A program made the translations under genes and the position numbers. Below, in pieces: positions 1 through 64,000 of a DNA stretch of 64,000 nt. Source of the DNA: an uncultured Actinomycetes bacterium (GTDB taxonomy: Bacteria > Actinomycetota > Thermoleophilia > UBA2241); NCBI GenBank assembly GCA_963725665.1, contig CAVRZA010000006.1, forward strand, positions 128,001-192,000, in the 5' to 3' direction. How positions within the stretch are numbered: position 1 is the first letter of the stretch; every line of letters begins with the position of its first letter. Below the pieces are notes generated by a model. The model saw nothing but the letters and a program-made list of their open reading frames with translations. It searched no databases and had not been told where the DNA came from.

Positions 1-822
1 CTCGAGGTCGACGTCCATGTCATCACCCCGAACACCGGGTTCTTCAAGTACAACCTCGACCCAGAGGTCACGCAGGCCATCGCTCGCGACGTCAACGACG
101 CTCTGAGGGAGAGAGTGGAGGAGTATCCGGACCGCTTCTGCGCTCTAGCCACCGTGCCGATGCAGGACGTCCCGCGGGCCATCGCCGAGATGGAGTACTG
201 GATGGCCGTGCCGGGCTTCAAGGGTGTGACCATCGGCGATCGCGTCAACGACCACGAGCTGGACGAGCCCCAGTTCCGCCCGTTCTGGAAAGCGGTGGAG
301 GAGCTGGGCGCCTTCGTGTTCTTCCACCAGAGCAGTGACACGGTCGTCGAGCACCGCACGCAGCGCTACGGCCTCCCCAACTCCGTCGGCAACCTGACTG
401 AACGGGCTCTGACCTTCGGCGCGCTCGTGTACGGCGGCGTCATGGACGAGTTTCCCGACCTCAAGATCTGCCTTGGCCACGCCGGCGGCTACGTGGCCTT
501 CGGCATCGCTCGAATGGACAAGGCCTGGAGGGCGGGGGCCCTCCCCGTCATGCCCGAGTTCGACGATGCCAGGTCCTATCTGCGACGCCCGCCCAGCGAG
601 TACCTGAGGAGCTTCTACTACGACTGCTGCACGCACTCAGAGGCGACGCTGCGCTTCCTGCTCGACACCGTGGGAGCCGACCGCGTCATGCTGGGCACGG
701 ACTGGCCGTGCCCGATGGACCTCGACGACGCCGTGCCCTGGATCAGGAGCCTCAAGAGCCTAACGGCGGACGAGAAGGAGGCTATCCTCTCGAAGACCGC
801 GACCGAGGTGCTGGGGCTCTAA
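1..822 (+). CDS. Amidohydrolase_2 family protein (ACMSD-like decarboxylase/hydrolase), 5'-truncated by window
   Basis: Frame open from base 1 (LEVDVHVITPN...). Motifs PDRFCALATVPMQD, FFHQ, GHAGG, YYDCC, LGTDWP. Close paralog of 3101-4084. Confidence 0.9.
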   Translation, partial: LEVDVHVITPNTGFFKYNLDPEVTQAIARDVNDALRERVEEYPDRFCALATVPMQDVPRAIAEMEYWMAVPGFKGVTIGDRVNDHELDEPQFRPFWKAVEELGAFVFFHQSSDTVVEHRTQRYGLPNSVGNLTERALTFGALVYGGVMDEFPDLKICLGHAGGYVAFGIARMDKAWRAGALPVMPEFDDARSYLRRPPSEYLRSFYYDCCTHSEATLRFLLDTVGADRVMLGTDWPCPMDLDDAVPWIRSLKSLTADEKEAILSKTATEVLGL

Positions 823-833
823 AGCCGATCGGG

Positions 834-1570
834 ATGGGCCGCCTCACAGACGTCGTAGCCCTGGTCACCGGAGGCAACACCGGCATCGGTGACGCCGTGA
901 GCCGCAGGCTGGCCTCGGAGGGCGCGCGCGTGGCTATCGGCTGGTTCGAAGACGAGAAGGGCGCCGTCGCCCTGGCGGAACGGCTTTCGGCTGAGGGATC
1001 CGAGCGCGTCGCTGTGTCGTGCGACGTGACCGGCAAGGAGTCGGTGAGCCGGGCGCTGGACCGCACCGAAACGGAGCTCGGGAGGATCGGCGCCCTTGTC
1101 AACAACGCGGGATCCTCAGCCGCGTCCCCTTCCTCGAGCTGGAGGAGGAGGAGTGGGACCGGGTCGTGCAAGTCTCGTTGTACGGGTCGTACCGGTTGTG
1201 CCGCCTCGCGCTTCCGCGGACAATCGCTCGCGGGGGTGGGACGATCGTCAACATCGCCTCGGAGCTGGCCTACCTCGGGGAGCCGCGCCTGGCTCACTAT
1301 GTCGCGGCCAAGGCCGGTGTCATCGGCCTGACGAGATCGCTCGCCAAGGAGTTCGGCCCGCATCACGTCCGGGGCAACGCGGTCGCGCCCGGTCCCACAG
1401 AGACCCGGATGATCGCCGGCATCACGCCTGAATTCGTGCGCAGCATCCCACTCCAGCGCCTCGGCACGCCGGAGGACATCGCCGCCGCCGTCGCCTTCCT
1501 TTGCAGCGACGACGCGGCCTGGGTCACCGGTCAGGTGCTAGGCGTGAACGGCGGCCTCGTGATGGTCTGA
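834..1570 (+). CDS. SDR family oxidoreductase (FabG-like), one frameshift near 1110
   Basis: TGGNTGIG and NNAG in one frame; YVAAK, NAVAPG and VTGQVLGVNGG in the other. One G is missing in GCGGGATC, so this is either a sequencing error or a recent pseudogene. Confidence 0.85.
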
Positions 1571-2867
1571 TGCAGCTCGGGCGGGCGATCGGCCGAGAGT
1601 GGATCGGCCGGTTCGTCCTTCACCCCAAGTCCGCCTGCACCTAAGTCGATAGGCCGAGAAGTCTGGCATGAAATGCGCGAGAGCCACGATGCCGGCCGTG
1701 CAGGCGAGCCCGCCGAACACGATCGAGAACTCGGTGCCGAAGGCCGCCGCCACCGCGCCCGCCTCGAAGTTGCCGAGGCGCGGTCCGGCCTGGACCACAG
1801 CCCCATGGATGGCGGACAGGCGGCCCCGCAGCCGGTCGGGTGCCTCGGTCTGCAGGAGTGTGTTGCGGAACACCGCCGAGATCACGTCGGCCCAGCCGGC
1901 CACGGCCAGCATGAGCAGTGCGACCCAAAGCCAGGGAGAGAGCCCGAACGCCGCGATCGACAGTCCCCATACAGCGATCGCCAGGACGACGGCGCGACCC
2001 AGGCGAGAGACGCGGGTGGTCCAGCCCGAGAGCAGCGTGCCGACCAGGGCGCCGGCCCCGGGCGCGGCGTAGAGGTAGCCGAGAACCTGTGGGCCTCCGT
2101 GAGAATGTGACAGCGCAATGGCCGGAAAGAGCGCCGTGGGCATGCCCAGGATCATGGCGTTGAGGTCGGCCAGCAGGCAGCCCTGGATCGCATGGCGGCC
2201 GCGCAGATATCGAAGCCCCTCCAGGATCGAGCGCAGTCCGAACCTGGTCCCCCGCCCCTCCGGCAGCTGGCGCGGCAGCGCAAACGCCGCGGCGATGGCG
2301 GCAGCGAAGCTCGCGACGTCGAACCAATAGACGGTCGTCACACTGAAGCTGGCGAGCAGCAACCCGCCGAGCGCCGGGCCAAGAACGAGCCGCGATCTGC
2401 CCCTCGAGTTGGCGCAGCACGTTGGCGGCGATGAATGAGTCATGGGGAACGAGGTTCATCATGATCGCCACGCGGCCAGGCATATCGGCGCCGGCGAAGC
2501 CGGCGCCGACAGCGGCGAGCACATAGATCGCCCAGAGGCTCGGCTTCCCGCCGAGGCTGTTCAGCGCCAGGCCTACGCTGCACAGCGCCATGGCGACCTG
2601 GGTCACTACCAACATCCTGCGGCGGTCGACTGCGTCGGCCACTGAGCCACCGAGTAGCGAGCCGACGAGCGCAGGGGCGAGCTGGGCGAGACTTACGAGG
2701 CCGACTGCGAGCGACGAGCCGGTGAGAAGGTACACCTGGTAGAAGATGGCGACGACGGTGAGCTGCGAGCCCACTTGCGACACGGCGGTGCCGAGCCAAA
2801 GCCGCCGGAAGGCCGGGAATCGCCGAAGTGGCGCGAGGTCTACGATCGGGAGAAGTCTCAATTCCAC
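1538..2867 (-). CDS. MFS transporter (EntS/MFS_3-like exporter), frameshift near 2390
   Basis: N-half in ORF 1641-2867 (GGSVADAVDRRRMLVVTQ), C-half in ORF 1538-2443 (APDRLRGRL). Colinear with intact paralog 33275-34543. 3' end uncertain. Confidence 0.85.
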
Positions 2868-3100
2868 GATATCGGCAACCGCTTGCCCGTGACGAGCCTT
2901 AAGAGCGACGCTCTGCAGCAGGGGTCTTCAGCACGAAGGGCGGTTCCAGGAGGCGGAAACATCCACCGACTGTCTCGTGATCAGTCACCGCGATACCGAC
3001 CCGTGTGCGACGTCGTCCTCACGCTTCTCATGAAGGACAGGGGACCCGACCCGCGGCTCACCGTGCAACGGCAGCTGTGAGCCGGGACAGGCGGCCCAGG

Positions 3101-4084
3101 TTACAGCCCCAGTGCTTGAGTGGCGTTGCTCGAAAGGATGGCCTCCTTCTCGACCAGAGTGAGGCTCTTGAGACCATTGACCCACCGGACCGCGTCGTCG
3201 AGGATCATCGGCGCCGGGTAGTCCGTGCCCAGCACGACTCGGTTGACTCCCACCATGTCGATGAGGAAGCGCAGCGACGGCTCCGAATGGGTGCAGCAGT
3301 CGTAATAGAAGCGCCCCAGGTAGTCGCTCGGCGGGCGCTGCAGGCAGGACGTCGCATCCCCGAGCTCGGACGTGCGCTCGAGTGCCGCCCCCGCATGCCA
3401 GCCCTTGTCCATGCGAGCGATGCCGAACGCCACGTAGCCGCCGGCGTGGCCGAGACAGAGCTTGAGGTCTGGATACTCGTCCATGACGCCACCGAACACC
3501 AGCGAGCCGAAGGTGAGGGCCCGATCGGTCAGGTTGCCCACCGTGTTCGCGAGGCCGTACCGCCGCGTGCGGTGTGCGACCACGGTGACGGTGCTCTGGT
3601 GGAAGAACACGAAGGCGTCCAGCTCCTCCGCCGCCTTCCAGAAAGGACGGAACCGCGGCTCGTCCCACATGTGTCCGTTGACGTGGTCGCCGACGGTCAC
3701 GCCCTTGAAGCCCATCGTCCTCATCGCGTACTCCATCTCAGAGATGGCTCGCGGGACGTCCTGCATCGGCAGCGTGGCGAGTGCACAGAAGCGGTCCGGA
3801 TACTCCTCCGTGTACTCTCTGAGCTCTTCGTTGCACTCACGAGCGATGATTGCGGTCAGCTCGGGGTCGAGCTCGTACCTGAAGAAATCCTCATTCGGCG
3901 TGAGCACGTGGACATCCACCTCGAGTGCGTCCATGTCGGCCACGAGGTCTGCCGGGGAGGCGTGGAACTTGGGGACGTGAAGCTCGCCCAGCTCGGGCCC
4001 GAGCGTGTGCCACTCGCCCTCGCGCTCGATCGCTCTCACGAAGCGCCGCGGGGTCACATGCGTGTGGACGTCGACGATCGGCAT
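3101..4084 (-). CDS. Amidohydrolase_2 family protein (ACMSD-like)
   Basis: RBS GAGAGGAG before ATG. MPIVDVHTH (HxH), FFHQ, GHAGG, GTDYP. Confidence 0.9.
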   Translation of the reverse strand: MPIVDVHTHVTPRRFVRAIEREGEWHTLGPELGELHVPKFHASPADLVADMDALEVDVHVLTPNEDFFRYELDPELTAIIARECNEELREYTEEYPDRFCALATLPMQDVPRAISEMEYAMRTMGFKGVTVGDHVNGHMWDEPRFRPFWKAAEELDAFVFFHQSTVTVVAHRTRRYGLANTVGNLTDRALTFGSLVFGGVMDEYPDLKLCLGHAGGYVAFGIARMDKGWHAGAALERTSELGDATSCLQRPPSDYLGRFYYDCCTHSEPSLRFLIDMVGVNRVVLGTDYPAPMILDDAVRWVNGLKSLTLVEKEAILSSNATQALGL

Positions 4085-4149
4085 CCCCTCTCCTCTCAAT
4101 GGCTCCCTGGGCTCGCTCCCGAAGGAAACGCCCGCCCCTGACTCTGGCG

Positions 4150-4845
4150 TCAGCCCGATGCCATCCGGTGCGTGATGCGCGCCGTCCACTCGTACAGCGT
4201 GGCCGCCTGCGCCAGCGCCAGCGCCTCCTTGTAGGCGGGGTGTTCCTGGCACGCTTCAACGTCGGCGAGCGCGCCGAAGTGGCCGTCGACGATGAGGTCG
4301 TAGGCTGTGGGGTTCGTGCTGATGTTGTCGCCCGTCACGAGTGAGCGCAGCGACGGTACGACGCCGTTCAGCGAACGGAAGGCCGCGCGTACGTCGTCCT
4401 TCTGCCGATTGGTGGCCTCGTCGCGCCACAGGAACAGCGATGAGTGACGGACCAGTCCCTTCTCGAGGCGAGGCGGTCCGTCGTACCACCAGTCGCAGCG
4501 AGCGGTCTGCTCCTCGCGGTCGACCGACTCGTTGTACACACCCACCTCATAATGCGCAGGATGCTGGTTGTACGCTTCCAGCCCCGCCTCGTCGTCGAAG
4601 TCCTCGTGCAGGGCCATGTCGTGATTGAACAACGGACCCGACCGCTGCGAGCGCCAGATGGGCCTGCGCTTCCACGGCTTGGTCTCGATGAGGGGACTGC
4701 TGCCACCGAGCAGGTCGGTGCCGAAATCGAGGCACCGTATGGTGGGACAGGCGTAGGCGAGGTAAGCCAGCCCCTTCAGCGCGATGAGCTTCTGCTCGTC
4801 GGTGGCGTGCTCGCCCCAGAGAAACAGCACGGTGTGTCTCAGCAC
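4150..4845 (-). CDS. Double Dabb (stress-responsive A/B barrel) domain protein, paralog 2
   Basis: GAAGGAG RBS then GTG. Two internal repeats of RH..LF.W...DF/F...YxxHPAH/Y, typical of Dabb. Confidence 0.75.
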   Translation of the reverse strand: MLRHTVLFLWGEHATDEQKLIALKGLAYLAYACPTIRCLDFGTDLLGGSSPLIETKPWKRRPIWRSQRSGPLFNHDMALHEDFDDEAGLEAYNQHPAHYEVGVYNESVDREEQTARCDWWYDGPPRLEKGLVRHSSLFLWRDEATNRQKDDVRAAFRSLNGVVPSLRSLVTGDNISTNPTAYDLIVDGHFGALADVEACQEHPAYKEALALAQAATLYEWTARITHRMASG

Positions 4846-4872
4846 GACTGCTCCTTCAGCACGACTGCTCCT
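4840..4872. repeat. Tandem duplication (17-bp period) of CAGCACGACTGCTCCT spanning the RBS/start
   Basis: Identical 16-mers at 4840-4855 and 4857-4872. Confidence 0.85.
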
Positions 4873-4900
4873 CGTCGCTCGATACTTGGGTGCCCCTTGG

Positions 4901-4938
4901 CCGAGGCGGCGCCGGCGTTCACGCCGGCGCCGCCTCGG
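4901..4938. terminator. 17-bp perfect stem-loop between the two Dabb genes (terminator or mRNA stabiliser)
   Basis: CCGAGGCGGCGCCGGCG-TTCA-CGCCGGCGCCGCCTCGG. Confidence 0.65.
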
Positions 4939-5010
4939 TCGCGCACTTCCGTCTGGCCAGCGGGCCGCTGCCACTCAGCCGAGCGCGGCCGCTCGCAGGC
5001 GTGTCAACAC

Positions 5011-5709
5011 TCAGCCCGAAGCCATCTTGTGCGTGAGCCGGGCCGTCCACTCGTTCTTCGTTGCGGCCACCGCAAGCGCCAACGCCTCCTGGTAGGCGGG
5101 GTGCTCCGCGTAAGCCTTGACGTCGTCGAGGTCGTTGAAGATCGCGTCGACGATGAGATCGTAGTCCGTCACTAGGGTGCCGATGGTGCCGTCACCCGTC
5201 ACCAGGGACTTGACGGAAGGAACGGACTTGTTCAGCGAGCGAAACGCCTCGCGTACGTCGTCCTTCTGCGTATCGCTGGCCTCGTCCCGCCAGAGGTACA
5301 GCGCGACCTGGTGGATGAGTCCCTTCTCGATGCGCGGCGGGCCGTCGTACCACCAGTCGATCCGCGCCGTCCGTTCGGGGCGACACACCGACTCGTTGTA
5401 CATCCCTACCTCATGATGCACGGGGTCCTTGTTGTAGTCGTCCATGCCCTCCTGGTCGTCGAAGTCCAGGCAGAGGAGCATGTCCCAGTTGTACGGCAGA
5501 CCCGTCTCCCGCGCCTTCCACGGCGGCGTGCGCTTCCACGGCTTGAGCTCGATCATGGAGGTACTGCCCCCGAGCAGGTCGGTGCCGAAGTCCAGGGCTC
5601 GCACCGAGGGGCACCCATAGCTCATGTAGGCAAGCCCCTTCAGAGCCACCAGCTTCTGCTGCTCGCTGGTCGTGTCACGCCACAGGAAAAGCGCGGTGTG
5701 TCTCAGCAT
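5011..5709 (-). CDS. Double Dabb domain protein, paralog 1
   Basis: MLRHTALFLW...YNKDPVH...HQVALYLW...YAEHPAY. Start overlaps the ABC ATPase stop. Confidence 0.75.
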   Translation of the reverse strand: MLRHTALFLWRDTTSEQQKLVALKGLAYMSYGCPSVRALDFGTDLLGGSTSMIELKPWKRTPPWKARETGLPYNWDMLLCLDFDDQEGMDDYNKDPVHHEVGMYNESVCRPERTARIDWWYDGPPRIEKGLIHQVALYLWRDEASDTQKDDVREAFRSLNKSVPSVKSLVTGDGTIGTLVTDYDLIVDAIFNDLDDVKAYAEHPAYQEALALAVAATKNEWTARLTHKMASG

Positions 5710-6521
5710 CAGAGCCTACTCCTTCTTTTGATGACCGCTTCGGCCTCTTCGGCGATGCGTGGATCGAGCTCGCGGCGACGGGCCTCCATGTCCTCGAACA
5801 CCCCCAGGATCTCCGCCTGCATGGCCGCCACCGCAGGATCATGCTGAAGGCGCGGGTACGGGAGCGTGTTCTCGTAGTCGGCGAAGTTCTTGCCGCCGTA
5901 GGCGACGATGATGATGCGGCCCGAGAGCTGCACCGCCTCCATCACGTCATGCGTGACGTAAAGGATGGTCTTCTTGGTCTTCTCCCAGACCTCCTGGAGC
6001 TCCTCTCTCAGGGTACGGGCGGTGATGGCATCCAGGTGACTGAACGGTTCGTCCATGAGGAGCAGGTCGGGCTCTACCGACAGTGCCCGGGCGATGCCGA
6101 CGCGCTGCTGCATGCCGCCCGACAGGTGCGCCGGATACATGTCCTCGAAGCCCGTGAGCCCGACGACGTCCAGGTACTTGTGCACCCTGGCTATCGTCTC
6201 CTCGCTCTTGTCGTCCTGGACGTACATGATGTTGGCCAGCACGGTGCGCCACGGCAGAAGCCTGGCGTCCTGGAAGACGTAGCCCAGACGCGCCGGTTTG
6301 CCGTCGTCGGTCGTAACGGTGACGCTCCCCGACGTCGGCGTCTCGACGCCCGACACGATGTTCAGGAAGGTGCTCTTGCCGCAGCCGGACGGCCCCACCA
6401 TGGACACGAAGGTCTGGCCGCTCATCTCGAAGCTGAGGTGGTCGAGTGCGCGGACGGTCGGCTGGTTCTTCGTCGGAGGCGGGAACTCCTTCACGCAATC
6501 CTTTGCTATGAGTACTGCCAT
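5709..6521 (-). CDS. ABC transporter ATP-binding protein, NitT/TauT (SsuB/TauB-like)
   Basis: GPSGCGKST, LSGGMQQR, LLMDEPFSHLD, VTHD. Confidence 0.95.
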   Translation of the reverse strand: MAVLIAKDCVKEFPPPTKNQPTVRALDHLSFEMSGQTFVSMVGPSGCGKSTFLNIVSGVETPTSGSVTVTTDDGKPARLGYVFQDARLLPWRTVLANIMYVQDDKSEETIARVHKYLDVVGLTGFEDMYPAHLSGGMQQRVGIARALSVEPDLLLMDEPFSHLDAITARTLREELQEVWEKTKKTILYVTHDVMEAVQLSGRIIIVAYGGKNFADYENTLPYPRLQHDPAVAAMQAEILGVFEDMEARRRELDPRIAEEAEAVIKRRSRL

Positions 6522-6566
6522 TAGTCGCCACTCCTCGGATTCACAACAGCTTCACGCTCTTTGTCA

Positions 6567-7607
6567 TCAGGTTCGAGTCGAGTCCGCGACCACCGTGCTC
6601 CCTTCGGCACGTTGCCGGCCGGCCCTCGCACCGCCGCCGAAGCCGCCGACTGCCCCGCGCCACCGGTGCACACGACGGTCGATCGTGCTGATGATCACCC
6701 GGTCGATGAACACGATGATGACGATCATCACGACGGCCCAAGCCATGAGGCCGTCGAAGTTCGCGCTCAGGTACCAGTCTCGCGCCTGAAAGCCGATGCC
6801 TCCGTTAGACCCGAACCACTCGACGAGAATGACGCAGCCCCATCCGGCCAGGACGGCGAGACGCACGCCCGCCACCAGCTGCCCGGCCATGGATGGAAGC
6901 GTTAGATTGCGGACCTGTCGCTGGAACGGCACGCGGTAGACGCTGGTCATATCGCGCAACTCGCGTGGGATGGCGAAGGTGCCCTGCAACACGTGCACGA
7001 TCAGTCCGGGCGTGGCCGAGACGATCACGGTGAAGATCGGCGCCTTCATGCCGAAGCCGAAGACCATGATGGCGAGCATGGCCCAGATGTAGGCGGGCAG
7101 GGCCAAGCCGATCGTCACCTGATCGGTGAAGTAGGCCTGCACCCTCCACCAGCGGCCCATCGCCCAGCCGACGGGTATTCCGACGAGGACCACGATGGTG
7201 AGCCCTGCCAGAGCCCGCCACAGGCTGATCAGGATGTTCTGCACCAGGTCGTTGTTCCAGGCGCTCCAGGCACCGTGATAGGGCGCCTGGAACTCCTTGA
7301 TCAGCGTCTCCACGGTCCCGACCGGAGTGGGGAACTTCTCGCTGGCCCCTCCTGCGATCTGCCAGGCGATGAGGATCACCAGCCACGAGGTCCACCGCGC
7401 GCCGCGATCGCTGGTGATGGCGCGCCAGATCGCGTTGCCGGTCTCCGGAGCCGCGGCGGGCTGCAGTTCGTCGACGGCCATTGTGTCGGCCATGCTGGCC
7501 GGCATCTGGGCGTCGCCGCCTTCCCACTTCCAGTCCTCGAGATTCCTGGCCGTGTCGACGGGTTCGACGCCTTCTTCCACATCGACCCGTCTGTCCTCAT
7601 CCGTCAC
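6567..7607 (-). CDS. ABC transporter permease, NitT/TauT family
   Basis: Multiple TM segments; GIPVGWAMG; EAA-like loop ELRDMTSVY; E.FGSNGGIG. Confidence 0.9.
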   Translation of the reverse strand: MTDEDRRVDVEEGVEPVDTARNLEDWKWEGGDAQMPASMADTMAVDELQPAAAPETGNAIWRAITSDRGARWTSWLVILIAWQIAGGASEKFPTPVGTVETLIKEFQAPYHGAWSAWNNDLVQNILISLWRALAGLTIVVLVGIPVGWAMGRWWRVQAYFTDQVTIGLALPAYIWAMLAIMVFGFGMKAPIFTVIVSATPGLIVHVLQGTFAIPRELRDMTSVYRVPFQRQVRNLTLPSMAGQLVAGVRLAVLAGWGCVILVEWFGSNGGIGFQARDWYLSANFDGLMAWAVVMIVIIVFIDRVIISTIDRRVHRWRGAVGGFGGGARAGRQRAEGSTVVADSTRT

Positions 7608-7625
7608 GAAGTCCTCCTCGGATCC

Positions 7626-8519
7626 TCAGAAGCGCAGGACATCTTCGCCACGCTTCAGCCGATAGCGGAAGACCCACCGTTCGAGAGGCATGAGCACAAC
7701 GCGTTCGATCGCTACGACGAAGACGCCGAAGTACAGCATCCACGCGATCATGTCCGCTGTGGCGAAGCCCTTGAAGGCGGTCCCGATCTGCACGCCCACG
7801 CCCGTTATGCCCGCGAACGTCTCGGTGAGAGCCGCCAGCTTCCACGAAGAGGCGAACGAGTTGCGGACGGCCGCAAACAGGAAGGGGTAGAAGGTCGGGA
7901 ACACGATGTGCCGCAGTGCCTGCCGTGTCGAACGGTCGTAGGACTGGCTCATGAGGAGCAGTCCTCGGTCGACCCCCTCCACGCCGGCAGCGACGTTGAG
8001 CGTGATGGAAGGAAGCACCATGAACGCCACCACCACCGAGGGGCCGGTGTCGCCGAGGCCGAAGAGGATGAGGGCCAGGATCGCGTACACCACGAGCGGC
8101 ACGTTGGCGGTGATGTAGATCAGGTCGAAGAAGAAGGCCTTCCAGTAGCGGTACCGCCCCATCAGGATCCCGATCGGGACGCCCAGGAGGACCGCGCCGA
8201 CAAACCCGTATAGCGTCTTCCTCATGGTCGCCCAGAAGTTGATGAACACCCAGCCGCGATCGACGCCGCGTGTCGGGTCGCCCACGATGAAGCCCCACAT
8301 GCGTTGCGCCACTTCCCACGGAGGCGGGATCAGCTCGAACTGCGTGGGCTTGTAGCGACTCGCAAGCTGCCAGAGCAGCAGCAGCGTGAGCGCGCCGAGC
8401 AGGGAGTAGCCGCGGGCCTTCCACTTGTTCCTGGCAGCCTTCCTTGCCACATCCTCGACCAGCTCCGGCCTAGGCTGCGCCGGCGCGGGCTTCCGCGCTA
8501 CCTCAGCGGAGACAGACAA
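7626..8519 (-). CDS. ABC transporter permease, NitT/TauT family
   Basis: LIPPPWEV, GVPIGILMG, VDRGLLLMSQSY, ETFAGITGVG. Confidence 0.9.
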   Translation of the reverse strand: MSVSAEVARKPAPAQPRPELVEDVARKAARNKWKARGYSLLGALTLLLLWQLASRYKPTQFELIPPPWEVAQRMWGFIVGDPTRGVDRGWVFINFWATMRKTLYGFVGAVLLGVPIGILMGRYRYWKAFFFDLIYITANVPLVVYAILALILFGLGDTGPSVVVAFMVLPSITLNVAAGVEGVDRGLLLMSQSYDRSTRQALRHIVFPTFYPFLFAAVRNSFASSWKLAALTETFAGITGVGVQIGTAFKGFATADMIAWMLYFGVFVVAIERVVLMPLERWVFRYRLKRGEDVLRF

Positions 8520-8560
8520 GCGACACCTCTCTCAATGAGTAGAACGACCTCGTCTGCGGA

Positions 8561-9718
8561 TCAGGCGCCCTGAGGATCGCTGTACGTCTGCTTGCCGGTC
8601 TGGGGATCGATGGTCACATAGAAGGGATAAGGCTGGCTGGCTGGGACCTGTTTCTGATCGACCAGCAGCTTCGTCACGCCTTGCTCGCCCTTGATCCAGT
8701 CCGGGCTCATGTACACGGTGTCGACCCACTCGTTCCACCAGTTCTTCATGTAGTCGACTTCCCACTGGTACTCTGCAGTGTTCAGCCAGCCGAAGTCGTT
8801 GGGGTACTGCTTGACGATCTCGGGCATGTGGGCCCAGAACTCTTTGACGCCGCGCTCCCAGACACTGGCGAAGAAGGCGACCTCCCCCGGATGGGCATCG
8901 TAGTACTGCTTTGTGCACACGAAGTTGTTGCTGTCGAAGCCTTCGTGACCGGGCGCGAACTTCGCTTCGTAGATCTGCGAGATCCCCTTGCCGTCGTACA
9001 TGATCTTGACCTTGTTCTCGTGCAGGTACTTGACGGCGTTGACGTACGCGGTACAGCCGGCGTCGAGCTGTCCCTTGAGCACGAGCTCGGGCGAGACGGA
9101 GAAATCGGTGACCACGATCTGCAGGTCCTTCGACTGCGCCCCCAAGTCGCGTCCCTCGCTCTTGGCCAGCGCGATCCAGGCGTGGGCGGAGTTGGTCGCG
9201 GACTCGAAGCCCACCTTGGCGGGGCTGGGCAGGTCGGCGAACGAGTTGTAGCCCTTAGCCGGGTCGACGCAGAGCATGTCCTTGCCCTTGTTGTACTTGG
9301 CGAAGGTCACGGTCCGGACGCCAGTCTCCATCTCGAGGACCGGCACCTCGTAGCTGCCCATCGAGACGATGTCGGCGTGGCCGCCGGCGAAGAAGGCGAA
9401 CTCGTCCTCGGTCTCGTTGCGAGCGATGTGATAACCGGCGGCGGCCTCCATCTCCTTGATGATGCCCTTGTCCTCCAGCCAGTTCCACACCGGGTCGGCG
9501 GAGAACACGAACTTGATCGGTGTTGAGCTCCCCTTTGCCGGACTCGCGCTGCTGCTACTGCCGCTGCTGGTGGAGCCACCGCAGGCAGCAAGCAGCGGGC
9601 CCAGGGCGACGACTCCAGCTCCGGCTCCGGCGACCTTGAGGAGGTCGCGCCGCGACATGCGCCGCGCCATCAGTTCGCGCAGCAGAGCGGCGTCTTCGTG
9701 AGGCGTGTGCTCCTTCAT
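8561..9718 (-). CDS. ABC substrate-binding lipoprotein (Tat signal; NMT1/SsuA-like fold)
   Basis: SRRDLLK Tat motif, lipobox LAAC, Ser-rich linker; first gene of the ABC operon. Confidence 0.85.
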   Translation of the reverse strand: MKEHTPHEDAALLRELMARRMSRRDLLKVAGAGAGVVALGPLLAACGGSTSSGSSSSASPAKGSSTPIKFVFSADPVWNWLEDKGIIKEMEAAAGYHIARNETEDEFAFFAGGHADIVSMGSYEVPVLEMETGVRTVTFAKYNKGKDMLCVDPAKGYNSFADLPSPAKVGFESATNSAHAWIALAKSEGRDLGAQSKDLQIVVTDFSVSPELVLKGQLDAGCTAYVNAVKYLHENKVKIMYDGKGISQIYEAKFAPGHEGFDSNNFVCTKQYYDAHPGEVAFFASVWERGVKEFWAHMPEIVKQYPNDFGWLNTAEYQWEVDYMKNWWNEWVDTVYMSPDWIKGEQGVTKLLVDQKQVPASQPYPFYVTIDPQTGKQTYSDPQGA

Positions 9719-10145
9719 ACCACTTCCCCCTTGTCACTGTGGCGCCGGCCCACGCGAGCCGGCCATCTGTGGCTTCGACTGGATCTTCGCCCCGATTTCA
9801 TCGACAAGGGTCAAGGATCCGGGTCTGCGAAGCAGCCGTCCACCCCATGCTACTTCGTTTCTCAGAGAACCGTACTCTGCACTGCCCCGTTGGTATGGTA
9901 CATCATGTGGTATATATGATACTTTCCGCCGAAGAAACGCAAGACCGAGACGCTCAGGCAGCCAAAGAAAGGGGCGAATCCCGGCCGCTGTGAGGGCGAT
10001 CCCTCGCTCCAATGTCTGCTAGACAAACCAGTGGAAGGAGCCGCAGCATGTTTCCGAGTGAGCGCCAGCTGTATGAGATCACCCCTACAGGGAAAGGGCC
10101 CGTCCCATTCACCCAGCACCCGTTTGATCGGGAGGCCCTCTCCTA

Positions 10146-10925
10146 GTGGCCGCGCACGGAGTCGCCCACGTCGCCATCTATCCAGATCTCGCGGGCAAGG
10201 TCGCCCTCGTCACCGGTGGATCGCGAGGAATCGGCGCAGCGACGTGCGAGGCACTCGCCGCCAACCGAGTGAGGGTGGCGGTGGCCGCCCTCCCCGGGGA
10301 CGGCATCGACGAGATGGTCGAGAGGCTGCCGGGTGAGGCTATTGGCGTCGCGGCGGACTGCACGAGCGTGGAGGACGTCGCGGCAGTGCGTAATCGGGTC
10401 GAGAGGGAGCTCGGACCCGTCGATCTCCTCTGCCCCTTCGCGGGTGGTTTCGAGTCCTTCACGCCTGTCGAGCGTCTGGGGCTCGAAGAATGGCGACGCG
10501 TGCTGGAGGTCAATCTCACCGCCACGTTCATCACCGTCAGCGCGTTTCTCCCGGGCATGATCGCGCGCAAAGCCGGTTCGATCGTGACCATGGCCTCGAT
10601 CTCAGCGCGGTTTCTCGACAAGCCGACGATGGCGGCCTATGCGGCAGCGAAAGCCGGAGTGGTCATGTTCACGCGCCACCTTGCACTAGAGGTGGGCAAG
10701 TATGGCATTCGTGCGAATTGTGTTGCCCCCGGTACGACTCTCTCGGAACGAATCAAGCGGGTCATGGACAGCGAGTCGATAGAGCGCACCGCAGCTCTGT
10801 CGCCACTTGGCCGCATAGGCATGCCGGAAGACACCGCAAACGGAACCCTCTTTCTGCTTTCGGAGTCGGCCTCCTGGCTGACCGGCGTCACCCTCGACGT
10901 TGCGGGCGGTCGGGTGATGCTTTGA
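10146..10925 (+). CDS. SDR family oxidoreductase
   Basis: TGGSRGIG, YAAAK, NCVAPG, LTGVTLDVAGG. Confidence 0.92.
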   Translation: MAAHGVAHVAIYPDLAGKVALVTGGSRGIGAATCEALAANRVRVAVAALPGDGIDEMVERLPGEAIGVAADCTSVEDVAAVRNRVERELGPVDLLCPFAGGFESFTPVERLGLEEWRRVLEVNLTATFITVSAFLPGMIARKAGSIVTMASISARFLDKPTMAAYAAAKAGVVMFTRHLALEVGKYGIRANCVAPGTTLSERIKRVMDSESIERTAALSPLGRIGMPEDTANGTLFLLSESASWLTGVTLDVAGGRVML

Positions 10926-10961
10926 GCGGGCTGTCTGGCAAGGCCTCCGCAGGCCTCCGAT

Positions 10962-11125
10962 GAGCTCAGGCTGATCCTCGATCTCATCTACGCGAGGGCG
11001 GCCTCACGCACATGAGGACCACCGTGAGTGACACGGCCAAATAGGTCAGTACTTGGCCGGCTCCGCCTGATCGACGATCACGTCAAGAACTCGATGCGGG
11101 AGGTCGCAAAGGCAGTCCAAACGGA
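10962..11125 (+). pseudogene. ilvC: Relic of ketol-acid reductoisomerase C-terminal domain
   Basis: Across about 3 frameshifts it reads ELRLILDLIY/EGGLTHMRTTVSDTAK/GQYLAG/RLIDDHVKNSMREVAKAVQT, matching the IlvC pattern ELKLIVDLxYEGG..M..SVSDTAEYG.Y..GPR.ID...K..M. Confidence 0.7.
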
Positions 11126-11224
11126 CCGGGGAGGTTGGCCTCGGCACCTTTGAGCTGCTGGCTCCGGTCACGCCCTCCAAGATCGTCTGCGCGGGTTTCA
11201 ACTACTGAGCCCACGCCGCCGAGT

Positions 11225-11345
11225 TCGGTCATCCCACCCACTGCGGCGACTGCCTCACGAACGAAGCCCGGTAGCGAAGCACCGTTGGTGTCGCAGACGC
11301 AGACGACCCCGGCGCCGACTTTGGCCGCTACACGCGGCAAGCCCG
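11225..11345 (-). pseudogene. Relic of citramalate synthase-like (DRE-TIM) gene
   Basis: Reads AAKVGAGVVCVCDTNGASLPGFVREAVAAV, resembling the CimA motif AGA..VxLCDTNGG.LP..V. No full gene present. Confidence 0.55.
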
Positions 11346-11484
11346 GGAGGGAGGATACTGGCGTGATCGCGAGAGACCCGTCACGGCAGCGAGCGGTACG
11401 GCGACGGCCCGGCGATGTCGATCTGAAGCGGCGCTCAGAGTAGACGCGCACGGGTGGGCGGGCGGACGGACTGGAGGCATTCGC

Positions 11485-12831
11485 GTGAACCATGAACTGG
11501 GAATCGAAGGCGGGACTGTCGTCACCAGCCGCGGTCGACGTCTTGCCAACATCTACGTCGATGCCGGTAGGATTGCGACGGTGACGTCCTCGCACTTGAG
11601 CAGTCGCCAGACGGTGGACGCCTCGGGGCTTCTCGTGATGCCGGGTATGGTGGACGCACACGTCCACTTCATGGACCCGTCCGAGACGGAAAGGGAAGAC
11701 TTCTCGACCGGATCTGCGGCAGCAGCAGTCGCGGGCGTAACGACGGTGGTAGAACACACCCACTCCAGTCCTGTAGTGACCGCGGAGGAGCTAGACAGAA
11801 AGCTGTCCCATCTGCTTGGACGGTCATACGTCGATTTCGCTCTCGGCGCACACGCCTTGCCCGATAGGCTCGACGAGCTCCCGGCCGTCTGGCAAGCGGG
11901 CGCAGCCCTCATCAAGCTCTTCACGTGCAAGACACATGGAATCGAAGGATTCACTCCTGGAGGTCTCCGACGGCTGTTCGCCGTGACTGCCGCCATCGGT
12001 GCCCCTTGCCTCGCGCACTGTGAGGAGGAGACGCTGACAGCGGGGGCAGAGGAAGCTCTGCGCGAAACCGGGCGCGAGGATTCAGCGGTCATCCCCGAGT
12101 GGCGCACACGTGAGGCCGAGGCCCTGGCAGTGAGCGCCGTAGGCCTTCTCGCAGCATGCACTGGGGCTCGTGTCACAGTGGCCCATGTCAGCAACTGCGA
12201 GACTCTGTCGGTTCTCTCCATGCATCGACGCAGAGCTCAGCTCGCAGCGGAGTCATGCCCCCAGTACTTGACCCTGTTCGAAAGCGAGGTGCTCGCTGAG
12301 GGGCCCTTGCGCAAGTTCACTCCCCCGGCCCGCGCACGGTGTGATGCGGAGATCGATGCTATGTGGGCGGCTCTCGCAGAAGGCAGGATCGATTACGTCG
12401 CCTCCGACCACGCACCGGCTACCCTCCAACAGAAGAGAGCCGGGTCAATCTGGGACGCACCCTTTGGCCTGCCCGGAATCGACACGACCCTCTCGATCCT
12501 TCTCGATGGCGCAGCGAGCGGTCGCATCTCCTATGAGAGCGTCGTACGAGTGTACTCTGAGAAGCCTGCGTGCCTCTACGGACTGCATCCACGCAAGGGC
12601 AGTCTCACTCCAGGATCGGACGCGGATCTGGTGATTGTGGACCCCAGCGCGCTCTTCACCCTGAGGAACGAGGACATAATCTCGCGCGCAGGCTGGTCGC
12701 CCTACGCCGGAAGGACACTGAGGGGTCGTGCGGTCAAGACGCTCGTGAGGGGCCGGGTCGTTGCCTCCGACGGTGCGATCTCTGGTGACTGCGGCGGCAG
12801 GTTCGTGCCGGGACCGGGCAGCTCGAGGTGA
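11485..12831 (+). CDS. Cyclic amidohydrolase (dihydroorotase/allantoinase/hydantoinase family)
   Basis: PGMVDAHVH, GVTTV, carboxylated-Lys position IKLF, AHCEE, AHVS, SDHAP. Confidence 0.9.
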   Translation: MNHELGIEGGTVVTSRGRRLANIYVDAGRIATVTSSHLSSRQTVDASGLLVMPGMVDAHVHFMDPSETEREDFSTGSAAAAVAGVTTVVEHTHSSPVVTAEELDRKLSHLLGRSYVDFALGAHALPDRLDELPAVWQAGAALIKLFTCKTHGIEGFTPGGLRRLFAVTAAIGAPCLAHCEEETLTAGAEEALRETGREDSAVIPEWRTREAEALAVSAVGLLAACTGARVTVAHVSNCETLSVLSMHRRRAQLAAESCPQYLTLFESEVLAEGPLRKFTPPARARCDAEIDAMWAALAEGRIDYVASDHAPATLQQKRAGSIWDAPFGLPGIDTTLSILLDGAASGRISYESVVRVYSEKPACLYGLHPRKGSLTPGSDADLVIVDPSALFTLRNEDIISRAGWSPYAGRTLRGRAVKTLVRGRVVASDGAISGDCGGRFVPGPGSSR

Positions 12832-14243
12832 CCTCTTTCAGCGGGCTCTCGGCAGCGCACCTTCGCCGAGGCTTCCTCAGCGGCGATTTCTCACCCGTCG
12901 AGGTGATGTATGCGGTCCTGGCGCGAATCAGTGAGACTGATTGCTTCAACACGTTCATCACGCTCGTTCCCGAGCAGGCTCTGCGAAGCGCCCAGGAGGC
13001 TGAACGTCGGTACCGGCGCGGCGAGGTCGATGCCACCCCCCTCCTCGGCATCCCGGTTGCGGTGAAGGACAACTACGACACCGCAGGGATCAGGACGACC
13101 TACGGCTCCTCGATGTTCGCCGACCACGTTCCCAGCGAGAGCGCTTCGTGTGTGGCCCTCGTTGAAGCAGCGGGCGGGATCGTCGTAGGCAAGACGAATC
13201 TCCACGAGTTCGCCTGGGGGATCAGCGGCATCAACCCGCACTTCGGCGCCTGTCACAACCCCTGGGACTACAGCCGGATCGCCGGGGGCTCGAGCAGCGG
13301 TTCGGCGGCCGCACTCGCCCTGATGCAGACACCGCTTGCCCTCGGCAGCGACACCGCCGGCTCGATCAGGGTCCCCGCAGGCTTCTGTGGTGTCGTGGGC
13401 TTCAAACCGAGTCAGGACCTGCTCTCCCGACACGGGTTGTTTCCACTCGCCCCGACGCTGGACCATGCAGGCGTCCTGTCGAGGGATCCTCACGACCTCC
13501 GTCTTCTCTTGCCCGTGCTGAGGGGACAGACAAGCCACGGGGGGGACGCGCAGCGCGCCGCTCTGAGGATCGGCCCGGAGCCGTTGCGGGGCATGCGCAT
13601 CGGCGTCGTCGCTCCGTTTCCCGAGGTCCCCCTGGGTGAGGACATCGCGCGAGCGTTCCGCTCCGCCCAGCGAAGCCTGGAGGACCTTGGAGCCGAGCTG
13701 ATCGAGATCGAGGCGCCCGCTTCCGACGACCTCCTCGGTCCCTTCTCCTCCATTCAGCAGGCTGAGGCACTGGAGGTGCACAGAGCCCGGGGGCTCTACC
13801 CCGACAGACGGCTCGATTACGGTGAAGATGTGCGTCGTCGGCTCGACGCGGCTTGCACAGTGTCGGCGCCGGACTACGAGGCCGCGTGCCTGGCGCGTGA
13901 CGAGTTGCGTGCCGTGGTTCGATCGAGGTTCGAAACGGTCAGGATGCTCCTCAGTCCGGTCGGGGCCGTTCAGCCGGCGACCATCGCCGACGAGTCAGAG
14001 ACGGCGTCATCCGCTGTCCTGAGGAGCAAGGTGCTCCCGTACACCGTGCTGCAGTCTCTGGCAGGCATCCCCGCGTGCGCCGTCCGGGCTGGATTCGACC
14101 GCGAAGGGCTCCCAGTCGGGGTCCAGTTCTCCGGCCGGTGGGGAGAAGACGAGCTGGTGGTCAGCGTGGTCGAGGCGCTCCACCGGCGCACGCGCGACAC
14201 CCAGGAAGTGTGGCCCGCCGCACAGGCGACTTCCGCCGGCTGA
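12828..14243 (+). CDS. Amidase signature enzyme (GatA/AtzE-like)
   Basis: AVKDN, GKTNLHEFA, GGSSSGS, GSDTAGSIRVPA. GTGA overlap with upstream gene. Confidence 0.92.
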   Translation: MTSFSGLSAAHLRRGFLSGDFSPVEVMYAVLARISETDCFNTFITLVPEQALRSAQEAERRYRRGEVDATPLLGIPVAVKDNYDTAGIRTTYGSSMFADHVPSESASCVALVEAAGGIVVGKTNLHEFAWGISGINPHFGACHNPWDYSRIAGGSSSGSAAALALMQTPLALGSDTAGSIRVPAGFCGVVGFKPSQDLLSRHGLFPLAPTLDHAGVLSRDPHDLRLLLPVLRGQTSHGGDAQRAALRIGPEPLRGMRIGVVAPFPEVPLGEDIARAFRSAQRSLEDLGAELIEIEAPASDDLLGPFSSIQQAEALEVHRARGLYPDRRLDYGEDVRRRLDAACTVSAPDYEAACLARDELRAVVRSRFETVRMLLSPVGAVQPATIADESETASSAVLRSKVLPYTVLQSLAGIPACAVRAGFDREGLPVGVQFSGRWGEDELVVSVVEALHRRTRDTQEVWPAAQATSAG

Positions 14244-14409
14244 CGACCTGCCAGCCACGCTGCACACGGTCCGTATCCCAAAAAGAAGTCAGAGCCGCCT
14301 TCGGCTCGGGAACCCATCAACGCCGCACCCGCAAGCCAGGCTGCCGCTGCCCTGGCAGCCTCAATGGCAAGGGGCCAACATGACGGACTGGTCGGTCTAG
14401 GCCCGGAGT

Positions 14410-14973
14410 TCAGGCCTTGAATCTCTTCCACCACCCGAAGCGCTCGGGAGGGGCCGGAGGGATCTCGGGCAGAGGGACCTTCTCCGGGTCGAAGGCCGCC
14501 GTCAGATACGTACCCCTGTCGAGAAACGCCTCGAGTTGCGCGGGGAGTGCCAGCCAGAGCTTGACGCGGTAGTTCCCTTGGAAGGCCGCACCCTTGCCCG
14601 GGCGCAGCGGGCTCTTCATAGGCCAGCCAGCGATGATGCGGCCCTCGCAGGCGCCATGGAAGCCGTCCGACTCCAGCAGCTCATCCAGGATGGGCCCATA
14701 CGTGGCGGCGTCCTCGCGGCTCAGACGGCCCACGGGGTACAGGTTGATGAGGACCTGCGTGGCGTAGCGCTCGTCGAGACTCTTGAGATCGCGCCGCAGA
14801 ACCGCCACCACCGGGACCTCGACCGCCGTCTCCCGGCGCTTGCCCACGAGCTTGGCCAGCTCGGGTTCTCGCTCCGGGTCGACCACGACATCGATAGTGC
14901 GACCATACGGCAACATCACCGCGTCGCCTTGCAGCGCGATCTGCCGGGCCACCTGCTTGACGTCCCGCTGCAC
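14410..14973 (-). CDS. Hypothetical protein, HIRAN-like
   Basis: RBS GAAGGGG then GTG. Segment YATQVLINLYPVGRLSREDAATYGPIL..C.GRI resembles actinobacterial HIRAN-domain proteins. Confidence 0.5.
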   Translation of the reverse strand: MQRDVKQVARQIALQGDAVMLPYGRTIDVVVDPEREPELAKLVGKRRETAVEVPVVAVLRRDLKSLDERYATQVLINLYPVGRLSREDAATYGPILDELLESDGFHGACEGRIIAGWPMKSPLRPGKGAAFQGNYRVKLWLALPAQLEAFLDRGTYLTAAFDPEKVPLPEIPPAPPERFGWWKRFKA

Positions 14974-14978
14974 GGCGT

Positions 14979-15110
14979 TCAGTCCCCTTCGCGCGGCAGC
15001 AGCGTTTCCGGCGTACCGCACAGCGCCGCGAAGCGCACAGCGTCGTACACGGTCGTCGACCCGTCCAAGCGGAACGATTCATGACCCAGCCAATGGATGT
15101 ACTCGATCAT
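14979..15110 (-). pseudogene. Internally deleted MBL-fold metallohydrolase remnant
   Basis: GGAGG RBS then MIEYIHWLGHESFRLDGSTTVY joined directly to a C-terminal-like DAVRFAALCGTPETLLPREGD*. The HxHxDH core is absent. Confidence 0.6.
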
Positions 15111-15297
15111 CGATCCTCCATGATCCGCACGTCCCAAGCAGATGGCGCGAGCTGCGCGCACGCGACCAGTAGACGCTGCGGCGCTCATGGTGCCCGCGCC
15201 CCCTGCCGGTGGCGCGCCCACGCGCGACGGAGGCCCGGGGGCGGACCCACCTGCGGGATCCGGCCCCCGGCCTGTTCGCGCCGTCGAGAAGATACGC

Positions 15298-16626
15298 CTA
15301 CGTGTGGAAGAGCGACATCGGCGACGGGGTGAAGCCGTCCTGCAGGAAGTCCTCTTCAAACTGGCACTTGGTCAGCAACTCGACGCCGGTGTCGGTCACG
15401 ACGAGGTTCTCCTCAAGCCGCACGGTCTGCTCCAGTTTCGGGTGACCGGCGAACGTCTCGATGGCAAACGTCATGTTCTGCTTGATCTCGGCCGGATACT
15501 GGAGCGAGTAGGCGCGCGAGATCCACATGCCCTCATACAAGGTGAGCCCGATGCTGTGGGCGAACTGCTGGAGGCTGACGCTGCCGTGCTCGTCGTCGTT
15601 GTACACGGGGAACCTGGCGGCCACGTCGGCGGTGGTCGCTCCGGGCTTCAACTCGGCGATGCCCGCATACAGACTCTCGTAGCACTCCTTGTAGAGGTCC
15701 TTCTCCTGCTGGGTCGGCTTCGCCGCGACCTTGAAGCAACGCACGAAGTCCACGAAGTAGCCCCCGGGGCCGATCGCGTTGATGTCGATAATCATGAGGT
15801 CGCCCTGGCGGATGACCTTGTCGGTGTGCCAACGCCGGTACGGGCTCGTGTTGCCGCCCGAAGCGACGATGATGTCGTAGACGAAGTCGAAGCCCTTCTC
15901 GTAGAGGTACTCGTTGACTTTCGCGCACACGTGGGCCTCAGAAACGCCCGGCTTGGCCCACTCGTTGATGACCATCCACATGGCGGCGTCGCCGTGAGCG
16001 CTGGAGATCTTCAGGCACTCGATCTCGTCACGCGATTTGATCACGCGCGCCTCGGACATCACCGGCCAGGCGCTGACGATGTTTATGCCGAGATTGCCGA
16101 GCTCCTGAAAAGCGCGCAGGTCCATGACGTCGATGCCGATCGTCTCTTTCTCGACGCCCGCCTCCTTGAGTACGTCGAACACGCTGTTGGCCATCTTCTT
16201 GGCCATGTACTCTTCCGCCTGCTCTGCCCACTTCCAGGTCATGGCCGGCTTGATGCGACCGTCCAGCCACGGCGCGTCGATCTTGGCGCATTCCGAGTCT
16301 GAACCTACGGTCTCGAACATGACCGGCTCGCCGCCGCGAGGGAGCACGCAGTAGCGGATGAAGATGTTGTTCTTCCAGTTGCCCTGGAACAGACCGGTCA
16401 CGTAGCGAATGTTCTCGCCCACGAACAGAACGAGAGCGCCGAGGTCGTACTTCTCCATCATCGCCTTGGCCCTGTTGAGGCGCTCCGACCTCATGCGATA
16501 GAAGTTGACCCGCTCCTGCCAATCCGTTGCGGTGGTGCTGTAGACCGAACGAGCGCGATACTCATGCGGCTTGCCGATGAAGCTGGTGTCCATCGGCCTG
16601 GAGAAGAAGTCGAAGTCAGTGCTCAT
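15298..16626 (-). CDS. M24 (Xaa-Pro peptidase/creatinase/DddP-like) family enzyme
   Basis: GAGGAGG RBS. Creatinase-type N domain ENIRYVTG; metal ligands IIDIN, YFVDFVR, AHSIG, IET, RLEE. Confidence 0.9.
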   Translation of the reverse strand: MSTDFDFFSRPMDTSFIGKPHEYRARSVYSTTATDWQERVNFYRMRSERLNRAKAMMEKYDLGALVLFVGENIRYVTGLFQGNWKNNIFIRYCVLPRGGEPVMFETVGSDSECAKIDAPWLDGRIKPAMTWKWAEQAEEYMAKKMANSVFDVLKEAGVEKETIGIDVMDLRAFQELGNLGINIVSAWPVMSEARVIKSRDEIECLKISSAHGDAAMWMVINEWAKPGVSEAHVCAKVNEYLYEKGFDFVYDIIVASGGNTSPYRRWHTDKVIRQGDLMIIDINAIGPGGYFVDFVRCFKVAAKPTQQEKDLYKECYESLYAGIAELKPGATTADVAARFPVYNDDEHGSVSLQQFAHSIGLTLYEGMWISRAYSLQYPAEIKQNMTFAIETFAGHPKLEQTVRLEENLVVTDTGVELLTKCQFEEDFLQDGFTPSPMSLFHT

Positions 16627-16764
16627 GTTAGCTACCAGTCCTCCTCGATGATGTGAACGAACGCATGGGGCCGCTCGAGGTGAGATCAAGTCGAGCGCCG
16701 TACTTGCCGTTGCTGGCGGCTTGGGAGCCCTTCACCCCCTATCTGGTTCTCAAGAACGGTGCCA

Positions 16765-17433
16765 TCAGTCCTCAATGGCGAAGATCCTGGCTGGCGCCGC
16801 CTCCGCGCACCCCAACCGCAAGGGTGCGGCGACAATCTTCACCCTCTTCCGGGTCAGCCGATGAAGGTCCGTGAGGCCCTCGTAGATCAGTACGCCGGCG
16901 CCCAGAAGGACCTTGTGAACAGCGAAGTCGTCCGGCACGAAATCCACGTTGCGGGCCCCGTACTCCTGGAAGCAGTCGAAGCCGACCGCGCTGGGCTTCA
17001 GCTCGACCAAGCACTCGGCGCCGTCTACGGTCAGCACCGGGGACTTGAGCCAGAAGGACAGGTCGGGAGCGTTCCAGCGCTTGAGTCCCCAGTCGGTCCG
17101 GATGAGGACGACGTCCCCCTCGCTGACGTCGTCGGCGAAGACGCTCAGGTCCTGTCGCCCGATCGTGGCGTCTTCCTCGCCCTTGCTCGACAGGTCGAGA
17201 ACCACGGCGTCGCCGACGAACCTGTCCAGAGGTATGTCGCTGATCCTTGCCCCGTTCTCGCAGACGTGCAGCGGGGCATCGATATGCGTAGCGGTGTGTG
17301 CGCTCATCGAGAGCCACGTGCTCTGCCAGTACCCGGGTGACTTCGTGATGGTGTCGAAGCTCAGCTTCTTTCTGATGGGTATCGGCAGCTGCGTGTCGTT
17401 GTCGACCAGAAGGCTCAGATCGATGATGGTCAT
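16765..17433 (-). CDS. Cyclase family protein (kynurenine formamidase KynB-like)
   Basis: HTATHIDAPLH, GDVVLIRT, VHKVLLGAG..IYE.L, APARI. Confidence 0.92.
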   Translation of the reverse strand: MTIIDLSLLVDNDTQLPIPIRKKLSFDTITKSPGYWQSTWLSMSAHTATHIDAPLHVCENGARISDIPLDRFVGDAVVLDLSSKGEEDATIGRQDLSVFADDVSEGDVVLIRTDWGLKRWNAPDLSFWLKSPVLTVDGAECLVELKPSAVGFDCFQEYGARNVDFVPDDFAVHKVLLGAGVLIYEGLTDLHRLTRKRVKIVAAPLRLGCAEAAPARIFAIED

Positions 17434-17505
17434 TTGTCGCCTTCCTCCGAATCTCGTGTGGGACGCTTCACAGGGCGGCTCGCGAACGGCCCATCTTCCG
17501 GCCGG

Positions 17506-17760
17506 TCACGAGGAGATGAACAGCTTCTCGCAGAAGCCCGTGCGAGACATCACGTGCGCCTCGCCGTCAGTGATCAGGATCATGTCCTCGAGACGCACGC
17601 CGCCGCCTCCGCGGACGCCGTCGACCCAGACAAAGGGCTCGAGCGCGAAGACCATGCCCGGCTCGAACTCGTACTCCTGCGAGCCGGGCAGGTCTCGTTC
17701 GCTCCGCAACTCACGAGGGTCGAGCCGACTGTCGTGTCCCACATCGAACTGACAGCGCGC
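17506..17760 (-). pseudogene. C-terminal remnant of a second M24 peptidase
   Basis: FEPGMVFALEP...GGVRLEDMILITDG; degenerate GHDSRL in place of GHGxGL; no N-terminal part. Confidence 0.7.
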
Positions 17761-17867
17761 GTATCGATCCACGCCAACACCTGCTTTCTCGGGGAAGCCG
17801 CCGCACCGCGTACGCCGATCGGGCGCCTCGCGGCGACGAGCTAAGAGCCTTGCCTCGTGCATGAGAT

Positions 17868-19025
17868 TCACGGCAGGATGCTCATGAGACCTTCGTGAGG
17901 GGCGAGGGTGAGGGCCCCCGCCTCACAGACCTCCTTGCACGCACTGCAGAGGTTGCATCCGAAGACGTCGACCGACAGCGCGTCGCCCTCACGCTTCAGC
18001 GCCCCCGTGGGGCAGACGTCTGCGCACGCGCAGCATCCCTCGACGCAGGCGTCGGCAACGATCGTCGGCCGCTGGGAGACGCGGCTTCGGTAGAAGTCGA
18101 TGCTTGTGCATCCCGTTCCGATGCCCGCCCGATAGCTGTAGGTCAGCTGCGGTGGCTCGGGGCGGTGATACTCCGCGATCGTCGCGGCGTCTCCAACGAT
18201 GTCGATCGAGCGCAGGTCGGTCTCCCCGAGATCGAGCTCCCTCGCCAATCTCAAGTAGGGGACGTCCTCGACGTCGAAACCGATGATCTTGGCCTGTACG
18301 GTGTCGAGAGCGACGCCGTCGTCCGACGCCAGGATCTTGTTGACCCTCCGCATCTCGGGCGAGCTCGGCCCGTATCCCTCCATCGCCACCACCGCATCCA
18401 TGATCACGAAATCTGGGGGCCGAAGACGGTACATCTCGACGATGATCTCGGCGAAGATCTCCGGCTTGACGGAGAAGTAGTGGTACCAGGCCTTCTGGGC
18501 GCCCACCAGGAGACCGTAGTTGTTCTTCACCGATCCGCTCATCATCGTCAGACCGTGGGTCTTCATCTTCGGCAGGGAGATGTAGACGTCCGCCTCCAGA
18601 ATGGTTCGCGACACCGCTGCCGTGCGCTTGAACGGGCGCTCCAAGGGCACCAGCACCAGGTCCGTGTTGATGTTCCTGTAGTGCTCTGCGGCCGCCTCCT
18701 TGAGGCGCGTGACTGCGAAGACCTTCTCGGAGTTGCCGTAGAACTCGGTCCCGACGGAGTCACCGACGATCACTTGGGCAGGCTCGAGCGTCTCCAGCCT
18801 GTTGAGGACCGCGCGCAGCAGTCTGTAGTCGGTGACGCACGCCGAGGTCTCGGGATCGGCCGCTTTCAGGGCATTGACCTTGACCACGACCCTCTTCCCC
18901 TTGACGTCGGGCTGGAAGACTCTGAACGCCTCGTCGACCGCGTCCGCGCAGTCCTCGTAGGTCGCATCCAGCACCAGTACTTTGCTCATCCGACGCTCGG
19001 CTTCCACTGACGGAGGCGTCTTCAT
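17868..19025 (-). CDS. DUF362 domain protein with C-terminal 2x[4Fe-4S] ferredoxin domain
   Basis: GKRVVVKVN, ISLPKMKTH, SVKNNYG, DAVVAMEGYGP, DGVALD; Cys motifs CCACADVCP and CNLCSACKEVC. Confidence 0.88.
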   Translation of the reverse strand: MKTPPSVEAERRMSKVLVLDATYEDCADAVDEAFRVFQPDVKGKRVVVKVNALKAADPETSACVTDYRLLRAVLNRLETLEPAQVIVGDSVGTEFYGNSEKVFAVTRLKEAAAEHYRNINTDLVLVPLERPFKRTAAVSRTILEADVYISLPKMKTHGLTMMSGSVKNNYGLLVGAQKAWYHYFSVKPEIFAEIIVEMYRLRPPDFVIMDAVVAMEGYGPSSPEMRRVNKILASDDGVALDTVQAKIIGFDVEDVPYLRLARELDLGETDLRSIDIVGDAATIAEYHRPEPPQLTYSYRAGIGTGCTSIDFYRSRVSQRPTIVADACVEGCCACADVCPTGALKREGDALSVDVFGCNLCSACKEVCEAGALTLAPHEGLMSILP

Positions 19026-19930
19026 GCGCTCGCGTCGACGCCGTCGTCCGGCGTCTGTGCCATCCGCTCGAGTACCTCGTAGACCGCCGCCGGATCGTGT
19101 TCGGCGTGGCCCGACGCCATGGCCGCGGTGTAGAAGGGCAGCGTCGCCGAGAACAGCGGCGCGGGACAGCCGGCCCCGACCAGTGCCTCACAGATGAGCC
19201 TCAGGTCCTTCTGAAAGACTCTGTTGGTGATCGTCGCCTCGTCCCAAGTGCGCTCGACCATGGAGGGGCCGCGAACCTGGAACATGCGCGAGCTCCCGGC
19301 GCCATCGCCAATCACTCCCACGAGCATCGCTGCGTCGAGCCCGGAGCGCACACCGAGCAGGATGGCTTCCGCTGCCGCCACGTTGTGGATCGCCACCAAG
19401 TGGTTGGCCACCAGCTTCATCTTCGTCCCGTTGCCGAATTCGCCGAGGTCGTGGTGCGCGCGCGAGAACGCCGCCATGATGGGCGCGACCTCCCTGATGG
19501 CCGCGGAGTCTCCGCTGGCGAACACCACCAGATCCGCGCTTCTCGCCTGCGCGCCGGTGCCGGACAGGGGGGCATCGAGCATGACGACGCCGTGATCGGC
19601 GAGAACCTCTCGCGCCTTCTGCTTCGCGACCACAGGCAGGGTGCTCGTCTCAAGCACGATCGCGCCTGCCGAGCAGCTCGCGGCCAGGTCGGAGCAGACC
19701 GCCTCCAACGCGCCGTCCGACGGCAGAGACAGGATGATGAAGCGGCACCTCATCCCCACTTCGCCGGCGTCGGCAGCCGCGATTCCCCCGGCGTGGATCA
19801 GTTGCTCTCGGTACTCAGCGACGAGGTCCGTCCCAACGACATCGAAGCCGGCCTTGACCAGATTGGACGCCATCGCTGATCCCATGTTGCCAAGCCCGAC
19901 CACGCCGACCGTGCCCGAAGTGGCTGACAT
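19022..19930 (-). CDS. NAD(P)-dependent oxidoreductase, 3-hydroxyisobutyrate dehydrogenase family
   Basis: GLGNMG, ETST, DAPLSG, KLVAN, FQKDL. Confidence 0.9.
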   Translation of the reverse strand: MSATSGTVGVVGLGNMGSAMASNLVKAGFDVVGTDLVAEYREQLIHAGGIAAADAGEVGMRCRFIILSLPSDGALEAVCSDLAASCSAGAIVLETSTLPVVAKQKAREVLADHGVVMLDAPLSGTGAQARSADLVVFASGDSAAIREVAPIMAAFSRAHHDLGEFGNGTKMKLVANHLVAIHNVAAAEAILLGVRSGLDAAMLVGVIGDGAGSSRMFQVRGPSMVERTWDEATITNRVFQKDLRLICEALVGAGCPAPLFSATLPFYTAAMASGHAEHDPAAVYEVLERMAQTPDDGVDASA

Positions 19931-20132
19931 CTGCCTCTCCCTCATTCGCGCTTCAATCTTTCGCCGCCTCGCATGACGGGCCGCGCCGGCTATCGCACTA
20001 CGGGCCGTCTGTGAGCCGGCAGGAACACCGCTCCGGAGCACGACCCGAGTCCGGTGCGGCTCCGGGGACCCGGCTCGACACTCCCGCCAAGCGTCTGCCT
20101 GAGGCGTGACATCCCCCATCAGGTGGTCCGCC

Positions 20133-21128
20133 TCAGACCAGCTTCAACAGCCTCTCCGCGTTCCCACCCAGGATCTTGGCTTTGTCCGCGTTCGAGATCA
20201 GGGCGTTATGCTCTACGGATCTCACAGGCTCGGCCGGGCCCATATCGAAGGGGTAGTCGGATCCAATCATGATGTGGTCGGCGCCCACGGTGTCCACGAG
20301 GAACTCGAGCGCGCGTTCGGAGTGAGTGATGCTGTCGAAGTAGAGATGCTTGAAGTACTCGCTCGGCGGCTTGTCGGTCTTGACCTTGGTCTCGGTGCGC
20401 GCCTGATAGCCGTGCTCCCAGCGTCCGACGATGTAGGGCGCCGTGCCACCGCCGTGGCTGAAGCACAGCTTGAGCCTCGGGAACTCCTCGAGCAGGCCGG
20501 AGAACACGACGTCGGCGATGCTCCTGGCCGTGTCCGAGACAAAGCCGACGAGGTTGACCAAGTGGTATACGCGCAGACTGTCTGCCCCGAAAGGGCTGTA
20601 GGGGTGTACGAAGACGAAGGCGCCAAGATCTTCCACGGCCGCCCAGAAGGGCCGCAGGCTGGGGTCGCCGAGGTAGACACCCTGGATGTTGGTACCGATC
20701 TCGACACCGGGCATCTGCAGGTCGCGGACCGCCCTCTCGAGCTCCTTCACCGCGAGATCGACGTCCTGCAGCGGCACGACGCCCAATCCGGCCAGCCGCG
20801 TGGGGTACAGGGCCACCGCACCGGCGATGGCGTCGTTCTGTACCTGACACGCGTAGAGCCCCGTCTTGCCGTCGAGGTGGTACAGGAACAGGGGTGGCAC
20901 CGGCGACACGGCCATGAGGTCGACCTTGGTGGCATCGAGGTTCTCAATGACCCTGGGCCAGTCCACGGCTTCCTTCGGGATCGGCCCTTCGTTCATTCCG
21001 TTGGTCCGCATCATCTGCCGGCCATCGGCCTCGCGCCAGATCTCGGGCCTCCAGCTCTCGTCATGAGATGACGATCGCAGGATCTCCTCGACCACGATAT
21101 GTCCGTGCACATCTATGTTCACAGTCAC
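20133..21128 (-). CDS. Amidohydrolase_2 family protein (ACMSD-like)
   Basis: IDVHGH, VPLQD, VFVHP, SHGGG, YFDS, GSDYPFDM, GGNA. Confidence 0.92.
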   Translation of the reverse strand: MTVNIDVHGHIVVEEILRSSSHDESWRPEIWREADGRQMMRTNGMNEGPIPKEAVDWPRVIENLDATKVDLMAVSPVPPLFLYHLDGKTGLYACQVQNDAIAGAVALYPTRLAGLGVVPLQDVDLAVKELERAVRDLQMPGVEIGTNIQGVYLGDPSLRPFWAAVEDLGAFVFVHPYSPFGADSLRVYHLVNLVGFVSDTARSIADVVFSGLLEEFPRLKLCFSHGGGTAPYIVGRWEHGYQARTETKVKTDKPPSEYFKHLYFDSITHSERALEFLVDTVGADHIMIGSDYPFDMGPAEPVRSVEHNALISNADKAKILGGNAERLLKLV

Positions 21129-21268
21129 CCACTCCCTACTCAGAAGACGTTTCCCCTGACACCAGACAGAGGGGACCCCTGCTGCTGTCGCGCGCACCAG
21201 ACCGCGGGTGACGGCCGCTCTCGGAGACAGGCCTGCGCCGCACGACCACACCCGGCACTGCGAGAAGA

Positions 21269-22054
21269 CTAGGCGGCCGTCTCTCCCCCCATCGTAAGAT
21301 CCGCTTGGGCCTGGAGATCGAAGAAGTGCGTCGTGAAATCGGCCATGACCTGTGTCACGGCCGGGTTGGTGAACTCGCGAGGCCTGGGCAGGTCGTTGGT
21401 CCAGTCGTCCAGCATCTTGCCGTTCCTGCCGAAGACGAGGATCCGGTCGGCCAGGAGGATGCCCTCGTTCAGGTCGTGGGTGACGAACAGGATCGTCTTG
21501 CGCGTCTCCGACCAGATGCGCCACAACTCGCTGCGCAGGTTCTCGGCGGTGATCTCGTCCAGATGGCTGAACGGCTCGTCCATGAGGAGCACGTCCGGGT
21601 CGATCGCCAGGGCACGCGCGATGCCGGCGCGTTGCTGCATGCCGCCGGAGAGCGCCAAAGGATAGGTCTTGTGCTCCGCCTGCAGCCCCACTACCTCGAG
21701 GTAGCGCTCGGCCGCAGCGCGATACTGCGTCTTGTCAGCGTCGGCCGGCTTCACGAACAGCATGTTGTCCATGACCGTCATCCACGGCAGCAACCGCGGC
21801 GCCTGAAACACATAGCCCACCCGGGCCTCCCCGGCGCCTTCGTGAGCGATCGAGATGTCTCCCGACGTCAGCGGCTCCGTGCCCGCCAGGATGTTGAGGA
21901 GCGTGCTCTTGCCACAGCCTGAAGGACCCACGATGGTGCAGAAGCTCGATTCCGCCACGCCGAAACTGACGTCCTCCAGCACGCGCTTGTCGGGCTTCCC
22001 CCTCCCCGCAGGGAAGTGTTTGGTGAGATTCCTTATGACTATCTTGTCGGACAT
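21269..22054 (-). CDS. ABC transporter ATP-binding protein, NitT/TauT family
   Basis: True start MSDKIV (TAATG overlap). GPSGCGKST, LSGGMQQR, DEPFSHLD. Confidence 0.93.
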   Translation of the reverse strand: MSDKIVIRNLTKHFPAGRGKPDKRVLEDVSFGVAESSFCTIVGPSGCGKSTLLNILAGTEPLTSGDISIAHEGAGEARVGYVFQAPRLLPWMTVMDNMLFVKPADADKTQYRAAAERYLEVVGLQAEHKTYPLALSGGMQQRAGIARALAIDPDVLLMDEPFSHLDEITAENLRSELWRIWSETRKTILFVTHDLNEGILLADRILVFGRNGKMLDDWTNDLPRPREFTNPAVTQVMADFTTHFFDLQAQADLTMGGETAA

Positions 22055-22894
22055 TACCTCAGGTCCCCAATCTTTGGACGCCAACGGAACGTGTGCTTCT
22101 CGAAGGTGGAAAAGACCGCCAGCTCGAACACCATCATGACGGCGGCGAACGTGATGATCCAGACGAAGACCCCGGCCAGCGAGCTGCGCTCGTACTGGCC
22201 CTCGATCTCCCAACCCATCCCCGAGCTCGCCCCGAAGATCTCCAGGATCGCGATGGTCTTCCACACCATGGCGAAGGCCTGCCGTGCTGAGGCGAAGATG
22301 AACGGCATCATCGAAGGCATCATGATCTTGCGCAAGATCACCAGCTTCGGCAGCCGGTACACGCGGGCCATGCGCAGCATGTCGCGATCGACGGCCGCCA
22401 CGCCTTCGTAGACGTTCACCGCCGTGAAGGGGAAGGCGACGGCGGCTCCCGCCACGATCGGCGCCATGAGCGAGCCGCCGAACCAGAGCACTGCGAGCAA
22501 GGCCCAGATCACCAGCGGCAAGGCCATGAAGAACAGCACCAAGTCGCGCAGGATCCCGTTGAAGACCCTCCCCGACGCCATGAGAATGCCGATCGGTATG
22601 CCGATCGCCATCGCCACAGCCCACGCGGCGATGATGCGCAGCATCGTGATGCCGATCGGCCTGAAGCGGGTTGTCGTTCACGGCGATGTGCTTCGCCTCA
22701 CGCAGCACGTCCGCAGGTCCGGGAATGACGTCAGCCGGCAGCAACGCAGCGGCGATCAGCCAGCCCGCGAGAAGGGCCAGCACGGACGCCACTTTGGGCT
22801 GGAGCACGGTCTTGAACAGGATCTTCTTCCACGGTGGGTCCTCGGGCTGCACGCCGATACTGACGTCACCGAACTGATGCGCTTCAGAGTACAT
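22054..22894 (-). CDS. ABC permease, NitT/TauT family, frameshift near 22667
   Basis: N-terminus (MYSEAH...IPGPADV) in one frame, remainder (MLRIIAAW...EIFGASSGMG) in ORF 22054-22644. Confidence 0.85.
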
Positions 22895-22951
22895 CGCGCC
22901 TCGCTCCCCGCGGGTGTTCGCCGATGGAGCCCACTCGGGACGATCTCACCA

Positions 22952-23851
22952 TCAGATGACCTCTTCGATCTCGGGGCGCCATCTCAACATGTACTTGCGG
23001 AACGGCCGGATGATGGCGTACTCGATCGCCACAATGACGAGTGCGAACCAGACCACCCAAGCCAGCATCATGGCGCTGTCGAAGAACTCGAAGCCGGTGC
23101 GGATCATGAAGCCGATCCCGGTGCTGGCTCCGAACAGCTCGGCGATGGTCACCATCTTCCAGCTGTTGGCGAAGTTCTGACGCACCGCGCCCACGAGGTA
23201 AGGCGTCAGCGACGGCAGGACGATCCTCCGGATCATCGCGCCACGCTGGACCTTGAAGGCACGCCCCATGTCCAGCAGCTCCCTGTCGATGTTCTTCACG
23301 CCCTCGAACACGTTGACCGCGACGTAGGGGAAGATGATGAAGACCACGGCGATGAACACCGCGGTCTCGTTGATGCCGAACCAGAGCACGCAGAGCATCG
23401 CCCAGACGATGCCCGGCATCGAGAGGGCCATGTACACCCAGTTGCGGGTGAAGCTCTCCCAGTAGCTGTTGATGCCCATCACGATGCCGAGGGCAGTGCC
23501 GATCACCATCGCCCCGATCAAGGCATACACGGTGCGCTGCAGGGTCGCCGTGAGCTGTGGCCAGAGGTCGCCGCTGCTCAGGATCTGCCACATCTCCTCC
23601 CACACCGCTTGAGGCGTGGGGAAGACGTACTTCGGCGTGAACAGCGTGATCACAAACCACGCAATCAGGACGACGACGACCGCGCCAAGGTGGATCAGTA
23701 CGCGGCCCCACGGGCCCCACGTCCCTTCGCGCGGCGCCTTCACCTTGGAGGCGGCGGTGAGCGCGGTCATGACCGGAGCTGGAGCTTCCAGCTCTTCTTC
23801 CAAGATAGAAGCTTTGTCGGCTTCCGTCATAGAGGCTTTGTCGGCTGCCAT
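22952..23851 (-). CDS. ABC permease, NitT/TauT family
   Basis: FPTPQAV, GIVMG, IDRELLDMGRAF, ELFGASTGIG; AGGAGG RBS. Confidence 0.92.
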   Translation of the reverse strand: MAADKASMTEADKASILEEELEAPAPVMTALTAASKVKAPREGTWGPWGRVLIHLGAVVVVLIAWFVITLFTPKYVFPTPQAVWEEMWQILSSGDLWPQLTATLQRTVYALIGAMVIGTALGIVMGINSYWESFTRNWVYMALSMPGIVWAMLCVLWFGINETAVFIAVVFIIFPYVAVNVFEGVKNIDRELLDMGRAFKVQRGAMIRRIVLPSLTPYLVGAVRQNFANSWKMVTIAELFGASTGIGFMIRTGFEFFDSAMMLAWVVWFALVIVAIEYAIIRPFRKYMLRWRPEIEEVI

Positions 23852-23974
23852 CCGCTACCTCCTTCGCGGCGTCGTGTCGGTCACTTTCGGCGGCGACGGA
23901 GCGCCGGTGTGGCCGCCACGGTGCGTCCCCAAAAGGCGCCCGGGAAGGCGTGCGTCGCCACGGTCGATACCGGT

Positions 23975-24026
23975 CGGCAGCAGAAGTCGTGAGATCCTGC
24001 GACCGTCGTCACGACTTCTGCTGCCG
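23975..24026. terminator. 18-bp perfect inverted repeat between SBP and permease (stabiliser/attenuator)
   Basis: CGGCAGCAGAAGTCGTGA-N16-TCACGACTTCTGCTGCCG. Confidence 0.7.
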
Positions 24027-24046
24027 CTCTCGGCAGACCGAACCGG

Positions 24047-25259
24047 TCACGCGCTGGGGCTGGGCGCAGGGCTGGAGCTCGTCGGCGGCTGGGCCTCCGG
24101 TGGAGCACCAGCCGGAGACGCCATGGTCTTGAACTGCGGATCGGGCGTGCTCTCCTTGACGAACCCTTGCTCCTTCAGAAGGGTGAACACGGCCTTCTCG
24201 TTCTGTGCCCAAGTCGGGTCGATGTAGACCGTCCTCACGCACTGATCGTGCATCTGGTCGTCCTCGTTCAGGTAGTTCAGGAACCACTTGACCTCGGCAT
24301 CGTTGGTCGTCGTGAACAGGTCGGGGTAGGCCCGGATGATCGACTCCTTGTCGCCATACCACGCGTTGACGCCCTCCTGCCACATGAGGTTGAACCCCTC
24401 CGCGGCCTTCGGGTTCTCGTCCAGCCACTCCGGGGTGGTCACCCACAGGTTGCAGGCGACCTGGCGCACCGCCGTCGGGTCGAGGTACGTCTGATACCAC
24501 TCGTAGCCTGTGGGCTGCTCGGGATAGAGCCAGCGGTGCTCGCCGGATTTCACGTAGGGAATCTCGAAGTCGATGAGGCCAAAGGAGGCCTCAGCGTCAC
24601 CCTTCGACAACGCGGCCGGCATCGCGGGGAACTCCTGCACGTTCACCTTGTAGTCGCCGCCGCCGAGGCGCAGGTCGACACCGTACTTCTTCTTGAACAT
24701 CGCCGCGTACATGAGCATCGAGGCGCCGGTCCCCGCAGTGGAGATCCTCTTGCCGACGAGGTCCTCCATCGTCTTGTACGGCGAATCGCTCCTCACGAAG
24801 ATCGGAGTCGCGCATCAGGTTGTAGACACCGAAACTGACGAACTCCCTGCCCGCGTTCTCGGCCACGAAGGGGACCTCATAGGTGCCCATCGAGGCGATG
24901 TCGGCGTGACCGCCCACGAACCACGCAGTCTCGTCCCAGGTCGTCGTGTTGACGATCTTGAAGTTGTACCTCTCTTCCCACTTCGCCACGATCCCCGTGT
25001 CCTTCATGAAGTTCCACACCGGATCGGGGGCGAAGACGAAACGCACCACCGTCGGCTCGGCCGCCCGCAGCACCGGAGGCTGCGCGAGCCGCTGGTACTG
25101 CTGCTGCCACAACTCGCGACCACGGTCGGCAGGGCGCCCGCGAGGCCGATGGCCCCGGCGGCGAGCCCCGCTTTCGCCAGGAAGGTACGGCGCGTGATCC
25201 CAGCGGAGGCACCGCCGGCGAGGTCGGCCTTCACGTCACTATGCGTCACTCTGTCCCAT
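24047..25259 (-). CDS. ABC substrate-binding Tat lipoprotein, about 3 frameshifts
   Basis: GGGGAGA RBS then MGQ; ITRRTFLAK, VASC; RFVFAPDPVW...DETAWFVGGHADIAS; SPYKTMEDLVGK. Pieces lie in ORFs 25004-25327, 24597-25112 and 24047-24796. Confidence 0.8.
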
Positions 25260-25470
25260 TGTCTCCCCCTAGCCTCGGAACCGACGGACTCGTCGGCCCG
25301 TATCAGCGGGCGTTGCCGGTAGCGCACACCGCCTCAGCACGGCGGCCGCCTGACTGGTGCAGCCCAAGCCGAATCATCACCACGCGCCTGCGGACTGCCG
25401 CCGGCGCTTGGCAGGGGCCGCCCATTCGCGGCAGCCCCTGCGCTTGCCTACTGCACTCCCCTCCAGAGCA

Positions 25471-26690
25471 TCAGACGGGTGAGGGCGGCGATTCCGAGGG
25501 CGGCAGAGCCTTCGTGGGGGCATCGGCCGGCGAGGCCATGATCTTCCACGCCGTGTGCGGCGCCTCCGGCGGGATGGTGCCGGTCTGCTTGCAGAGGTCG
25601 ACGACCTTGCGTCTCCTTCTCCGTCCAGGTCTGGTCCATGTAGACCGTCTTGCACGCAGGAGTCGTGGTTCTCGAGGTAGCTCAGGAACCACTGCAGTTC
25701 CTTGTCGTTCTTGACGGTGTAGAGGTCGGGGTACGCCATGATGCTGGCCTGCTTGTCGGCCCAGTACTCGTTGACACCCACCTGCCACATCATGTTGAAC
25801 CCTTCGGCACAGCTTGGGATTCTTGTCCACCCAGTCCTTCTGCCCCACGAAGAGGTTCATCATCACGCCGACGTGCTGCTTGGTGGGGTCGAAGTTCTCG
25901 CGGTAGAACTCCCACCCAGTCGGCTGGTCGGGCCAGAGCCAGCGGTGCGTACCGTTGACCATGTAGGGGATCTCGTAGTCGATGAGGCCGACGCAGGCGT
26001 CGATGTCGCCCTTGTCCAGCGAGGTCGGCATGGCGTCGAACTCCTGCACGTTGCACTTGAAGTCGCCGCCGCCGAGCTTCAGGTCCAGGTTGTACTTCTT
26101 GAGGATCATGGCCCGCCACATGATCGCGTCGGCGCCGCCGCCGCTCACGGCGATCCTCTTGCCCTTGAGGTCCTCGATGGTCTTGTACGGGGAGTCGGCC
26201 TTCACGAAGATGGTGTTGCGCATCATGTTGTACTGGCCGAACGCGACGAACTCCTTGCCGGAGTTCAACTCGATGGTCGGCGTCTCGTAGCTGGCCAGTC
26301 GACGCGATGTCCGCGTGGCCACCGATGAACCAGGCGGTCTCGTCCCAGGTCGTCGTGTTGACGATCTTCATGTTGTACTTCTCTTCGTACCGGGCGACGA
26401 TGCCGGTGTCCTTCATGTAGTTCCAGATGGGGTCCGGCGCGAAGACGAAGCGGACGATCGCCGCCTCCCCGGCGGTGACCGGGCGACGCGGGACTGCGGT
26501 GCTGCTGCTGCTGCTCCCGCAGCTCGCGGCGACCGCCGGCAGGGCGCCCGCGAGGCCGATCCCCGCCGCCGCCAGGCCTGCCTTGGCGATGAAGCTGCGG
26601 CGAGTCAGGCCGGTCTCCGTACCCGTCGCCGCTCGTGATCTCGGGTCGCGCGTCAGTGGGCGTATCGTGCGGTTTCTCGTGCTGTCCCAT
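25471..26690 (-). CDS. ABC substrate-binding Tat lipoprotein, 4-5 frameshifts; tandem paralog
   Basis: GGGGAGAG RBS then MGQ; LTRRSFIAK, AASC; same motifs as neighbour. Pieces lie in ORFs 25790-26728, 25471-26322, 25377-25793 and 25448-25639. Confidence 0.8.
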
Positions 26691-26807
26691 GCGACTCTCC
26701 CCCTGCTCTCCATGGTTCCTTGATTCACCGGACGAGTGGGCGCGACCTAGCGTGCGCTCCCATCCGCTGACTGCCGTGAGGCGGCCGCGAGCCCCAATAA
26801 CGTCGAC

Positions 26808-26813
26808 ATTATA
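26808..26813 (-). promoter_or_regulatory. Candidate -10 element (TATAAT) for the second ABC operon
   Basis: Perfect TATAAT about 120 bp upstream of the SBP start in GC-rich DNA; no canonical -35. Confidence 0.45.
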
Positions 26814-26876
26814 GCCAAGCGAGCCAAGGTCCGCTTGTACAAAAAGGCACAACCTCCGTCGGCGTTGGCGGCCTAC

Positions 26877-28022
26877 TCATACCTCCACCCATATCCCTTC
26901 ACGGCTCGAGCGCTGCGCGGCACCGGTGATCTTCGCGACCGCGAGCCCGTCGGCGAAGGAGGCGCTCGCCATGCGCTCTTCGGCGATGGCGGCAAGGAAG
27001 TTCTTGAGCTCGATGACCATGCCATCCGAGTAGCCCATGCCCATGCCGGCAAGGTGGATGAAGGCTCTGGCCTCCGGGAAGGCCGGCCCCATCAGCAGCG
27101 TGCAAAAACCCTGCCGGTTGCGAGGACCGGTCGCGTCGTACCATTCGAGCTCGTTCATGCGCTCGCTGTTGTAACGCAGTGAGCCCGTGCTGCCATTGAC
27201 CTCCCAACCGTGGTGGTGTTTGTCGCCCCAGGCCAGCCACGTCGTCTCGATGACTCCGGTCGCTCCCTGCGCAAAGCGCACCAGCATGCCGGTCATGTCG
27301 TCGACGTCCACGGGCCGCCTGGCATCGGTGCCAGGCACAGGGCGCTCCGTTATGTGCGTCTTCGACAGAGCCGAGACGCTGTGGAAATCACCGGCCAGGA
27401 ACCTGGCCATATCGAGGTCGTGGGACCCGAGCGTCCCAAGGGCGCCCGCCCCAGCCTCCTCGGCGCTGAAACGCCAGGCCCAGGGGGACTCCGGCGACGC
27501 CTTGTCGTCGATGGCGAACAGCCCCCGGAAGTGATAGATCTCGCCGAGCTCGCCGGAGTCGATGATCTCTTTGGCGGTCAGGCTCGCAGGCAGATGACGG
27601 TAGTTGAAGCCGATCATATTGACGACGCCGGCGCGATCGACGGCATCCACCATGCGTTTCGCCTCGGCGACGGTGTTGGCCAGCGGCTTCTCACAGAAGA
27701 CGTGCTTGCCGGCGCCCGCCGCGGCCACCGCGACGGCCTCGTGGAAGCGGTTGCCGACGCAGATGTCGACCGCGTCGACCTCCGGGTCGTCGAGCGCGGC
27801 CTGCCAGTCGAGAGCTACCCTTTCGACGTCGAAGCGCTCGGCCGCCCGACGAGCCGCGGGCTCGTCCACGTCGACGACCATCTTCAGGCGTGGCGTGGCC
27901 GGCATGTCGGGGTACATGTCGCGGATGCGGCGATAAATCTGACAGTGGACCTGGCCGATCCACCCGACCCCGATCACCGCTATTCCGATATCGCGTGGAG
28001 TCGGCATCCGATCACTTGTCAC
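26877..28022 (-). CDS. Gfo/Idh/MocA oxidoreductase (levoglucosan/inositol dehydrogenase-like subgroup)
   Basis: IGVGWIG, KHVFCEKP, GFNYR, WRF...AGAGALG..GSH.LD, VDVDD. Confidence 0.92.
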   Translation of the reverse strand: MTSDRMPTPRDIGIAVIGVGWIGQVHCQIYRRIRDMYPDMPATPRLKMVVDVDEPAARRAAERFDVERVALDWQAALDDPEVDAVDICVGNRFHEAVAVAAAGAGKHVFCEKPLANTVAEAKRMVDAVDRAGVVNMIGFNYRHLPASLTAKEIIDSGELGEIYHFRGLFAIDDKASPESPWAWRFSAEEAGAGALGTLGSHDLDMARFLAGDFHSVSALSKTHITERPVPGTDARRPVDVDDMTGMLVRFAQGATGVIETTWLAWGDKHHHGWEVNGSTGSLRYNSERMNELEWYDATGPRNRQGFCTLLMGPAFPEARAFIHLAGMGMGYSDGMVIELKNFLAAIAEERMASASFADGLAVAKITGAAQRSSREGIWVEV

Positions 28023-28409
28023 TCTGTCCGCCGGCCGGCTGAAGAGGTTGTGCAGTGTCTCGCTGCCAAAGCCGAGAGAGGGGTGGGGTGGAGAAGGATT
28101 GCGGGACCGGAGTCATGTCAGAATAGTCCCGGTCGCCTGTGCGGACTGTGTCTTGTACCCCTTCCCACAGCAAGGCGCATGCGGCAGACGCCACACGGTC
28201 GATGTCGCCTCGTCCCAGGTCTCCGGTCCCCCACGTTGCTGGCTCCCCCTGCCGGCGGCCTTCGTCGGCTAACCATAGTCCTTCTGCTCCGGCATACATA
28301 CCCAAGTCGGCCTCGTTGGAGTGTGCCATGCAGAACATCGTGCCGCACAACCACACTACACGAGCGAGGCTACCCGTAGAGTGCGAGTGAACAGAAGCAA
28401 CGTGCACTG

Positions 28410-28441
28410 TCTACTTGACAGCGCACGCCGTGTCAAGTAGA
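28410..28441. promoter_or_regulatory. Palindromic operator containing TTGACA on both strands (divergent promoter)
   Basis: TCTACTTGACA-N10-TGTCAAGTAGA between the divergent Gfo operon and the XRE regulator. Confidence 0.7.
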
Positions 28442-28607
28442 AGACTGCTGCTACTGGGGCACGTATGTTGGCCGTCCGCCCGTGTCCCGCGCAACGCGAG
28501 GGGCCGGGAGTCGATGCCGCTGCTGAAGCAGGACTACATGGAGCTCCACCGAGAAGTGAAGCCGTGCTAAGGAGACCTCAACCGATTTCGGGCACCAAGG
28601 TGACAGA

Positions 28608-29339
28608 GTGAGCGAAACTCCGATCGCCCCACATGGGCGTCGGGCGCAGCAGCGCACCCTGTCGAGCGGCATCGGCGCCCGCGTTGCTGACCGACGCCGC
28701 AGGATGGGACTGCGAGTCGCGGATCTGGCCGGAGTGGTCGGCGTTTCGCCGAGCCTGATCAGCCAGATCGAGCGCGGCCGGACGACTCCATCCGTGGCGA
28801 CGCTCTTCATGCTTGCCAAGGCGCTCTCTGTCTCAGTCGACGATCTCTTCGAGGAAGCGGGTTCGAGCAGTAAGGTCCATCCTCTCGCCCCAGCCGCAGC
28901 GGATGGGCTCCTTGACGAACCCACAGAATGGAACGCCTCGTCGGACTCGACTTCAAGCATTGGCCAGGATCGGTACCTCGTCCGGAGAAGTCATCGGGCG
29001 ACCCTTGACATCAGAGGCGGAATCCAATGGGAACGCTTGACACCGAGAGCTTTCGGCAACGTGGAGTTCCTTGAGCTGGTCTATGGACCCAGGGCAGAGT
29101 CGCATCCGCAACTGTACAGGCATCCAGGGTGGGAGATGGTCGTTGTGCTCTCTGGGCGGCTGGACATCTTCGTAGGCTTCGAGCGTTACGATCTGAGCCT
29201 GGGGGACAGCCTGTGCTTCCCGTCGAGCAGGCCACACCGGTACGTCAATCCGGCTGATGTGACGACCAGGGCGATCTCGGTGATTCTGCCCGACGCAACG
29301 TTCGCCGACGTCCTCGGGGACGACAAGAGCGGGCCGTGA
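28608..29339 (+). CDS. XRE-family HTH transcriptional regulator with cupin domain
   Basis: LAGVVGVSPSLISQIERGRTTPSV; cupin HPGWE...GDSLCFPSSRPHRY.N. Confidence 0.93.
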   Translation: MSETPIAPHGRRAQQRTLSSGIGARVADRRRRMGLRVADLAGVVGVSPSLISQIERGRTTPSVATLFMLAKALSVSVDDLFEEAGSSSKVHPLAPAAADGLLDEPTEWNASSDSTSSIGQDRYLVRRSHRATLDIRGGIQWERLTPRAFGNVEFLELVYGPRAESHPQLYRHPGWEMVVVLSGRLDIFVGFERYDLSLGDSLCFPSSRPHRYVNPADVTTRAISVILPDATFADVLGDDKSGP

Positions 29340-29552
29340 GCCTTCATCTAGCACCAAGAACCAGGGGAGCAGGATAAGTTCGCCGTGGCGCACTGCAAGC
29401 AGGCCCAGGCGGGGTCAAGCGGTGACGGACTGCTCGTCGGGTAAAGTACGCGGTGCGAGTGGGTAACCACCGGGACCCCGACAACCCCAGTCCGCCCACA
29501 CCTCGGACCGAGACGGACAATGGAGAGCCGGCGCGAGACCGAAAGGATGCCC

Positions 29553-30821
29553 ATGGATGAGCCCTGGAGAACCGACGACTTCTTCGTCAGCCCGTGGAAC
29601 TATCAGCCCGAGGTGAGGGAGGGGTTCACGCCGCCTGATCGCGTGGCCGTACACGACCTGACCCTGCGCGACGGCGAGCAGCAGGCCGGCATCGAGTTCA
29701 CCGCCGACCAGAAGGTGCGCATCGCCGAGGCTCTGGCGGAGGCCGGCGTCGACCGCATCGAAGCCGGCATGCCGGCGGTCTCGCCGTCCGACGCCGAGGC
29801 TGTCAGGCGCATCGCGTCCGCCGGCCTCCCCTCACGCATCTTCGCCTTCTCACGGTGCATGGTCTCGGACGTCGAGAAGGCGCTCGAGGCGGGCGTGACG
29901 GGGATCATCATGGAAGTGCCGGTCAGCCGTCACATCATCGAGTTCGCCTACCGCTGGCCGTACGAGCGTGCGCTCGAGACGACGATCAAGGCCACGAAGT
30001 TCGCTCACGAGAACGGCCTCGAAGTCATCTTCTTCCCCATCGACTCGACGAGGGCGGGCATCAGCGAGTTCCTCGACCTCATCCAGACGATCGAGCGTGA
30101 GGGTCATATGGACGGCCTGGTGCTCGTTGACACGTTCGGGGTGCTGTCGCCGCCGGCGGCCTCGTTTATGGTGCGCAAGGTGAAGGAGCGGATCAGCAAG
30201 CCGCTCGAAACACACTTCCACAACGACTTCGATCTCGGTGTGGCGAACACAGTCACTGCCGTCGCGCAGGGGGTGGATACGGTCCAGGTGTCCGTGAGCG
30301 GCATCGGCGAACGGGCCGGAAACGTGCCGCTCGAGGAGACGCTGCTTGCGCTGAAGATGCTCTACGGGATCGAGAGCAACGTCGATCTGTCCAAGCTGTA
30401 TGGCTTGTCGAAGCTCGTCCGCGATATCGCCGGTGTGTCGGTGCCACCCAACCGGAGCATCGTGGGCGACAAGATCTTCCACGTCGAGTCCGGCATCATC
30501 GTGAGCTGGGTCAAGAATTCCGGCGCGGAGCATCTGACCGAAGCCTTCCCGTTCCGTCCCGAGCTCGTGGGTCAGAGCGGTCCCGAGATCGTCCTGGGAA
30601 AGGGAAGTGGGCTCGACTCCGTGCTCATCTGGCTCGATCGCCTAGGGCTCGGCCCTGCAGAGGGCGACGAGGCATCGGAGATCCTGCAGGAGGTGAAGGC
30701 GAGGTCACTCGCCAAGCGGGGGTTGATCAGCGAGGACGAGTTTCGGGAAATCGCTGAAACCGTGCTCTCGCCAAGAAGGGAACCGACGGAATCGGGCCTC
30801 CCCGCTACAGGATCCTCTTAG
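29553..30821 (+). CDS. DRE-TIM acetyl-CoA condensing enzyme (LeuA/homocitrate synthase-like, no regulatory domain)
   Basis: DLTLRDGEQ, IEAG, LVDTFG, HFHNDFDLG, GIGERAGN, LGKGSG. Confidence 0.88.
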   Translation: MDEPWRTDDFFVSPWNYQPEVREGFTPPDRVAVHDLTLRDGEQQAGIEFTADQKVRIAEALAEAGVDRIEAGMPAVSPSDAEAVRRIASAGLPSRIFAFSRCMVSDVEKALEAGVTGIIMEVPVSRHIIEFAYRWPYERALETTIKATKFAHENGLEVIFFPIDSTRAGISEFLDLIQTIEREGHMDGLVLVDTFGVLSPPAASFMVRKVKERISKPLETHFHNDFDLGVANTVTAVAQGVDTVQVSVSGIGERAGNVPLEETLLALKMLYGIESNVDLSKLYGLSKLVRDIAGVSVPPNRSIVGDKIFHVESGIIVSWVKNSGAEHLTEAFPFRPELVGQSGPEIVLGKGSGLDSVLIWLDRLGLGPAEGDEASEILQEVKARSLAKRGLISEDEFREIAETVLSPRREPTESGLPATGSS

Positions 30822-31063
30822 CGCCCCGTCTCGTCGAGACATGTCCGCGTGACTTGGATCGCGGAGGGAAAGACCTGCCGGCCACCGCGACGGACTGACA
30901 ACGTTGGATTCACTTCCGTCAGTCCTGGATCCGGACAAGCCATCACACCGTTATCTGGTGCGGCATGGCGACCGGCGTCGTCTGTCATCAGGGCGGGCCG
31001 ACGCCACGGGCGAGCGCAGTCTCTGCACAGTCCAGTTCTCAAGAAGGCGCTCTCCCATCGTCG

Positions 31064-31999
31064 CTAGAGAGAATCCGGCAGGCCGCGTTCATCGCTTTCG
31101 TTCTCGTCAAGCCCGCACTCGATGTGGCCTCGTATGGCCAGATACACCGCCGAATAGTCCAAGTGGCCCAGCCCGAGAGTCTGCGCCCGTCTGAACTGGC
31201 GCGATGCAGCCTCGATGACGGGCACAGCCACTCCGTGTTGCTGAGCCAACTCGACTGCAGACATAAGATCCTTTGTCTCGAGATCGAGAGAGAAGAGGGG
31301 TGCATAGTCGCTTGAGGCAGGGTGAGCTGGATCGGCACCGGGTGCCGGGAAACGCACGCGGAGCACTCGGGAGTCTGCGGTCGAATGCGTGAGAACGTGG
31401 TAGAGGGCCTGTTGACCGAGCCCTTCTCGTCGTGCCATCTCGCAGGCCTCGGCCAGGCCGCCCATGGTGCATCCGATGATGGCATTGTTGCAGAGCTTGG
31501 CAGCTTGCCCCTTGCCTGGGCCGCCGACGTGAAGGATCAGCTCACCGATTGCTTCGAGCACCGTCCGGCACTCTTCCAAGACCTCTTCTCGGCCACCCAC
31601 CATGATGGTGAGGCTGCCGTCAGCCGCCCCCCTTGGACCACCGCTCACGGGGGCATCAAGCCATCTCAGACCGAGCGCCTCGAGCCGAGATGCCATTTCG
31701 CGAGCGAAATGGGGTGAGGTAGTAGATGTGTCAACGATGATGGCTCCCTGGGCTGCTGCCGAGCAGGCTCCATCGTCGTCGAATAGGGCTGACTCGACCG
31801 CCGTGGGTGACGGTAGCGAGAGCATGATGAGCTCTGCGCCGACCACCGTTTCGGCAGGTGTTGGTCTCGAAGGAGCCCCGAGAAGCGTGAGTCGTTCGGA
31901 GTCAAGGTCACAGGCAACGAGCTCGTGGCCAGAGCTCTTTAGCTTCTTCGCCATAGGAAGGCCCATGGTGCCGATGCCTATGAAGGCGATACGGGTCAA
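31064..31999 (-). CDS. NAD(P)-dependent oxidoreductase, 3-hydroxyisobutyrate dehydrogenase family
   Basis: TTG start just after the upstream stop. FIGIGTMG, DAPVSGG, KLCNN, KDL. Confidence 0.9.
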   Translation of the reverse strand: MTRIAFIGIGTMGLPMAKKLKSSGHELVACDLDSERLTLLGAPSRPTPAETVVGAELIMLSLPSPTAVESALFDDDGACSAAAQGAIIVDTSTTSPHFAREMASRLEALGLRWLDAPVSGGPRGAADGSLTIMVGGREEVLEECRTVLEAIGELILHVGGPGKGQAAKLCNNAIIGCTMGGLAEACEMARREGLGQQALYHVLTHSTADSRVLRVRFPAPGADPAHPASSDYAPLFSLDLETKDLMSAVELAQQHGVAVPVIEAASRQFRRAQTLGLGHLDYSAVYLAIRGHIECGLDENESDERGLPDSL

Positions 32000-32000
32000 T

Positions 32001-32573
32001 TCAGGAATCGTTGGTGTCGCCGGCAGTCCCGAACGCTTGCAGACGAGCGCAAGGACGTCCGGCGGTCGACATGGCCACGGCAATGACGATCTCGTTTGGC
32101 CTCGGCGCGTCGGGGACTCGCACCTCGAACGACTGGTGATGTGAGCGCGTCGTGGCGTCGTAGACGTGCTTCAGCGGTATGTCGAATGAGGACCCGACAG
32201 TGCCGCGCTTCTCAAGTGAAGGCAGAAGCGTGGTGGCCTCACCAGCGGCGGTGCGCACCGGATTGCCGAAGCGCAGCGTGTGAATGATGGCAGAGCCATG
32301 CTCGATCTCGCCGTCACTCCCCACAAGGGCACCCTTACCGAACGCCTCCGGTGAACTCGGTAGCAGCTCCAGACAGCGACCCGCCAGTAGGACTCCCAAC
32401 TTGCGACTGTAGGTTTCGATCAACGGCGTCAGGTCTTCCACATCCTTACCTGCAAAAGGATTCCTGACGACAGCGGCCGCTGCGGCGATCGTTGTGGGCG
32501 GCTCGACCGCCCTCTCGCCCTCGAGGTGGACTTCTTCCGCTATCTGGTAGAGCTTCCTGATCACCGCTTCCAA
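32001..32573 (-). CDS. DUF1185 / 'amino acid synthesis' family protein
   Basis: AAAAVVRNPFAG, FGKGALVG..GE.EHG, DIPL, RSH, DAPRPNEI. Confidence 0.85.
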   Translation of the reverse strand: MEAVIRKLYQIAEEVHLEGERAVEPPTTIAAAAAVVRNPFAGKDVEDLTPLIETYSRKLGVLLAGRCLELLPSSPEAFGKGALVGSDGEIEHGSAIIHTLRFGNPVRTAAGEATTLLPSLEKRGTVGSSFDIPLKHVYDATTRSHHQSFEVRVPDAPRPNEIVIAVAMSTAGRPCARLQAFGTAGDTNDS

Positions 32574-33274
32574 TTCGCCTCCTGCGTTCGGTTAACCCCA
32601 TAGCTGCGAATCCCGCCTGAGAGAAGGCGGTTACCGACGGCTACGCTCGTGGCTATCTTGCCGTTCTGGACGACAAGCCGCCCCCGCTTTCGAGCAAACT
32701 CGCCATGCCCCAGTTCTACCCGCCAGACCAGCGTCGGCCCCAGGAGGACACCCATTCTTGCCGTCCCGAAGCACCCGTTGTGCGGACTGCTTGCCGCCTC
32801 TACTGCGCATTGTACTTGCCAGCGGATGAGAGAGACGACGATGACGACTGTGCCTGTGCCCGTTCCCGCGACGAGCGCCCCTGCCGTCCCAGGCCCGCAG
32901 CCGTTACACCGCCTCCCCCATGACCCCTTGCCCGGCTCACGCGGCTCGCCGCACATGACGCGGCCGGCCGGGGACCTTCCGCGGAAGCTGCCGATATGTT
33001 GCTGGATCTTGGGGAAACGCGAGGCTCGCACTCGGAGGGGAGGGACCAGTCTCCGCACCAAAAGGACGCCGAATCGTCCTCAAACGACGCCGAATGGCAC
33101 CCTGGGCTGCCCACTTGGGAAGCCTGATTTCTACCACTGGGCTAGGACGGCATTGCGGCGATTTGCAGGAGTTTCTTGTTCCTGCTGGCCGGCCAAGGAT
33201 GACACGCATTGCTGAAGAACTGCGACGATCTGCAGGAATAGGCAGGCTGGCGAATGCCTCGTCTTACGCCCTGT

Positions 33275-34543
33275 TCAGTCCCCGGCCGGCACCGTCTCGC
33301 CATCTTCTGCTCCTGAAGAGACGTGCATCACGTAGCGCCTGAACCGCGGCATGCCACGCGCGATCGCCGTGATGCCCGCTACGCAGCCGATCCCGCCGAT
33401 GACGATCGAAGCCTGGGGTCCGACCAAGGCCGCGAGCGCGCCGGCCTCCAGGTTGCCAATCCGCGGCCCGGCCTGGATCACGGCCGTCTGGATCGAGGTG
33501 AGACGGCCGCGCAGCCGGTCGGGCGCCTCGACCTGCAGGATCGTGTGACGGAACACCGACGAGATCACGTCGGCCCAGCCGGCGATGGCGAGCATGAGCA
33601 GCGCCAGCCACAGCCAGGGCGAGAGCCCGAACGCCGCGATCGCGACGCCCCACATCACGATCGCAAGGATGACGGCGCGACCCAGCCTTGAGACCCGGAC
33701 GGTCCAGCCCGAGAGCAGCGTGCCGATGAGCGCGCCGGCTCCTGGCGCCGCATACATGTAGCCGAGCAACTGGGCATCTCCGTTGAAGTGCGACAGCGCC
33801 ATCGCCGGGAACAACGCCAGGGGCATGCCGAGGATCATGGCGGTCAGGTCGGCCAGGAAGATGCCCTGAATGGCCTGCCGGCCGCGTAGGTAGCGAAAGC
33901 CCTCAACGATCGAGCGGAGGCCGAACCTTGTGCCGGATCCCTCGGGCACGAGCGCGGGCAACCCGATTGACGCGACGATCACGGCGGTGAAGCTCACCGC
34001 GTCGAGCCAGTACGCCGCCGCAATGCTGAAACGCGCCAGCAGCAGCCCGCCGAGGGCGGGGCCGAGCACGAGCGAGGCCTGCCCCCCGAGCTGGCGCAGC
34101 GCGTTGGCCGCGGGGATCTGATCGCGAGGGACGAGGTTGACCAAGATCGCCATACGCGCCGGGCCATCGGCGCCGGCGAAGAAGGCGCCGCACCCGACCA
34201 GCGCGTAGAGCAGCCCGATGCTCGGCGTATCGCCGAGGCTGTTCACCGCGAGCCCGACGCTGCAGAGCGCCAGCGCGACCTGGGTCACGACCAGCATCCT
34301 GCGGCGGTCGATCGCGTCGGCGAGCGAACCACCGAGCAGCGAGCCGACGAGCGCCGGGCCAAGCTGGGCGAGACTCACCAGACCGACGTAGAGCGACGAC
34401 TCGGTGAGCAGGTACACCTGGTAGTAGACGGCAACGAGGGCGAGCTCCGAGCCCATCTGCGATACAACGAGGCCGAGCCACAGACGCCGGAAGTGCGGGA
34501 ACCGCCGCAGCGGTTCGATATTGATGATCGGCAGCCGTCTCAT
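33275..34543 (-). CDS. MFS transporter (EntS/MFS_3-like exporter)
   Basis: About 12 hydrophobic segments; GGSLADAIDRRR; APDRLRGRL. Confidence 0.92.
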   Translation of the reverse strand: MRRLPIINIEPLRRFPHFRRLWLGLVVSQMGSELALVAVYYQVYLLTESSLYVGLVSLAQLGPALVGSLLGGSLADAIDRRRMLVVTQVALALCSVGLAVNSLGDTPSIGLLYALVGCGAFFAGADGPARMAILVNLVPRDQIPAANALRQLGGQASLVLGPALGGLLLARFSIAAAYWLDAVSFTAVIVASIGLPALVPEGSGTRFGLRSIVEGFRYLRGRQAIQGIFLADLTAMILGMPLALFPAMALSHFNGDAQLLGYMYAAPGAGALIGTLLSGWTVRVSRLGRAVILAIVMWGVAIAAFGLSPWLWLALLMLAIAGWADVISSVFRHTILQVEAPDRLRGRLTSIQTAVIQAGPRIGNLEAGALAALVGPQASIVIGGIGCVAGITAIARGMPRFRRYVMHVSSGAEDGETVPAGD

Positions 34544-34723
34544 GCCGGCCCGTCGGCCAGGCTGCGCTGGCCTGACACCGGACCGGGAGTCGTGTTCGAG
34601 CACCAGCGAGCCGCCTCCCAGAGCCGGCGCTCATGCGCTCGTCCGCATTCTCCTTGCCCACCGCGCACCTCGACTTGGATGTCCACAGCCTCCTCGCTTC
34701 ACCCACTCCGCACTGACCACACA

Positions 34724-34738
34724 CGATATCTGATATCG
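34724..34738. promoter_or_regulatory. Palindrome CGATATC-T-GATATCG, candidate operator
   Basis: Perfect AT-rich palindrome about 180 bp upstream of the MFS start. Confidence 0.4.
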
Positions 34739-35049
34739 CATGCGGCGGTGGCACGACCTCGCGCAGCTGACTCGTGCCACGGTGCGCGTGCCCGATGCCG
34801 TCGAGCTCAAGGGCCTCGACGAGACCGATTCGGCGAGACGGCATACAACCTGACATGAGACGAGTGCGGCGGCGGGCTGCCTCGAGGCGGCCCGCCGCCG
34901 CACTCAGAAGGAAGCAGTCAGATCGCCCGCGGCGCGTCGCCTGTCAGAGCGGGACGAGGCGGCAGGGAGTGGTCGGCCGACGCTCCGGCCTGACATGGAA
35001 GGGCGCGGGCCGCGGAACGAGTTCCGCGGCCCGCGCCCGAACGACTCGG

Positions 35050-35081
35050 GGGCCGGGTGCCGCTGACTCGGCACCCGGCCC
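35050..35081 (-). terminator. Stem-loop downstream of the htrA-like gene
   Basis: GGGCCGGGTGCCG-CTGACT-CGGCACCCGGCCC. Confidence 0.7.
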
Positions 35082-35118
35082 TTGCAGGGTCACTGCCACC
35101 GATCCCCATGTTGAACGT

Positions 35119-36027
35119 CTACCAGAGCTGGCTGGGGTCGATCCCTTGGCTGGGGTCGATCTGGCCGTAGCCCTGGCTGGGGTCGATCTGGCCCGACTGG
35201 GCCTGGCTGGGCTGGAACGAGCCCGACTTCATCTGCTCCATGACCTTCACGGCGGTGTCGATCGGCACGGCAAAACCGATGCCCTCGTTGCCGCCCGACT
35301 GCGAGGCGATCTGCTCGTTGATGCCGATCACGGCACCCGACGCGTCGAACAGCGGGCCACCCGAGTTGCCGGGGTTGATCGAGGCGTCGGTCTGGATGGC
35401 GCCGCTGATGGTCGCCCCGTTCGGTGACTGGACCTCGCGGTCGACCGCGGACACCACCCCCGTCGAGAGAGAGAAGTCGAGACCGAGGGGGTTGCCGATG
35501 GCCACGACGGACTCGCCCACCGCGACCTTGGAGGAGTCGCCCAGCTTGACGGGCGTGAGGGTCGGCGACTGACTCGGGTCGACCTTGAGGAGGGCGACGT
35601 CGGTCGTCTCGTCGACGCCGACGATGGTGGCGGCGACGTCGGTCGTCTGATTGCCGCTGCCCTTGAACGTGACTTTGACGTCACTGGCCGTCTGCCCGCT
35701 CTCGCTCACGACGTGGGCGTTGGTGAGGATGTAGCCGTCCTTCGAGACGACGAAGCCGGTGCCGATGCCCTGGCCTCCGCCCGACGACTGGCCGAAGATG
35801 TCCTGCGTGCCGGCGAAGGTACTCGTGATCTCGACGACGCTGCCGGAGTTCTGCTGGTAGATCTGCTGGGGAGTGAGCCCGCTGGTCGAGAACGACGTCT
35901 GCGTGCCGTTGACGACTGTCGTGCCGGCGTCGGCGCGCAGGGGACCGATCCCGACGACTGTGGCGATGCCGAGGAGCAGCGCCGTTCCGGCGATGCCGCC
36001 GACCAAACCCATAAAGAACCTTCTCAT
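35119..36027 (-). CDS. HtrA-like S1C serine protease lacking a PDZ domain
   Basis: N-terminal TM; GTGF, TNAHVV, TDVALLK, QTDASINPGNSGGPL; ends in IDPSQ repeats. Confidence 0.92.
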   Translation of the reverse strand: MRRFFMGLVGGIAGTALLLGIATVVGIGPLRADAGTTVVNGTQTSFSTSGLTPQQIYQQNSGSVVEITSTFAGTQDIFGQSSGGGQGIGTGFVVSKDGYILTNAHVVSESGQTASDVKVTFKGSGNQTTDVAATIVGVDETTDVALLKVDPSQSPTLTPVKLGDSSKVAVGESVVAIGNPLGLDFSLSTGVVSAVDREVQSPNGATISGAIQTDASINPGNSGGPLFDASGAVIGINEQIASQSGGNEGIGFAVPIDTAVKVMEQMKSGSFQPSQAQSGQIDPSQGYGQIDPSQGIDPSQLW

Positions 36028-36161
36028 TTCCTTGGGACCTTTCTCTGCCGAAGGGATGTGAGGGCGGACAGTGAGACACCGTCTCGGCTCGACGGGCCCT
36101 CCGCTCTGCCTTGTGGCCTACTGAGATTGTGCCGCGACGAGATTAAGAGGGCACTGGGAGC

Positions 36162-36231
36162 CTGTTAGCGCCCCAGCACTTGCTGTTAAGCGCCTGTTAA
36201 TTCCCTAGTGGTTTCTGAGAGAAGGCTGAGA
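36162..36231 (-). promoter_or_regulatory. Phased direct repeats, MprA/OmpR-family binding array
   Basis: On the minus strand, TCTCAG-N5-TCTCAG (36215-36231) and TTAACAG-N4-TTAACAG (36183-36200), each with 11-bp period, upstream of htrA. Confidence 0.6.
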
Positions 36232-36397
36232 GGAGGCCGTGCACCGGCCGTGAGGCGCGGGGCGCCGAGGCCGCGGCGCCGGGGCCGCGGCGGCCGCAGG
36301 CGTCGACGCGATGCGCCCGCTACCAGCGGCAACGACGGGCTGCCCGCGCGCGCATCAGCACTTGCCGATGGTGGGCGCCACATGCCATAACCACGAC

Positions 36398-37330
36398 ATG
36401 AGCTGGCCCGCATACCTCGACCTGCTCGCCTCCGGTGAGCTGGCGGAGCGCGCGCGCAGCGCCTCGCTCCTGCTCGTCGGCTGCCGCCTCTGCCCCCGTC
36501 GTTGCGGCGCCGACAGGTGGCGCGGCCGCACCGGTGTGTGCGGCATCGGCGCTCGGGCGCGGGTCGCCAGCTACGGCCCACACCACGGCGAGGAGCGCTG
36601 CCTCAGCGGCCCCAGCGGGTCGGGCACCATCTTCTTCAGCGGCTGCAACCTGGGCTGCGTCTTCTGCCAGAACTGGGAGATCTCGCACGGGCGGCGCGGC
36701 GGACACCTGGAGAGCGAGGAGGTCGCAGCGAGGGAGCTCGCCGGCATGATGCTCGAGCTGCAGGGGCTGGGCTGTCACAACATCAACTTCGTGACGCCCT
36801 CGCACGTCGTGCCGCAGATCCTCGAGGCGCTCGCCGTTGCCGTTCCGGAAGGGCTGCGCCTGCCGCTCGTCTACAACACCAGCGGCTACGACGCCGTCGA
36901 GACGCTGCGCCTGCTCGACGGCGTGGTCGACCTCTACATGCCCGACTTCAAGTACTGGGACAAGGAGGCGGCCGCGCGGGACCTCACGGCCGCCGACTAT
37001 CCCGAGGCGGCGCGCGAGGCCATCGTCGAGATGCACCGCCAGGTCGGCGACCTGGCGCTGGACGGCGACGGCCTCGCGCGCCGCGGCCTGCTCGTGCGCC
37101 ATCTCGTTATGCCCGGGATGCTCGACCAGAGCCGCCAGATCTTCGCCTGGCTCGCCGCACTGAGCCCTGGGACGGCGGTCAACGTCATGGCACAGTACCG
37201 CCCCGAGGGGCTCGCGGCGCGGCAGCAGAACGACTACCCCGAGCTCGCCCGTCAGCTGACGCGCAGCGACTACGCGGCGGCGCTCGACGAGGCCCGCGCA
37301 GCGGGCCTCCGGCGCGCCGCCCGCCTCTAG
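36398..37330 (+). CDS. Radical SAM protein, PflX-like
   Basis: CRLCPRRC, SGTIFFSGCNLGCVFCQN, HNINFVTPSH, YMPDFKY, RHLVMPG. Confidence 0.9.
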   Translation: MSWPAYLDLLASGELAERARSASLLLVGCRLCPRRCGADRWRGRTGVCGIGARARVASYGPHHGEERCLSGPSGSGTIFFSGCNLGCVFCQNWEISHGRRGGHLESEEVAARELAGMMLELQGLGCHNINFVTPSHVVPQILEALAVAVPEGLRLPLVYNTSGYDAVETLRLLDGVVDLYMPDFKYWDKEAAARDLTAADYPEAAREAIVEMHRQVGDLALDGDGLARRGLLVRHLVMPGMLDQSRQIFAWLAALSPGTAVNVMAQYRPEGLAARQQNDYPELARQLTRSDYAAALDEARAAGLRRAARL

Positions 37331-37344
37331 CTCTCCGACCACAC

Positions 37345-37375
37345 GGGGCCGGGTGTCGTTCCGACACCCGGCCCC
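37345..37375. terminator. Stem-loop between convergent genes (bidirectional terminator)
   Basis: GGGGCCGGGTGTCG-TTC-CGACACCCGGCCCC. Confidence 0.75.
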
Positions 37376-37409
37376 GCCGCATCTCCGCCGACCTTCTGCA
37401 ACCCGTGCG

Positions 37410-38810
37410 CTACAGCTGCTTCACGCCCTGGATCAGCTTGGCGGCCATGTCCTGGCCGTCGCCGTAGAGCATGCGCGTGTTGTCGCCGAAGAAGAGCGGG
37501 TTCTCGACGCCGGCAAACCCGGCGCCGCGGCCGCGCTTGATGACGATCACGTTCTTGGCCCGGTCGACGTCGAGCACCGGCATGCCGTAGATGGGGCTCG
37601 TCTTGTCGGTCTTCGCGCCCGGGTTGACCGTGTCGTTGGCGCCAATCACGAGAGCGACGTCGGTCGTCGCGAAATCGGGGTTGATCTCGTCGATGTCGTA
37701 GATCAAGTCGTAGGGCACGCCGGCCTCGGCGAGGAGCACGTTCATGTGTCCCGGCATGCGTCCGGCGACGGGGTGGATGCCGAACTTCACCTGCACCCCG
37801 CGCTCGCGCAACAGCTCGGCGAGCTCCCAAATCTTGTGCTGTGCCTGCGCGACCGCCATGCCGTAGCCGGGAGCGATGACCACCTTGTCGGCGTAGGCCA
37901 TCATGATGGCCGCGTCGTCGGGTTCGATGGGCTTGAGGTTGCCCTCGGCGCCGCCAACCGCCTCGGCGCCCTCGGCGGCGCCGAAGCCGCTGAAGAGCAC
38001 GTGCGCCAGCGAGCGGTTCATCGCTCGCGCCATGAGCTGGGTGAGCAGCGTGCCGGCGGCGCCGACCACCATGCCGGCGATGATCATGGCGGCGTTGCCG
38101 AGCACGTAGCCCTCGAAGGCCACGGCGAGGCCGGTGAGGGCGTTGTAGAGCGAGATGACGACCGGCATGTCGGCGCCGCCGATGGGCAGCGTCATGAGCA
38201 CACCGAAGGCGAGGGCGAGGGCGAAGAAGAGAGCGATCAGAGGGGTGCCGGCGTGCCCCGAGACGCCCGTCTCGCCGAGCACGATGGCGATGCCTAGGGC
38301 CACGGCGGCGCCCAAGACTGCGAGGTTGAGCACGTTCTGCCCGCGGAACTTGAAGGCCCGTTTAACGATCCCCTGCAGCTTGGAGAAGGCGATGAGGCTG
38401 CCGCTGAAGGAGACGGCGCCGATGATCGCACCGAGCACCGCCAGGATGGCGACGTCGGCCGGACGGTGGGCGGCCGACGCCGCGCCGCCCTTCAGAAGCT
38501 CGACGGCGGCGATCGCGCCGGCCGCGCCGCCGCCCATGCCGTTGAAGAGGGCGATCATCTGCGGCATGCCCGTCATCGGCACACGTCGCCCCCACCAGCC
38601 GGCCAGGGCCACACCGGCGACGATGGCGACGACCATCGGCACACGGTTGTGCATCCCGGGCGTGAAGAAAGTCGCCACGACGGCGACCAGCATGCCGACG
38701 CCGGCCCACACGATGCCGTTGCGGGCCGTGACTGGCGAGCTCATGCGCCGCAGGCCGAGGATGAAGAGCACGGCCGCGGCGAAGTAGCTCGCCAGGATGA
38801 CCTGGTCCAT
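37410..38810 (-). CDS. pntB: NAD(P) transhydrogenase subunit beta
   Basis: IGGADMPVVIS, PGYGMAVAQAQH, IHPVAGRMPGHMNVLLAEA, GANDTVNP. Confidence 0.97.
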   Translation of the reverse strand: MDQVILASYFAAAVLFILGLRRMSSPVTARNGIVWAGVGMLVAVVATFFTPGMHNRVPMVVAIVAGVALAGWWGRRVPMTGMPQMIALFNGMGGGAAGAIAAVELLKGGAASAAHRPADVAILAVLGAIIGAVSFSGSLIAFSKLQGIVKRAFKFRGQNVLNLAVLGAAVALGIAIVLGETGVSGHAGTPLIALFFALALAFGVLMTLPIGGADMPVVISLYNALTGLAVAFEGYVLGNAAMIIAGMVVGAAGTLLTQLMARAMNRSLAHVLFSGFGAAEGAEAVGGAEGNLKPIEPDDAAIMMAYADKVVIAPGYGMAVAQAQHKIWELAELLRERGVQVKFGIHPVAGRMPGHMNVLLAEAGVPYDLIYDIDEINPDFATTDVALVIGANDTVNPGAKTDKTSPIYGMPVLDVDRAKNVIVIKRGRGAGFAGVENPLFFGDNTRMLYGDGQDMAAKLIQGVKQL

Positions 38811-38820
38811 CGCCTGCTCC

Positions 38821-39183
38821 TCAGGCCTGCCGGTGACCGTCGCCCGACGCAGCGCCGCCTTCGCCCGAAGCCCCGCCTCCAGCGCCGGCCGCCGGTTTCT
38901 CGCGCTCGCGGCTGCTCTTGAACATGCCCAGCATGCGCACCGTCACCACGTAGCCGCCGACCACGTTCATGGCCGCGAGCACGACGGCGAATACACCGAT
39001 TGTCTGCTCCAGGCCTGTCTGCGCGAAGCCGAGCGCGATCATGGCGCCCACGAGCACGATGCCGTGCACGAAGTTGGACCCGGACATGAGCGGGGTGTGC
39101 AGGATGACCGGCACGGCGCTGATGACGACGTAGCCCGTGAAGGCGGCCAGCATGAAGATGTAGAGGGCGTTCCAGCCGCTCAT
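38821..39183 (-). CDS. pntAB: NAD(P) transhydrogenase subunit alpha part 2
   Basis: VPVILHTPLMSGSNFVHG, NVVGGY.VT.RML.MF. Confidence 0.95.
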   Translation of the reverse strand: MSGWNALYIFMLAAFTGYVVISAVPVILHTPLMSGSNFVHGIVLVGAMIALGFAQTGLEQTIGVFAVVLAAMNVVGGYVVTVRMLGMFKSSREREKPAAGAGGGASGEGGAASGDGHRQA

Positions 39184-40379
39184 GCGGCCCCTTCGATCTC
39201 TCCGCCCAGCTCCTCGCTTGGGGTGAACGTCTCCGCGCGAGAGAGCTCGGCCCACTGGATCGACTCGAGCGTCGGCGTGGCGCACACGCGCCCCTCCCGC
39301 GTGAGCACGCTCTCGGCGACGATCTCGTCATCCCAATCGAAGCGCAGCTCGCCGTCCTTGACGATCAGAGTGAGGAAGTTGAGCAGGTTGCGCGCATAGG
39401 TCTCGCTGGCGTGCACGGGTAGCATCGCGGGCACGTTGAGGGGCCCGTAGATCGTGACGTGGCCGTGCACCTTCACCTCTCCCGCGCGCGTGAGCTCGCA
39501 ATTGCCGCCGCCCTCCGCGGCGAGGTCGACGATCACCGAGCCCGGCTTCATGGCTTCGACCATCGCCGCCGTGACCAATAGCGGCGAGGGCTTGCCCGGG
39601 ATGGCCGCCGTCGTGATGACCGCGTCGGACGCCGCCACCCGTTCGGCGATCAGCGCGCGCTCACGATCCTTCTCCTCAGGCGTCAGCTCGCGCGCGTAGC
39701 CGCCTGTGGCCTCCGCCTCGAGCCCGAGGGAGAGGAACTTCGCGCCCAGAGACTCGACCTGCTCGCGCGTCACGGGCCGCACGTCGTAGGCCTCGACCAC
39801 GGCGCCCAGCCGCCGCGAGGTGGCGATGGCCTGCAGGCCTGCCACTCCCGCGCCGAGTATCAGCACCTTCACCGGCCGGATGGTCCCGGCGGGCGTGGTC
39901 AGCATCGGGAAGAAGCGTCCCATGCCGCAGGCGGCCATGAGCGCCGCCTTGTAGCCGGCCACGGAGGCCTGTGAGGTGAGGGCGTCCATCGACTGCGCGC
40001 GCGTGATCCTGGGGATGAGCTCGACGGCGAAGGCGGTCACGCCGCTGTCGCGCAGAGCCGCGACGCGCTCGGGGTAGCGATGCGGCGCCATGAAGCCCAG
40101 CACCGCCTGCCCGTGGCGCAGCCGGGCGATCTCGTCGAGGTCGGGTGGCTGGACCTTGAGCACGACGTCCGACCGCTCGTAGAGCTCGGCGGCCGTGGGC
40201 ACGAGGCGGGCGCCGGCGCCGACGTAGTCGTCGTCGAGGAAGTAGCTGCCGACGCCGGCGCCCGCCTCGACCAGCAGCTCGACGCCGAGAGCGAGAAGCT
40301 TGGGCGCCACTGTGGGCACCATCGCCACGCGCCGTTCGGCGGGGGTGATCTCTTTGGGAACGCCGACGCGAAGCGCCAT
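39180..40379 (-). CDS. pntAA: NAD(P) transhydrogenase subunit alpha part 1
   Basis: GVPKE..ERRVA, RITRAQSMDAL, GAGVAGLQAI, DLAAEGGGNC. Confidence 0.96.
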   Translation of the reverse strand: MALRVGVPKEITPAERRVAMVPTVAPKLLALGVELLVEAGAGVGSYFLDDDYVGAGARLVPTAAELYERSDVVLKVQPPDLDEIARLRHGQAVLGFMAPHRYPERVAALRDSGVTAFAVELIPRITRAQSMDALTSQASVAGYKAALMAACGMGRFFPMLTTPAGTIRPVKVLILGAGVAGLQAIATSRRLGAVVEAYDVRPVTREQVESLGAKFLSLGLEAEATGGYARELTPEEKDRERALIAERVAASDAVITTAAIPGKPSPLLVTAAMVEAMKPGSVIVDLAAEGGGNCELTRAGEVKVHGHVTIYGPLNVPAMLPVHASETYARNLLNFLTLIVKDGELRFDWDDEIVAESVLTREGRVCATPTLESIQWAELSRAETFTPSEELGGEIEGAA

Positions 40380-40719
40380 CGCCTCTGTCCGCCTCCTTCG
40401 CGCACGCCCGCCCCCGCCGCGGCAGCCTCGCTGTCGTCCGGCCGAGCTGCATCGAGCCTCGCAATGGGACCTCAGCGACGGCGGCGGCGCCAAGCGCTTC
40501 GCCACAAGACGCGAGCGGGCGCGGGCCTACGAACTTGATGAAACCTCGTTCCTAGTCATCTCCAGCCCGCGCCCGCCCCAAACGCGCGGCACGGGTCCAG
40601 GACGCCCGGGCCAGAGGGGTGATTCTCAGCGGTGCACCTTGTTCGTTGTGCATGACGATTGTACACTACGAAACGTCAACTCTGATTGTATGTACATCGC
40701 GAAAGGAGGCTGCTACCTT

Positions 40720-41004
40720 TTGGACGACGACCGACGCGCGAGCAACCGCCGCACGACAGGCAGGGAGTCGACGAGAGTGCCCGTCCAGTTCAGGCTGCCC
40801 GATGACATCCGCGAGTTCCTCCGCGAGGAGGCTACAGAGCGCCACACGACGCAGACCGACGTCGTCATCGAGGCGCTGGGGCTGCTCCGCAAGCAGCGGC
40901 TCGATGCGCTCATGGCCGAGGGCTACCGCGAGATGGCCGAGACCGACCTCGCTCTGGCCGAGGAGTTCTGGCCCGTCGACCAGGAGACATGGCCAGAATG
41001 GTAG
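40720..41004 (+). CDS. Antitoxin, RHH-type (NdoAI/MazE-like)
   Basis: AAAGGAGG RBS then TTG. RHH-like VQFRLPDD...; acidic C-terminus MAEGYREMAETDLALAEE; overlaps the toxin start. Confidence 0.8.
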   Translation: MDDDRRASNRRTTGRESTRVPVQFRLPDDIREFLREEATERHTTQTDVVIEALGLLRKQRLDALMAEGYREMAETDLALAEEFWPVDQETWPEW

Positions 41005-41342
41005 AGCGGCCCCGCCGTGGCGAGATCTACTGGGTGCGCCTCGATCCGGTCGTGGGTAGCGAACAGGGCGGGACACGACCAGCGCTCGTCGTGCAGAACG
41101 ACGTCGGCAACGAGCGAGCGCCGACCACAATCGTCGCACCGATCACGTCACGCCTTCCCGCCAGGGAGTATCCCTTCCAGGCCCGGCTGCCCGAGCACTT
41201 GCTGGGGAAGCCCTCCGTGGTCTCCTGCGCACAGATCCGCACCGTCGCCAAGGCCAGGCTCTCCCCCGAGCCGATCGCGGCGCTGCCCCCCAGCCTCATG
41301 CGCCAGGTCGATCGGGCGCTCATGGTCGCCCTCGGCCTCTAG
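40998..41342 (+). CDS. mazF: Type II toxin, PemK/MazF endoribonuclease
   Basis: RRGEIYWVRLDPVVGSEQGGTRPALVVQND...VAPITS...QIRTV.K.RL. Confidence 0.95.
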   Translation: MVERPRRGEIYWVRLDPVVGSEQGGTRPALVVQNDVGNERAPTTIVAPITSRLPAREYPFQARLPEHLLGKPSVVSCAQIRTVAKARLSPEPIAALPPSLMRQVDRALMVALGL

Positions 41343-41462
41343 AGCCAGCGCTTCTCGTCCTTGGTCTGGGCGACGCCCCAGAACAGGACGCCGCGCCCGG
41401 CGAGGAACGCCCCCGCGCCGATCGGTCCCGTCCCAGAAGAGCGCGATCCACAGACTGTCCAT
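41339..41462 (-). CDS. Small (about 40 aa) membrane protein, one apparent frameshift
   Basis: GGAGGGG RBS. MDSLWIALFW/TGPIGAGAFLAGRGVLFWGVAQTKDEKRWL* after removing one G from TGGG. Confidence 0.5.
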
Positions 41463-41640
41463 GGGTCGTCCCCTCCCGTTGAACCGCACAGACAAGCCTG
41501 AGTTCCGGGTGACTTGCAAGGCTCTGGGGCAAAGCCTGCGCGCCTCTACGTAGGACGTCACCGTCAGCGAAAGCGAGCGGCAGCTCGAGTGGGCGCCGAG
41601 GCCGGGCTGAGTCAGGCGACACGGTGCGGGCCGAGAGAGC

Positions 41641-41716
41641 TGGCTCCTCGGGCAGGACTCGAACCTGCAACCCTCCGGTTAACAGCCGGATGCTCTACCA
41701 ATTGAGCTACCGAGGA
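41641..41716 (-). tRNA. tRNA-Asn (GTT)
   Basis: TCCTCGG acceptor stem pairing with CCGAGGA, D-arm TAGCTCAATTGGTAGAGC, anticodon loop CTGTTAA, GGTTCGAGTCC, encoded CCA; 76 nt. Confidence 0.98.
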
Positions 41717-41733
41717 GCGCTCGAGGCCGGTCA

Positions 41734-41762
41734 ATTATAGGGGCCGCCCCAGGGGGCGGCAA
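41734..41762 (-). promoter_or_regulatory. Sigma70 promoter of tRNA-Asn
   Basis: TTGCCG-N17-TATAAT immediately upstream of the tRNA. Confidence 0.75.
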
Positions 41763-41782
41763 ACGAGGCCGCAGATCGCGAC

Positions 41783-41807
41783 GAGCCGCCGGCGGAGCCG
41801 GCGGCTC
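41783..41807 (-). terminator. Stem-loop after the B12 radical SAM gene
   Basis: GAGCCGCCGGC-GGA-GCCGGCGGCTC. Confidence 0.6.
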
Positions 41808-41815
41808 ACTCTCTC

Positions 41816-43255
41816 CTAGCGCTCCGGATGGTAGAAGCCATGCGGCACGTCGGCCGCGGCCGAGCCTACCGACTCGTGGCTGCGCGCGTAGCGTCGCGCC
41901 TCGGCCGTGAGCTTGGCCTCGAGCTCGGCGGCGACCTCTTCGAAGCCCGCCCGCCAGTAGCCGTCGTCGCCCGGCTCGAGATCACTCAGCGATGCGCTGG
42001 GCCGCACCGCCGTCGCCACCGTGAAGCTCGACGTAGCCTCCTTCCACCACTCCGGGTGGGCGATGAAGGTGCCGAAGCGGCGCTCGGCGGCGTCGATCTC
42101 GACGCCGGGAGCGCCGCCGGGAAAGTACGCCCAGGGCTCGCCGCGGAGGACCGTCGAGGCGTTGGGCAGCGAAGCCGACAGCTCGCCCAAGACGCCGATC
42201 GTCTCGGCCGCGGTCTCGCGCGTTTCGCCGGGCTGGCCGAACACCAGCCGCATCTCGCCGGGGATCCCCTTGGCGTTCGCGTAGCGCAGCACGTCGAGGG
42301 TGTGCGCCACGTGCTCCGAGGGTCGCGGGTCGATGCCCAGCGCTTCGACGAGCGGGCGCGCCAGCGTCTCGACGTCGAAGCGCACGCGCAGCATGCCGGC
42401 GTAGAGCCGGTCGAGATCGTCTCGCGTCACGTGGTCGGGGCGCGCGGTGACGACTAGCGGCACCGCGCGCCGATACTCCTTGGCGAGCTCCTCGAGCACT
42501 GAAGCCCGCCAGAGATTGTCGTATCCGAAGGTGGTGTCAACGACGTCGATCTCCCGCGGCTTGAGCTCAGCGAGCTGCGCGAGCAGGCGCAGCGCCACCT
42601 CGGGCGGGTAGGAGCGCCACCCGGCCTGGCCCGGCTGCGTCACGCACGAGGCGCAGTGGAAGGGACAGCCCCGGCTCAGGCTCACCGGGAGTGCGGGCAG
42701 ACCCTCCTCGATGTAGGGATACAAGGCGTAGTCGGGGGCCGTGTCCTCAGCCAGGGGAAACGGCGCGCACTCCGAAAAGCGGCAGCTCGTGGTGTCGCGA
42801 TCGCCCTCGCCCACGGCCCACGAGAGAGCCAGGAGCCCGTCCTCGGCCTCTCCGCCGAGCACCCAGTTGAACGGCGTCCCATCGAACGTGAACTCCTCAG
42901 GGCGAGACGAGGGGTGATAGCCGCCGACGGCGAGGACGGCGTCGGGGTGCAGCCTGCGTGCGAGCTCAGCCACGGCCAGCGTCGCGGAGTATTGCAGGCT
43001 CGACCAGCAGGAGACGGCGATGATGTCAGCGCTGCGCTCGCCCAGGAGCGCCTCGGCCTTCTCGAGGAAGGAGGTCTGTTCGCCTTCCTTGCAGGTTCCC
43101 AGCTCGACCCCGAGGTCGAGCACCTCGGTCTCCACGCCGTTCTTGCGCAGCCACGTGTGGATCGAGACCAGCTCGGGCTTGACGCGCGGGCGCACCGCCC
43201 AGGCGCCGCCCCAGAGCGAGGCCGGGTACACGAGCAGAACGCTTGCCGTCTTCAT
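41816..43255 (-). CDS. Cobalamin-binding radical SAM protein
   Basis: B12-binding-like N domain (IAVSC, VGGYHPS, GEAE); SRGCPFHCASC; GQPGETRE. Confidence 0.85.
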   Translation of the reverse strand: MKTASVLLVYPASLWGGAWAVRPRVKPELVSIHTWLRKNGVETEVLDLGVELGTCKEGEQTSFLEKAEALLGERSADIIAVSCWSSLQYSATLAVAELARRLHPDAVLAVGGYHPSSRPEEFTFDGTPFNWVLGGEAEDGLLALSWAVGEGDRDTTSCRFSECAPFPLAEDTAPDYALYPYIEEGLPALPVSLSRGCPFHCASCVTQPGQAGWRSYPPEVALRLLAQLAELKPREIDVVDTTFGYDNLWRASVLEELAKEYRRAVPLVVTARPDHVTRDDLDRLYAGMLRVRFDVETLARPLVEALGIDPRPSEHVAHTLDVLRYANAKGIPGEMRLVFGQPGETRETAAETIGVLGELSASLPNASTVLRGEPWAYFPGGAPGVEIDAAERRFGTFIAHPEWWKEATSSFTVATAVRPSASLSDLEPGDDGYWRAGFEEVAAELEAKLTAEARRYARSHESVGSAAADVPHGFYHPER

Positions 43256-43356
43256 GCCTTCGTCACCTCTCAAAGGGGAGCCAGCCGGAGTCCCAGGACC
43301 CCACCTGCGCGGATCCTGCCGGGGCCGGTCGGCCACGACCCGGCAGACCTATTCTG

Positions 43357-43989
43357 TCACGGCGCCCACGGCGGCGGCCCAGCTCCGCGAAGGTTGTCTC
43401 CGTGACCGAGGAGCTCGAGGGCGGTCGGGTCGGTGGCGAGGAGCGAGAAGACGACGTTGTCGCCGCGCCTGCCCTTGATCAGCGTGTTGGCGCGCAGGAT
43501 GCCCTCCTCGCGAAAACCGCAGGCCCGTGCGACGGCGAGCGACGCCTCGTTCTCGACGTCGGGCACGATCTCGAGCCGGAACAGCCCCAGCTCGGCGAAG
43601 GCCCAGCGGGCGAGAAGGCGCACGGCTCGGGTGGCCACTCCGGTGCGGCGCGCCGAGGCGGCGACCCAGTAGCCGATCTCGGCGCGCTCGTCCTCCCACT
43701 CGATCGAGACCAGGCCGATTGCACCCACCAGTTCGCCGGTGCGCGCCTCGACGACCGCCAAGCCCGCCTGCTCGCCCGCCTGCCACGCAACCTCTTGGCG
43801 CGCCACGTGCTCGCGCGCGTCTTGCCCGGCGTAGGGAGTGGGAACGCGCGTCCAGCGGGGTATCTCGGGGTCCTGCACGCAAGCGCTGATGGCCGGCACG
43901 TCGGCCTCGGTCAAGCGCCGCAGCGTCACGACGCCGTCGCTCAACGGCCGGAAGTGCAGCGGCAGGCGGTGCCCGGCGGCGTGCGACAT
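43357..43989 (-). CDS. GNAT N-acetyltransferase, RimJ/RimL-like
   Basis: AEIGYWV...RRTGVAT, NEASLAVA..CGFREEG.LR. Confidence 0.9.
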   Translation of the reverse strand: MSHAAGHRLPLHFRPLSDGVVTLRRLTEADVPAISACVQDPEIPRWTRVPTPYAGQDAREHVARQEVAWQAGEQAGLAVVEARTGELVGAIGLVSIEWEDERAEIGYWVAASARRTGVATRAVRLLARWAFAELGLFRLEIVPDVENEASLAVARACGFREEGILRANTLIKGRRGDNVVFSLLATDPTALELLGHGDNLRGAGPPPWAP

Positions 43990-43994
43990 GGAGA

Positions 43995-44348
43995 CTAGGC
44001 CAGCACGTGCAGCGCCGCCGTCACGACGGCGAGCGTGACGGCGGCGAAGAGCGTCGCCTCTCCGAGTGCGCCCGCGGCGCGCGAGATCGACGCCTTCCTG
44101 CGGTCGGCGTCGATCTCGCGCGCCCCGAACCCCTCGGTGAACAGGCCGAACTGAATCACACCGAGGATGCCGATCACGGCGCCGCCAGCGGCGAAGCCGA
44201 GCGCCACGGCGCAGAGCAGAAGTAGCGCCCACCAGGGCAGCGACCCGCTCACCAGCAAGATTATGACGAGGACGACGAGGAAGGCCGCCGCGAGGGCCAA
44301 GGCGAGGCCGACTCTAGGATGGTTGGCTTCTCGTTCGCGCGACGACAC
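43995..44348 (-). CDS. Hypothetical membrane protein
   Basis: Three hydrophobic segments; fills the gap in the minus-strand gene run. Confidence 0.6.
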   Translation of the reverse strand: MSSREREANHPRVGLALALAAAFLVVLVIILLVSGSLPWWALLLLCAVALGFAAGGAVIGILGVIQFGLFTEGFGAREIDADRRKASISRAAGALGEATLFAAVTLAVVTAALHVLA

Positions 44349-44396
44349 GGCGCTACATCCTACCCTTGATGGACGGCTGGCACGACGAGCGTGCCG

Positions 44397-45524
44397 CTAG
44401 TCGAGGAAGTCGCGTAAGCGCTGCGAGTCGCGGTAGCTCTTGAGCTTGGCGAGGGTCTTGGCCTCGATCTGCCGTATACGCTCGCGGGTGACGCCGAACT
44501 TCTGCCCGACCTCCTCGAGGGTGCGCGGGTGCTCGCCCTTGAGCCCGAAGCGCAGCTCGATGACCTTGCGTTCACGGTGCGTCAGCGTGCCCAGCACGTT
44601 GTTGAGCTCTTCCTTCTGCATGATCTCGCTGACGGCCTCGACCGGCATGGTCGCGTCCTCGTCCTCGATGAAGTCACCGAGCTGCGAGTCCTCTTCCTCG
44701 CCGATCGGCGTCTCGAGGCTCACCGGCTCCTGGCTGATCTTGAGGATCTCGCGCACCTTCGCCGGCGTCGTGCCCATCTCGGTGGCGATCTCTTCGGGCG
44801 TTGGCTCGCGACCCATGTCCTGCAGGAGCTGGCGCTGCACGCGGATCAGCTTGTTGATCGTCTCGACCATGTGCACCGGTATGCGGATGGTGCGCGCCTG
44901 GTCGGCGATGGCGCGGGTGATCGCCTGCCTGATCCACCAGGTGGCGTAGGTCGAGAACTTGTAGCCCTTGCGGTAGTCGAACTTCTCGACCGCGCGGATG
45001 AGGCCCAGGTTGCCCTCCTGGATGAGGTCGAGGAAGAGCATGCCGCGGCCCACGTAACGCTTGGCGATGGAGACGACGAGGCGCAGGTTCGCCTCGATCA
45101 GCTTGCGCTTGGCCTCCATGTCGCGGCGCTCGATGCGCTTCGCCAGCGAGACCTCTTCTTCGGCCGTGAGCAGCGGCACCTTGCCGATCTCCTTGAGGTA
45201 CATGCGCACCGGGTCGTTGGTCGGCGTCTTCACCGAGAGGTCGAGCTTGGGGATGACCTCCTCTTCGGCCTTGGCCTCCTGGCCGTCCTGCCCCGGCGTC
45301 TCGTCGCCCTCGAGGATGTCGATCCCGAGGTCGTTGAAGAGGATGAAGATGTTATCGATCTGGTCGGTCGTCAGATCGACGTCTTGCAGCGTGTCGTGCA
45401 CGTGGTCGGCGTTCAGGTAGCCCTGTTCGCGCCCCTCGGCCACGAGGTCTCTCACCTCTTCGATGGCCAGCTCCGGTGCGTCGGTCGGCTGGCGCTCTTC
45501 TGACATGTCACTCACTGCGCCCAT
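44397..45524 (-). CDS. rpoD: RNA polymerase primary sigma factor
   Basis: [64 protein letters not shown]. Confidence 0.98.
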
Positions 45525-47339
45525 CTACTCCTCTACAGGGATGAGTCGAATCGCCTCGCGAACCTCGCGTCGCATGCTCTCGAGCTCTACGAGCTTCGCC
45601 TCCTCCACCTCAGTCTCGTCAGCCGATAGCGATATCTTGAGCCTCGCTATCAGCCGTCCGAGGTGCGCCTCTTGGATGCGCAGCGCGAGCTCCTCGAGGA
45701 CGCGCGCGCTGAACACCTCTTGCCCGGACCGCAGCACGACTTCGGGCAGCAGCGACTCGCGGGCTTCCTCCTCTTCCCTCTCGGGCTCCGGTATCTTCTT
45801 CCCGAGGGCAGACGGGTTCAACCGTGAAACCACCTGCTCGTACGCCTGTCTTGTGAGGCGCGACGAGAAGAAGGAGGCGTCGGTCGCCGCCAGGTAGATC
45901 CGACCCTGCTCAGGCAGTGCGAGGCAGCCCGCCAGGAAACGGATCTCGAGCTCGTGCGTGCCCGTCAAGACGCGGCCTTCACGCGTCGCGCCCGTCGCCG
46001 TCGCCCGCGCTGCCCGGCCGGCCAGCCCCCGCTCGCGCGCCGCGGCCTCGGGCGCGCTCAGCAGGTAGCGGATGTTCTCCTCAGAGAGCCGCAGCCTGTC
46101 GGCGACGTAGCGCACCTCCTCGTCCAGCTCCAGCGGGCTCGCCGCCTCAGCGAGGACGCCCTTCAAGGAGGTGAACGCTGCGATGCGTCCCTCGGGCGTC
46201 GCCAGGTCGCGAGAGGCGAGGACGGTGCGAATTTTGAACTTTAACAACGTCTCCGCCTCGGCCGCAAGGGCTTTGAAAGCGCCCCCATCGCCCCCTGAGA
46301 GGATGAAGTCGGCGGGGTCGAGCCCGTCGGGCACGCGCACGACGCGCAGCGTGATGCCCAGGGAACGGCCGACGCTGAGAGCGCGGCTCATGGCGCCCTG
46401 GCCGGCCGCGTCGGCGTCGAAGCACAGGTAGAGGTTGCGGGTGAGCCTCACCATGCGCTTGAGCTGCTCCTCGGTGAGAGCGGTGCCCATCGAGGCGACC
46501 ACGTTGCGGATGCCGGCCTGCGCCAGCGCTAGCACGTCGGTGTAGCCCTCGACCACGAAGAGCGCATCCTCTCGCGACGCCGCCTGCTTAGCCTTGTCGA
46601 GCCCGAAGAGCGCCTCGCTCTTGTGGTAGAGCGGCGTCTCGGGCGAGTTCAGGTACTTGGGCTTCTCGTCACCCAGCGTGCGCGCCCCGAAGCCGAGCAC
46701 GCGCCCGCGCTCGTCGGTGAGGGGGAACATGATTCGACCGCGGAAGCGGTCGTAGCCCGTGCCGCGCTTGCCCGGCACGGTGAGACCGGCGTCGAGGAGC
46801 TCGCGCTCGCTGAACCCCTTCGCGAGGGCCGCGTCGCGCAGCTTCGACCAGGTGGCGAAGGAGAAGCCGAGCCGGTACTCCTTCGCCGCCTCCTCCGCGA
46901 GCCCGCGCTGTGCGAGGTAGGCGCGCGCGGCCTCGGCCGCGCGTGCCTCCCAGAGCACGCGCTCGTAGTAGGCGCAGGCCTGCTCGAGCAGATTGCGCAA
47001 GCGCTCGCGTCGGCGGCGGTCGGCGTCGGTTGCGCCGCTCTCCTCGTAGCGCAGACTGATGCCGTAGCGGTCGGCGAGGGTCTCGACGGCTTCGGCGAAG
47101 GTCAGGCTCTCGACCTTCTGCACGAAGCCGAGCAGATCGCCGCCCTCGCCGCAGCCGAAGCAGTAGTAGAGCTTCTCCACGGGGTCGACCGAGAACGAGG
47201 GCGTCTTCTCCTGGTGGAAGGGGCACAGGCCGGTGTAGTTGGCGCCGGCCTTCTTGAGCTGCGTGTGCAGACCCACGACCTCGAGCATGTCGGCGGTCTG
47301 GACCACCTCCTCAACGCTTGCCTTCTCGATGCGCGCCAT
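45525..47339 (-). CDS. dnaG: DNA primase
   Basis: CPFH..KTPSF..CFGC zinc finger, KYLNSPET, EGYTD, FDADAAG. Confidence 0.98.
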   Translation of the reverse strand: MARIEKASVEEVVQTADMLEVVGLHTQLKKAGANYTGLCPFHQEKTPSFSVDPVEKLYYCFGCGEGGDLLGFVQKVESLTFAEAVETLADRYGISLRYEESGATDADRRRRERLRNLLEQACAYYERVLWEARAAEAARAYLAQRGLAEEAAKEYRLGFSFATWSKLRDAALAKGFSERELLDAGLTVPGKRGTGYDRFRGRIMFPLTDERGRVLGFGARTLGDEKPKYLNSPETPLYHKSEALFGLDKAKQAASREDALFVVEGYTDVLALAQAGIRNVVASMGTALTEEQLKRMVRLTRNLYLCFDADAAGQGAMSRALSVGRSLGITLRVVRVPDGLDPADFILSGGDGGAFKALAAEAETLLKFKIRTVLASRDLATPEGRIAAFTSLKGVLAEAASPLELDEEVRYVADRLRLSEENIRYLLSAPEAAARERGLAGRAARATATGATREGRVLTGTHELEIRFLAGCLALPEQGRIYLAATDASFFSSRLTRQAYEQVVSRLNPSALGKKIPEPEREEEEARESLLPEVVLRSGQEVFSARVLEELALRIQEAHLGRLIARLKISLSADETEVEEAKLVELESMRREVREAIRLIPVEE

Positions 47340-47347
47340 CCTCCCCG

Positions 47348-47848
47348 TCACCCGGCCTTTGGACGCCGCCGGCCTTCGCCCGCTTCGGAGTCGCGGTCGG
47401 CCGCCGGGGGCTCAGTGCCAGGAGTCTCGTCCGGCTGATCCGACGCGGCGTCTTTGGCGGCGGCTCGTGGCCGGCGCGCGGCGCGCGAGCGTTCACGCTC
47501 GCGCGCCGCGCGCTGCGCCGCGAGCTGAGCGGACTCCTCCGCGGCCATGGCGTTCGCGGTGGCGCGACGACGCAGCTCCTCGCGCCGCCGCGGCCGCTTG
47601 GGCGCGCGATCCATCGCCCGGTAGTGCAGGCCCAGGCGATCGTAGACGAAGACGAGGCCGACGACCGTCGCCGGCAGCCACACGACGTAGACGAGCACGA
47701 GAATGACGTAGATGCCGGCGCCTTTGCCCAGCATGCTGGCGAGGAAGTCGGTCTGGTACCAGCCCAGCGCGACGGTGAGGATGATCGGCAGCGCCGCGAT
47801 CACCACCGCCACGGCAGTCACCACGATGAGCAAACGACGGCGGCCCAT
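47348..47848 (-). CDS. Hypothetical membrane protein with charged C-terminal tail
   Basis: Two TM segments; TGATG coupling to the upstream GNAT. Confidence 0.65.
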   Translation of the reverse strand: MGRRRLLIVVTAVAVVIAALPIILTVALGWYQTDFLASMLGKGAGIYVILVLVYVVWLPATVVGLVFVYDRLGLHYRAMDRAPKRPRRREELRRRATANAMAAEESAQLAAQRAARERERSRAARRPRAAAKDAASDQPDETPGTEPPAADRDSEAGEGRRRPKAG

Positions 47849-48435
47849 CAGCGACCCTCAGTCGGGGGCGATGTCCAGACGAAGCTCTCGTCGAGCAGGC
47901 GCCCCATGAGCACCTCGTCGAGCCGCCTGCCGGCGCGCACGAACTGGTCTCGCCGAAGCCCCTCGCGCACGAAGCCCTTGGCCTCGTAGAAGCGGATCGC
48001 CGCGGCGTTGTGAGGAAAGACGCTCAGGGTGATCTTGCGGCAACCGTGGCGGTGCGCCCAGTCGGCGGCGATCTCGAAGAGTGAGCCGCCCACGCCGAGT
48101 GCGCGCCACGACCGGCCGACCGACATGCCTATCGTGGAGACGTGCGCGGAGCAGGGGTGAGGATCGGGACGCAGACCGAGGTTGCCGACGAGCCTCTGGC
48201 CAACCTCGGCCACGAGCAGCAGCGAGTGCGGATCGGCGGCGGCGTCGGTGATGCGACGCCGCCAGGCGCCCACCCCGAACTGCCCGGGCAGCACCAGGAG
48301 CGCCACATCGGGCTCCGCCGCCACGGCGTCGATGAGCCGGCGCAGCCGGCCGGCGTCGGCGGGCACGGCGGAGCGCACGACGGCCTCGCGGCCGTCGCGC
48401 AGCGTGACGTGCCGGGCTCGCCGCAGCACCGCCAC
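47848..48435 (-). CDS. GNAT N-acetyltransferase
   Basis: IGMSV..SWRALGVG, L.VF.HNAAAIRFYEAKGF.REG. Confidence 0.88.
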   Translation of the reverse strand: MAVLRRARHVTLRDGREAVVRSAVPADAGRLRRLIDAVAAEPDVALLVLPGQFGVGAWRRRITDAAADPHSLLLVAEVGQRLVGNLGLRPDPHPCSAHVSTIGMSVGRSWRALGVGGSLFEIAADWAHRHGCRKITLSVFPHNAAAIRFYEAKGFVREGLRRDQFVRAGRRLDEVLMGRLLDESFVWTSPPTEGR

Positions 48436-48535
48436 GCGCCTGCACCTCCTCGACGTCGCTTGCCCTACGGACCTCGGCCCGCGGGGATGAGGCGCCGGTC
48501 CGGCGACTCGTCCCCGCGGCCCCTTCTTCGGCCGG

Positions 48536-51253
<2,718 letters not shown>

Positions 51254-51350
51254 GCCATCCTCCTGGTCTAGAGCGACCCCGGACGGGATCGCGCCAGCTT
51301 GTGTCGCATCTGTCTGTCTCGGCCCGCGGTGCTCTAAGGTCGCCAGCGTC

Positions 51351-53539
51351 CTAGGTCGCCTGCACCGGCAGTCGGCCGAAGTCGCCGATCACGCGCAGCA
51401 CCGCCGTCGTCTCGGCGAGCTGCGCGAGGCGGTTCTCGCGCAGGTCTTGCTCGGGAGCCATCACGAGGACGTCGTCGAAGTAGCGGTCGACGACGGGTCG
51501 CAGGCGCGCCGCGGCTGCGACCGCCTCGTCGACCGCGAGGTCGGCCAGCGCCTGCGCGGCGCTCTCGGCCACCGCCTTGGTCGTCTCCTCCAGCTCGCCC
51601 TCGACGGGGTCCATGAAGAGCGCCGCGTCGACCGCTCGCGCCTGCGCGGCGCCCTTGGCGGCCAGCGAGGCGCAGCGGTTGAAGGCCACCACCACGTCCT
51701 CGAAGGTATCGCCCCCGGCGAGCGCGGCGAAACGCCGCGCTCGCGCGGCCTTTGCCGGTGCGTCGCCGACCGTCGCGCCCATGGCCGCCTCGACGAGCGG
51801 GAAGGGCAACCCCTCGTCGAGGAGGAGGCCCTCGAGGCGCTCCCAGACGAAGGCGGCTGAATCGGCGACGATGGCCTCGTCGGGCTGCGGGCGCGACACG
51901 CCTTGCTCGTCGTAGGCAGCCAGCGCAGCGGCTAGCAGCCGCTCGACGCCGAACCTCAAGCGGTACTCGAGCGCGATGCGCACGATGCCCATGGCGGCCC
52001 GACGCAGCCCGTAGGGGTCGCGCGAGCCCGAGGGCTTCTCGCCGGCGACCCAGGCGCCGACGATGTTGTCGGCCTTGTCGGCCACGGCGAGCAGCGCCCC
52101 CTGCAGGGTCGCCGGCAGCGGCGCCACCGCCGAGAGCGGCAGGTAGTGCTGAGAGATCGCCTGCGCGACGGCCGGCGGCAAGCCGGCGGCCGTCGCGTAG
52201 ATGCCTCCCATCGTCCCCTGCAGCGTGGGGAACTCCTGCACCATCTGGCTCACGAGGTCGGCTTTGGCCAGGGCGGCGGCCTCCTCGAGCGCGAACTTGT
52301 CCGCCTGCGCGCGCTCGGCGAGCCAGCTCGCCAGCGCGCGCAGGCGGACGGCCTTGTCGGCGAGCGAGCCGAGCTTCTCGTGGAAGGTCACATCCTCCAG
52401 CCCGCTGGCCATCTCGAGCAGGCCACGGTCGAGGTCGCGGTCGTACGAGAACTCGGCGTCGTCGAGACGTCCCTCGAGAACGCGCTCGTTGCCCTTGGTG
52501 ATGAGCTCGGCCGCCGAGGGGTCGGCGTTGGAGACGTAGAGGAACGCCGGCAACAGGTCTCGGTCTTCGCGGCGCACGGGGAAGTAGCGCTGATGGCTCT
52601 GCATGGCGGTGATGAGCACCTCGGCCGGCAGGCGCAGGTGGCGCGCGTCGAACGCGCCGGACAGCACCGTCGGCCACTCGGCCAGGTAGACGTTCTCGGC
52701 CAGCACATCGCCGGGGTCGAACCACGCGCCGCCGACCCGCGCCGCCTGCTCCTCGAGGCCCGCGATGATGGCCGCCCGGCGTTCATCCTGGTCGACCACG
52801 ACCTTCTGCTCGCGCAGGTGCTCCTCGTAGTGCTCGGCGCGGTCGATGATCACCGGGGCGCCGAGCACGCGGTGCCCCTGCGTGACATCGCCGGCGAGGA
52901 GCCCATAGAAGCGAAACGAGAGCGTGTCGTCCCCGAGCTTGCACAGGAGCCAGCGGATGGGACGCGAGAAGCGCAGGTACTCGTCGGCGTCGGCGGGTCT
53001 TCTGTCCCAGCGCATGCCGCGTGGCATCTGCAGGCCGGCGATGAGGCGGCCGGCGAGCTCCGGCAGGACCTCCGCCGCCGGCCGCCGCTCGGCCTCGACC
53101 TCGGCGACGGCGAACTCGGTGCCGTCGATGACCTCGCGACGCAGCGCGCCGGGCTCGATGCCGCGCGAGCGCGCGAAGCCGAGCCCGGCCTTGGTCGGCG
53201 CGCCGGCGTCGTCGAAGGCCACGGCGGCGCGCGGGCCACGGTAGAGCGTCGTCTCGGGCGTCTGGTCGTCGGGCACCTCGCGCAGCAGCACGGCGATGCG
53301 CCGCGGGGCCACCATCACGCGCAGGGCGTCGCCGGCGAAGCCTTCGCACGGCGCCCCGTCCGTATCGGTGACGTCGTACTCGCGCGGGCGCACGACCTCG
53401 GGGGCGAGGAGCCGGGCCTCCTGGAAGAGCTTGAAGACGAGGCCCGGCTCCTCGCCCGACCCGCGCAGCTGCTTCAGGACCGACTCGCAGACCGTAGCCG
53501 GCAGCTCCTCGCAGCCGATCTCGAATAGGAAGGGCGGCA

Positions 53540-53540
<1 letters not shown>
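51351..53540 (-). CDS. glyS: Glycine--tRNA ligase beta subunit
   Basis: [26 protein letters not shown]...[26 protein letters not shown]. Confidence 0.97.
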
Positions 53541-54493
<953 letters not shown>

Positions 54494-54602
54494 CGGGCAC
54501 TCCGCATGCAAAACGGGGATTGTATCAAGCGCGCTCGGACACCAACAAGGCGGCCGCCGATCAGGCGTCTCTCCAACGGCCGCTGATCGCCTGGCCGGAA
54601 GG

Positions 54603-55748
54603 CTACGCCGGGCGGCCCCACTCCCTCGCCACGGTGGCCCAAGCCCTGTCGTAGACGGCGCCGAACGAGCCGAGATCAGCCAGCCACTGGCCGTGGGCGA
54701 GCTGCAGGTCGCTGCGCGCGAAGGAGCGCTCGAGCGTCGGCAGGTACTTCCAGGCCTCAGGTTCGGCCGACTGAGTCCCGAGACGCTCGGCGACTCCACG
54801 TTGCACGCCGGGCCGCAGACAGAAGTCGAGGAAGGCATGAGCAGCGAGGGGGTTGGCCGTCGCGCGTGCCACGCACAGGACACGGGTGTCGATCTCGAAC
54901 CCGTCGGCCGGCAGGACGAAGTGCACACCGCCGCCGGGTGCACTCCTTGCTGCCCTCAGCGCCTGGGAACTCCAGCAGACGGCGACCGGCGCGCCGCCCC
55001 TGTCCGGGCCGGGCTCTCGCAGATTCGTCTTGAGAGCGATCAGGCGTCCCACAGCGCGATCGATCTGGCGCCTGTCGGTCGAATCGAGGGGGAGCCCCAG
55101 GGAGAGGAGCCCGATACCGATGACCGAACGCCCGCGGGCGTCGACTCGCACACCTCCTCGGAACCGCGGCTGCCAGAGGTCGGCCCAGGTGCGCGCCGGC
55201 GCACCGCCGAGCGCTCCCGGCTGCACGGCCAGACCGAGTGTCTCGAACTGGAACGGGACCGAGTACCTCGCCGGGTCACCGCGATCGTACGGCGGCGCAC
55301 GGAACGCTCCCTGCACGTAGTCGAAGTTGCCCACGAGTGTCATGTCGAGCGGCAGGAGCAGGCCCTCGCCGGCGAGACCGGGGACGAGACCGTCGGCCAT
55401 CACGAGGACGTCGTACGAGGCGACGCCCCTCAAAGACTCGGGCAACGCCACACCGTCGGCCGGCGCGGCCGCGCGAACGGCCACACCGGTGCGCCGCGAA
55501 AAGGCCTTCAGGACTACGGCGTCGATAGGGGCGGCTGGCGCGAGGAGCCGCACCGCACCGGTCGGGGAAGGTGTCGGCGACGGCGGCAGCGTCGAGCCCG
55601 ACGGCGCGAAGGTGGCTCTGCTGCAAGCGCTCGGCCAGTCGGCCAGGATAGTCGCTGAGAGGCCGGCGAAAACGAGCCGACGTACGAACGCCGCACGCGT
55701 CAGAGTGACGCCGTCGTCTTGCGCCCCGCTCTGAGATCCAGAGGCCAC
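54603..55748 (-). CDS. PotD/PotF-like extracellular solute-binding protein (orphan)
   Basis: GGAGG RBS then GTG. YDVLV, LLLPLD...GNF, PYD...YSVP, TWADLW.P, AHAFLDF. Confidence 0.75.
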
Positions 55749-55865
55749 GTCCCTCCCCCCTGATTGCGTACCTGATCCGATTGTACGCGGGGTTGACGCC
55801 TCTACACGGAGAGGATCACGAAGCGCACGCACGATCAACACGGTGCCTCAGGGTGTCTGAAACGC

Positions 55866-57884
55866 TCAGAGCGTGATGGGCCGCGCCAGTCGCGGACTCC
55901 CCATGTGATTGAACGCGCACAGGTGCTTCCGGCGGCGACCCACGACCAGGCCGGGAGCCACCAGCAGCGCACCGATCGCCACAGCCGCAAGCCCACCGGT
56001 GAGCCACAGGGGCCGGCGGGGCGAGCCGCCTGCGGCGCTCCCCCCGCCGGCCCCCGTCGTGCCACCGCTCGGTACCGAGCCCACGCGCACGCCGACCACG
56101 GCCACGGCCCCCGACGACGCCTGCCCGGTCGCGCTGCCGGTTGGCGGACCCGAAAGACTCTGAGTGGCACCTTGGCCGCCGGCCGCGGTCCCACCGCCTG
56201 AGGTCTGCCCTGCCCCCGACCCGGCCCCGGTGCCGGTACCGGATCCCCCACCGGAACCCGATCCCGACCCGGATCCCGCACCCGAGCCACCGATGCCGCC
56301 GACGTCGAGCGAGCCGCTTCCCGGCGTGTTACCCGTCCCTGTCGCTGCCCCGCCGTGGCCGTCCTTTCCCTTAGCGGTCGCCGACCGGTAGGTGATGGTG
56401 AGGTCGTACAGGGTCGGGGTCAACCCACGATCGCTCGTCGTGAGCGAGACCGTGTACTTAAGCTTCGTGTCCGTGAAACCCGTGGGGAACTTGTAGACTC
56501 CCGCACCGCCACTGAGGGCCACTCCGGAGGCGCCCTGCGGACGCCAGACGCCGTCGGATCCCGCGTACCAGAGCCTCAGGCTCGTGCCCGCCGGCACGTC
56601 GGCGTTCCAGTGCAGCGCGAGGAACCGCTTACCTTGCTTGGGACGCCCGCAGTCGATCCAGCGCGAGTCCATCTTGGCGCCGCCGTTGTTGCCGAGCAGC
56701 GCCACCGTGCGTGTGGCCCGGTCGCAGAGCAGGAGCGCACCGTCGGCCGCTCGCGGCGTACCACTCGCATCGGGCGCCTTGCCGCTGATGGCCTCGGCGG
56801 CGCTCGGGTCGTCGAGGCTGCCGCCTACCGGCGGGTACTCCCAGAGGATGCTCGAGGCTGTCCAGCCGTGCAGGTCGCCGTTGATACGGTAGTCGCCGCT
56901 GCGTACGGCGATGACCCTGTGGTTGCCGCCGTCGACGATGAGCGTCCGGTCGTTCGACAGCCGGACGGCGCCCGCGGGTGTGTCGAGGTAGCCCGGCGCC
57001 GAGCCGGGGCTGCCGGCGACGCCGTACTGCCAGCGGAGCGCTCCGGCGGAGTCCACCGCGAATACGCGATGCTGGCCGGCGTCGGTGATGAGAGTGACGC
57101 CGCCGGCGTGCCGCTGCGCCTGGACGGGCCGCAGCAGCCCGCCCGGCGCCGAGTCGGCGGACAATTCCCAGACGACGCCGCCGCCCGAGCCGCCCGTGAC
57201 GAGGTTCGCCGACCAGCTCACCTCGACGACGCGCGGCGCCCCCGCGGCGGCGTCGGCGATGAGGACCGTCGGCGCCCCGCCGGTGCCCTGGGGCACGTAC
57301 TCTGCGCACACGGGCTGGAGCAGATGACCGGGTGAGGCACCAGGCTCGCCGGTCACCCCGTACTGCCAGACGATCTCCTTGGTCTCGTAGGACACGGCAA
57401 AGACGCGATCAGCGCCAGGGTCGGCGATGAGGACGTAAGAGCTCGAGCCGACGACGATCCGCCGCGCCCAGCAGGGAGCGCTCAAGCCGGGGCCCGCGTA
57501 CGACCAGACGACCCGTGTGAGGGTCTGCGACGAGCCGTCCTCGCCCAGGACCAGCACGCTGGCGCCGCACGTGAGCAGCACGTCTCCGACGCCGGCCCAG
57601 GCGACCGAGCGTACCGCGCCGGCGCTCGCGCCCTCGGACGGCACCTGCGCCGACCAGATGGGCCCGCGTTCGCCGATTCGCAGCGACTGGTCGGCGGCGT
57701 CGGCGCGGTACTGGGTGACGACATCGAGACCGGATGCTTCGTCCCTCGAGCGATGGGCGAAGTCAAAGGAGTGGCCGGGCACGCCGAGCCTGTAGGAGAC
57801 GAGGTCGGCGGCCCCAGCCACCGAGACGCAGGTCAGCGCGAGGACGACCGCAAGGAGGAGACACGTGAGGACCCGTACCCTCAC
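55866..57884 (-). CDS. Secreted NHL/beta-propeller repeat protein with Gly/Ser linker and C-terminal membrane anchor
   Basis: Signal peptide; repeats LI.D....RV..V.....WQYG..G..G..PG.L..P; GS-rich stalk; TM followed by RRRK. GTGA overlap with the ATPase stop. Confidence 0.8.
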   Translation of the reverse strand: MRVRVLTCLLLAVVLALTCVSVAGAADLVSYRLGVPGHSFDFAHRSRDEASGLDVVTQYRADAADQSLRIGERGPIWSAQVPSEGASAGAVRSVAWAGVGDVLLTCGASVLVLGEDGSSQTLTRVVWSYAGPGLSAPCWARRIVVGSSSYVLIADPGADRVFAVSYETKEIVWQYGVTGEPGASPGHLLQPVCAEYVPQGTGGAPTVLIADAAAGAPRVVEVSWSANLVTGGSGGGVVWELSADSAPGGLLRPVQAQRHAGGVTLITDAGQHRVFAVDSAGALRWQYGVAGSPGSAPGYLDTPAGAVRLSNDRTLIVDGGNHRVIAVRSGDYRINGDLHGWTASSILWEYPPVGGSLDDPSAAEAISGKAPDASGTPRAADGALLLCDRATRTVALLGNNGGAKMDSRWIDCGRPKQGKRFLALHWNADVPAGTSLRLWYAGSDGVWRPQGASGVALSGGAGVYKFPTGFTDTKLKYTVSLTTSDRGLTPTLYDLTITYRSATAKGKDGHGGAATGTGNTPGSGSLDVGGIGGSGAGSGSGSGSGGGSGTGTGAGSGAGQTSGGGTAAGGQGATQSLSGPPTGSATGQASSGAVAVVGVRVGSVPSGGTTGAGGGSAAGGSPRRPLWLTGGLAAVAIGALLVAPGLVVGRRRKHLCAFNHMGSPRLARPITL

Positions 57885-58969
57885 GGCCTCTCCTCTATCA
57901 CATGGACCGCCTCGACCGGGATCTCGAGCGTCACCGGCGCCCCTACCGACAGCGCGCTGTCGGCCGCGTAGGCCCGCGGTAGAAACGCCACGAGGCCGGC
58001 GGCGTCAAGCTCCACAAGCCAGCCCGTGGAGGTGGAGCGCAGGCCGGCGACGCGAGCGCTTACGAGGTTCCTACTCGAGACGTCCGCCGCCTCCGATGCC
58101 CTCACTACGATGCGGTCGGCGCGCACGACGACCGTCACCGGCCCGCGTGCTGGACACGCGGCGTCGAGCGTGAGCCCACCCGTCAGCCTCACCCGGCAGC
58201 CGCCGCCGTTGGCCTCCGCCACCGCCGGGAGGACGTTGCGCGCTCCCGTGAGACGGGCCACGGCAGCGCTGGCCGGACGGTCGAGAATGTCGTCTGCGGT
58301 ACCCGACTGGGCGACGAGGCCGTCGACGAGCGCGACGCAGCGCGGCGCGACGGCGACGGCCTCGTCGAGACTGTGTGTCACGTGAAGCACGGTGAGACCG
58401 AAGCGCTGGTGGACGGAGCGCAGCTCGTCCTGAAGCTCCTCGCGCGCCCGCTGGTCGAGGGCGCTCAGGGGCTCGTCGAGCAGCAACGCGTGCGGCTGCA
58501 CGGCGAGCGCCCTTGCCAGCGCGACGCGCTGCCGCTCGCCGCCCGACAGCGTCTGCGGCTTGCGCGTCAGGGACTGATCGATCCCCAGAGCCTCGGCCAA
58601 GGCGCGCACGGCGGCGCTGTCGCGCCGCCGTCTGGACCAGGGTAGGAAGCGCCTGAGACCACGATCGCGACGCACTTCGCCGCCGAAGGCGATGTTGCCG
58701 GCGATGTCGAGGTGCGGAAAGAGCAGGGCATCCTGCCCGACGAGACCGACGCCGCGCCGCTCGGGCGGCAGCGACGTGACCTCACGGCCAGCGATCGTCA
58801 ACCGGCCCGCAGCGACGCCGCGCAGGCCGGCGATCGTCTCGAGGAGCACGCTCTTGCCGGCGCCGCTGCGCCCCACAACGGCCACGTACTCGCCGTCGCC
58901 GACCTCGAGGTCGAGGGGACCCAGCGTGAAACCCCCCGCAGAGACCACGACTGCCTCGGCGCGGATCAC
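57881..58969 (-). CDS. wtpC: Tungstate/molybdate ABC transporter ATPase (WtpC/ModC-like) with TOBE-like C-terminus
   Basis: GRSGAGKS, LPPERR, LSGGERQR, LLLDEP, HVTH; operon context. Confidence 0.85.
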   Translation of the reverse strand: MIRAEAVVVSAGGFTLGPLDLEVGDGEYVAVVGRSGAGKSVLLETIAGLRGVAAGRLTIAGREVTSLPPERRGVGLVGQDALLFPHLDIAGNIAFGGEVRRDRGLRRFLPWSRRRRDSAAVRALAEALGIDQSLTRKPQTLSGGERQRVALARALAVQPHALLLDEPLSALDQRAREELQDELRSVHQRFGLTVLHVTHSLDEAVAVAPRCVALVDGLVAQSGTADDILDRPASAAVARLTGARNVLPAVAEANGGGCRVRLTGGLTLDAACPARGPVTVVVRADRIVVRASEAADVSSRNLVSARVAGLRSTSTGWLVELDAAGLVAFLPRAYAADSALSVGAPVTLEIPVEAVHVIEERP

Positions 58970-59808
58970 GGCGAGCTCCTATTCCCCAGCACCAGGCGCA
59001 CCGCGATGAAGACGGCCAACGCGACGAGAACAATGAGCAGCGCCACCGGTTGGGCCGCCTCGAGGCCGAAACCTTCGAAGCGCTCGAACACGAGCACCGG
59101 CACGGTCTTCGGGTTGTAGGCCAGGATCACGACCGCGCCGAACTCACTCATTCCTCGTGCCCACATGAGCAGCGCCCCGGCCAGCACGCCGCGACCGGCC
59201 AGCGGCAGCGCCACGCGCGCGAAGGCGACGCCCTGGGAGGCGCCCAGCGTACGCGCGAGTTGCTCGTAGCGCGGATCAACCAGCGCGAACGCCTCGCGCG
59301 CGGTGTCGACCAGGAACGGGAGGCTGACGAAGAGCATGGCGACCGCGATGCCGGCCAGGGTATCGGTGAACGTCACGCCGAGATGCGCGAAACCCCTCCC
59401 CAGCACTCCCGTACGGCCGAACACCAGCAGAAGGGCGATGCCGGCCGCCGTGTGCGGGAACACGATCGGCAGGTCGATGATGGCCTCGACGAGACGCTTG
59501 CCGGCGAACGAGCGCCGCGCCAGCACATAAGCGAGGGGCACGCCGCCGATCGTCGCCAGCCCGGTCGCGATCAGAGCCGCCTCCAGCGTGACGATGAGTG
59601 CGTCTCGCACGTCGGCCTCGCGCGCCGCCTGCATCAGGTCGCCGAAGCCGGTGCGGGCTACGAGCGAGACGAGCGGCGCGGCCAGGAACACGAGCACGAC
59701 GAGGCCGAGCGCCCAGGCGACGATGGTGAAGACGGCGGGACGCCGGCGGGGCCGGCCGGCCCCGCCGGCGTCCCGCGCCTGCATGGTCCGCGTCTCGTTC
59801 CCCCTCAC
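58966..59808 (-). CDS. wtpB: Tungstate/molybdate ABC transporter permease (WtpB/ModB-like)
   Basis: IDLPIVFPHTAAGIALL, ARTLGAS, WARGMSEFGAVVILAY.P; GTGA overlap with the wtpA stop. Confidence 0.88.
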   Translation of the reverse strand: MRGNETRTMQARDAGGAGRPRRRPAVFTIVAWALGLVVLVFLAAPLVSLVARTGFGDLMQAAREADVRDALIVTLEAALIATGLATIGGVPLAYVLARRSFAGKRLVEAIIDLPIVFPHTAAGIALLLVFGRTGVLGRGFAHLGVTFTDTLAGIAVAMLFVSLPFLVDTAREAFALVDPRYEQLARTLGASQGVAFARVALPLAGRGVLAGALLMWARGMSEFGAVVILAYNPKTVPVLVFERFEGFGLEAAQPVALLIVLVALAVFIAVRLVLGNRSSP

Positions 59809-61040
59809 GGCGTGGCTCCCACCCGCAGCGGAGCACACAACGGCCGCAGCATGGCCGGCAGCTTGTCCATGTGGTCCACGCGCGCCGGTGTCACCGATGG
59901 CTGGTAGGCCTCGGCGAGGATCCGGCGCCCCTCAGGTCCGAGCAGAAACGCAACGAAACGCTCAGCCTCGGCGTGGTCGGGCGCGTTACGCGGGATCGTC
60001 ACCGCGTAGGCGATCGGCGCGCCGCCGAACACGGGCTTGACACTCGCGAACCGCTGGAACGCGATGGCGACTGCCACGCGCGCATACGCAGCCGCGTAGC
60101 GTGGCGAACCCAGGTCGATCTGCGCTGGCAGGCGGACGAAAGGCAGCTCGTGCTGACGCACGACGCTCTCGTACTCGAATGCGCAGTCGAGGTCGCCCGA
60201 TTCCAGCAGGGCCACAAGCTGGATGCTCGCCCCGCGGAGCACGAGTCCCGAGCCGGCGACCCCCTGCAGCAACTCGGGCACGTCGATCACGTTGACGCCG
60301 TCCTTGCCCGTTACCGTCACCGGCGGAGTGAAACGTCCGACGGTGAGATCCTCGAAGAGATGGTCGTCGCGGTACTGTCGCTCGGCAAGCTGCAGGACCA
60401 TCAAAGCACGGTAGCCGGCGGCGTCGAAGCGCGGGTCGGCCAAGCCGAAGCGCACGCCCTGCGTGGTGACAGCCTTGACCCAGTCGCCCGAGCGGAAGAG
60501 CGGCGCGAAGCGGCTGGCCGGCGAGTAGGCGAGTACCATGCGGTTCGTCGCGAACACGGCATACCAGTCAGCCGTCGGTGTCGCCCCACCGCTACCCGCC
60601 GGGTCCTCCATCAGCACCGTGATCAGGGCCGCGTCGGCCGAGGCCAGCACGTCGAAGCGCCGATGCAGGTCCGTCACCTGACGGATAACCTGGATGCTGC
60701 CGTGACTCTCGGTCTGCACCTCGGCGCCGGGATGCGCCTTCTCGTACGCTGTGGCCAGGCGGTCGAAGGGGATGATCAGGCTGCCGGCGTCGATGACCGC
60801 GAGCTTGTCGGCCGACGAGGAGCCGCAGCCGCTCGCGACGCTGGCCGCGGCAACCACGGCTGCTGCGGCCAGCGCCGCGAGCGCCGTGAACAGCACTGCA
60901 CGATGGAACGGCCCAGCGACCCGGCTCACGACCGGCGGGATGCCACGCGGCGCCGACCCGACGGCGCGTGCCGACCCGACGGCGCGTGCCGACCCGACGG
61001 CGCGTGCACATCCTCTGCGGCGTCTGCCCCAAGGGCCCAC
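59805..61040 (-). CDS. wtpA: Tungstate/molybdate-binding lipoprotein (WtpA-like); start uncertain (61040 or 60929)
   Basis: Lipobox ASGC; AGSL..PF, E.HGS.Q.IRQVT, DV.ASAD..LI, FATN.MVLAY, DP..DAAGYR, AFEYESV, I.YA.TIP.NA. Confidence 0.88.
   Translation of the reverse strand: MGPWGRRRRGCARAVGSARAVGSARAVGSAPRGIPPVVSRVAGPFHRAVLFTALAALAAAAVVAAASVASGCGSSSADKLAVIDAGSLIIPFDRLATAYEKAHPGAEVQTESHGSIQVIRQVTDLHRRFDVLASADAALITVLMEDPAGSGGATPTADWYAVFATNRMVLAYSPASRFAPLFRSGDWVKAVTTQGVRFGLADPRFDAAGYRALMVLQLAERQYRDDHLFEDLTVGRFTPPVTVTGKDGVNVIDVPELLQGVAGSGLVLRGASIQLVALLESGDLDCAFEYESVVRQHELPFVRLPAQIDLGSPRYAAAYARVAVAIAFQRFASVKPVFGGAPIAYAVTIPRNAPDHAEAERFVAFLLGPEGRRILAEAYQPSVTPARVDHMDKLPAMLRPLCAPLRVGATP
60952..61005. 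repeat. 3 x 18-bp perfect tandem repeat
   Basis: GCCGACCCGACGGCGCGT at 60952, 60970 and 60988. Confidence 0.95.
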
Positions 61041-61047
61041 GGCGGCC

Positions 61048-62061
61048 TCACTCGATCCTCAGCAGAACCTTTGTGATACGGCCGATCGCCAGGTCGTCGG
61101 TCAGCCCGGGCCCCACGAGCCGCAGCGGGAAGTCCTGTGGGGGAAGCTCGCCGCCGTCGACCTTGCCGGCAAGCAGAACATCCTTGTGCTTCATGACGAA
61201 GCGGGAGCTCAGGAACGCCTTGGCCCCGGTGGAGCCGATCAGCTCGATGGTGTAGTCGCGTGCCGCCAGCTTGCGGTTGAACGCGCCGGCCCCGTGGGTG
61301 TGGCCGTCGTCAACCGAGCCCACGACGAGCCAAAGAGGGATGCCCTCCCAACGCTGGCCCTCGGAGTCGACCCACCCCGAGCCGTGGCAGCCGGGCGACG
61401 CGCAAGAGACGTACGAGGCACGCGTGATGGTAGAACGCGTCTTGCCTTCGATCGAGGCGCTCCACTCGCCCATGGCGCGCTTGACCTCGATGCGATCGAC
61501 CAGCTTGACCGACCAATGGCCGTCGACCACGACGTCAGGCCCCTTCTCGGCCAGAACGAGGCGCAGCGGACCCTCGTCGGGTGATAGTGGCTTGCCCTCG
61601 TGCGCGTAGGCGATGAGCAGCGTGAGCTCGTCGACCGGCGGACGTTCGGCGCTCGTGGCGGGATCGAACGTGGTGAACCCGGCCCCTGCCACCTGACCGT
61701 TGGAGAACGTCATCCCGTAGCCGTCCTTGGCCAGGACGGTGACACCCTCAGCGGAGCCGACCCCGCCGACCGCCTCCACGAGCGACTGAAGGGGGACGCC
61801 GGTGTACTCCTGTGGCGCGGTGATAACCCCCACACTGCTCTTCATGCCGGCGTACCCGGTGAACGAGGGCAGCTGCCGCAACTGAGCCATGGAGTAGGTC
61901 ATGGTGCGCTCGCCGCCCACGACCGTGAGCGCGGTCGGCCCGGCGACGCTGGTCGCGCTGCTCCCGGGGCTCGACTGTCCGGACGCGCAACCGATGACTC
62001 CCAGCACAGTGAGGACGATCACGACGGCGAGACCGCCGAAAGTGTACCTGCGAGCAAGCAT
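61048..62061 (-). CDS. Exported lipoprotein with two molybdopterin-oxidoreductase-like (Oxidored_molyb) domains
   Basis: GAGGAGG RBS; lipobox VIGC; YTGVPL..L, LAKDGY, IAY...GKPL...GPLRLV, SVKLV.RIE; second domain WEGIPLW...FPLRLVG. Confidence 0.75.
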   Translation of the reverse strand: MLARRYTFGGLAVVIVLTVLGVIGCASGQSSPGSSATSVAGPTALTVVGGERTMTYSMAQLRQLPSFTGYAGMKSSVGVITAPQEYTGVPLQSLVEAVGGVGSAEGVTVLAKDGYGMTFSNGQVAGAGFTTFDPATSAERPPVDELTLLIAYAHEGKPLSPDEGPLRLVLAEKGPDVVVDGHWSVKLVDRIEVKRAMGEWSASIEGKTRSTITRASYVSCASPGCHGSGWVDSEGQRWEGIPLWLVVGSVDDGHTHGAGAFNRKLAARDYTIELIGSTGAKAFLSSRFVMKHKDVLLAGKVDGGELPPQDFPLRLVGPGLTDDLAIGRITKVLLRIE

Positions 62062-62163
62062 CGCCGACCCCTCCTCGGCAGCCATCTTGCGGCGGCTTCG
62101 GGCGGGCGGCGCCTCCCGGCGCCGCCCGCCCGCCGCACCTACCATCCCGGAGACCGGGATCTC

Positions 62164-63249
62164 TCAGAGACGGGGCAGAAGCTGGATCTTGGTGACGCGA
62201 CCGATCCACTGCGAGCTAGACAGTTTCGGTCCGACCAACTTCAATGGGTAGCTGGAGGTCAGCTCCTTGCCGTCGAGCTTGTTGGCCAGGATGAGGCGCT
62301 CCTTGTTGATGATGAAGCGCGACTTCATGATCACCGAGCGGCCGACGGCGTTGGCGACCTTGATGCGGTAGCCGCGCAGGGCGAGCGCCTCGTTGAAGGC
62401 GCCGTAGCCGCCGTGACCCTTGCCCCCGTCGACCTTGCCGATGCAGAGGAAGAACGGCACGCCGGTCCAGACGCGCCCCTTGGCGTCCTTGTAGCTCGCG
62501 CCGTGGCAGCCTGGCGCGGCACACGACAGGAACGACTCGCGGTCGAGCGTGTAGGTCTGCCGTGTGTGGTTCTTGCGCCACAGGCCGTACATGCGCACCT
62601 TCCAGTCGGGAAGCTGCTGACCGATCTGGATGCTGCCAACCCACTTCACGAGCAGGTGGCCGTCGACAACCTGACCCGACGACGTCTGCGCGACGAAGAT
62701 GCGCAGAGGGCCGTCGCCGCTGGGCGGCCCGGGGATGGGCAGATAGCCAGGGCCCTGCCCGTAACCGACCACCATGGTAAACGGCTGGGTCGGCGTGACT
62801 TGGTCGCCGGTTGCCGGATCGTAAGCCGTCCAGGCGCCGTTCACGGCCTGGTCGTGCGTGTAGGTCATACCGTAGTTGTCGGTGCCCAGGACGGTGACCC
62901 CGTCGGTAGGTCCGATCCCGCCGACGAGCGTGGCCAGGTCGCCGATCGAGACGCCCTTGATGGGGTCGGGCCCGAATATGTTGCCGGCGCTGTTCTTGAA
63001 GCCGGCGAAGCCCTCGTAGGGCGTGAGGGCCTGGAGCTGCGTCATGGTGAGCTGCACCTGCGTGCCGGTCGGACCGGTCACGGTGAGGACCGGAGCCTCG
63101 TCGGCCCGGGCGACGGCGGGGTGGACGGGCGCAGCCGTCCACCCCGCCGCCACGACCACCGCCAGGAACAGGATCAGGGCGAGGATGGGCGCTGCGGCCT
63201 GCGGCCGTAGCGCCCATCGCACCACCCTCCTTGTGCGTTTCTCAGCCAT
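62164..63249 (-). CDS. Secreted protein with two Oxidored_molyb-like domains (paralog)
   Basis: Signal peptide; GV.I..L...VGG, GTDNY, GPLRI, VKWV.SI; WTGVPF...YPLKLVG. Confidence 0.75.
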   Translation of the reverse strand: MAEKRTRRVVRWALRPQAAAPILALILFLAVVVAAGWTAAPVHPAVARADEAPVLTVTGPTGTQVQLTMTQLQALTPYEGFAGFKNSAGNIFGPDPIKGVSIGDLATLVGGIGPTDGVTVLGTDNYGMTYTHDQAVNGAWTAYDPATGDQVTPTQPFTMVVGYGQGPGYLPIPGPPSGDGPLRIFVAQTSSGQVVDGHLLVKWVGSIQIGQQLPDWKVRMYGLWRKNHTRQTYTLDRESFLSCAAPGCHGASYKDAKGRVWTGVPFFLCIGKVDGGKGHGGYGAFNEALALRGYRIKVANAVGRSVIMKSRFIINKERLILANKLDGKELTSSYPLKLVGPKLSSSQWIGRVTKIQLLPRL

Positions 63250-63261
63250 CACGACCACCGC

Positions 63262-63999
63262 CTAGAAGATGAGTTTGATGGTCACGACCTGAGAGGCCGA
63301 GAGCTTGCCGAAGAACGGCTTGATGAACGACCCCACATAGCGGTACGGGCCCTCGTCGGTCGAGAGCATCGCGCCCCCCTTGAGGCAGGCCACTATCCAG
63401 CCCTTCTTGCCGACGATCGTCTTGCTGCTGATCGTCACCTTGTAGCCGTCACGGGCGATGAACTGGATCTTGTAGCCCTTGAGGGCCCGCGCCTTGTTGA
63501 AGGTGCTCGGGAACTTGTCGTCGACCAGGCCGACCAGCTTGTAGAGCGACTGCCCGCGGTAGACCGCCTTCAGCGTCGGGTTGATGTCGCCGGCCTTGGT
63601 GCCGTCCCAGACCACCCCGCTTGGGAACTTGGCGTAGGTGATCGTGCGCTTCAACTTGCCGTTGAGGGTGAGTTTTGTGGTGTAGTCGGGATAGACCGGC
63701 TTGCCGAGCTCGATGCGCAGCACGCCGGCGGGCTTCTGCTTGCCCGTCAGATTGTCGCTGCAGATCTTGGCCGGCCAGGCCGGCTTCCACGAGTAGGTGC
63801 CGTCGCCGTTGTCGGTGATCGAGGGAATCGGTGCGAGCTGCCCGCCGTCAACGCGATCGGCCAGGACGATGTCGTTCTTGTAGGCCACCTGCATCGACGT
63901 GAGCGCGGCGGTGAAACCGTCGCAACCGACGATCGTCACCGGGTAGTCCATGCCGGCGAGGTTGCGGTTGAAGGTGGCCGCGTCGGAGTCATCGGCCAG
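63262..63999 (-). CDS. Oxidored_molyb-like repeat protein, 5' end beyond the window
   Basis: Frame open to the window end (LADDSDAATFNRNLAGMDY). Repeats VGLVDD...TFN..A..GY.I...A.DGY, EGPYR. Confidence 0.75.
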   Translation of the reverse strand: MADDSDAATFNRNLAGMDYPVTIVGCDGFTAALTSMQVAYKNDIVLADRVDGGQLAPIPSITDNGDGTYSWKPAWPAKICSDNLTGKQKPAGVLRIELGKPVYPDYTTKLTLNGKLKRTITYAKFPSGVVWDGTKAGDINPTLKAVYRGQSLYKLVGLVDDKFPSTFNKARALKGYKIQFIARDGYKVTISSKTIVGKKGWIVACLKGGAMLSTDEGPYRYVGSFIKPFFGKLSASQVVTIKLIF

Positions 64000-64000
64000 C

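Follow-up and report, generated by a model that had tools for sequence, protein, structure and literature searches.

The end of the 64,000-nucleotide stretch of DNA analysed here (the window) carries a run of tightly packed genes, all on the minus strand, in the order P1, P2, P3, wtpA, wtpB, wtpC and a gene for an NHL-propeller protein, with a riboswitch directly upstream (Table 1). The stop and start codons overlap as GTGA at three junctions (wtpA/wtpB, wtpB/wtpC and wtpC/NHL), which bears out the single minus-strand run given in a preliminary description of this DNA. P1–P3 are exported SUOX-fold proteins; domain 1 of P2 and P3 lacks the Mo-ligand cysteine, and they are probably not ordinary Moco enzymes.

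Table 1. Features of the operon, in order of transcription (window positions unless stated otherwise).
Feature	Coordinates	Strand	Evidence or remark
Moco/Tuco riboswitch aptamer upstream of P1	G000:C6:193069-193193 = L001 3069-3193 = window-equivalent 65069-65193	-	RF01055
Operon continuation past window edge (placeholder)	64000..64000	-	Moco/Tuco riboswitch aptamer and P1 5' part
P1 (3' two thirds), secreted three-module protein	63262..64000	-	Profile A2; 5' part L001 2001-2843 outside window
P2, exported two-domain protein	62164..63258	-	Pfam Oxidored_molyb 17.5 bits, under cut-off (24 bits)
P3, lipoprotein, two domains	61048..62145	-	Pfam Oxidored_molyb 51.5 bits, over cut-off (24 bits)
wtpA, tungstate/molybdate-binding lipoprotein	59805..61040	-	TIGR03730 270.3 bits (cut-off 242.75 bits)
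wtpB, ABC permease	58966..59838	-	Best NCBIfam match WtpB 275.2 bits (cut-off 340); BPD_transp_1 match
wtpC, ABC ATPase	57881..58969	-	Best NCBIfam match WtpC 278.1 bits (cut-off 440); ABC_tran match
NHL surface protein	55866..57884	-	AF2 model and VIA-align; start overlaps wtpC stop

P1 (~545 residues) consists of three shortened SUOX-like modules, none of which has a Cys-His motif. Its gene continues for 843 nt past the end of the window, and an AAGGAGG Shine-Dalgarno sequence precedes its ATG at L001 2843. The partial protein of the preliminary description does run past the window end, but it is not merely cut. A frameshift in the assembly splits the gene into two ORFs, L001 1989-2843 (with the signal peptide) and L001 1262-2023, and the frame changes between L001 2077 and 2136, inside a short GC run just past the window; the P1 relative in locus L008 is a single intact ORF. 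A Pfam search of P1 gave no match, and its relationship to the other two proteins comes from the P3-family profile A2, which it matches at E values of 2.7e-13, 2.9e-10 and 1.1e-9. Of the three proposed Oxidored_molyb-like paralogues, only P3 is thus above the Pfam cut-off.

P2 and P3 are 36–37% identical. P3 is made up of a SUOX/PruR-like domain 1 (residues ~67–224) and a domain 2 (residues ~227–363), which is a shortened SUOX-like module. In VIA-align comparisons of the AF2 model (pLDDT of 83.2), domain 1 is similar to sulfite oxidase (3hbg, Z of 15.3) and to PruR (7kp2, Z of 15.1, rmsd of 3.2 over 134 aligned residues), and SoxC, SorT and SorA are also among its fold matches, so the model agrees with the Moco-domain-like fold proposed earlier. 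Domain 1 contains no cysteine in either protein, as had been noticed, and hhalign places the Mo-ligand Cys of YedY-like proteins on S103 of P3. The stretch that holds Pro-Trp at this position in PruR reads K-S-S-x-G in the P2/P3 family, while the N-x-Y of the PruR pocket aligns with the invariant D141-x-Y143 of P3. P3 has a lipobox, and P2 has a signal/anchor peptide. The lipobox Cys is found in 107 of 108 P3 relatives, 53 of which have a signal peptide without RR. Judged by these signal sequences, the P3 family is lipoprotein-type, with Sec/lipoprotein-type export and a Tat motif that is not conserved, consistent with the earlier remark that neither complete protein has a clear one.

Domain 2 carries a motif overlooked in the preliminary description, C248-X4-C253-H254 in P3 and SCAAPGCHG (CX4CH) in P2. 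The C253-H254 pair is invariant in 97 domain copies. CX4CH is the usual form. The spacing between the cysteines is X4 in P2 and P3 of the window, X2 in the P2-like paralogues of L003–L006 and X3 in that of L002, and each of these spacings is on record as a haem c motif in passages of PMC11492766. Among the P3-like genes of the best 80 of 224 related loci, 67 have the first Cys and 13 have Gly in its place. Ccm genes are present in the host genome and in all 41 tested genomes that keep the first Cys, and are missing from two of the 11 tested genomes with Gly. These two genomes, without any Ccm match, have kept the Cys-His and lost the first Cys; they are close relatives and therefore count as about one event. 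In the wider module family (342 module copies in the best 149 representatives), a single Cys-His (85 copies) is more common than C(X2/4)CH (24 copies), and a second His co-varies weakly with the motif (107 of 109 copies with Cys-His, 164 of 233 without). These counts and the 13 genes with Gly speak against a haem, as do the lack of a match to any cytochrome c Pfam family and the low confidence at which the motif loop of P3 is modelled. With the invariant pair, the first Cys of most P3-like genes, the spacings and the Ccm genes on the other side, we put the chances that the Cys-His of domain 2 holds a covalent haem at about even. Because CX4CH may bind haem c, P2 and P3 may be redox-active rather than the passive binders first envisaged.

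The assignment of the next three genes to a WtpABC importer agrees with that made earlier: wtpA passes TIGR03730, and WtpB and WtpC are the top-ranking NCBIfam matches of the other two, yet both are under their cut-offs. The wtpA product is also under the cut-off of NF003196 (275.6 bits, cut-off of 355 bits), and its relatives in the PDB are 3k6u (E of 6.2e-65), 2onk (2e-58) and 3cg1 (3.4e-40). Translation of wtpA probably begins downstream of the first codon of the longest ORF.

The NHL protein is modelled (pLDDT of 77.6) as a signal peptide, a six-bladed propeller (residues ~69–397), a β-rich domain (residues ~400–501), a disordered Gly/Ser/Thr linker (residues 506–625) and a C-terminal membrane helix (residues 627–656). 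Its propeller aligns with 6xg7 (VIA-align Z of 27.9, rmsd of 3.0, 271 residues). A Pfam search of the protein itself gave no match, and PF01436 is found in some of its homologues. The stalked surface β-propeller described earlier is thus supported by the model, but it lies outside the conserved core, as only five of the best 80 of 224 related loci, those of the closest relatives (L002–L006), have it.

The RF01055 match upstream of P1 covers the full model (61.5 bits with a gathering score of 36, E of 6.7e-13), and the positions of the P3 stem (a stem of the riboswitch, not the protein P3) are deleted. By this missing stem, the riboswitch is of the tungsten-cofactor class, as P3-less Moco RNAs are tied to tungsten-cofactor metabolism in passages of Regulski et al. 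2008 (PMC2408646). A Moco/Wco riboswitch, which the preliminary description had suggested looking for, is therefore present. The same genome contains five more copies of RF01055, and since Mo enzymes of the xanthine-dehydrogenase family and a gene for an NAD aldehyde dehydrogenase also have riboswitches in front of them, riboswitch control alone is no marker of an uptake function.

The loci with a P3-like gene and WtpA come from Actinomycetota and Chloroflexota. Among the best 80 of 224 related loci, WtpA lies within 3 kb downstream on the same strand in 68 of the 70 that have at least 2,500 nt of downstream sequence, so the linkage between P3 and WtpA is kept across two phyla. In Chloroflexota, the WtpA proteins score above the cut-off of TIGR03730; two Eisenbacteria loci have a P3-like gene without WtpA. 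In the same set, the riboswitch is found in 22 of the 23 Actinomycetota loci whose upstream sequence is 2,500 nt or longer, and a regulator with an ArsR-HTH and a PBP-like domain lies within 250 nt upstream in 22 of the 51 non-Actinomycetota loci (49 Chloroflexota and two Eisenbacteria). Six of seven tested loci without this regulator have RF01055 directly upstream. P3-wtpA loci are thus controlled by one or the other of two independent elements of the W/Mo type, the riboswitch or the PBP-like regulator. Tungsten enzymes co-occur with the family as well, a sign of demand for the metal: the host genome has 13 AFOR_N matches, corresponding to about 12 tungsten-type AOR genes, and 51 of 301 genomes of the host's class have the P3 family, all of them from the two families in which nearly every genome has AOR; 50 of the 51 have AOR themselves. 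Shortened SUOX-like modules are also found as repeats in large surface proteins that carry PKD, CBM96 and NosD domains; they are a general extracellular building block, which speaks against specificity for uptake.

We infer that the locus is a tungsten/molybdenum acquisition operon in which P1–P3 are exported uptake helpers, a reading that we hold to be, on balance, moderately probable. The tungsten-cofactor-class riboswitch would control one transcript for P1–P3, WtpABC and the propeller. In a monoderm cell, P1–P3 would work on the outer side of the cytoplasmic membrane, P3 as a lipoprotein, where they would capture tungsten or molybdenum species, or condition them chemically, ahead of oxyanion binding by WtpA. 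In P2 and P3, domain 1 would retain a PruR-like pocket, a covalent haem on the Cys-His of domain 2 would make the helpers redox-active, and the tethered NHL propeller would be an addition of this lineage only. In a variant of this explanation, possible though somewhat doubtful, the helpers are passive binders in which the Cys-His and a His close to it form a direct binding site for a metal ion or a thio-oxyanion instead of haem. Such binding fits the invariance of the Cys-His next to a dispensable first Cys, its retention in the two Ccm-less genomes and the predominance of the single Cys-His among the 109 motif-bearing copies of the wider family. However, the X2/X3/X4 spacing with a His always next is the pattern of a haem c site, and the loss of Ccm, about one event, falls in genomes with Gly and in none of the 41 with the first Cys.

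Two other explanations do without metal capture. P2 and P3 could be extracytoplasmic oxidoreductases in which a haem c domain receives electrons from a SUOX-type pterin domain, in the manner of SorAB or SoxCD. Their substrate would be unrelated to metal uptake, and they would share the riboswitch as users of the tungsten or molybdenum cofactor. The fold matches to sulfite oxidase and its kin, the C(Xn)CH motif after a SUOX-like domain and the Mo enzymes behind the genome's other riboswitches are compatible with this, and in a weak hhalign alignment C248 of domain 2 coincides with the canonical Mo-ligand Cys (E of 0.0036, probability of 9%). We nevertheless regard it as unlikely: domain 1 has no Cys, the first Cys of the motif is absent from 13 of the 80 P3-like genes, the family has lipoprotein-type signals and no conserved twin-arginine motif, and no route is known by which Moco could be loaded outside the cell. 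Moreover, the near-constant adjacency of wtpAB in two phyla is left unexplained, and if the riboswitch is an OFF switch, it would be odd for an enzyme to be shut off while its own cofactor is abundant. Less likely still, P1–P3 could be sensors of the PruR kind, binding a small excreted pterin and passing the signal on to a partner in the membrane. The similarity of domain 1 to PruR structures (Z of 14.3–15.1) and the alignment of the pocket N-x-Y with the invariant D-x-Y point in this direction, but the hallmark Pro-Trp is replaced, the second, Cys-His domain has no counterpart in PruR, the conserved neighbours are wtpA and wtpB, and a Pfam scan of neighbouring genes in the window and in the related loci L036, L039 and L049 named no signalling domain. 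No MsrQ-like gene lies in the window, as stated earlier; the three PF01794 matches of the genome all map elsewhere.

A literature search found no description of SUOX-fold exported proteins paired with WtpABC. The importer itself belongs with the archaeal ModA-WtpA class (PDB ids 2onk, 3cg1 and 3k6u), with which it shares the type of WtpA and the permease and ATPase that follow it; to our knowledge, the characterised systems are without SUOX-fold accessory genes. SorAB, SorT and SoxCD, in which a SUOX Moco subunit is combined with a c-type cytochrome, have in common with P2 and P3 an extracytoplasmic SUOX-fold domain and a possible haem c site (Z of 13–15 for domain 1 of P3, with weak NCBIfam matches to SoxC, SorA and SorT). 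In these enzymes the Moco is bound by a Cys, export is by Tat, and a dimerisation domain is present as well as a separate class I cytochrome, whereas P2 and P3 have a Cys-less domain 1, no conserved Tat motif and a Cys-His motif inside a shortened SUOX-like module. NF041762 (‘GEGP motif-containing diheme protein’), on which no paper was found in the literature search, matches domain 1 of P3 (32.9 bits) and of the L036 protein (49.6 bits) so far under its cut-off of 300 bits that neither is a member; the similarity hints at other SUOX-like modules combined with haem c sites. The riboswitch shares its full-length match and missing P3 stem with the P3-less class of RF01055, for which the cited passages of Regulski et al. 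do not mention exported SUOX-fold proteins as regulated genes. A further known counterpart of domain 1 is PruR of Agrobacterium, Vibrio and Klebsiella (PDB ids 7kos, 7kou, 7kom, 7kp2 and 7rkb), described in passages of PMC11194511 as a secreted, periplasmic, Cys-less SUOX-fold protein that binds pterin. Both are secreted, have a SUOX fold without the Mo-ligating Cys and measure ~130–150 residues per module, and by analogy the solved structures of PruR offer a precedent for a pterin-binding function. PruR, as these passages present it, is a single-domain protein of Proteobacteria with Pro-Trp at the Cys position and the c-di-GMP enzyme DcpA as its partner, whereas the P3 family has a second, Cys-His domain, consists of lipoproteins of monoderm phyla and is partnered by wtpAB. 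If the acquisition reading is true, exported Moco-less SUOX-fold modules would be helpers in tungsten/molybdenum capture beside WtpABC.

The unit conserved around these genes consists of an exported protein with a sulfite-oxidase-like (SUOX-like) fold and the WtpA and WtpB components of an ABC importer, and it is under tungsten/molybdenum (W/Mo) control. In the window, three such proteins, P1, P2 and P3, are encoded 5′ of wtpA–wtpB–wtpC, and a propeller protein follows; the three GTGA overlaps reported in the preliminary description are confirmed.

Genes of the operon in window coordinates, arranged by order of transcription
Feature	Position	Strand	Transcription order
P1	63262 to past window end	minus	first
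P2	62164–63258	minus	second
P3	61048–62145	minus	third
wtpA	59805–61040	minus	fourth
wtpB	58966–59838	minus	fifth
wtpC	57881–58969	minus	sixth
propeller protein, 672 aa	55866–57884	minus	last

The wtpA product reaches the cut-off of the curated model TIGR03730 (270.3 bits vs 242.75), stays below that of the stricter NF003196 (275.6 vs 355), and matches solved archaeal WtpA/ModA proteins in the PDB with E values of 6e-65 to 3e-40. It is predicted to be a high-affinity tungstate binder. The top models for wtpB and wtpC are WtpB (275.2 bits, under the cut-off of 340) and WtpC (278.1 bits, under the cut-off of 440), respectively. Within the 5′ portion of the longest ORF of wtpA, an 18-nt unit is repeated perfectly in tandem, 3.1 copies in all (window 60952–61007); the repeat translates as three ARAVGS units and probably precedes the true start codon.

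A scan with one genome for each species gave 224 relatives, and the best 80 loci were examined: 29 from Actinomycetota (mostly Thermoleophilia), 49 from Chloroflexota (mostly Anaerolineae) and 2 from Eisenbacteria. Among these best 80 of 224, WtpA is encoded at most 3 kb downstream on the same strand, followed by WtpB, in 68 of the 70 loci that have at least 2,500 nt of downstream sequence, which bears out the link to W/Mo transport; the two loci without WtpA near the P3-like gene are those of Eisenbacteria. P1-like and P2-like genes stand beside P3 only in the Actinomycetota set of the 80 loci. Within the class, the P3 family is found in 51 of 301 genomes, all of them in two families (f1 and f4), whose genomes encode AOR, the tungsten-type enzyme family, in 52 of 55 (f1) and 49 of 55 (f4) cases. 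Co-occurrence with tungsten enzymes is seen as well, AOR being present in 50 of the 51 P3-family genomes, a count confounded by kinship.

The control of the unit is of two kinds. A full-length RF01055 Moco/Tuco riboswitch is located 226 nt upstream of the P1 start codon by Rfam coordinates (61.5 bits vs a gathering threshold of 36, E 6.7e-13, model positions 1–135), as the preliminary description had considered. The positions of its P3 stem (a part of the RNA, not the protein P3) are deleted in the alignment, and the riboswitch is proposed, from its sequence, to belong to the P3-stem-less, tungsten-cofactor class. In the available part of Regulski et al. 2008 (PMC2408646), 58 of 176 Moco RNAs have no P3 stem, and this class goes with tungsten-cofactor metabolism. 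A promoter and terminator scan upstream of P1 found none, and the RNA fold of the P1 leader displays no clear expression platform (z −1.86). Of the Actinomycetota loci whose upstream sequence spans at least 2,500 nt, 22 of 23 have the riboswitch on the same strand (the exception is L045).

Outside Actinomycetota, 22 of 51 loci (among the best 80 of 224) encode, within 250 nt upstream, a candidate tungstate/molybdate-sensing regulator made up of an ArsR-type HTH fused to a PBP-like domain, the latter resembling the C-terminal domain of archaeal MoeA fusions. One example lies directly upstream of the P3-like gene in L036 (8951–9967), and 21 other loci have the same arrangement. The protein resembles the tungstate regulator TunR. 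In six of the seven regulator-less Chloroflexota loci tested, RF01055 immediately precedes the P3-like gene. With a riboswitch in some loci and the PBP-like regulator in others, two unrelated controls of W/Mo type therefore act on the same gene pair.

The three SUOX-like proteins of the window are not equally recognizable. In the preliminary description all three were Oxidored_molyb-like paralogues; in Pfam this holds for P3 (PF00174, 51.5 bits), but P2 remains below the cut-off (17.5 bits), and P1, which has no match in a Pfam search, is recognized only by the P3-family profile, which finds three modules in it (E 2.7e-13 to 1.1e-9). One protein had also been called partial. P1 does run off the window, but it is not merely cut by the edge: in L001, an 18-kb stretch made up of the window's last 2 kb and 16 kb past its end, it is split by a frameshift into two frames of one gene (L001 1989–2843, which includes a signal peptide, and L001 1262–2023, which ends inside the window). 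The change of frame falls in a short GC run somewhere between L001 2077 and 2136 (window-equivalent about 64077–64136) and may reflect an assembly error or a real break. In the relative L008, the gene is one unbroken ORF that encodes a signal peptide and three modules.

Domain 1 of P3 (residues 67 to about 224) has the fold of a Moco-binding domain, as had been claimed. Structure alignments of the P3 AlphaFold model (119-sequence alignment, pLDDT 83.2) to SUOX-fold proteins, run alongside a Foldseek search, relate this domain to chicken sulfite oxidase (PDB id: 3hbg; Z 15.3, rmsd 2.6, 137 residues), SoxC (Z 15.2), PruR (7kp2; Z 15.1, rmsd 3.2, 134 of 138 residues) and YedY (1xdq; Z 11.3). The P3-family profile matches PDB sequences only weakly (E 0.024 or worse); it is structure and hhalign that relate P3 to SUOX and PruR. 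Neither P2 nor P3 has a cysteine in domain 1, in agreement with the preliminary description, and the cysteine of the YedY-like protein encoded in the same genome aligns (hhalign) to S103 of P3, which sits in the tip of an invariant K-S-S-x-G hairpin. A lipobox cysteine is present in 107 of the 108 P3-family members that have an N-terminus, RR is absent in 53 of these 108, and a loose Tat pattern fits 12 of them. Hence cofactor-loaded export by Tat is not a feature of the P3 family. MsrQ-like genes are absent from the window, again as described, and are found elsewhere in the genome. The SUOX-like proteins of the operon are unlikely to be ordinary Moco enzymes. The P3 family comprises 299 proteins at E 0.001 or better (8,000 scored candidates), which, where named, are called ‘molybdopterin-dependent oxidoreductase’ or YedY, a common annotation that is corrected here.

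Domain 2 of P3 (residues 227–363) is most similar to a modelled YlaL (Z 10.4), with beta-grasp folds at about Z 5; in sequence profiles it shows a weak relation to the SUOX domain, on the side of that domain's C-terminal half. A weak alignment (E 0.0036, probability 9%) places C248 of this domain on the canonical Mo-ligand cysteine. The pair C253–H254 is invariant in 97 copies of domain 2, and the window's own P2 and P3 read CX4CH here. Of 80 P3-like genes, 67 keep the first cysteine of the motif, and the other 13 have glycine in its place (Gly-X4-CH). Among P2-like paralogues, the window's own and those of 23 loci have CX4CH, those of L003–L006 have CX2CH and that of L002 has CX3CH; the spacings X2, X3 and X4 of C(Xn)CH are all listed for haem c sites in the accessible part of PMC11492766. 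The genome has three matches to PF01578 (cytochrome c assembly), and of the 52 distinct genomes tested, 50 gave a match to the cytochrome c maturation system (Ccm). The two that lack it by this measure, those of the Anaerolineae loci L059 and L069, are close relatives of each other, and one of them consists of a single contig of 3.3 Mb; in their P3-like genes glycine replaces the first cysteine.

Several observations count against haem. The glycine form also occurs in nine genomes that do have a Ccm match (one of these matches is weak and below the cut-off), and none of the cytochrome c Pfam families matched P1–P3 in the search of the window proteins. The shortened SUOX module forms a family of 680 representatives at E 0.001 or better, and in the best 149 of these, with 342 domain copies, 233 copies have no motif, 85 a single Cys-His, 19 CX4CH and 5 CX2CH, a split that speaks against haem as well. 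A second histidine (H284) co-varies with Cys-His cleanly in a sample of ten domains and weakly in the 342 copies, and it was dropped as an argument. A covalent haem at the domain-2 motif of P2 and P3 is given about even odds. The idea of a Ccm system that serves only these proteins was rejected, since ordinary cytochromes c and a haem-copper oxidase are also encoded in the genome.

Many of the 149 module representatives are large surface proteins of 900–3,100 aa with PKD, CBM96 or NosD domains; P0241–P0282, for instance, are up to 3,139 aa long and combine four to nine copies of the shortened SUOX-like module with PKD, CBM96 and NosD/beta-helix domains. The module seems to be of general use as a building block of extracellular proteins. 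Ccm genes adjoin the operon in some relatives, following a riboswitch-led moa operon, which could be linkage or plain synteny: in L008 (14058–19936), a second riboswitch right after wtpC is followed by MoaC and MOSC/MoCF and, across small gaps, by ccmE and ccmF. The window's genome carries its Ccm genes downstream of the riboswitch-led Tup–MoaA unit, at a distance of a few kb.

The propeller protein is a lineage-specific addition, its gene being found only in L002–L006 among the 80 related loci. In its model (pLDDT 77.6), a signal helix is followed by a six-bladed NHL propeller (6xg7; Z 27.9, rmsd 3.0, 271 aligned residues), a domain rich in beta structure, a disordered linker of 120 residues and a C-terminal helix. 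‘Stalked surface propeller’ describes the protein fairly. The protein itself has no Pfam match, PF01436 is found in some of its homologues, and an Atlas search with it gave a lead only (0.85). The propeller gene is followed 24 nt downstream by a gene for a PotD-like solute-binding protein (window 54603–55841, minus strand), which probably falls outside the unit, since tblastn detected no equivalent of it in the 80 related loci.

The 13 AFOR_N matches in the genome correspond to about 12 tungsten-type AOR genes, and three ordinary Oxidored_molyb proteins are encoded elsewhere, one with a twin-arginine signal. Six copies of RF01055 are present; the others precede a ModABC–MobB unit, a TupA-like ABC unit with MoaA, two xanthine-dehydrogenase-family units and an NAD-dependent aldehyde dehydrogenase gene. 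The last of these riboswitches (G000:C7:34321–34441, in stretch L109) precedes what may be a stand-in for AOR that spares tungsten and is switched according to the supply of cofactor. One AOR-family gene (G000:C3:130649–131256) gives two partial matches separated by an in-frame TGA; a frameshift, a broken gene and a selenocysteine codon are the candidate explanations.

The operon, its controls and its distribution are in keeping with a role of the SUOX-like proteins as helpers in metal acquisition. The preliminary description suggested that the proteins may be non-catalytic, bind pterin or oxyanions and feed WtpABC. The predicted complex of WtpA (WtpA alignment A4) with P3 residues 67–365 (P3-family alignment A2) gave a median of 0.46, with one control at 0.44. 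As to the chemistry of the proposed P1–P3 helpers, which we infer, a specific though unlikely reading is that P2 and P3 are new extracytoplasmic redox proteins, in which a Moco-less SUOX/PruR-type pocket and a haem c site, the latter located in a shortened SUOX module, together mobilize W/Mo. The metal would be freed outside the cell, e.g. from thiometalates, mineral-bound or pterin-bound forms, and the oxyanion would then be handed on to WtpA. If true, this would amount to a principle of metal acquisition similar to that of reductive iron uptake and widespread in anaerobic Thermoleophilia and Anaerolineae.

Tungsten enzymes of the AOR family are central to anaerobic carbon turnover, and to our knowledge little has been established about the acquisition of trace-level tungsten past the ABC importers. 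Conserved surface proteins with a putative helper role, which a tungsten-cofactor riboswitch or a regulator of the oxyanion type controls and which occur in dozens of species from two phyla abundant in soil and sediment, offer a concrete and testable handle on this process, and the module is carried by a cultured organism usable for experiments, Longilinea arvoryzae KOME-1. With such helpers, the sulfite-oxidase fold would reach past enzymes and PruR signalling, and perhaps include a new module that binds haem. No account of SUOX-fold helpers of W/Mo importers turned up in literature searches, and transport-linked SUOX-fold relatives are not mentioned in the accessible part of a 2026 pterin review.

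Compared to the SUOX enzymes (sulfite oxidase, YedY/MsrP), domain 1 of P3 shares the fold but lacks the Mo-ligand cysteine, and export by Tat is not a feature of the P3 family. With c-type cytochromes, P2 and P3 have in common the C(Xn)CH attachment motif, and maturation genes are present in the genome. PruR, according to the available part of PMC11194511, is a secreted protein with a SUOX fold that lacks the Mo cysteine and binds pterins via N102, Y104 and W160. The P3 family is likewise secreted and has a SUOX fold without the Mo-ligating cysteine, and the N-x-Y of the PruR pocket aligns to the invariant D141-x-Y143 of P3. Unlike PruR, which has Pro-Trp at the cysteine position, the P3 family reads K-S-S-x-G there. 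The Pfam scan of the P3-gene neighbours examined named no signalling domain, and, whereas PruR shares its operon with a DcpA-type signalling protein, the neighbours of the P3 family are wtpA and wtpB (68/70 loci).
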